A stretch of 19,946 bases of DNA. It comes from a virus (lineage: Duplodnaviria > Heunggongvirae > Uroviricota > Caudoviricetes). The notes under the pieces were generated by a model. The model made no database searches. It had not been told where the DNA came from and saw only the letters and a list, made by a program, of their open reading frames with translations. Numbering within the stretch: position 1 is the first letter of the stretch; every line of letters begins with the position of its first letter. Below, in pieces: positions 1-19,946 of the stretch. Made by a program: the position numbers and the translations under genes. The stretch lies in IMG/VR virus record IMGVR_UViG_2734482599_000001, one strand, 5' to 3'.

Positions 1-3000
1 TTTCCGCTCCCCGGATCGTCATACGCTATACCGTTAAAAATAATGGGCGGAATAATAATCTGGCGGTCAAAGTTATGATCATCGCTTATGGTGACTGTAA
101 CCGTCCCGTTTGGTGTTTCCGTGTTACCCCACGTACCAGCCTGTTTCGGAAATGATTTGGATACAGCTTTAACGAAGTCACCTCTGACCTGAGTCGCCTC
201 CAGCATGCCCTTAATCGTACAGTTTTCATTTACCGTGACATTGTTGAGCGTCCCGGCGTTCGCATTCACACTGCCACTGATATCCGCATTTTTAGCGGTC
301 AGCTTTCCGTCCGGAGTCAGGGAAAATGCCGATGGATTTCCACCGCTGGTAATGGTGGGGGCCGTCAGGCGTTTCAGGAACACGTCGTTCATGAATATCT
401 GATCGCCCTGACCAACAAACATCGGTTTTGTGTTGCCATTCGCAGGATTAACCATCGCAATCCTGTCCGCCGCCAGCAGCACCTGACTCTGCATGCCGTC
501 AGGGGTGTTCTCAATACCGGCACCAATACCCGCGATATAAAGGCGTCCGTCCTGCATCTGCTGCAGCTTCACAGCCCACATGCTGTTCAGGTTATTATTT
601 GTATCAACCTGAACCTTCTGTATCTGCTGAATTGCCGCACTCTGGTCTTCCAGTTTCTTATTGACGGTCTGCGTGATTTCATTGCTGACATCCGTAATGG
701 ACGTCCTGATTTCAGCCAGGTCAGGCGCAAGCTGACCGTTATCAATCTGCGTCCACAGCTCCTGAGCCAGATGGGTTTTCCCTATCTCGCCTTTGAAAAA
801 ATCCAGATAACCGGATGCATCATCACTCGGCTGACCAACAGCCTCCACGAATGCCGATTTGCCAACGGTGTTCACACTGCGGATATAAAAGTAATAATCA
901 TGGCCCGGTTTGATATTGATACTGGCGGCTATCCAGTACAGCGCCGTGCCAAGATAGCGTGCTGTGGTTTCAACCTGCCTGATATCCGCAATCCGCTTTT
1001 CCGAGAACCAGAACTCAAACTGTACCGTCGGATCATAAACCGCAAGATGCGGCGTGGCGGTTATCTGAAAATAGCCCGGCGTCAGCTCAATCCGCGACAG
1101 CGCTGCCGGTGCGGCAATCCGGAACGATACCGACGCCGGATCGCCCTGCTGCCCCCACGCATTTACTGCCCGGACTGTCAGCCTGTAGTTCCCCAGCGCC
1201 AGTTGTGTGAAGCGGTAAGTGGTTTCCGTCGTCCGGGCCGTGCTGACCAGCCGCTCACTGCCGTCATCCGCTGTTACGGTCAGACGGAGCAGGAAGCTCA
1301 CGCCCTTCACCACCTTCGGCGTGTCCCAGCGCGCCAGCACCTGATATTCCCCGCTGTCTGCGGTGACTTCGGCAGTCAGGTGCTGCACCGCTGGCGGCGT
1401 GACACCATTCACCGTGCCGCTCTGGTCGCCGTCAAAGTGCGCCCCGTTATCCACGATGGCTTCTTTTTCCGGCACATGCTGCACGGCGGTGATGGCATAC
1501 GTGCCGTCGTCGTTCTCACGGATACTCACGCAGCGGAACAATCGCTGGTGCAGCGTCGGCAGCTTCAGCCCCCACACGCTGTATTCAGCAACACCGTCAG
1601 GAACACGGCTCACTTTTACCTTCACGCCGTCGGTGACGGACTGGACCTCCACGCTGACCGGATTCCCCTGCCCGTCAACCAGGCTTATCAGCGTGGTGCC
1701 GGAGGATGGCAGCGTGATTTCACGGTCGAGCGTCAGCGTCCGGGTCTGGCTGTTCACCGCCAGCACGCGCCCGCCGGTGCGGATACCGGCATAGTCATCA
1801 TCGCAGATTTCAATGACATCGCCCGGTACATGACGAAGCCCTTCAGCACCCACGCTGAAATCCACGGTCTGCGTCTCCAGCAGTTCCGTTTTAATCAGCC
1901 ACAGCCCGGCGCGGTGTGCCTGCCCCCGGCTGGTACAGCCAAAGGCATCCATCTTCGTGACGTTACGACCGTAACGGACAATGGCCTGCGTATCCTCCAC
2001 AAGCTCTGTCGCCGTCTCCCAGCCGTTATCCGGGTCAATCCAGTTCACCTCAACGGCATTATGGCGGTCTTTCAGGGCGCTGAAACTGTAGCGGAACGGC
2101 GCGCNNNNNNNNNNNNNNNNNNNNNNNNNNNNNNNNNNNNNNNNNNNNNNNNNNNNNNNNNNNNNNNNNNNNNNNNNNNNNNNNNNNNNNNNNNNNNNNN
2201 NNNNNNNNNNNNNNNNNNNNNNNNNNNNNNNNNNNNNNNNNNNNNNNNNNNNNNNNNNNNNNNNNNNNNNNNNNNNNNNNNNNNNNNNNNNNNNNNNNNN
2301 NNNNNNNNNNNNNNNNNNNNNNNNNNNNNNNNNNNNNNNNNNNNNNNNNNNNNNCCCCATGCCATAGCGCGGATGGGTCAGCATATCCCACAGACACCAG
2401 GCCATGTTGTTGCTGTATGCCGGTTTTAACGTTCCGTCCCAGATACCGCTGTATTGCCGCGTCTGCGGATTATAGTTCGACGGCACCTGCAGAATGCGCC
2501 CGCGAAGATGATAATTACGGCTCACCTGCTGGCTGCCGAACTGCTCCGAATCCACCTGTACGCCGACCAGTGCCGTGTTCGGGTAGCACTGTTTCACATC
2601 GATGATTTCGGTGTATGACGACCAGAGCGTTTTGTTCTGCAGCTGGTCTGTGGTGCTGTCCGGCGTCATTCTGCGCATCCGGATATTAAACGGGCGCGGC
2701 GGCAGGTTATCCACCACCACCGAGGCCAGATACTGCGAGGTGGTTTTGCCCTTAATGGTGATGTCTTTTTCCGTCACCCAGCCACCGTTACGCTGTATCT
2801 GAACCAGCAGGCGAACTTCAGACGGATTCCTGTCTCCCTTTGAGGTGGTTTCCACCAGTGCCTGTACACCGAAGGTAAAACGCAGTCGGTCAATGTTTGC
2901 CGACGTGATGGTCCGGGTGATCGGCGTGTCATATTTCACTTCCGTACCCAGCACCGTCTCGGAGCCGGAGGATTCAAATCCCTCCGGCGGTGACTGCTCC

Positions 3001-3218
3001 TGCTCACCTGCCCGGAACACCACCGTGACGCCGGAGATGTTGGTATTCCCCTCACTGTCCAGCACCGGCGTACTGTTCAGCAGCACGCTTTTTAATCCAT
3101 CCACCGGACCTTCAACCGGCCCTTCGCTGATGGCATCGATCACACTCAGCAGCTGCGTGGACTTCAGGTTGTCCTTCGCTTCGCGCGGGGTATGCCCCTT
3201 ACTGCTGCCTTTACCCAT
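1..3218 (-). CDS. J: Central tail fiber / host-specificity protein gpJ, partial (C-terminal ~60 aa lie beyond window start; interrupted by N run 2105-2354)
   Basis: Reverse-strand ATG at 3216-3218 gives [14 protein letters not shown], the lambda gpJ N-terminus, 60 nt after the I stop as in lambda. Hand translation of rc 1-420 gives [54 protein letters not shown]..., matching the lambda J C-terminal region before diverging. Not in the ORF track because it has no in-window stop. Confidence 0.93.
2105..2354. other. Run of 250 N (assembly gap or masked sequence) inside J
   Basis: Literal n characters in the sequence. Confidence 1.
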
Positions 3219-3278
3219 TCGTCATGCTCCATAAACGATAAAACCGCCCGGAGGCGATTTCACATAAAACATTTTGCA

Positions 3279-3950
3279 TCAGCGACCAATCACCACAACC
3301 TGACCACCGTCCCCTTCGTCTGCCGTGCTGATCTCCTGAGATACCACACGTGACCCCACGCGCATTTCACCATACAGAACAGGCATAACATTGCCCTGGG
3401 CAACCATGTTATCCAGTGAGGAGAAATAGGTGTTCTGCTTACCGTTATCCGTTGTCTGTGTGCGGGGAGTTCTGGCTTTCGGTGCCAGCATCTGAGCCAC
3501 ACCGCCGAGCACCATACTGGCACCGAGAGAAAACAGAATGCCGGTCATACCACCGGCACCAATGGCAGCCCCCCATGCTGCAAGGGTGGCTCCGGCGGTA
3601 AAGAATGATCCGGCAATGGCGGCTGCTCCCAGGACAATCTGGAATACACCACCTGACTTGGCCCCGGCGACTCTGGGAACAATATGAATCACAGCGCCGT
3701 CAGGCAGAGCCTCATGTAACTGTGCCGTTAATCCGGACGTGCTAACATCCTGCCCGGCAATACGCACCTGATACCAGCCGTCGCTCAGCTTCTGACGAAA
3801 CGCAGGGAGCTGTGTGGCCATCGCCCGGATGGCTTCGGCACCCGTTTTCACACGAAGGTCGATGCGGCGGCCAAATCGTTGCAAATCCCCGTAAAGGCAG
3901 ATGCGTGCCATGCCCGGTGACGCCAGAGGGAGTGTGTGCGTCGCTGCCAT
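3279..3950 (-). CDS. I: Tail tip assembly protein gpI
   Basis: 223-aa ORF starting MAATHTLPLASPGMARICLYGDLQRFGRR, same length and sequence as lambda gpI; overlaps K as in lambda. Confidence 0.95.
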   Translation of the reverse strand: MAATHTLPLASPGMARICLYGDLQRFGRRIDLRVKTGAEAIRAMATQLPAFRQKLSDGWYQVRIAGQDVSTSGLTAQLHEALPDGAVIHIVPRVAGAKSGGVFQIVLGAAAIAGSFFTAGATLAAWGAAIGAGGMTGILFSLGASMVLGGVAQMLAPKARTPRTQTTDNGKQNTYFSSLDNMVAQGNVMPVLYGEMRVGSRVVSQEISTADEGDGGQVVVIGR

Positions 3951-4447
3951 TTGTCGGTATACCTCTCTCGTTTGCTCAGTTGTTCAGGAATATGGTGCAG
4001 CAGCTCGCCGTCACCACAGTAAATGGCGGCATGATTCGGCACCGATGAACCAAAACAGCACAGCAGCACATCGCCCGGCTGCGCCGCTGACAACGGCACC
4101 TGATACAGCCCTGTGGCCTCCAGATTATCCAGATAGAGATTCTGACCGTGACGCCACCAGTCATCCTCACGATGAAAATCCGGCATCTCAATCCCCGCCA
4201 GATGGTAAGCATCCCGGAACAGCGTGTAACAGTCCGTCACCCCGTGCTCAAAGCGCCGCCCGGTAAGATGTGGCACACAGCGGAACTTGTGAATCGCCCC
4301 CCGGCAGACCAGCCACCACGGCAAATCACTCTGCACCTGCAGCCGCCGGTCGGCCTCACTCAGCCAGGGCAGACCACCGGGGTGGCTGTGGACCAGTGCC
4401 ACAATCTCACCCTGCATCTCTGCCTGCAGCCAGTCTTCCGGCGACAT
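3848..4447 (-). CDS. K: Tail tip assembly protein gpK (NlpC/P60 plus JAB/MPN-type domains)
   Basis: Within ORF 3848-4945 the in-frame ATG at 4445-4447 gives a 199-aa protein MSPEDWLQAEMQGEIVALVHSHPGG...AASTFV, matching lambda gpK length and sequence. The upstream extension in the ORF track reads through N. Confidence 0.9.
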   Translation of the reverse strand: MSPEDWLQAEMQGEIVALVHSHPGGLPWLSEADRRLQVQSDLPWWLVCRGAIHKFRCVPHLTGRRFEHGVTDCYTLFRDAYHLAGIEMPDFHREDDWWRHGQNLYLDNLEATGLYQVPLSAAQPGDVLLCCFGSSVPNHAAIYCGDGELLHHIPEQLSKRERYTDKWQRRTHSLWRHRAWHASAFTGICNDLAAASTFV

Positions 4448-4534
4448 ACGGAAATACGCCTCCGGCTCACCGGAGATATTCACGCAGGGGAAATATCTTT
4501 CCCCCTCCGGCGTTCTTACCACGAAGCCGCACGA

Positions 4535-4839
4535 NNNNNNNNNNNNNNNNNNNNNNNNNNNNNNNNNNNNNNNNNNNNNNNNNNNNNNNNNNNNNNNNNN
4601 NNNNNNNNNNNNNNNNNNNNNNNNNNNNNNNNNNNNNNNNNNNNNNNNNNNNNNNNNNNNNNNNNNNNNNNNNNNNNNNNNNNNNNNNNNNNNNNNNNNN
4701 NNNNNNNNNNNNNNNNNNNNNNNNNNNNNNNNNNNNNNNNNNNNNNNNNNNNNNNNNNNNNNNNNNNNNNNNNNNNNNNNNNNNNNNNNNNNNNNNNNNN
4801 NNNNNNNNNNNNNNNNNNNNNNNNNNNNNNNNNNNNNNN
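4535..4839. other. Run of 305 N (assembly gap or masked sequence) covering the 3' end of L and part of the L-K intergenic region
   Basis: Literal n characters in the sequence. Confidence 1.
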
Positions 4840-5361
4840 GGTGCAGGTGTTGGCCAGCATGATACGTCCCGGAAAAACAGCGCCATCTGTTTCCGTCGGC
4901 GTGGACAGTACAAAAGAGGCACTCACCGCGCTCAGTTCGCTGCACTGCTCAATGCGCCAGCGGCTGATCACCTCCTGCTCCGGATCGGCGTCACTGTTTC
5001 CGTTGACGAAGTTCACCGCATCCAGAAAACGGGCGTAAACCTTACGCCGGACCACCGTTCCGCCGACCAGACTCTGTAGATCTTCCGCCATCCCGGTGAC
5101 CATACCGTACAGGTTAGAAACCATCAGCGTGGGGCGCGTACTGGTGCCTTTGCCATTCAGTTCAAAACCACTCCCCTGAATGGGATACGGCTGATACTGT
5201 CGCCCCTGCCAGGTGACCGGCTCACCTTTTTCGTTCTGCTCATTACAGAAAAAATAACGTTCTCCACCGACCTCTGTCAGATCGATTTCCCAGAGCACCA
5301 CGCTGGCCGACTGCTCCGCACGGGTGCATTCATTCAGTGTTTCCTGCCGGATATCCTGCAT
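4840..5361 (-). CDS. L: Tail tip protein gpL, visible N-terminal ~174 codons; 3' end lost in the N run
   Basis: ATG at 5359-5361 gives MQDIRQETLNECTRAEQSASVVLWEIDLTEVGGERYFFCNEQ...RIMLANTCT, matching lambda gpL. Start overlaps the M stop (ATGA) as in lambda. The true stop is probably inside 4535-4839. Confidence 0.9.
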
Positions 5362-5690
5362 CAGTTCACCACCTGTTCAAACTCTGCGCTGAACTCAACA
5401 CGCAGCATACTGACCCGCGACGACCATTTTGCGCAGGTCACCTTTATCTGCCGCCACTCATAAGGCGGCGTCCACAGAAAGGCTTTCCAGCCCCCGTGCT
5501 CTTCCAGAAACGACTCCAGTACCATGGCCTCCTCACGGGGGACAGAAAGCGTCACGCTGTACGTTTTCAGGTTGGCATTCAGCCCGGCAGGCGCTCGCTG
5601 GGAATAGCCATCACCAAAGCGCACCTTTCTTACAGAAGGGGCCGAAGCCACATCCATACCGGGTTTCACTTTCCAGCGGAAGGTTTTCAT
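5361..5690 (-). CDS. M: Tail tip protein gpM
   Basis: 109-aa ORF MKTFRWKVKPGMDVASAPSVRKVRFGDGYSQRAP..., lambda gpM length and sequence. Confidence 0.95.
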   Translation of the reverse strand: MKTFRWKVKPGMDVASAPSVRKVRFGDGYSQRAPAGLNANLKTYSVTLSVPREEAMVLESFLEEHGGWKAFLWTPPYEWRQIKVTCAKWSSRVSMLRVEFSAEFEQVVN

Positions 5691-8248
5691 CGTCCACCTC
5701 CGGAGAACAGGCCACCATCACGCATCTGTGTCTGAATTTCATCACGGGCACCCTTGCGGGCCATGTCATACACGGCCTTCATCATCTGTGGACCTGGCAG
5801 ACCATTCGTACCGTCGTTCTGAATCACCACGTGATTGTTCTGATTAAAATTAATGCCTTCAGCCCGCCGCATCTGCGCCGGACTTCCGGCACCGCCCACA
5901 TAACCACCTTCCGCATAGCCGCGCATCAGCCGGTAGAGATTCCCCACGCCAATCCGGCTGGTTGCCTCCTTCGTGAAGACAAATTCACCACGGTGAACAA
6001 TCCCCGCTGGCTCATATTTGCCGCCGGTTCCCGTAAATCCCCCGGTTGCAAAATGGAATTTCACCGCAGCGGCCTGAATGGCTGTACCACCTGACGCGGA
6101 TGCGCCGCCACCAACAGCCCCGCCAATGGCGCTGCCGATACTCCCGACAATCCCCACCATTGCCTGCTTAAGCAGAATTTCTGTCATCATGGACAGCACG
6201 GAGCGGGTGAAGCTGCGCCAGTTCTGTTCACTGCCGGTCAGCATCGCCGCCATATTCTGTGCAATACCATCAAAGGTCTGCGTGGCTGCACTTTTAACCT
6301 GTGACATACTGTCCGTGGCGCTCTCTTCCCACTCACTCCAGCCGGACTTCAGGCCTGCCATCCAGCTCCCGCGAAGCTGGTCTTCAGCCGCCCAGGTCTT
6401 TTTCTGCTCTGACATGACGTTATTCAGCGCCAGAGGATTATCGCCATACTGTTCCTTCAGGCGCTGTTCCGTGGCTTCCCGCGCTGCCTGCCGGTCAGTC
6501 AGCCCCCGGTTTTTCGCATCAATGGCTGCCCGTTTTGCCCGTTGCTGCTGTGCGAATTTATCCGCCTGCTGCGCCAGCGCATTCAGGTGCTCCTGATACG
6601 TAACCTTGTCACCAAGTGCAGCCAGCTGGCGTTTGTACTCCAGCGTCTCGTCTTTATGCGCCAGCAGGGATTTCTCCTGTGCGGACAGCTGGCGACGTTG
6701 TGCCGCCTCCTCCAGTACCGCGAACTGACTTTCTGCCTTCCACAAATCCCGGCGCTGCTGGCTGATTTTCTCATTCGCTCCGGCATGCTTCTCCAGCGTC
6801 CGGAGTTCTGCCTGAAGCGTCAGCAGGGCCGCATGAGCACTGTCTTCCTGACGATCGCCCGCATACACCTTCACGCCGGACTGTTTCGGCTTTTTCAGCG
6901 TCGCTTCATAATCCTTTTTCGCCGCCGCCATCAGCGTGTTGTAATCTGCCTGCAGGATTTTTCCGTCTTTCAGTGCCTTGTTCAGTTCTTCCTGACGGGC
7001 GGTATATTTCTCCAGCGGCGTCTGCAGCCGTTCGTAAGCCTTCTGCGCCTCTTCGGTATATTTCAGCCGTGACGCTTCGGTATCGCTCTGCTGCTGCGCA
7101 TTTTTGTCCTGTTGACGCTGTTGATCTACCCTCTTTTGGGCTGCATCCCGCTCCAGGCGTTTTTTTTCACGATCATCCCAGTAACGCGCCCGTGCTTCAT
7201 CGTTAACGAAATAATCATCCTTGCGCAGATTCCAGATGTCGTCTGCTTTCTTAAACGCAGCCTCTGCCTTAATCAGCATCTCCTGCGCGGTATCAGGACG
7301 ACCAATATCCAGCACCGCATCCCACATGGATTTGAATGCACGTGCAGTCCTGTCTGCCCAGGTCTCCAGCGTGCCCATGTTCTCTTTCAGGCGGCGGGTC
7401 TGGTCATCAAACCCTTTCGTTGCGGCCTCGTTCGCCGCCTGCAATGCCCCGGCTTCATCGCCGGAACGCTGCAACTGAGCAACATACGCAATCTGCTCCG
7501 CCGTCACGTTATGGAACTGGCGTGCCATCGCCGTCAGCCCCGACGTCGGGTCTGTGGTCAGCTTCCCGAAGGCTTCAGCGACCTTGTCCACCTCCACGCC
7601 GGATGCATAGGAGAAACGCGCCACACTCTGGCTGATGGACGCAATCTGAGCCTCACCGCTTACCCCCGCCTTAACCAGTGCGCTGAGTGACTCGCTGGTC
7701 TGGTTAAACGTCAGCCCTGCCGCCTGCCCGGCTCTGGACAGGACCAGCATACGATCTGCCGTCAGTCCCGCCTGATTACCGGAAAGGACCAGCGTTTTGT
7801 TGAAATCGGACAGGGTTGAGTTGCCCTGATACCAGGCATACGCCAGCGCACCGGTCGCCACCGCCAGCGAGGTGGCCCCCACCATCGGCAGGGTGATCGC
7901 GCCGGCAAGCCCCCTGAACATGGGGATCATCCCGCCGAAGGAGTCCTTAACCTGACCACCCTGTTGCAGCAGGATCAGCCAGGGATTCTGCCCCCCTGCA
8001 AGCTGCGTGGCCACGTCGGTGAACTGTGCAGGCAGCATACGCATGGCGGCTTTATACTGCCCGACGGAAATCCCCGCTTTCTGTGCAGCCAGCGCCTGTC
8101 GGCTCAGCGACTGTTCAACGACTGCCGCTGTTTTTTTCGCATCACTTTCCGTACCGGAAAAATGACGCCTGACTCTGGCCATCTGCTCGTCAAATCTGGC
8201 CGCATCCAGACTCAAATCAACGACCAGATCGCCTACCGGTTCAGCCAT
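5687..8248 (-). CDS. H: Tail tape measure protein gpH
   Basis: 853-aa ORF (same length as lambda gpH) with the coiled-coil, Ala/Gln/Lys-rich middle and Gly-rich C-terminus typical of tape measure proteins; start MAEPVGDLVVDLSLDAARFDEQ overlaps the T stop as in lambda. Confidence 0.96.
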   Translation of the reverse strand: MAEPVGDLVVDLSLDAARFDEQMARVRRHFSGTESDAKKTAAVVEQSLSRQALAAQKAGISVGQYKAAMRMLPAQFTDVATQLAGGQNPWLILLQQGGQVKDSFGGMIPMFRGLAGAITLPMVGATSLAVATGALAYAWYQGNSTLSDFNKTLVLSGNQAGLTADRMLVLSRAGQAAGLTFNQTSESLSALVKAGVSGEAQIASISQSVARFSYASGVEVDKVAEAFGKLTTDPTSGLTAMARQFHNVTAEQIAYVAQLQRSGDEAGALQAANEAATKGFDDQTRRLKENMGTLETWADRTARAFKSMWDAVLDIGRPDTAQEMLIKAEAAFKKADDIWNLRKDDYFVNDEARARYWDDREKKRLERDAAQKRVDQQRQQDKNAQQQSDTEASRLKYTEEAQKAYERLQTPLEKYTARQEELNKALKDGKILQADYNTLMAAAKKDYEATLKKPKQSGVKVYAGDRQEDSAHAALLTLQAELRTLEKHAGANEKISQQRRDLWKAESQFAVLEEAAQRRQLSAQEKSLLAHKDETLEYKRQLAALGDKVTYQEHLNALAQQADKFAQQQRAKRAAIDAKNRGLTDRQAAREATEQRLKEQYGDNPLALNNVMSEQKKTWAAEDQLRGSWMAGLKSGWSEWEESATDSMSQVKSAATQTFDGIAQNMAAMLTGSEQNWRSFTRSVLSMMTEILLKQAMVGIVGSIGSAIGGAVGGGASASGGTAIQAAAVKFHFATGGFTGTGGKYEPAGIVHRGEFVFTKEATSRIGVGNLYRLMRGYAEGGYVGGAGSPAQMRRAEGINFNQNNHVVIQNDGTNGLPGPQMMKAVYDMARKGARDEIQTQMRDGGLFSGGGR

Positions 8249-9079
8249 ACCGGACTCCTCCTGCGATCCCTTCTGATACTGTCATCAGCATTACGTCATC
8301 CTCCGTCATGTCCGCCACATCCGGGGAAGCGGGGATAACTTCATTCCCGTCCGGGCCAAAGCGGACACCTCCGGCAAGCCCTGCCGCTTTCTGCATCAGC
8401 ACATCATCTTCAGGCTCTTCGTCAGCCTCGCGCCGGTTCAGCAGACTGAAATCCAGCGGATGCATCTCCGGATCGCTGAAAAACAGGCTGAGCACGGTGT
8501 ACGTCAGCCCGGAAAAGTGCATATCCAGCAGAACATCATGAAAATAATGGGTACTGTAAAAGCGGTGCCAGTCGGCATACTCCGTGGATGACATCCCGGC
8601 AAGCATGGCGCGCCAGTCGGGTCGCCCCATCTCACGCGCCAGTTTCAGGGCAAAACTCAGCTCACCGTCGAACACTTTCCCGCAGAAACAGGCTCTGCAG
8701 GCCCGGCGTCCTCTGCCTGTTCAGGAGCATCATTCACCACAAACTCATACATACCGGACAGCCGGTACACCACGTTTTCAGCATGAGAAATTGCCTCTGT
8801 GGGCCAGGTGGTAAGCACTTCCTGCTCAATCTGTTTAACGGCTTCATTCATGGACGGCATCTGCGTCTTCTTCGGATGGTTATGCCACAGGGACATCGCA
8901 ACCACAAAAGCGCCGGTTCTGATGGCGTCTTCCACAGTAAACTTCCGGTTGCTGTCTGACTCCGCCTGTTCTGCCTGCCGTTTCATCAGGTCGAGATGCT
9001 CAATACGCTGCAGGGCTGACAGTTCAGAAAGCGTGACGGTCACACCGTTATGTTCAAATGATTCGGTTTTCAGGAACAT
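8241..9079 (-). CDS. G-T: Tail assembly chaperone fusion gpG-T, made by programmed -1 ribosomal frameshift at the slippery heptamer (mRNA GGGAAAG, window 8675-8681)
   Basis: The T-frame ORF 8241-8675 (FDGELSFALKLAREMGRPDWRAMLAG...) has no independent start context and overlaps the last 6 codons of G in the -1 frame; the heptamer G GGA AAG sits 6 codons before the G stop, exactly as in lambda. Confidence 0.85.
8657..9079 (-). CDS. G: Tail assembly chaperone gpG (zero-frame product)
   Basis: 140-aa ORF MFLKTESFEHNGVTVTLSELSALQRIEHL...SAGKCSTVS, lambda gpG length and sequence. Confidence 0.95.
   Translation of the reverse strand: MFLKTESFEHNGVTVTLSELSALQRIEHLDLMKRQAEQAESDSNRKFTVEDAIRTGAFVVAMSLWHNHPKKTQMPSMNEAVKQIEQEVLTTWPTEAISHAENVVYRLSGMYEFVVNDAPEQAEDAGPAEPVSAGKCSTVS
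8675..8681 (-). promoter_or_regulatory. Programmed -1 frameshift slippery site (mRNA 5'-GGGAAAG-3') for G to G-T
   Basis: Reverse complement of ctttccc at 8675-8681; zero-frame codons GGA AAG encode the G-K just before the G C-terminus. Confidence 0.8.
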
Positions 9080-9094
9080 CGCTGACTCTCCGGA

Positions 9095-9835
9095 TTAACT
9101 GGCGGTGACGTTGATTTCTGCAACCGCAGCAAACTCACCATTACCAGATACGACCGGAATGTTGACCTTGCCTGCAGCAACACCTTTCACGGTGATGGTC
9201 ATACCACTGACCGACACGGTGGCTTTTGTTTTATCCGCAGACACCGCACGGAAGCTCTTGTCGGTTGCGCCATCCGGCTGGAATGCCACGGTCAGCGTGG
9301 TGCTCTGCCCTTTCACTACGGAAGCACTGGCGGGTGTCACCGTCATGCCGGTCGTCGCCGTCACCGTGCTGCGATCTTCTGCCATCGACGGACGTCCCAC
9401 ATTGGTGACCTTCACCGTGCGGGTAATCACCTCCTTCGCCGTCACCGCCTTACCGATACTGCTGACCCAGCCACGGAACACATCGACCGTGCCGTTCGGG
9501 AAGCGGATTTTATAGGCACGGGTATCACCTTCATTAAACCACGCCAGCAGCGCCTGCTGCCCCTGCTCTCCGGGCATCCACGCCAGCGTGAAGCTGGTAT
9601 CTCCGGCAGATTTCTGCCCCTGCCCGGTCGCAGTCCAGTCTGCATCTTCATCATCGAGATAGCTGTCGTCATAGGACTCAGCGGTCAGTTCGCCGGGCGT
9701 CAGGTCTTTAACTTTTGCCAGACGCGACCAGTCAACGTCTGAAAGCGGGTTCGCATAAGGGTCACCGCTCCCCTTATAAACCCACAGGGTGGTCCCGGCA
9801 CCTTTCACCGGCATTGTAGGATTTGGTACAGGCAT
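9095..9835 (-). CDS. V: Major tail tube protein gpV (C-terminal Ig-like domain)
   Basis: Internal ATG at 9833-9835 gives the 246-aa protein [36 protein letters not shown]..., the lambda gpV start. The ORF-track start at 9865 is an upstream in-frame extension. Confidence 0.95.
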
Positions 9836-9842
9836 AGCGTCC

Positions 9843-10238
9843 TCACATTTCATAGATAATGACATAAGTCAGATCGGCTGAACTCCACAGGCCCGCATCA
9901 TCGTCGCGCCGGTAGTCATAGCCGCTGGCCACCATACTGGTGATCAAATCTGACAGTGCCGGGATATCGCTCATCACAGGATAAATCCGGGACTCCATCC
10001 ACGAATCCAGCTCTGAATCCGGCACCTGAGCAGGCAGGAAAACTTCAATATGCAGCTCCGCCTGCCAGGTATCGCTGTCCAGCTCTTCGCCCGTGTATTC
10101 AGCGCCGGTGAGATAAACGGCAATTGCCGGAAAATCTTCCTCATCAAAAACAGCGGGGCGACCATCAAAAAGCGTCGCCCCGGTGTCATGCTTCTCCAGT
10201 GCATCCAGTACGGCTGCACGGAGTTCAGTATGTTTCAT
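9843..10238 (-). CDS. U: Tail terminator protein gpU
   Basis: 131-aa [57 protein letters not shown], lambda gpU length and sequence; 4-nt overlap with Z. Confidence 0.95.
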
Positions 10239-10813
10239 CGCTTTATTACCATTCTCAGTTGATGCTGCAGCGCATAGCCCAGCTCTTTCGGAAGACGTTC
10301 ACGCCGTATCCGTTCAATATTCTGTTTAAACGCCGTGGTCAGCGGCACCGCCATCGGGATTTTCACCACATCAATGGGGTAACGGTTTTTCCCGGCCACA
10401 CGCTGCATAACATGCCACCGGCCGTTTTTCAGTTGCTGAATAAACGCGCCGGGAATACGACGGTTACCCACCACAAGCACGCTGCCGCCACCTTTCAGGG
10501 ATGAACGCTGCCCCTTTTTATGACGCCTGCGGCGGGACAGGACAACCCGCGCATTACCCAGCTTGATTACGGGCAAATCCCCCCGGTTAACTTTGATTCT
10601 GGCCTGCGGATTTTTGACCGTGGCCCTTTTCAGCCTGGCCCTTTCCTTTACCAGTTTCCGGCGTACCTTTGTCTCACGGGCAACCTGTGACGCAGACTGC
10701 GATATCGCGGATGAAGCAACGCGGTTAATGGCCATTGCGGCGGCACCGGGCACCGCCGTTTTGCTGATACGGCTGAGGTTTTCAACGGCCTGCTCAAGAC
10801 CTTTTATGGCCAT
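10235..10813 (-). CDS. Z: Tail completion protein gpZ
   Basis: 192-aa ORF MAIKGLEQAVENLSRISKTAVPGAAAMAINRVASSA..., lambda gpZ length and sequence. Confidence 0.95.
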   Translation of the reverse strand: MAIKGLEQAVENLSRISKTAVPGAAAMAINRVASSAISQSASQVARETKVRRKLVKERARLKRATVKNPQARIKVNRGDLPVIKLGNARVVLSRRRRHKKGQRSSLKGGGSVLVVGNRRIPGAFIQQLKNGRWHVMQRVAGKNRYPIDVVKIPMAVPLTTAFKQNIERIRRERLPKELGYALQHQLRMVIKR

Positions 10814-10824
10814 ACATCCCCCTT

Positions 10825-11178
10825 TCAGCGGCGACGGTTAACGGCAGGCGGTACGCCCCGTCCAAGCCAGAGATGACAACTTCCGCCATCATCCGGCGAA
10901 ACCCGATCTACCCAGAAATTTTCCTCACCGATGGTCAGCGTGTCTCCACGCCGCAGCTGCCGCACCTCATCAGTCCGGACAAACAGGGACGGGCTGGAGC
11001 CTTCAACGCGCACGCCCTGTCCGGCATAGCTGATATTTTCAGGGTCATCAAAAACACCACGTATCACCGCACCTGACTGCTCACCGGATGTCATGGTGGC
11101 TGACGTTCCCATGTACCCGCGTATCGTTTCATCGGCGCGGGCAATGGCAGCATCGAACAGGTTATCGAAATCAGCCAC
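10825..11178 (-). CDS. FII: Head-tail joining / head completion protein gpFII
   Basis: 117-aa ORF (GTG start) MADFDNLFDAAIARADETIRGYMGTSATMTSGEQSGAVIRGVFDDPENISYAGQG, lambda gpFII. Confidence 0.95.
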   Translation of the reverse strand: MADFDNLFDAAIARADETIRGYMGTSATMTSGEQSGAVIRGVFDDPENISYAGQGVRVEGSSPSLFVRTDEVRQLRRGDTLTIGEENFWVDRVSPDDGGSCHLWLGRGVPPAVNRRR

Positions 11179-11189
11179 AGCGCCTCCCG

Positions 11190-11588
11190 TTATTGCATTC
11201 TGGCCAGGCCGCGCTCTGTCATTTCGGCTGCCACACCGGCAGAGACACGAAACGCCGTTCCCGGCAGCACAAATGCCACAGGTTTATCCCGCGTGGCGTG
11301 AAGTGCATCAGTATGCAGCGTCACCAGTGCCACGACCGTGACCAGTTCAGCCGTATCCTGAATCACGGTATCCGGCTGCGCTGATACCACCTCATTTTCA
11401 TGCCCGGTCAGCACATTTTCCCGGCTGAGAGGGGTGTCCTGACCGGCAGTTTCATCCGTGTCATCAAGCTCTTCTTCCAGCTCTGCCACACGAAGCGCCA
11501 GTTCTTCTTTCGTTCCCGTCAAACTGACATCGCGGTTCAATTGCTCACCCAGCTCCTGAAGACGGGCAATCAGTTCATCTTTCGTCAT
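11190..11588 (-). CDS. FI: DNA packaging accessory protein gpFI
   Basis: Internal ATG at 11586-11588 gives 132 aa MTKDELIARLQELGEQLNRDVSLTGTKEELALRVAELEEELDDTDETAGQDTP..., lambda gpFI. The ORF-track start at 11627 is an upstream extension. Confidence 0.93.
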   Translation of the reverse strand: MTKDELIARLQELGEQLNRDVSLTGTKEELALRVAELEEELDDTDETAGQDTPLSRENVLTGHENEVVSAQPDTVIQDTAELVTVVALVTLHTDALHATRDKPVAFVLPGTAFRVSAGVAAEMTERGLARMQ

Positions 11589-11629
11589 GAACTCCTCCAC
11601 AGAGAGAAAATGGCCCCGAAGGGCCATGA

Positions 11630-12655
11630 TTACGCCAGTTGAACGGACACGAACTCATCAGGATCAGCCAGCAGCATCAGCGGTGCTGACTGAATCATGG
11701 TGAACTCACGCGCCGGATCGCCGGTGGTCACCCAGTTTTTCGGGTAACGGGCAGAAGCGTTAATGCCTTCGCGCTGTGCGTCCGCATCCTGAATGCAGCC
11801 ATAGGTGCGCAGACCGCGAGCCTGAGTGTTCCCCAGCACCATCGTGTTGTCCGGCAGGAAGTTCTTTTTGACGCCGTTTTCCACGTACTGTCCGGAATAC
11901 ACGACGATGGCCACATCGCCATACATTCCCTTATAGGACACCGCTTTGCCCAGGTCTTTTACCGCTGTCTCCAGCTCGGAATGAGAGCCGCGACGGGTAT
12001 CCAGCTTCTCCTTGACGGCTTTGAAGGAACGGAACAGCGCCCAGCCTTTCGGGTCAAACACGATGATATTCACCACACCGCTGGCGTTCAGCGCGTAGGC
12101 TTCGATATCGTCGGTCGGGTCATACGTGGACTTGTCACGCTTGCTCCACTCCGTGACGCCGGACTGTGTGATGTTGTTCGCCGCACTGCGGCCCATATCC
12201 ACCTCAACCGGATCGAAGGCTTCACCGGTCATGGTGTATTTGCCCTTGAGCACGGCAGAAACTGCCTGCATCTCTTCGACCTGAGCAATGGCCAGCTCTT
12301 CGTCACGCATGTTCTGCATGATGATGCGACGGCGGCGGTAAGCCGGGTCCGCCAGATTCTGCGGATCTTCATCCGGCAGGCGACGCAGGGTCATCTGCGG
12401 ATTCACCTCATGCTTGGGTTTGACATATCCCGGCGTAAATTCAGAGGTGGAGCCGCCACGGGAACGGATAACCTCACCGGAAACAATCGGCGAAACGTAC
12501 AGCGCCATGTTTACCAGTCCCGGAATTTGTGAGAGATAGACTTTCTCCGTAGTGAAGGGATAGCTCTCACGGAAAAAGAGACGCAGAAACAGCGGATCAA
12601 ACTTAAATTTCTGCTCATTTGCCGCCAGCAGCTGGGCGGTTGTGTACATCGACAT
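11630..12655 (-). CDS. E: Major capsid protein gpE (HK97 fold)
   Basis: ATG at 12653-12655 gives 341 aa MSMYTTAQLLAANEQKFKFDPLFLRLFFRESYPFTTEKVYLSQIPGLVNMALYVSPIVSGEVIRSRGG...EFVSVQLA, lambda gpE. The ORF-track start at 12682 is an extension. Confidence 0.97.
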   Translation of the reverse strand: MSMYTTAQLLAANEQKFKFDPLFLRLFFRESYPFTTEKVYLSQIPGLVNMALYVSPIVSGEVIRSRGGSTSEFTPGYVKPKHEVNPQMTLRRLPDEDPQNLADPAYRRRRIIMQNMRDEELAIAQVEEMQAVSAVLKGKYTMTGEAFDPVEVDMGRSAANNITQSGVTEWSKRDKSTYDPTDDIEAYALNASGVVNIIVFDPKGWALFRSFKAVKEKLDTRRGSHSELETAVKDLGKAVSYKGMYGDVAIVVYSGQYVENGVKKNFLPDNTMVLGNTQARGLRTYGCIQDADAQREGINASARYPKNWVTTGDPAREFTMIQSAPLMLLADPDEFVSVQLA

Positions 12656-12710
12656 AAAAAAATCCCGTAAAAAAAGCCACACAGGCGGCCTTTAGTGATG
12701 AAGGGTAAAG

Positions 12711-13043
12711 TTAAACGATGCTGATTGCCGTTCCGGCAAACACGGTCCGTTTTTTCGTCTCGTCGCTGGCAGCCTCCGGCCAGAGCACATCCTCATAACG
12801 GAACGTGCCGGACTTGTAGAACGTCAGTGTGGTGCTGGTCTGGTCAGCAGCAACCGCAAGAATGCCAACGGCAGCACCGTCGGTGGTGCCATCCCACGCA
12901 ACCAGCTTACGGGTGGAGGTGTCCAGCATCAGCGGGGTCATTGCAGGCGCTTTCGCACTCAATCCGCCGGGCGCGGTTGCGGTATGAGCCGGGTCACTAT
13001 TGCCCAGCGGCTGGTAATGGGTAAAGGTTTCTTTGCTCGTCAT
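12711..13043 (-). CDS. D: Capsid decoration / stabilization protein gpD
   Basis: ATG at 13041-13043 gives 110 aa [43 protein letters not shown]..., lambda gpD. Confidence 0.96.
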
Positions 13044-13052
13044 AAACATCCC

Positions 13053-13658
13053 TTACACTGGTGTGTTCAGCAAATCGTTAACGGCATCAGATGCCGGGTT
13101 ACCTGCAGCCAGCGGTGCCGGTGCCCCCTGCATCAGACGATCCAGCGCAGTGTCACTGCGCGTCTGTGCACTCTGTGGTGCTGCGGCCAGAATACGGCGG
13201 GCCGTTTCCACGGTCATACCGGGGGTTTCGGCCAGCACGCGTGCCTGTTCTTCGCGTCCGTGAGCCTCCTCACAGTTGAGGATCCCCATAATGCGACTGT
13301 TTTCTGCCGCAACCGCTGCGGTGATCTGCGCGTTCACGTCCGGCTGCGCCGCGCTGGCGTTCTCGCCCTCCGTCGCTTGCACCACGCCAGTAACGTCAGC
13401 CTGCGAAGCAGTGGCTGAAACAGTTGTTGATTGAGTCTCTTTGGTCATTCGCCCTCCTGAGAGACGGGATTTACGTGCATCCAGTGCATCACGCATGACG
13501 GTGATCGCATCGGTACTGTTAACAAGTTCATCAGCCAGTCCGGCATCAATGGCCTCCTGACCGCTGTACACTGCAGCCTCGGTATCCAGCACAGCCTGCA
13601 CGGACAGGCCGGTATATGCCGACACCTTCTGTGCAAACATCCGGCGGGTTGCATCCAT
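13053..13658 (-). CDS. Nu3: Capsid scaffolding protein gpNu3, internal in-frame start within C
   Basis: In-frame ATG at 13656-13658, codon 239 of C, begins MDATRRMFAQKVSAYTGLSVQAVLDTEAAVYSG...; same nested arrangement and ~201-aa length as lambda Nu3. Confidence 0.85.
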   Translation of the reverse strand: MDATRRMFAQKVSAYTGLSVQAVLDTEAAVYSGQEAIDAGLADELVNSTDAITVMRDALDARKSRLSGGRMTKETQSTTVSATASQADVTGVVQATEGENASAAQPDVNAQITAAVAAENSRIMGILNCEEAHGREEQARVLAETPGMTVETARRILAAAPQSAQTRSDTALDRLMQGAPAPLAAGNPASDAVNDLLNTPV

Positions 13659-14352
13659 CCGGGACTGCAATGTTTCCCGGACATCATCCGGTAGATGGCT
13701 GTAGGGGTTGCCATCCACCTTATGGCTGCCGCTGTAAATCAGCGTGATTTCCACGCCCTGTTTCTCCAGTGCAGCGCCGTAATTACTGTGAGCCATCATG
13801 ACGCCGATGGAGCCTGTCCGGGCGGTCTGCGTGACCAGACGCCGGGAGGCGGCACTGGCAAGCAGCTGACCTGCGCTGCAGTTCATGTCATTGGCCAGCG
13901 CCCATACCGGCTTTATGTCACGCACACGGGCGATGATGTCAGCGCAGTCAAATGCTCCCGCCACCATTCCGCCCGGTGTGTCCATATCGAGCAGAATGCC
14001 GTCCACCATCGGGTCGCTGGCAGCCTGTTGCAGACGGGCGATAATGCCGTTGTAACCGGTCATCCCCGAGTACGGCTGCAGCGCCCGCGTCCGGCTGACC
14101 AGCGTGCCGGACACCGGCAGCACGGCGATGCCGTTCATTACCTGATAACTGCGGGCCTGTCGTGGTCCGTCATCATCACCGGATAACGCCAGCGCCGCGG
14201 GTGCCTCTCCGGCAGTCAGGCTGTCGCCGGATACTGCATCCGTCAGGCAGCTGATCCCAAGCTGGCCTGCAAGCGCACAAAAGAAAACCCGCGCATAGGC
14301 GGGTTCAAGCATCAGCGGCTCATTAAAAGCCATGCTGGCAATATGCGGGAGA

Positions 14353-14372
<20 letters not shown>
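13053..14372 (-). CDS. C: Minor capsid protein gpC / prohead protease (S49, ClpP-like)
   Basis: GTG at 14370-14372 (rc of cac) begins VTAELRNLPHIASMAFNEPLMLEPAYARVFFCALAGQLGIS..., 439 codons as in lambda gpC, overlapping the B 3' end by 20 nt. The 484-aa ORF in the track is an upstream extension. Confidence 0.93.
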
Positions 14373-18053
<3,681 letters not shown>

Positions 18054-18079
<26 letters not shown>

Positions 18080-18599
18080 TCAGCAACCCCGGTATCAGTT
18101 CATCCAGCGCGGCTGCTTTGTTCATGGCTTTGATGATATCCCGTTTCAGGAAATCAACATGTCGGTTTTCCAGTTCCGGAAAACGCCGCTGCACCGACAG
18201 GGGGATCCCGTCGAGAATACTGGCAATTTCACCTGCGATCCGCGACAGCACGAAAGTACAGAATGCGGTTTCCACCACTTCAGCGGAGTCTCTGGCATTT
18301 TTCAGCTCCTGTGCGTCGGCCTGCGCACGCGTAAGTCGATGGCGTTCGTACTCAATAGTCCCTGGCTGGAGATCTGTCTCGCTGGCCTGCCGCAGTTCTT
18401 CAACTTCCCGGCGCAGCTTTTCGTTCTCAATTTCAGCATCCCTTTCGGCATACCATCTTATAACGGCGGCAGAGTCATAAAGCACCTCATTACCCTTGCC
18501 ACCGCCTCGCAGAACGGGCATTCCCTGTTCCTGCCAGTTCTGAATGGTACGGATACTCGCACCGAAAATGTCAGCCAGCTGCTTTTTGTTGACTTCCAT
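18054..18599 (-). CDS. Nu1: Terminase small subunit gpNu1 (winged-HTH cosB-binding)
   Basis: 181-aa ORF MEVNKKQLADIFGASIRTIQNWQEQGMPVLRGGGKGNEVLYDSAAV..., lambda gpNu1 length and sequence; 26-nt overlap with A as in lambda; RBS GGAATGAACA upstream on the coding strand. Confidence 0.97.
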
Positions 18600-18776
18600 T
18601 GTTCATTCCACGGACAAAAACAGAGAAAGGAAACGACAGAGGCCAAAAAGCCCGTTTTCAGCACCTGTCGTTTCCTTTCTTTTCAGGGGGTGTTTTAAAT
18701 AAAAACATTAGGTTACGGCGAAGAAGAACGGAAACGCCTTAAACCGGAAAATTGTCATAAATAGCGAAAACCCGCG
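18600..18776 (-). promoter_or_regulatory. cosB: cosB: terminase (gpNu1) binding region with R1, R2, R3 elements and an intervening IHF-site region
   Basis: Three copies of the Nu1 R-element core (GGAAACG-containing ~16-mers): R1 about 18623-18638 (agaaaggaaacgacag), R2 about 18665-18680 (ctgtcgtttcctttct, inverted), R3 about 18722-18738 (gaagaagaacggaaacg). Positions and orientations match the lambda cosB layout between cosN and the Nu1 start. Confidence 0.85.
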
Positions 18777-18788
18777 CGCCTTCCGCCC
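18777..18788 (-). promoter_or_regulatory. cosN: cosN: terminase nicking site / 12-nt cohesive end (in phage orientation 5'-GGGCGGAAGGCG-3')
   Basis: Flanks align base-for-base with lambda (CGACAGGTTACG on the cosQ side, CGCGGGTTTTCGCTAT on the cosB side), which fixes the 12-nt segment. It reads GGGCGGAAGGCG here against GGGCGGCGACCT in lambda as I recall it. Confidence 0.8.
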
Positions 18789-18830
18789 CGTAACCTGTCG
18801 GATCGCCGGAAAGGACCCGCAAAATGATAA
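18789..18830 (-). promoter_or_regulatory. cosQ: cosQ-containing right-end segment (packaging termination signal region)
   Basis: Reverse complement ...GGGTCCTTTCCGGCGATCCGACAGGTTACG matches the terminal ~30 nt of the lambda right end with 2 substitutions. Exact cosQ limits are given from memory (about window 18812-18818) and are approximate. Confidence 0.55.
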
Positions 18831-18987
18831 TAATTATCATCTACATGTCACAACGTGCATCTACGCCATCAAACCACGTCAAATAATCAATTATGACGCA
18901 GGTATCGTATTAATTGATCTGCATCAACTTAACGTAAAAACAACTTCAGACAATACAAATCAGCGACACTGAATACAGGGCAACCTC

Positions 18988-19221
18988 ATGTCAACGAAGA
19001 ACAGAACCCGCAGAACAACAACCCGCAACATCCGCTTTCCTAACCAAATGATTGAACAAATTAACATCGCTCTTGTTCAAAAAGGGTCCGGGAATTTCTC
19101 AGCCTGGGTCATTGAAGCCTGCCGCCGGAGACTGTGCTCAGAAAAAAGAGTTTCGCCTGAAGCAAACAAAGAAAAGAGTGACATTACTGAATTGCTCAGA
19201 AAACAGGTTAGACCAGATTGA
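18988..19221 (+). CDS. Small ribbon-helix-helix-like DNA-binding protein, YlcI/DUF3950-like prophage right-end protein (77 aa)
   Basis: ATG at 18988 preceded by AGGG about 7 nt upstream. The product MSTKNRTRRTTTRNIRFPNQMIEQINIALVQKGSGNFSAWVIEACRRRL has a basic N-terminus, a beta-strand (NIRFP), helix A, and a G-x-S/N-x-S-x-W-hI-helix B pattern typical of RHH (Arc/CopG/MetJ) folds. The first ~50 codons correspond to the unannotated small ORF at the lambda right end and to E. coli prophage ylcI-type genes, from memory; the C-terminal 25 aa differ. Confidence 0.6.
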   Translation: MSTKNRTRRTTTRNIRFPNQMIEQINIALVQKGSGNFSAWVIEACRRRLCSEKRVSPEANKEKSDITELLRKQVRPD

Positions 19222-19278
19222 AGCAATTTAGATAATCGTGCAGACTACGCCCCCTCATATCACATGGAAGGTACTACA

Positions 19279-19689
19279 ATGGCTCAGGTTGCCATTTTTA
19301 AACAAATATTCGATAAAGTGCGAAATAATTTAAACTATCACTGGTTTTATTCTGAACTAAAACGTCACAATGTCTCACATTACATTTACTATTTAGCCAC
19401 AGAGAATATTCATCTTGTTCTTGAAAACGATAATACGGTTTTAATAAAAGGACAGGGTAAGGTTGTAAATGTAAGATTTTCAAAAAATAAATGCCTTATA
19501 GAAGCCACCTTAAAAGGATTCAAATCAGGAGAGTTATCATTTTACGAATACAGGAAAAATCTTGCTACAGCAGGGGTTTTCAGATGGATTACAAATATCC
19601 ACGAAAACAAAAGGTATTACTATACCTTTGATAATTCATTACTCTTTACTGAGAACATACAGAACACTACACAAATATTTCCGCACTAA
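19279..19689 (+). CDS. DUF1398 (YbcV/YdfO-like) prophage accessory protein, 136 aa
   Basis: ATG at 19279 with RBS GGAAGG 7 nt upstream; the ORF-track start at 19264 is an in-frame extension. Markedly AT-rich compared with the structural genes. The product [58 protein letters not shown]... resembles what I recall of the YbcV/YdfO DUF1398 family of E. coli cryptic prophages (DLP12, Qin); the family assignment is from memory. Confidence 0.6.
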
Positions 19690-19696
19690 ATCATAA

Positions 19697-19725
19697 CGTC
19701 CGGTTTCTTCCGTGCCAGAACCGGA
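19697..19725. other. Inverted repeat / possible stem-loop just downstream of the DUF1398 gene
   Basis: gtccggtt (19698-19705) and aaccggac (19719-19726 region) are reverse complements separated by ~13 nt; no flanking U-tract, so a weak intrinsic terminator at best. Confidence 0.2.
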
Positions 19726-19734
19726 CTCGCTGGC

Positions 19735-19944
19735 ATGATGAAATATGTGTACCCGGTAACCCCGGTGTGCATCGTTTTTGATTATTCCCGCACACTCGCG
19801 CAGAAGGAGTTCCCCGTCGGGCTACGGTCTCTGTTAATACGGGAATACGGCGACGATTGGATTTGCCCCTATATTTCCAGACATCTGTTATCACTTAACC
19901 CATTACAAGCCCGCTGCCGCAGATATTCCCGTGGCGAGCGATAA
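19735..19944 (+). CDS. Hypothetical small protein (69 aa), unknown function; possible prophage moron ORF
   Basis: ORF with in-window stop (taa at 19942-19944); product MMKYVYPVTPVCIVFDYSRTLAQKEFPVGLRSLLIREYGDDWICPYISRHLL has protein-like mixed composition; no clear SD. Not recognised by me as a known family. Confidence 0.25.
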   Translation: MMKYVYPVTPVCIVFDYSRTLAQKEFPVGLRSLLIREYGDDWICPYISRHLLSLNPLQARCRRYSRGER

Positions 19945-19946
19945 CC

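Follow-up and report, generated by a model that had tools for sequence, protein, structure and literature searches.

At the left end of the 19,946-nucleotide stretch of DNA analysed here (the window), a lambda-like prophage encodes a central tail fibre, J, put together by recombination from modules that are already known. Its common body is followed by a shaft of the phage 21 type and a tip of the phage 434 type. Sequence comparison places the tip in the allele class of phage 434 ("h434"), and the porin that it recognises is probably OmpC rather than LamB. The original prediction, that a mosaic fibre tip diverged from that of lambda points to a different receptor, for example OmpC, is supported by this assignment, which reaches the receptor by homology with 434.

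The window comprises the late (head and tail) operon of the prophage on the minus strand and aligns with the Nu1-to-J interval of lambda at 96.3% nucleotide identity across 94% of its length, the coverage of the lambda alignment ending at about positions 19750-19860. The tail outside the fibre tip had been described as lambda-identical, which overstates a nucleotide identity of about 96%. Beyond Nu1 and cos, two ORFs on the opposite strand occupy what would be the prophage map's right end. The genes concerned are the following.

Positions 3-3218, minus strand: gene J (tip attachment protein, central tail fibre), identified by translation, with an ATG at 3218.
Positions 3279-3950: gene I (Lambda_tail_I), directly upstream of J.
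Positions 18054-18599: Nu1, of the late operon.
Positions 18988-19221, plus strand: DUF3950 protein of 77 amino acids.
Positions 19264-19689, plus strand: DUF1398 protein of 141 amino acids.

Gene J is cut by the left edge of the window at base 3, leaving a fragment of 1072 codons that includes a run of 250 Ns. The J peptide quoted in the original prediction agrees exactly with the minus-strand translation of positions 3-3299, which leaves the window at its left end, and the lambda J sequence given there for comparison was correct. It had been proposed to complete J from sequence beyond the window, and this was achieved from IMG/VR, where an 80-mer from the window end had more than 120 exact matches. 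Two contigs, L028 (overlapping nt 1-2104 and 2355-4456) and L027 (nt 1-2104 and 2355-3998), match all of the overlapped unmasked window sequence at 100%, and each contains an intact J ORF of 1165 amino acids. The final 83 residues of J lie outside the window and were taken from these 100%-matching contigs, and the full tip so obtained is still of the 434 type. Among complete Escherichia coli genomes, none was more than 98% identical over window nt 1-2100, and a 120-mer of the window had no exact match in a collection of genome contigs.

The N runs at positions 2105-2354 and 4535-4839 are masks whose lengths are not those of the sequence they hide: the first has 250 Ns where the otherwise 100%-identical contigs have 280 nt, and the second has 305 Ns in place of 239 nt. 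Because 250 Ns replace 280 nt, residue numbers of J read from the window beyond the first mask are 10 below the true ones.

Positions 3-3218 are gene J of a Lambdavirus-like prophage. The L028 J ORF gave Pfam matches, all above the cut-offs, to FNIII-A_GpJ, Phage-tail_3, Ig_J, Ig_J_second, Phage_Tail_Tip, and Ig_GpJ_C, and this full-length ORF has the complete domain series of a lambda-type J, namely the hub, two FNIII/Ig domains, a helical shaft, a beta-prism, and an Ig-like receptor-binding domain (RBD). The gene closes the late operon, directly after the tail genes M-L-K-I. On L027, which covers about 1.7 kb downstream, a lom/Ail-like ORF begins 70 nt after J, and a lom-like gene is also next after J in lambda, 434, and phi458. 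Matches of J in the PDB were 8iyk, 8xcj, and 9wca. Gene position, domain order, and a body 95-98% identical are shared with lambda gpJ (P03749; 8XCJ, 8XCK, and 8IYK), as is a homologous Ig-like RBD. Along its length, J divides into the following segments.

Positions 821-3218, minus strand: common J body (hub and FNIII/Ig domains), with 95-99% amino acid identity to lambda, 434, and 21.
Positions 430-820, minus strand: phage 21-type module, comprising the alpha-helical shaft (AHS) and the upper beta-prism, with a 28-amino-acid (84-nt) insertion relative to lambda and 434.
Positions 213-429, minus strand: conserved junction, including the motif NVT.NENCTI, common to all J alleles.
Positions 1-212, minus strand: phage 434-type tip, comprising the last strands of the fibre prism and the first 54 or so residues of the RBD.

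Divergence from lambda at the C terminus, which was the core of the original prediction, is borne out: over nt 1-212, identity to lambda is 53% at the nucleotide level and 45% at the amino acid level, compared with about 90% in the junction and 95-98% in the body. Such a difference is far above chance or ordinary polymorphism. The same segment has 93.4% nucleotide identity to 434 and 56% to phage 21, and in the encoded peptide 66 of 70 residues (94%) agree with 434, compared with 48% identity to phage 21. The in-window tip aligns with residues 985-1054 of 434 J (E = 5e-45). The segment had been taken as the C-terminal RBD; it does hold the tip and its divergence, but only part of the RBD proper is inside the window, since Ig_GpJ_C matches amino acids 1029-1164 of J (89 bits, against a cut-off of 26) and its in-window portion, nt 3-164, supplies about 54 of 137 residues.

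Upstream of the junction, J had been read as lambda-like as far as the motif FMNDVF, but nt 430-820 form a second divergent module, of the phage 21 type. This exchange of the shaft was overlooked in the first reading and falls partly outside the region with which that reading was concerned. Over nt 430-761, phage 21 matches at 97.0%, whereas lambda and 434 reach 59% and require an 84-nt gap; at the amino acid level the shaft module is 96% identical to phage 21, compared with 56% for lambda, whose shaft is 28 amino acids shorter. The J protein of phage 21 (OL657228, UMO75436.1) thus shares its shaft with that of the window at 97% nucleotide and 96% amino acid identity, the 28-residue insertion included. 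In contrast, 434 J has the short lambda type of shaft, 99% identical to that of lambda over amino acids 821-937.

The conserved junction between the two exchanged modules is 88-91% identical at the nucleotide level to lambda and 434 and 78-91% identical to phage 21, and it is likely the crossover region at which modules are joined. Engineered gpJ chimeras have been fused at lambda amino acid 964, within the same conserved stretch (Brödel et al., PMC11338833), and a study that included the cdtI and Ayreon genomes has already described how the J "specificity region" (residues 960-1132) varies by modules in nature (PMC6646904).

In lambda, the AHS comprises residues 809-861 (PMC11101478). A single-sequence AF2 model of window positions 354-800 placed helices at residues 5-20 and 24-83 (central pLDDT, 83-92), forming a near-unbroken helix of about 80 residues with the 28-residue insertion inside the shaft. 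The model is informative for the helical shaft only: in its prism part pLDDT was below 50, as is to be expected of an obligate trimer. If the insertion is alpha-helical, as modelled, the shaft would be about 4 nm longer than that of lambda.

When the tip is completed from L028, 159 of its 169 residues are identical to those of 434 with no indels, whereas identity to lambda over the same length is 38-40% with 10-13 gapped positions, so that the tip does not have the features of a LamB-type allele. In the C-terminal comparison with lambdoid J proteins of known receptor, which the original prediction had proposed as its check, 434 (OmpC) was the best match, and lambda (LamB) reached 38-45%. Among phage records, identity to the window tip was either at least 90% or below 60%, with none between, and the divergence therefore does not fall within normal polymorphism of LamB-binding J proteins.

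The 434 protein itself (OL657226, UMO75286.1) has the same tip length as the window J and a body 96-99% identical to it, with a lom-like gene downstream; the two tips differ by ten substitutions, several of them beside putative specificity loops. Both 434B and lambda h434 imm21 (OM418627) have the h434 allele as well. The latter hybrid is the carrier of the classical h434 host-range allele (PMC9119081), and its sequenced tip is of the same 434 type as that of the window. The closest counterpart of the whole protein is the J of phi458 (OP434518, UYE91775.1), which has the three-module architecture, a length of 1165 amino acids, and 98-100% amino acid identity per segment, differing from the window J by scattered substitutions only. 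The same architecture was found in cdtI, Ayreon, ev099, mEp332, Kati, and PhiR34_1.

Other OmpC-binding proteins belong to the same domain family as the window tip but carry different alleles. These include A8 (phi330 type; PDB 9WCA and 9WCB), which gave the best PDB match over the C-terminal 320 or so amino acids of J (9wca, E = 7e-98, compared with E = 2e-89 for lambda gpJ, 8xcj), and 1A2, whose gpJ tip is a third type distinct from that of the window (PMC11338833, supplement). Phi330 (PV189401), an OmpC-using Stx phage, was suspected of carrying the same allele since its own nearest genome, WGPS6, has the tip of the window; the phi330/A8 tip proved to be only about 52% identical, and phi330 was set aside. 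Likewise, neither gpJ sequence of the engineered OmpC-binding chimeras A8 and 1A2 matches the window tip. The entries 9wca and 9wcb, titled "A8 gpJ 713," represent an engineered OmpC-binding gpJ tip and are the best structural template for that of the window; a literature search found no paper accompanying them. The fold of the tip is settled by its sequence match to the solved gpJ tips, and a model of the monomer could not tell receptors apart.

The tip of phage 21 is another allele, 48% identical to that of the window and 81% identical to the phi330/A8 type, the comparison being between phage 21 J (OL657228, 1694-5176) and phi330 J (PV189401, 17482-20610). OmpC use by phi330 and A8 has been demonstrated experimentally. 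Because of this 81% identity, phage 21 may also be an OmpC-type phage; the literature search found no statement of its receptor.

The receptor prediction depends on the comparison of lambda with 434. The J proteins of these two phages are 98-99% identical over amino acids 1-937 and 38% identical over amino acids 985-1132. Since they are nearly identical except in this last segment, the difference between LamB and OmpC use maps to it, and since the window J shares the segment with 434, OmpC is the receptor predicted for it. The primary sources for OmpC use by 434 and by lambda with its J are Hantke (1978) and Fuerst and Bingham (1978). Later work has phage 434 using OmpC and lambda with the 434 J binding OmpC (PMC11101478, PMC3509688, PMC12502783). 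All of the characterised relatives of the C-terminal domain bind trimeric porins, LamB in the case of lambda and OmpC in the cases of 434, phi330/A8, and 1A2 (PMC12502783, PMC11338833).

Close relatives that carry the window tip plate on K-12: phi458 (on MC1061), Ayreon, mEp332, and PhiR34_1. Refardt in 2011 reportedly used receptor-based differential plating of mEp332. The literature search found no receptor for mEp332, mEp460, Ayreon, phi458, the PhiR phages, Kati, or Chlobot, and the papers describing phi458 and Ayreon make no mention of one. The gpJ of 1A2 is active on the OmpC of EDL933 and inactive on that of K-12 (PMC11338833); since gpJ chimeras can tell OmpC alleles apart in this way, the exact range of OmpC variants used by the window phage is not predictable.

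If the tip were no more than a polymorphism of lambda's LamB-binding J, the phage would still adsorb to LamB. The Ig_GpJ_C family is indeed shared with the lambda RBD at about 40% identity, within the fold family of 8xcj, and some J-like proteins other than that of lambda also use LamB (PMC11893012). We nevertheless consider this explanation very improbable. Compared with that of lambda, the tip has several indels and an identity of only 45% within the window and 38-40% when complete, while identity to the tip of the OmpC-using phage 434 is 94%; the allele classes are discrete, with a gap between 60% and 90%; and lambda and 434, which differ essentially in the tip segment alone, have different receptors. 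Another conceivable receptor is FhuA or a different TonB-dependent protein, as in most lambdoid mEp phages. FhuA is the dominant receptor in the mEp collection, as far as Hernandez-Sanchez (2008) is represented by its citation in PMC11893012, and both mEp332 and mEp460 have the tip type of the window. OmpC, on the other hand, is reported to be the second most used receptor of that collection, and Ig_GpJ_C, the domain of the tip, is a porin-binding one. Moreover, in Drexlerviridae and related siphophages the use of FhuA, BtuB, or LptD goes with a separate RBP locus directly downstream of gpJ (bioRxiv 10.64898/2026.04.02.716166), whereas in L027 (about 1.7 kb downstream covered), phi458, and 434 a lom-like gene occupies that place. 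Because of this locus architecture and the domain family, we reject the FhuA reading as extremely improbable. Neither LamB nor FhuA is a likely receptor.

A subtler alternative keeps the 434-type scaffold but supposes that substitutions adjacent to the loops have retargeted it to OmpF, PhoE, an NmpC/OmpN-like porin, or a restricted set of OmpC alleles. Among the 169 residues of the tip, ten are not those of 434, and six of these (434/window: K/Q1036, V/A1037, D/N1047, V/I1136, H/Q1138, and R/G1143) adjoin the stretches aligned to lambda residues 1012 and 1107, positions that control receptor choice in lambda (PMC6646904). Relative to laboratory 434, the residues defining the sub-allele are S1032, Q1036, A1037, N1047, I1136, Q1138, and G1143. 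Specificity at the level of OmpC alleles is known in the gpJ of 1A2, four substitutions are sufficient for lambda J to gain the use of OmpF (PMC6646904), and even laboratory stocks of 434 are not uniform at position 1143. Against retargeting, the changes are few, mostly conservative, and free of indels; phi458 has the same minority residues and plates on K-12 MC1061; and the whole tip class is at least 93% identical over 111 loci. On balance we regard retargeting as unlikely, and OmpC as such remains the preferred reading.

Residue 1143 (true numbering) is R in wild-type 434, W in 434B and lambda h434 imm21, and G in the lineage of the window. Its counterpart in lambda is the loop around residue 1107, and it is the sole three-state site among the 111 IMG/VR loci. 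We are doubtful that the substitutions adaptively retune the 434-type tip, whether to certain OmpC alleles found in nature or to another porin. If they did, a common prophage family would be a natural counterpart of the laboratory experiments in which lambda shifted its host range from LamB to OmpF.

With OmpC as the receptor, a trigger mechanism like that of lambda is expected by analogy. Four loops of the trimeric Ig-like RBD of lambda enter the LamB trimer, and upon binding the RBDs spread, the beta-prism twists, the AHS (residues 809-861) flips, and the tip opens (PMC11101478). The porin docking and the trigger are presumably shared by the window J, which, given its homology with the solved lambda gpJ structures, would form a trimer. 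Its C-terminal Ig-like domains would push loops into a trimeric porin, most likely OmpC, at its extracellular mouth; binding would cause the three Ig-like domains to spread, the beta-prism to twist, and the helical shaft to flip, and this rearrangement of J would open the tail tip and lead to ejection of the DNA.

Few J tips are commoner in E. coli than the 434-type one. Matches to the last 260 nt of J inside the window at 90% identity or more were found in 2107 of 5426 complete E. coli genomes (about 39%), and 74 phage records have a tip at least 90% identical, among them 434, mEp460, cdtI, 2851, and many Stx1a and Stx2c phages. In at least 111 loci fetched from IMG/VR, the 214-amino-acid C terminus aligned without gaps at 93% identity or more; these 111 loci comprise 27 distinct C-terminal sequences with about eight variable sites in the RBD.

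The tip allele is well known, and the exact three-module architecture is already in GenBank. Though correct, the finding is an ordinary one, since the 434 tip has long been known and about 39% of complete E. coli genomes have it. Module exchange at the conserved junction (lambda amino acid 964 or thereabouts) is likewise already documented and already used in engineering. The relevance of the finding lies in host range prediction, superinfection, and the selection of gpJ modules when lambda particles are engineered, and beyond annotation it is small. For the biology of these phages, it means that the prophages with this tip in about 39% of complete E. coli genomes, together with the prophage described here, can be predicted to adsorb to OmpC rather than to LamB.

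Follow-up and report, generated by a model that had tools for sequence, protein, structure and literature searches.

A recurring five-base variant of the lambda-type cosN right half found in prophages, phage-plasmids and PICI-type cos modules

The window, by which we mean the whole 19,946-nucleotide stretch analysed (IMG/VR record IMGVR_UViG_2734482599_000001), carries a cosN whose left half is that of lambda and whose right half is not, AAGGCG standing in place of the lambda CGACCT. This is a recurring natural allele, very probably an ordinary site and not a decayed one, and it is no assembly error. Our comparisons of sequence support, with a probability of roughly 80%, its reading as a functional natural allele of the lambda-type cosN right half that would be cut by an ordinary lambda-type terminase. 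The variant joins an already described class, that of natural right-half cosN variation, and is its most divergent member documented here.

The cos region of the window

Alignment to lambda (NC_001416, taken as the circularised junction) pairs the cosN of the window with the lambda 12-mer GGGCGGCGACCT, and the 12-mer GGGCGGAAGGCG is present on the minus strand where the initial annotation had placed it (Table 1). Six consecutive changed bases had been described there; the changed block does lie in bp 7-12, but five of its six positions differ (7, 8, 9, 10 and 12) and C11 is shared with lambda. The overhang is consequently identical to the end of lambda, 21 and phi80 at 7 of 12 positions and falls outside this canonical type. 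The lambda-identical flanks, originally put at nine bases on each side, extend over 16 nt upstream (left) and 22 nt downstream (right). Background divergence from lambda in the 238 flanking positions amounts to 6.3%, and at that rate the chance of at least five mismatches in six positions is P = 5.7e-6, or 1.4e-3 when corrected for the 245 possible windows; the cluster of mismatches in cosN is not due to chance. The rotational symmetry of the 22-bp site comprises 8 positions in the variant versus 10 in lambda.

Table 1. Features of the cos region and terminase genes in the window, with their positions and their relation to lambda.
Feature	Position in window	Strand	Sequence or product	Remark
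cosQ heptamer	18812..18818	-	GGGTCCT	-30 to -24 from top-strand nick; packaging termination signal
cosN, 12-bp cohesive-end sequence	18777-18788	-	GGGCGGAAGGCG	
cosN with the CG pair outside each nick (slashes)	18775..18790	-	CG/GGGCGGAAGGCG/CG	from alignment to lambda
cosN left half, bp 1-6	18783..18788	-	GGGCGG	same as lambda
cosN right half, bp 7-12	18777..18782	-	AAGGCG	variant block (lambda CGACCT)
cosB R3	18724..18739	-	AGGCGTTTCCGTTCTT	identical to lambda bp 50-65
cosB R2	18665..18680	-	AGAAAGGAAACGACAG (phage strand)	identical to lambda bp 109-124
cosB R1	18624..18639	-	CTGTCGTTTCCTTTCT (phage strand)	identical to lambda bp 151-166
Nu1	18054..18599	-	terminase small subunit, 181 aa	Pfam Phage_Nu1, E = 2e-101
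A	16154..18079	-	terminase large subunit, 641 aa, ATPase and endonuclease domains	Pfam GpA_ATPase, GpA_nuclease

Outside the right half, the cos of the window is built as in lambda. Its cosQ, an element whose function has been assigned previously (PMC4669245, PMC9026076), matches lambda 48473-48479 at equal spacing. The stretch between cosN and R3 (coordinates from PMC9026076), where binding of Nu1 anchors terminase for nicking the bottom strand, contains no indel relative to lambda, and the R2-R1 spacer has a 1-nt deletion. Both terminase subunits are near-identical to those of lambda, as first noted: Nu1 at 98.3% (K48R, A75T, L132I) and gpA at 99.4% (T151S, D185E, L404R, T466I). A search for a solved structure matching gpA by sequence found none. 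With cosQ some 30 bp ahead of the top-strand nick, GGGCGG, the CG pairs, R3, R2 and R1, and adjacent Nu1 and A genes, the site has the sequence hallmarks of a lambda-type cos; it shares cosQ, spacing, CG pairs, left half, R sites, Nu1 and A with lambda, 21 and phi80, and differs from them at the five right-half positions.

The remainder of the window forms a head and tail module of lambda type. Its genes W, B, C, D, E, FI, FII, Z, U, V, G, T, H, M, K and I have their full length and are, over their readable sequence, 94-100% identical to lambda, with J extending beyond the window start. Two runs of N interrupt the sequence, one of 250 bases within J (2105-2354) and one of 305 bases across the L/K boundary (4535-4839). 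A 281-residue gpL reading frame and a gap in the J alignment were considered as real changes and rejected, both being products of these runs. The first 288 residues of the tail tip protein J are 98% identical to lambda J, and its central and C-terminal part, residues of about 383-1043 (window 30-2102), only about 81%, so that the receptor-binding part is mosaic. Upstream of cos, the plus strand encodes proteins of the DUF3950 (YlcI/YnfO-type; 18988-19221) and DUF1398 (19264-19689) families in the region that bor, p78 and p79 occupy in lambda; YbcV is listed at the equivalent position in the annotation of phage PhiR70_1.

A clustered change inside the cleavage site had been called unexpected in the initial annotation, yet both tolerance of mutations and natural variation were already on record for bp 7-12 (PMC4669245). 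Its statement that lambdoid phages share an end holds for 21 and phi80, which have the lambda end, but not for N15, whose annotated sticky end is GGGCGGCGTCCG; lambdoid ends are thus not uniform. Mutagenesis of lambda cosN has found many bp 7-12 mutations with minimal phenotype and severe effects of the symmetric changes in the left half: G2C lowers yield about 10-fold, and C11G is without effect (Feiss 2015, PMC4669245). Natural variants differ from lambda at bp 9 and 12 (N15 and phiD326) or at bp 8, 9 and 11 (Gifsy-1) and keep the nick CG pairs and cosQ (PMC4669245), and the end inferred for mEp213/LLS, GGGCGGCGCGCT, is changed at bp 9 and 10 (PMC12315714). The window fits the class described in PMC4669245, in that its differences within cosN are confined to bp 7-12 and its left half, nick-flanking CG and cosQ are conserved. 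Like the window, N15, phiD326, Gifsy-1 and mEp213/LLS have all their changes in bp 7-12 and retain the left half and CG pairs. The window differs from them in the number of changes, five being more than in any of the four, and in its terminase, which is lambda-identical in kind, whereas those of the other variants have diverged (N15 gp2 and gp1 are 87% and 55% identical to the proteins of the window). It also differs from the laboratory right-half mutants of lambda, such as the single change C11G, which affect the same half-site with minimal phenotype (PMC4669245), in being a natural five-base haplotype that keeps C11.

Recurrence and genetic backgrounds of the allele

The possibility of a genuine variant cos, raised at the outset, is supported by exact recurrence. 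We surveyed 5,426 complete E. coli genomes with a 40-nt query seeding only across the variant block and with a matched lambda-allele query. The variant was found in 158 genomes (about 3%), at 169 places of which 153 are chromosomal and 16 on plasmids; the lambda allele was found in 4,283 genomes, at 8,147 places that include 20 on plasmids. The variant thus makes up about 2% of lambda-family cos sites overall, 1.8% of the chromosomal ones (153/8,280) and 44% of those borne by plasmids (16/36), its plasmid share being about 24-fold above its chromosomal share. It had been allowed that the 12-mer would be unremarkable if it proved to be the common cos of a known lambdoid group, and for plasmid-borne lambda-family sites this is largely so, with the one plasmid examined being N15-like.

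Recurrence extends to other collections. An IMG/VR scan in which the six positions were left free gave 118 CGACCT, one CGACCG and one AAGGCG among the first 120 matches listed; targeted scans, in which the left-flank constraint was loosened stepwise, found the variant in 14, 29 and then 78 contigs. A further 31 metagenome contigs with the allele came from human gut and food samples. Among species-representative genomes, a strict 29-mer scan gave no match, and a relaxed 22-mer found the variant only in Escherichia sp. E1V33. In the phage collection, two of the 74 records with this cos flank have the variant: YDC107_1, classified as Ravinvirus, and PhiR46_1, which the host field of its record (ECOR13) would mark as a plaque-forming phage. 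Both sequences are deposited in the order of a prophage or plasmid, so that cos lies inside them. The literature searched yielded no paper describing PhiR46_1 or the PhiR phages (PV340536-PV340577), and the 12-mer did not turn up in the full text of any phage paper searched.

For the analysis of genetic backgrounds, 114 copies of the variant allele were fetched. They comprise 20 distinct left-spacer (cosQ-cosN) haplotypes and three types of cosB, namely the lambda R3 type, a 21-like type and the PICI cos-rpp type. All 114 have GGGCGG as left half and the CG that precedes the top-strand nick; the CG on the other side formed part of the search patterns, and its conservation is therefore not independent. 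A scan that left the left half free gave 29 contigs, every one with GGGCGG, which all 11 tabulated alleles have as well. In IMG/VR and metagenome scans anchored right of the nick only, no contig started at G1, and among the 114 copies the smallest distance to a contig end was 50 nt.

The plasmid examined, pEC21Z151-46K (46 kb), is an N15-like phage-plasmid carrying the variant; it encodes protelomerase, RepA and SopAB together with a complete lambda-like virion module and matches PhiR46_1 at 100% identity in the 6 kb that were compared. The variant-bearing plasmid records include NZ_CP101200.1 (L159), and among the others listed most have a similar size (45.9-46.9 kb).

The cos sites of E. coli PICIs have a lambda-like cosQ and cosN, cut by the helper TerL, and a different cosB (PMC9026076). 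The cos of the window is unlike them in having lambda cosB and Nu1 in place of the PICI R3 and Rpp, and in lying within a phage structural module. Three loci in our sample are PICI-type cos-rpp modules with lambda-like cosQ and cosN and an unrelated cosB, and encode a TerS-like protein 35-39% identical to Nu1. One of them (L140, 4086-4803), apparently inserted in a lambda-like capsid gene E, has the right half AAGGCG; the other two (L144 and L153) have the related CAGACG and CTGACG. In the chromosome of E. coli APEC E14033 (L158, 26148-38449), the variant cosN belongs to a lambda-like prophage at the ybhC (att-lambda) locus whose major capsid gene E is interrupted by an element of 11 kb with genes for an integrase, a primase, capsid and decoration proteins of its own and a member of the YlcI/YnfO family; this element looks like a satellite or PICI-like insertion.

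One alternative to a functional allele is that the cos belongs to a cryptic prophage and has decayed and lost its function, the changes being tolerated only because selection for packaging has gone. The N runs in J and L/K make the window prophage readable only in part, and some variant sites do adjoin damaged modules, one locus (L126) being without most of Nu1 and the APEC E14033 prophage having its gene E split. Decay, however, predicts scattered and differing changes, whereas more than 250 sequences share this exact hexamer, on 20 flank haplotypes. In the window itself, nothing has changed in cosQ, in the left half, in either CG pair or in R1-R3, and the structural genes run to full length wherever they are readable. 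Full-length Nu1 and A genes follow 55 of the 64 variant sites that have at least 2.7 kb of downstream sequence, and the allele is enriched on plasmids, of which the one examined would need virions to spread as a phage-plasmid. We therefore consider decay, also raised in the initial annotation, quite improbable.

Cleavage of the variant site and the terminase

How a lambda-type terminase could accept such a site is suggested by published work on the asymmetry of cosN. Cleavage assays confirmed the asymmetry between the half-sites and tied it to the closeness of the right half to cosB; the authors suggested that TerL is anchored to cosB, which would make the bottom-strand nick relatively insensitive to sequence (PMC4669245). 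The TerL nuclease is not highly sequence specific, and its accuracy depends on TerS-cosB anchoring (PMC9026076). Terminase is also reported, in the title of one paper, to measure its cut at 47 +/- 2 bp from an R site.

At the variant site, Nu1 bound at R3, R2 and R1 of cosB would anchor one gpA endonuclease centre at a fixed distance, and the bottom strand would be nicked between bp 12 and 13 largely whatever bases stand at 7-12. A second gpA would nick the top strand beside the sequence-sensitive left half with its outer CG (CG/GGGCGG), which is unchanged in the window. Positioning of the bottom-strand nick by Nu1 at R3 would also explain why bp 7-12 of cosN vary naturally. As R3 and its spacing are unchanged, the nicks are expected at the lambda positions; the altered nicking contemplated in the initial annotation finds nothing in its favour, the cosN-R3 spacing and both nick CG pairs being those of lambda. 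Strand separation would then leave 12-nt 5' overhangs, GGGCGGAAGGCG on the left end and CGCCTTCCGCCC on the right, which, coming from one duplex, are perfectly complementary, so that the chromosome could cyclise after injection. The variant overhang retains G+C at 10 of 12 positions and its predicted duplex stability is -17.8 kcal/mol, versus -18.2 kcal/mol for lambda. We infer that cleavage, packaging and cyclisation all proceed at the variant site, and we extrapolate the tolerance of five simultaneous right-half changes, by analogy, from single mutants and from natural variants with two or three changes.

Altered compatibility of the cohesive ends, also proposed initially, is a reasonable inference. 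A variant end and a lambda-type end would pair only at positions 1-6 and 11 (7/12). The 2-bp mismatch between N15 and lambda ends reduces yield to about 25%, and on this basis five mismatches should prevent cyclisation. Variant ends would accordingly be unable to anneal with lambda-type ends, and mixed-end chromosomes should not cyclise.

An alternative to cleavage by ordinary terminase is that the variant cosN is co-adapted with a changed nuclease, gpA L404R and T466I retuning the endonuclease for the new right half-site. Both substitutions lie within the Pfam GpA_nuclease domain and adjoin acidic residues, D401 (in AGIDSQ) and D465 (in CWDTGG), which we take to be residues of the nuclease centre. 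The Nu1 and gpA sequences of the two allele classes were compared residue by residue, with counts for the two gpA substitutions based on 20 variant and 34 lambda-type loci. L404R occurs at three of the 20 variant loci and at none of the 34 lambda-type loci, and is restricted to the window haplotype (the window itself, L124 and L132). T466I is enriched with the variant (14/20 versus 9/34; raw Fisher p = 0.004), but T466 is kept at six variant loci and I466 is present at nine lambda-allele loci, and the association weakened from a first sample (10/11 versus 9/34) once more loci were added and stands at p = 0.054 when distinct haplotypes are counted. No residue in either Nu1 or gpA segregates with the allele. 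Identical gpA proteins are found at lambda-allele and variant loci (L048 = L146, L097 = L143), which implies that no terminase change is needed. Codon 466 is about 2.1 kb from cosN, a distance sufficient to explain the association between T466I and the allele as linkage, and we read it in this way. Terminase co-variation as a requirement was rejected, given the weakening association and the identical gpA under both alleles, and co-adaptation appears very improbable.

The last alternative, an assembly or consensus error in the window, carries next to no probability and is excluded for the allele as such: the two N runs do lie in this sequence, but the nearest is 13.9 kb from cos, and the same 12-mer with its flanks is present in more than 250 independent sequences from unrelated projects (158 E. 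coli genomes, 78 IMG/VR contigs, 31 metagenome contigs and two GenBank phage records).

Origin and diversity of right-half alleles

The allele appears to have reached the window haplotype from elsewhere. Over 2,928 positions outside cosN, the window and the closest lambda-allele locus in the sample (L044) show 20 differences, ten of them between -59 and +174 (window about 18615-18847) and only six in the next 2.4 kb; the background outside this patch is otherwise 99.8% identical. A patch of divergence around cos in a near-identical background points to import by recombination, a better fit to these sequences than five bases mutated de novo.

The right half is nearly bi-allelic in the E. coli sample, with a nucleotide diversity of 0.017 that is about equal to that of the constrained cosQ-cosN spacer, a comparison confounded by mixed cosB modules and non-independent prophages and thus to be read with this caveat and not as a neutrality test. 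The near bi-allelic state does not look like free neutral drift, and the published statement that selection does not act to maintain bp 7-12 may be too simple. A more speculative model, unlikely as a whole, would make AAGGCG one of two discrete cohesive-end classes kept in Escherichia lambda-like elements by the isolation of its ends from those of the majority class, with a short recombination patch moving it between prophages, N15-like phage-plasmids and PICI satellites, and with L404R and T466I possibly fine-tuning cleavage. Hints of such a maintained second class come from the near bi-allelic variation, the roughly 24-fold higher share on plasmids and the patch from -59 to +174.

The allele is of note mainly because it is common to prophages, phage-plasmids and PICI-type cos modules, and it would not overturn current understanding. 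Annotators should not take a non-lambda 12-mer at cosN for a sign of a dead prophage or of a sequencing error, and cos finders that rely on the exact string GGGCGGCGACCT will overlook about 2% of the lambda-family sites in Escherichia and close to half of those on plasmids. The allele also constitutes a natural five-base test of the claim that bp 7-12 are read weakly and that the nick is positioned from cosB. Two end classes that probably do not cross-anneal, distributed over prophages, phage-plasmids and satellites, could matter for the fate of mixed-end chromosomes, for cosmid and packaging work and for tracing recombination around cos.

Right halves other than those of lambda and the window, all preceded by the GGGCGG left half, include AGACCT (PhiR70_1), CGACCG, AAGGCT and AAGCGT, together with CAGACG and CTGACG at the PICI-type loci, CGTCCG in N15 and CGCGCT in mEp213/LLS. 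The cosN of PhiR70_1 (PV340577; 3025-3036) reads GGGCGGAGACCT, with one change, at bp 7, and is accompanied by lambda-like Nu1 and A. The window haplotype has a C at cosN +35 (ATGACAATT), which is also present at six other loci (L089, L121, L124, L127, L129 and L132).

Follow-up and report, generated by a model that had tools for sequence, protein, structure and literature searches.

The closest described relatives of the locus reported here lie in two prophages of Escherichia coli K-12 and in phage lambda. In the Qin prophage, the Nu1 homologue nohA on the minus strand is followed, across a cos region of about 390 nt, by ynfO (b4533, plus strand, 234 nt), a 57-nt spacer and ydfO (b1549, plus strand, 411 nt). 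In DLP12 the order is nohD–ylcI–ybcW(antisense)–ybcV–borD, and the right end of lambda is arranged likewise. Both ynfO and ydfO stand on the y-ome list of uncharacterised K-12 genes (PMC11551758). A review of lambda gives cI, rexAB, lom and bor as its lysogen genes and does not name genes of the ynfO or ydfO type (PMC7067206).

Several reports bear on ydfO and its DLP12 counterpart ybcV. Expression of ydfO is induced up to 116-fold by ionic liquid, and the same paper cites YdfO overexpression as increasing resistance to oxidative stress (PMC4077768). Induction of DicC altered four Qin genes, ydfO among them (PMC11430063). Overexpression of ybcV in an ASKA screen gave a glycogen-deficient phenotype in a viable clone (PMC2853380). 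Genomic SELEX with PdhR yielded one peak listed as ynfO > ydfO, with the motif AAcaGGTcagACCAgaT, and a second in the ybcV/ybcW spacer, with the motif AtcTGGTctgACCtcTT; in a pdhR mutant, ybcV mRNA was down 10-fold (PMC7660256).

The window (the whole stretch of 19,946 nucleotides that was analyzed, from a Caudoviricetes record of IMG/VR) carries lambda-type packaging genes near its right end, terminase A and Nu1 (18054-18599; Pfam Phage_Nu1, E 2e-101), both on the minus strand. Across cos from Nu1 are two plus-strand ORFs of 77 aa (18988-19221) and 136 aa (19279-19689), separated by 57 nt. These positions, and an orientation opposite to that of the morphogenesis operon, had been given by a first-pass annotation of the DNA and were confirmed. 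The two genes and their arrangement are already known, as they are the ynfO and ydfO types catalogued in K-12, and of 5426 complete E. coli genomes, 5211 contain a match to the 1.35-kb region. Because Qin has the same layout and lambda and DLP12 have the same genes, the pair is not unique to this phage. The first-pass annotation had also called it the only part of the window outside core lambda morphogenesis, which is wrong in the sense that the lambda right end carries homologues of both genes; ynfO- and ydfO-type genes are nonetheless accessory genes. The GC content is 54.2% for the whole window, 52.7% for Nu1, 44.4% for the small gene and 31.4% for the DUF1398 gene, and the description of the latter as AT-rich and cassette-like stands. 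The reading that we prefer, with a probability of about 0.7, is that the locus is the Qin-type form of a non-essential lambdoid accessory region, made of two separable modules, of which the DUF1398 cassette is independently controlled.

The cos elements are context for this locus and lie outside the cassette. Alignment to lambda, PhiR49_1 and the locus L004 placed the equivalent of the 12-nt cohesive end, cosN, at 18777-18788 on the minus strand. It reads GGGCGGAAGGCG on that strand versus GGGCGGCGACCT in lambda; of the fetched loci, 8 have this variant and 72 have the lambda type. The heptamer AGGACCC, the reverse complement of GGGTCCT, at 18812-18818 aligns with lambda 48473-48479 (coordinates converted from the match of the lambda small ORF, 48157-48303), which we take to be the position of cosQ. 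Against Rfam, the only matches were hairpins in cosB (18618-18685) that stayed below threshold.

The 77-aa protein is a member of the DUF3950 / YlcI-YnfO family, scoring above the curated cut-offs of both Pfam DUF3950 (PF13132; 72.8 bits with a cut-off of 25, E 2e-20) and NCBIfam YlcI_YnfO_N (NF041551; 35.2 bits with a cut-off of 30), and it also matches PHROG 949 (E 6e-33). The family is tiny, with 110 cluster representatives among 1.84 billion proteins, and the nearest database clusters are 96% identical to the window protein. Comparison across phages divides the plus-strand gene into a conserved DUF3950 domain, codons 1-50 (18988-19137), and a variable C-terminal tail (19138-19218) that differs from phage to phage. 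In a diverse alignment the domain reads K-x-I-R-F-P-x-x-L-I-E-x-I … N-F-S-A-W-V-x-(E/D)-A-C, its halves joined by a loop of variable length. The protein is strongly basic (pI 10.9). Compared to the copy in a Stx phage, the gene shows 11 synonymous and 6 non-synonymous differences among 50 codons, and among 17 distant DUF3950 homologues the differences at codon positions 1, 2 and 3 number 2418, 1634 and 4661. Both ORFs of the pair are genuine coding genes. In the lambda reference record, the corresponding ORF (48157-48303) is left unannotated.

The small protein had been described as ribbon-helix-helix (RHH)-like, and this description holds for its pattern. Compared to RHH proteins such as Arc, Mnt, CopG, ParD and MazE6/7, it has a similar size, a basic N-terminal arm, the strand motif K/R-x-I-R-F-P, two helices and a polar N-cap, N-F-S, on helix B. 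An AF2 model of the monomer gave an extended basic segment (residues 1-18) and two helices (19-32 and 34-52), with a pLDDT of about 82 in the core, and an extended arm with two helices would be the expected look of an RHH monomer modeled without its partner strand. Statistical support did not follow. In contrast to what would link it to the solved RHH proteins, no sequence or structure match reached significance: hhalign placed its IRFP on the LRWP of Arc below significance, and Foldseek returned only matches with E > 3, with ParD antitoxins on top and MazE among the weak fold matches, which were enriched in RHH antitoxins. A profile search of PDB and Pfam with the diverse DUF3950 alignment recovered nothing except DUF3950 itself, and a structure search of BFVD gave no match. 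DUF3950 presumably belongs to the Pfam clan Met_repress. An RHH fold is plausible and, in our judgment, probable.

The region 5′ of the small gene (18820-18987, plus strand) is near-invariant and is a candidate promoter/operator. It contains an inverted repeat (18886-18898 / 18906-18918) and the palindrome ATGATAAT-A-ATTATCAT (18824-18840), both of which are candidate target sites. A promoter scan of its plus strand found no strong sigma-70 consensus for the small gene. A terminator scan of the plus strand found none after the small gene and none after the DUF1398 gene, beyond 19689.

The 136-aa protein is a full-length member of DUF1398, the family of YdfO, YbcV and YcgX. It aligns with Pfam PF07166 over profile positions 1-119 of 119 (147.1 bits with a cut-off of 22, E 3e-43) and, over residues 1-135, with the solved NMR structure of YdfO (PDB 2HH8, E 2.9e-67). 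The earlier assignment to the DUF1398/YbcV family was therefore upheld, as was the remark that the family has no assigned function, which agrees with the y-ome list (PMC11551758). The gene (19279-19689, plus strand) is preceded by GGAAGG, and an upstream ATG at 19264 offers an alternative start that would give 141 aa. With a pI of 9.4 and no hydrophobic segment (the top 19-residue hydropathy is 0.39), the product is predicted to be soluble and cytoplasmic. The labels "putative envelope protein" and "head protein" are unsupported for DUF1398 on account of that pI and the lack of a hydrophobic segment. The first of these labels comes from lambda records, and the second from PHROG 413, from which it has spread into RefSeq phage records. 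An AF2 model of the protein was poor (pLDDT 48.9).

The DNA at the junction of the two genes suggests a control region that belongs to DUF1398. A PdhR-type box, AACAGGTTAGACCAGAT, at 19202-19218, with its GGTnnnACC core at 19206-19214, overlaps the last codons of the small gene and corresponds to the motif assigned to the K-12 PdhR SELEX peaks. Overlapping this box are promoter-like hexamers, TAGACC-16-GATAAT (19209-19236, plus strand), with 9 of 12 matches, which by themselves are no functional proof. The Qin-type and lambda-type blocks that precede DUF1398 both keep GATAAT. Of 125 DUF1398 upstream regions, most have the GGTnnnACC core, and at least 25, a number based on the listed variants only, have lost it. 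The block that accompanies DUF1398 measures about 75 nt. In lambda, the sequence GGTCAGACCAGATTGA, which holds the last codons and the stop of the 77-aa form, is retained together with the block up to the DUF1398 start, while the remainder of the small-gene tail has been replaced. Because lambda keeps GGTCAGACCAGATTGA and the block in front of DUF1398, the contiguous arrangement of Qin and the window looks ancestral. The center of the PdhR box lies about 30 nt 5′ of the putative start, a position that suits repression better than the reported activation.

The boundaries of the modules were observed in a mosaic alignment of the window with lambda, PhiR49_1, K-12 Qin, phage 1H12 and one Stx2a phage. 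Phages with a Nu1-type cos hardly differ between cosQ and about codon 50 of the small gene; in the Stx phage, the homologous stretch does not extend upstream of the small gene's ATG. In all of these comparisons homology stops at about codon 50, and the tails beyond it differ. On the other side, blastn of the right flank identified a conserved segment 3′ of the DUF1398 cassette (19747-19857) that marks the right edge of the polymorphism and matches Stx2a_WGPS8 (L127 3961-4072), 1H12 (L128 467-566) and PhiR49_1. In phages that lack DUF1398, the homologue of this segment sits directly 3′ of the small gene, so DUF1398 is a clean presence/absence cassette. In phage 1H12, for example, the DUF3950 gene is followed by bor and the DUF1398 cassette is absent. 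In Stx2a_WGPS8, which also lacks the cassette, 41 bp separate the DUF3950 gene from an HNH endonuclease–terS–terL module, and nothing is annotated downstream of the DUF3950 gene on its strand.

The distribution of the two genes is likewise decoupled. Among phage records, 155 have the DUF3950 domain and 43 have DUF1398. Complete E. coli genomes contain DUF3950 DNA at 9861 sites, spread over 4184 genomes, and DUF1398 DNA at 8879 sites, spread over 5376; many of these DUF1398 sites are the orphan ycgX, beside bluR, without a DUF3950 neighbor. Integrase–AlpA–primase satellites yielded distant DUF3950 homologues (35-45% identity), which run antisense to the operon of alpA and primase; within 4 kb of 27 such loci, DUF1398, Nu1, bor and ybcW are all missing. 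Counting against decoupling, in each complete cos-proximal DUF1398 locus that was fetched the small gene precedes DUF1398 in the same orientation, and a regulatory link may therefore exist in those phages; the 80 closest loci are, however, a skewed set in which near-identical alleles dominate. A species-wide scan for DUF1398 loci returned only Escherichia and Shigella plus one paralogue of 49% identity, and was swamped by lambda control DNA from unrelated assemblies. Two apparent DUF3950–DUF1398 fusion proteins, P0134 (233 aa, 761 members) and P0130, were rejected as Rosetta-stone fusions; they are gene calls that read TGA as tryptophan, since the DNA has TGA at the W position and translation with table 11 fails. 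Taken together, the small gene is the part that stays fixed at the edge of the packaging module, with DUF1398 as one exchangeable cargo among several.

These results bear directly on the idea that the two genes form a dedicated regulator–effector or toxin–antitoxin unit, as the first-pass annotation had suggested. It had named co-occurrence across prophages beforehand as a refuting test, and conserved pairing was found to be largely absent; with 155 records as against 43, and with each gene also found alone, a dedicated unit is not supported. In its regulator–effector form, the idea would make YnfO an autoregulatory RHH repressor or activator that directly controls the adjacent DUF1398 gene, the two acting jointly in lysogenic conversion or superinfection exclusion. 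The shared strand, the 57-nt spacer without a terminator, the small gene upstream in every complete cos-proximal DUF1398 locus that was fetched and the RHH-like pattern of the small protein are what such an operon would look like. We nevertheless consider it unlikely, for several reasons. First, the small gene is about 3.6 times commoner than DUF1398 in phage records and also occurs alone or with other genes, and DUF1398 occurs by itself as ycgX. Second, a 560-bp antisense module splits the genes in lambda and DLP12. Third, the distant DUF3950 homologues are never paired with DUF1398 (27 of 27). Fourth, DUF1398 is preceded by a conserved block of its own that includes a site for a host transcription factor.

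A second alternative assigns a role to the small protein without its neighbor. According to this idea, the DUF3950 protein is a boundary or packaging-associated factor of lambdoid prophages and their satellites and does not regulate the cargo; it would bind near cos, or damp read-through into the terminase genes in the lysogen. It draws on the gene's position, which is the same beside two unrelated packaging modules (lambda Nu1/A and HNH–terS–terL), on the near-invariance from cosQ to codon 50 amid varying neighbor sequence and on the antisense placement of the satellite homologues against the alpA–primase operon. The argument is purely positional. No common binding site is evident, because the upstream DNA of the Stx phage is unrelated, and no cos-like sequence was found near the satellite DUF3950 genes. 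To our knowledge, moreover, lambda cos function is classically assigned to cosQ, cosN and cosB only. We regard this possibility as very doubtful. If it were true, the protein could shield the lysogen from stray terminase expression or take part in helper–satellite cross-talk, and DUF1398 would be merely one interchangeable downstream cargo among several.

A third proposal is that DUF1398 is an effector of anti-phage defense or superinfection exclusion encoded near cos. Its AT-richness, its variability and its place among prophage accessory genes would suit such a role, and its divergence from lambda is fairly rich in non-synonymous changes (33 codon differences, versus 21 synonymous). PADLOC, however, gave no match for the small protein, and for DUF1398 only Csx23 at E 0.023 and 12.7 bits, which is below meaning and no family match. 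None of the papers in the library that was searched reports an anti-phage or exclusion phenotype for DUF1398. The reported control by the pyruvate sensor PdhR and by stress, and a metabolic overexpression phenotype, also speak against a defense effector, which we judge highly improbable.

In RHH antitoxins, the toxin is normally bound by the C-terminal tail. A type II toxin–antitoxin system, in which YnfO would be an RHH antitoxin neutralizing a DUF1398 toxin, resembles such systems in gene order (a small basic protein first), in the sizes of the proteins and in the best, non-significant fold matches (ParD and MazE antitoxins), but it is scarcely credible, given that the YnfO tail varies between phages independently of DUF1398, that each gene is found without the other, that PADLOC gave no meaningful match, that the ybcV ASKA clone grows with a glycogen phenotype only (PMC2853380), that YdfO overexpression is cited as protective against oxidative stress (PMC4077768), and that YdfO is presumably overproducible, since its NMR structure has been solved (2HH8).

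The reading of a Qin-type accessory region with two separable modules can be put together as follows. The region would sit between the lysis genes and cos of lambdoid phages as an accessory, non-essential segment, and neither module would be part of the late transcript, because both are transcribed against the late operon. The first module, ynfO/ylcI, would supply a basic DUF3950 domain of about 50 residues, most likely a dimeric RHH DNA-binding protein; this domain appears to be the constant element where the lysis/accessory region meets the packaging genes, and its C-terminal tail would be whatever sequence lies past the recombination junction at about codon 50. The second module would be the AT-rich DUF1398 cassette (ydfO/ybcV), present or absent between related phages. 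With its own upstream block, PdhR-type box and GATAAT, DUF1398 is likely to have its own transcription, tied to the carbon and stress status of the host, and its product may serve as a fitness factor of the lysogen. The gene identities, the layout variants, the mosaic junctions and the decoupled occurrence are results of this analysis; we infer that YnfO binds DNA, that ydfO has an independent promoter and that the genes are expressed in the lysogen.

The main use of this analysis is a correction: neither annotation nor further work should treat the two genes as a toxin–antitoxin system or a dedicated regulator–effector unit. Its discovery value is small, because these are catalogued y-genes of K-12 and lambda that belong to Pfam families, with one solved structure. 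Of the two products, the small DUF3950 protein is the more constant and the more interesting. What interest is left lies in a DUF3950 gene that is unannotated in the lambda reference, stands about 200 bp from cosN and has homologues in satellites.

Compared to Qin, the window has the same gene order, strands, gene lengths and 57-nt spacer, and an opposite-strand Nu1 homologue across a cos region of about the same length. It differs in three respects. First, its DUF1398 allele shares 80.8% nucleotide identity with ydfO, and 34 of 136 codons differ non-synonymously. Second, while Qin is a decayed remnant, the genes of the window adjoin a full lambda-type morphogenesis operon. Third, its cosN is a sequence variant. 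Identity to lambda is 98% for the DUF3950 domain (residues 1-49) and 76% for DUF1398; lambda and DLP12 also share with the window the cos-side position, the orientation and the DUF1398 upstream block with its PdhR-type box. Unlike the window, they carry a module of about 560 bp with antisense ybcW between the two genes, which replaces the small-gene tail and leaves a 64-aa YlcI, and they have bor after DUF1398; the window has neither ybcW nor bor.

Compared to the lambda morons bor and lom, which have defined products and phenotypes, DUF1398 has neither, and no terminator was found here. It resembles them in its atypical composition, its presence or absence in related phages, its orientation against the late operon and a possible promoter of its own. 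Its atypical GC content and its presence or absence at a fixed site are features that the DUF1398 cassette has in common with morons.

The DUF3950 gene (YlcI/YnfO family) and the DUF1398 gene that follows it share one reading frame, being separated only by a TGA and a 57-nt spacer that contains no stop codons (19219-19278). Large database clusters include an apparent fusion of the two domains (P0134, 233 aa, 761 members) with tryptophan at the position of this TGA; such clusters reflect gene calls under a TGA=Trp code, and DUF3950–DUF1398 fusion proteins were rejected.

Contigs of about 3.5 kb in many unrelated bacterial assemblies showed more than 99.5% identity to one 3447-bp stretch of the lambda right end, or to whole lambda. 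Retrieved loci with such a nearly lambda-identical contig fall within L016-L044 (e.g., L021, an Arcanobacterium "plasmid", and L026, L028, L029, L034, L042, and L043). The right-end contig, which we take to be the nanopore lambda control amplicon, holds exactly the DUF3950 and DUF1398 gene pair and so accounts for database entries that place "YlcI/YnfO" and "DUF1398" in Staphylococcus, Arcanobacterium, Metarhizium, and other organisms. In lambda itself, the DUF3950 ORF lies at NC_001416 48157-48303 (window 18988-19134), for which the reference lambda records have no annotated feature, and labels for DUF1398 vary among "putative envelope protein," "head protein," and YbcV.

Distant DUF3950 homologues of 58-67 aa are found in integrase–AlpA–primase satellites (L133-L159, at approximately 4001-4190 of each locus), on the strand opposite to the alpA–primase operon and nested within long antisense ORFs. 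A Pfam search of these antisense ORFs gave no match, and codon-position statistics favor the small DUF3950 frame. In vB_KppS-Ant, it is the antisense ORF that is annotated and not the DUF3950 homologue.

To the right of the cassette, homology of most relatives to the window ends at 19857. The final ~89 bases (19858-19946) match a fragment of a tail-fiber chaperone ("chaperone of endosialidase") in strain IH5, where that fragment sits on the other side of nohD, and the sole match of the ORF at 19735-19944 is the C-terminal end of PHROG 20197. These observations suggest a rearrangement junction right of the DUF1398 cassette.

On the cos side, the long hairpin GAAAGGAAACGACAG … CTGTCGTTTCCTTTC at 18618-18685, which drew terminator-like calls on both strands and only sub-threshold Rfam microRNA-like matches, belongs to the lambda cosB region and lies outside the two-gene cassette. 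Directly past cosQ, within 18824-18851, is a perfect palindrome, ATGATAAT-A-ATTATCAT, which by eye resembles a Fur box (14/19 matches to the consensus; 15/19 for the lambda copy). It shares bases with a promoter-like sequence on the minus strand in the same interval (GTGACA-16-TATCAT, 10/12 matches), which would be directed through cos into Nu1.

Compared to lambda, the cohesive end of cosN (18777-18788, read on the minus strand) is changed at 5 of 12 positions, being GGGCGGAAGGCG in the window and GGGCGGCGACCT in lambda, and the sequence on either side is lambda-like. Among the retrieved loci, the window-type cosN is present in 8 viral contigs and the lambda type in 72 loci.
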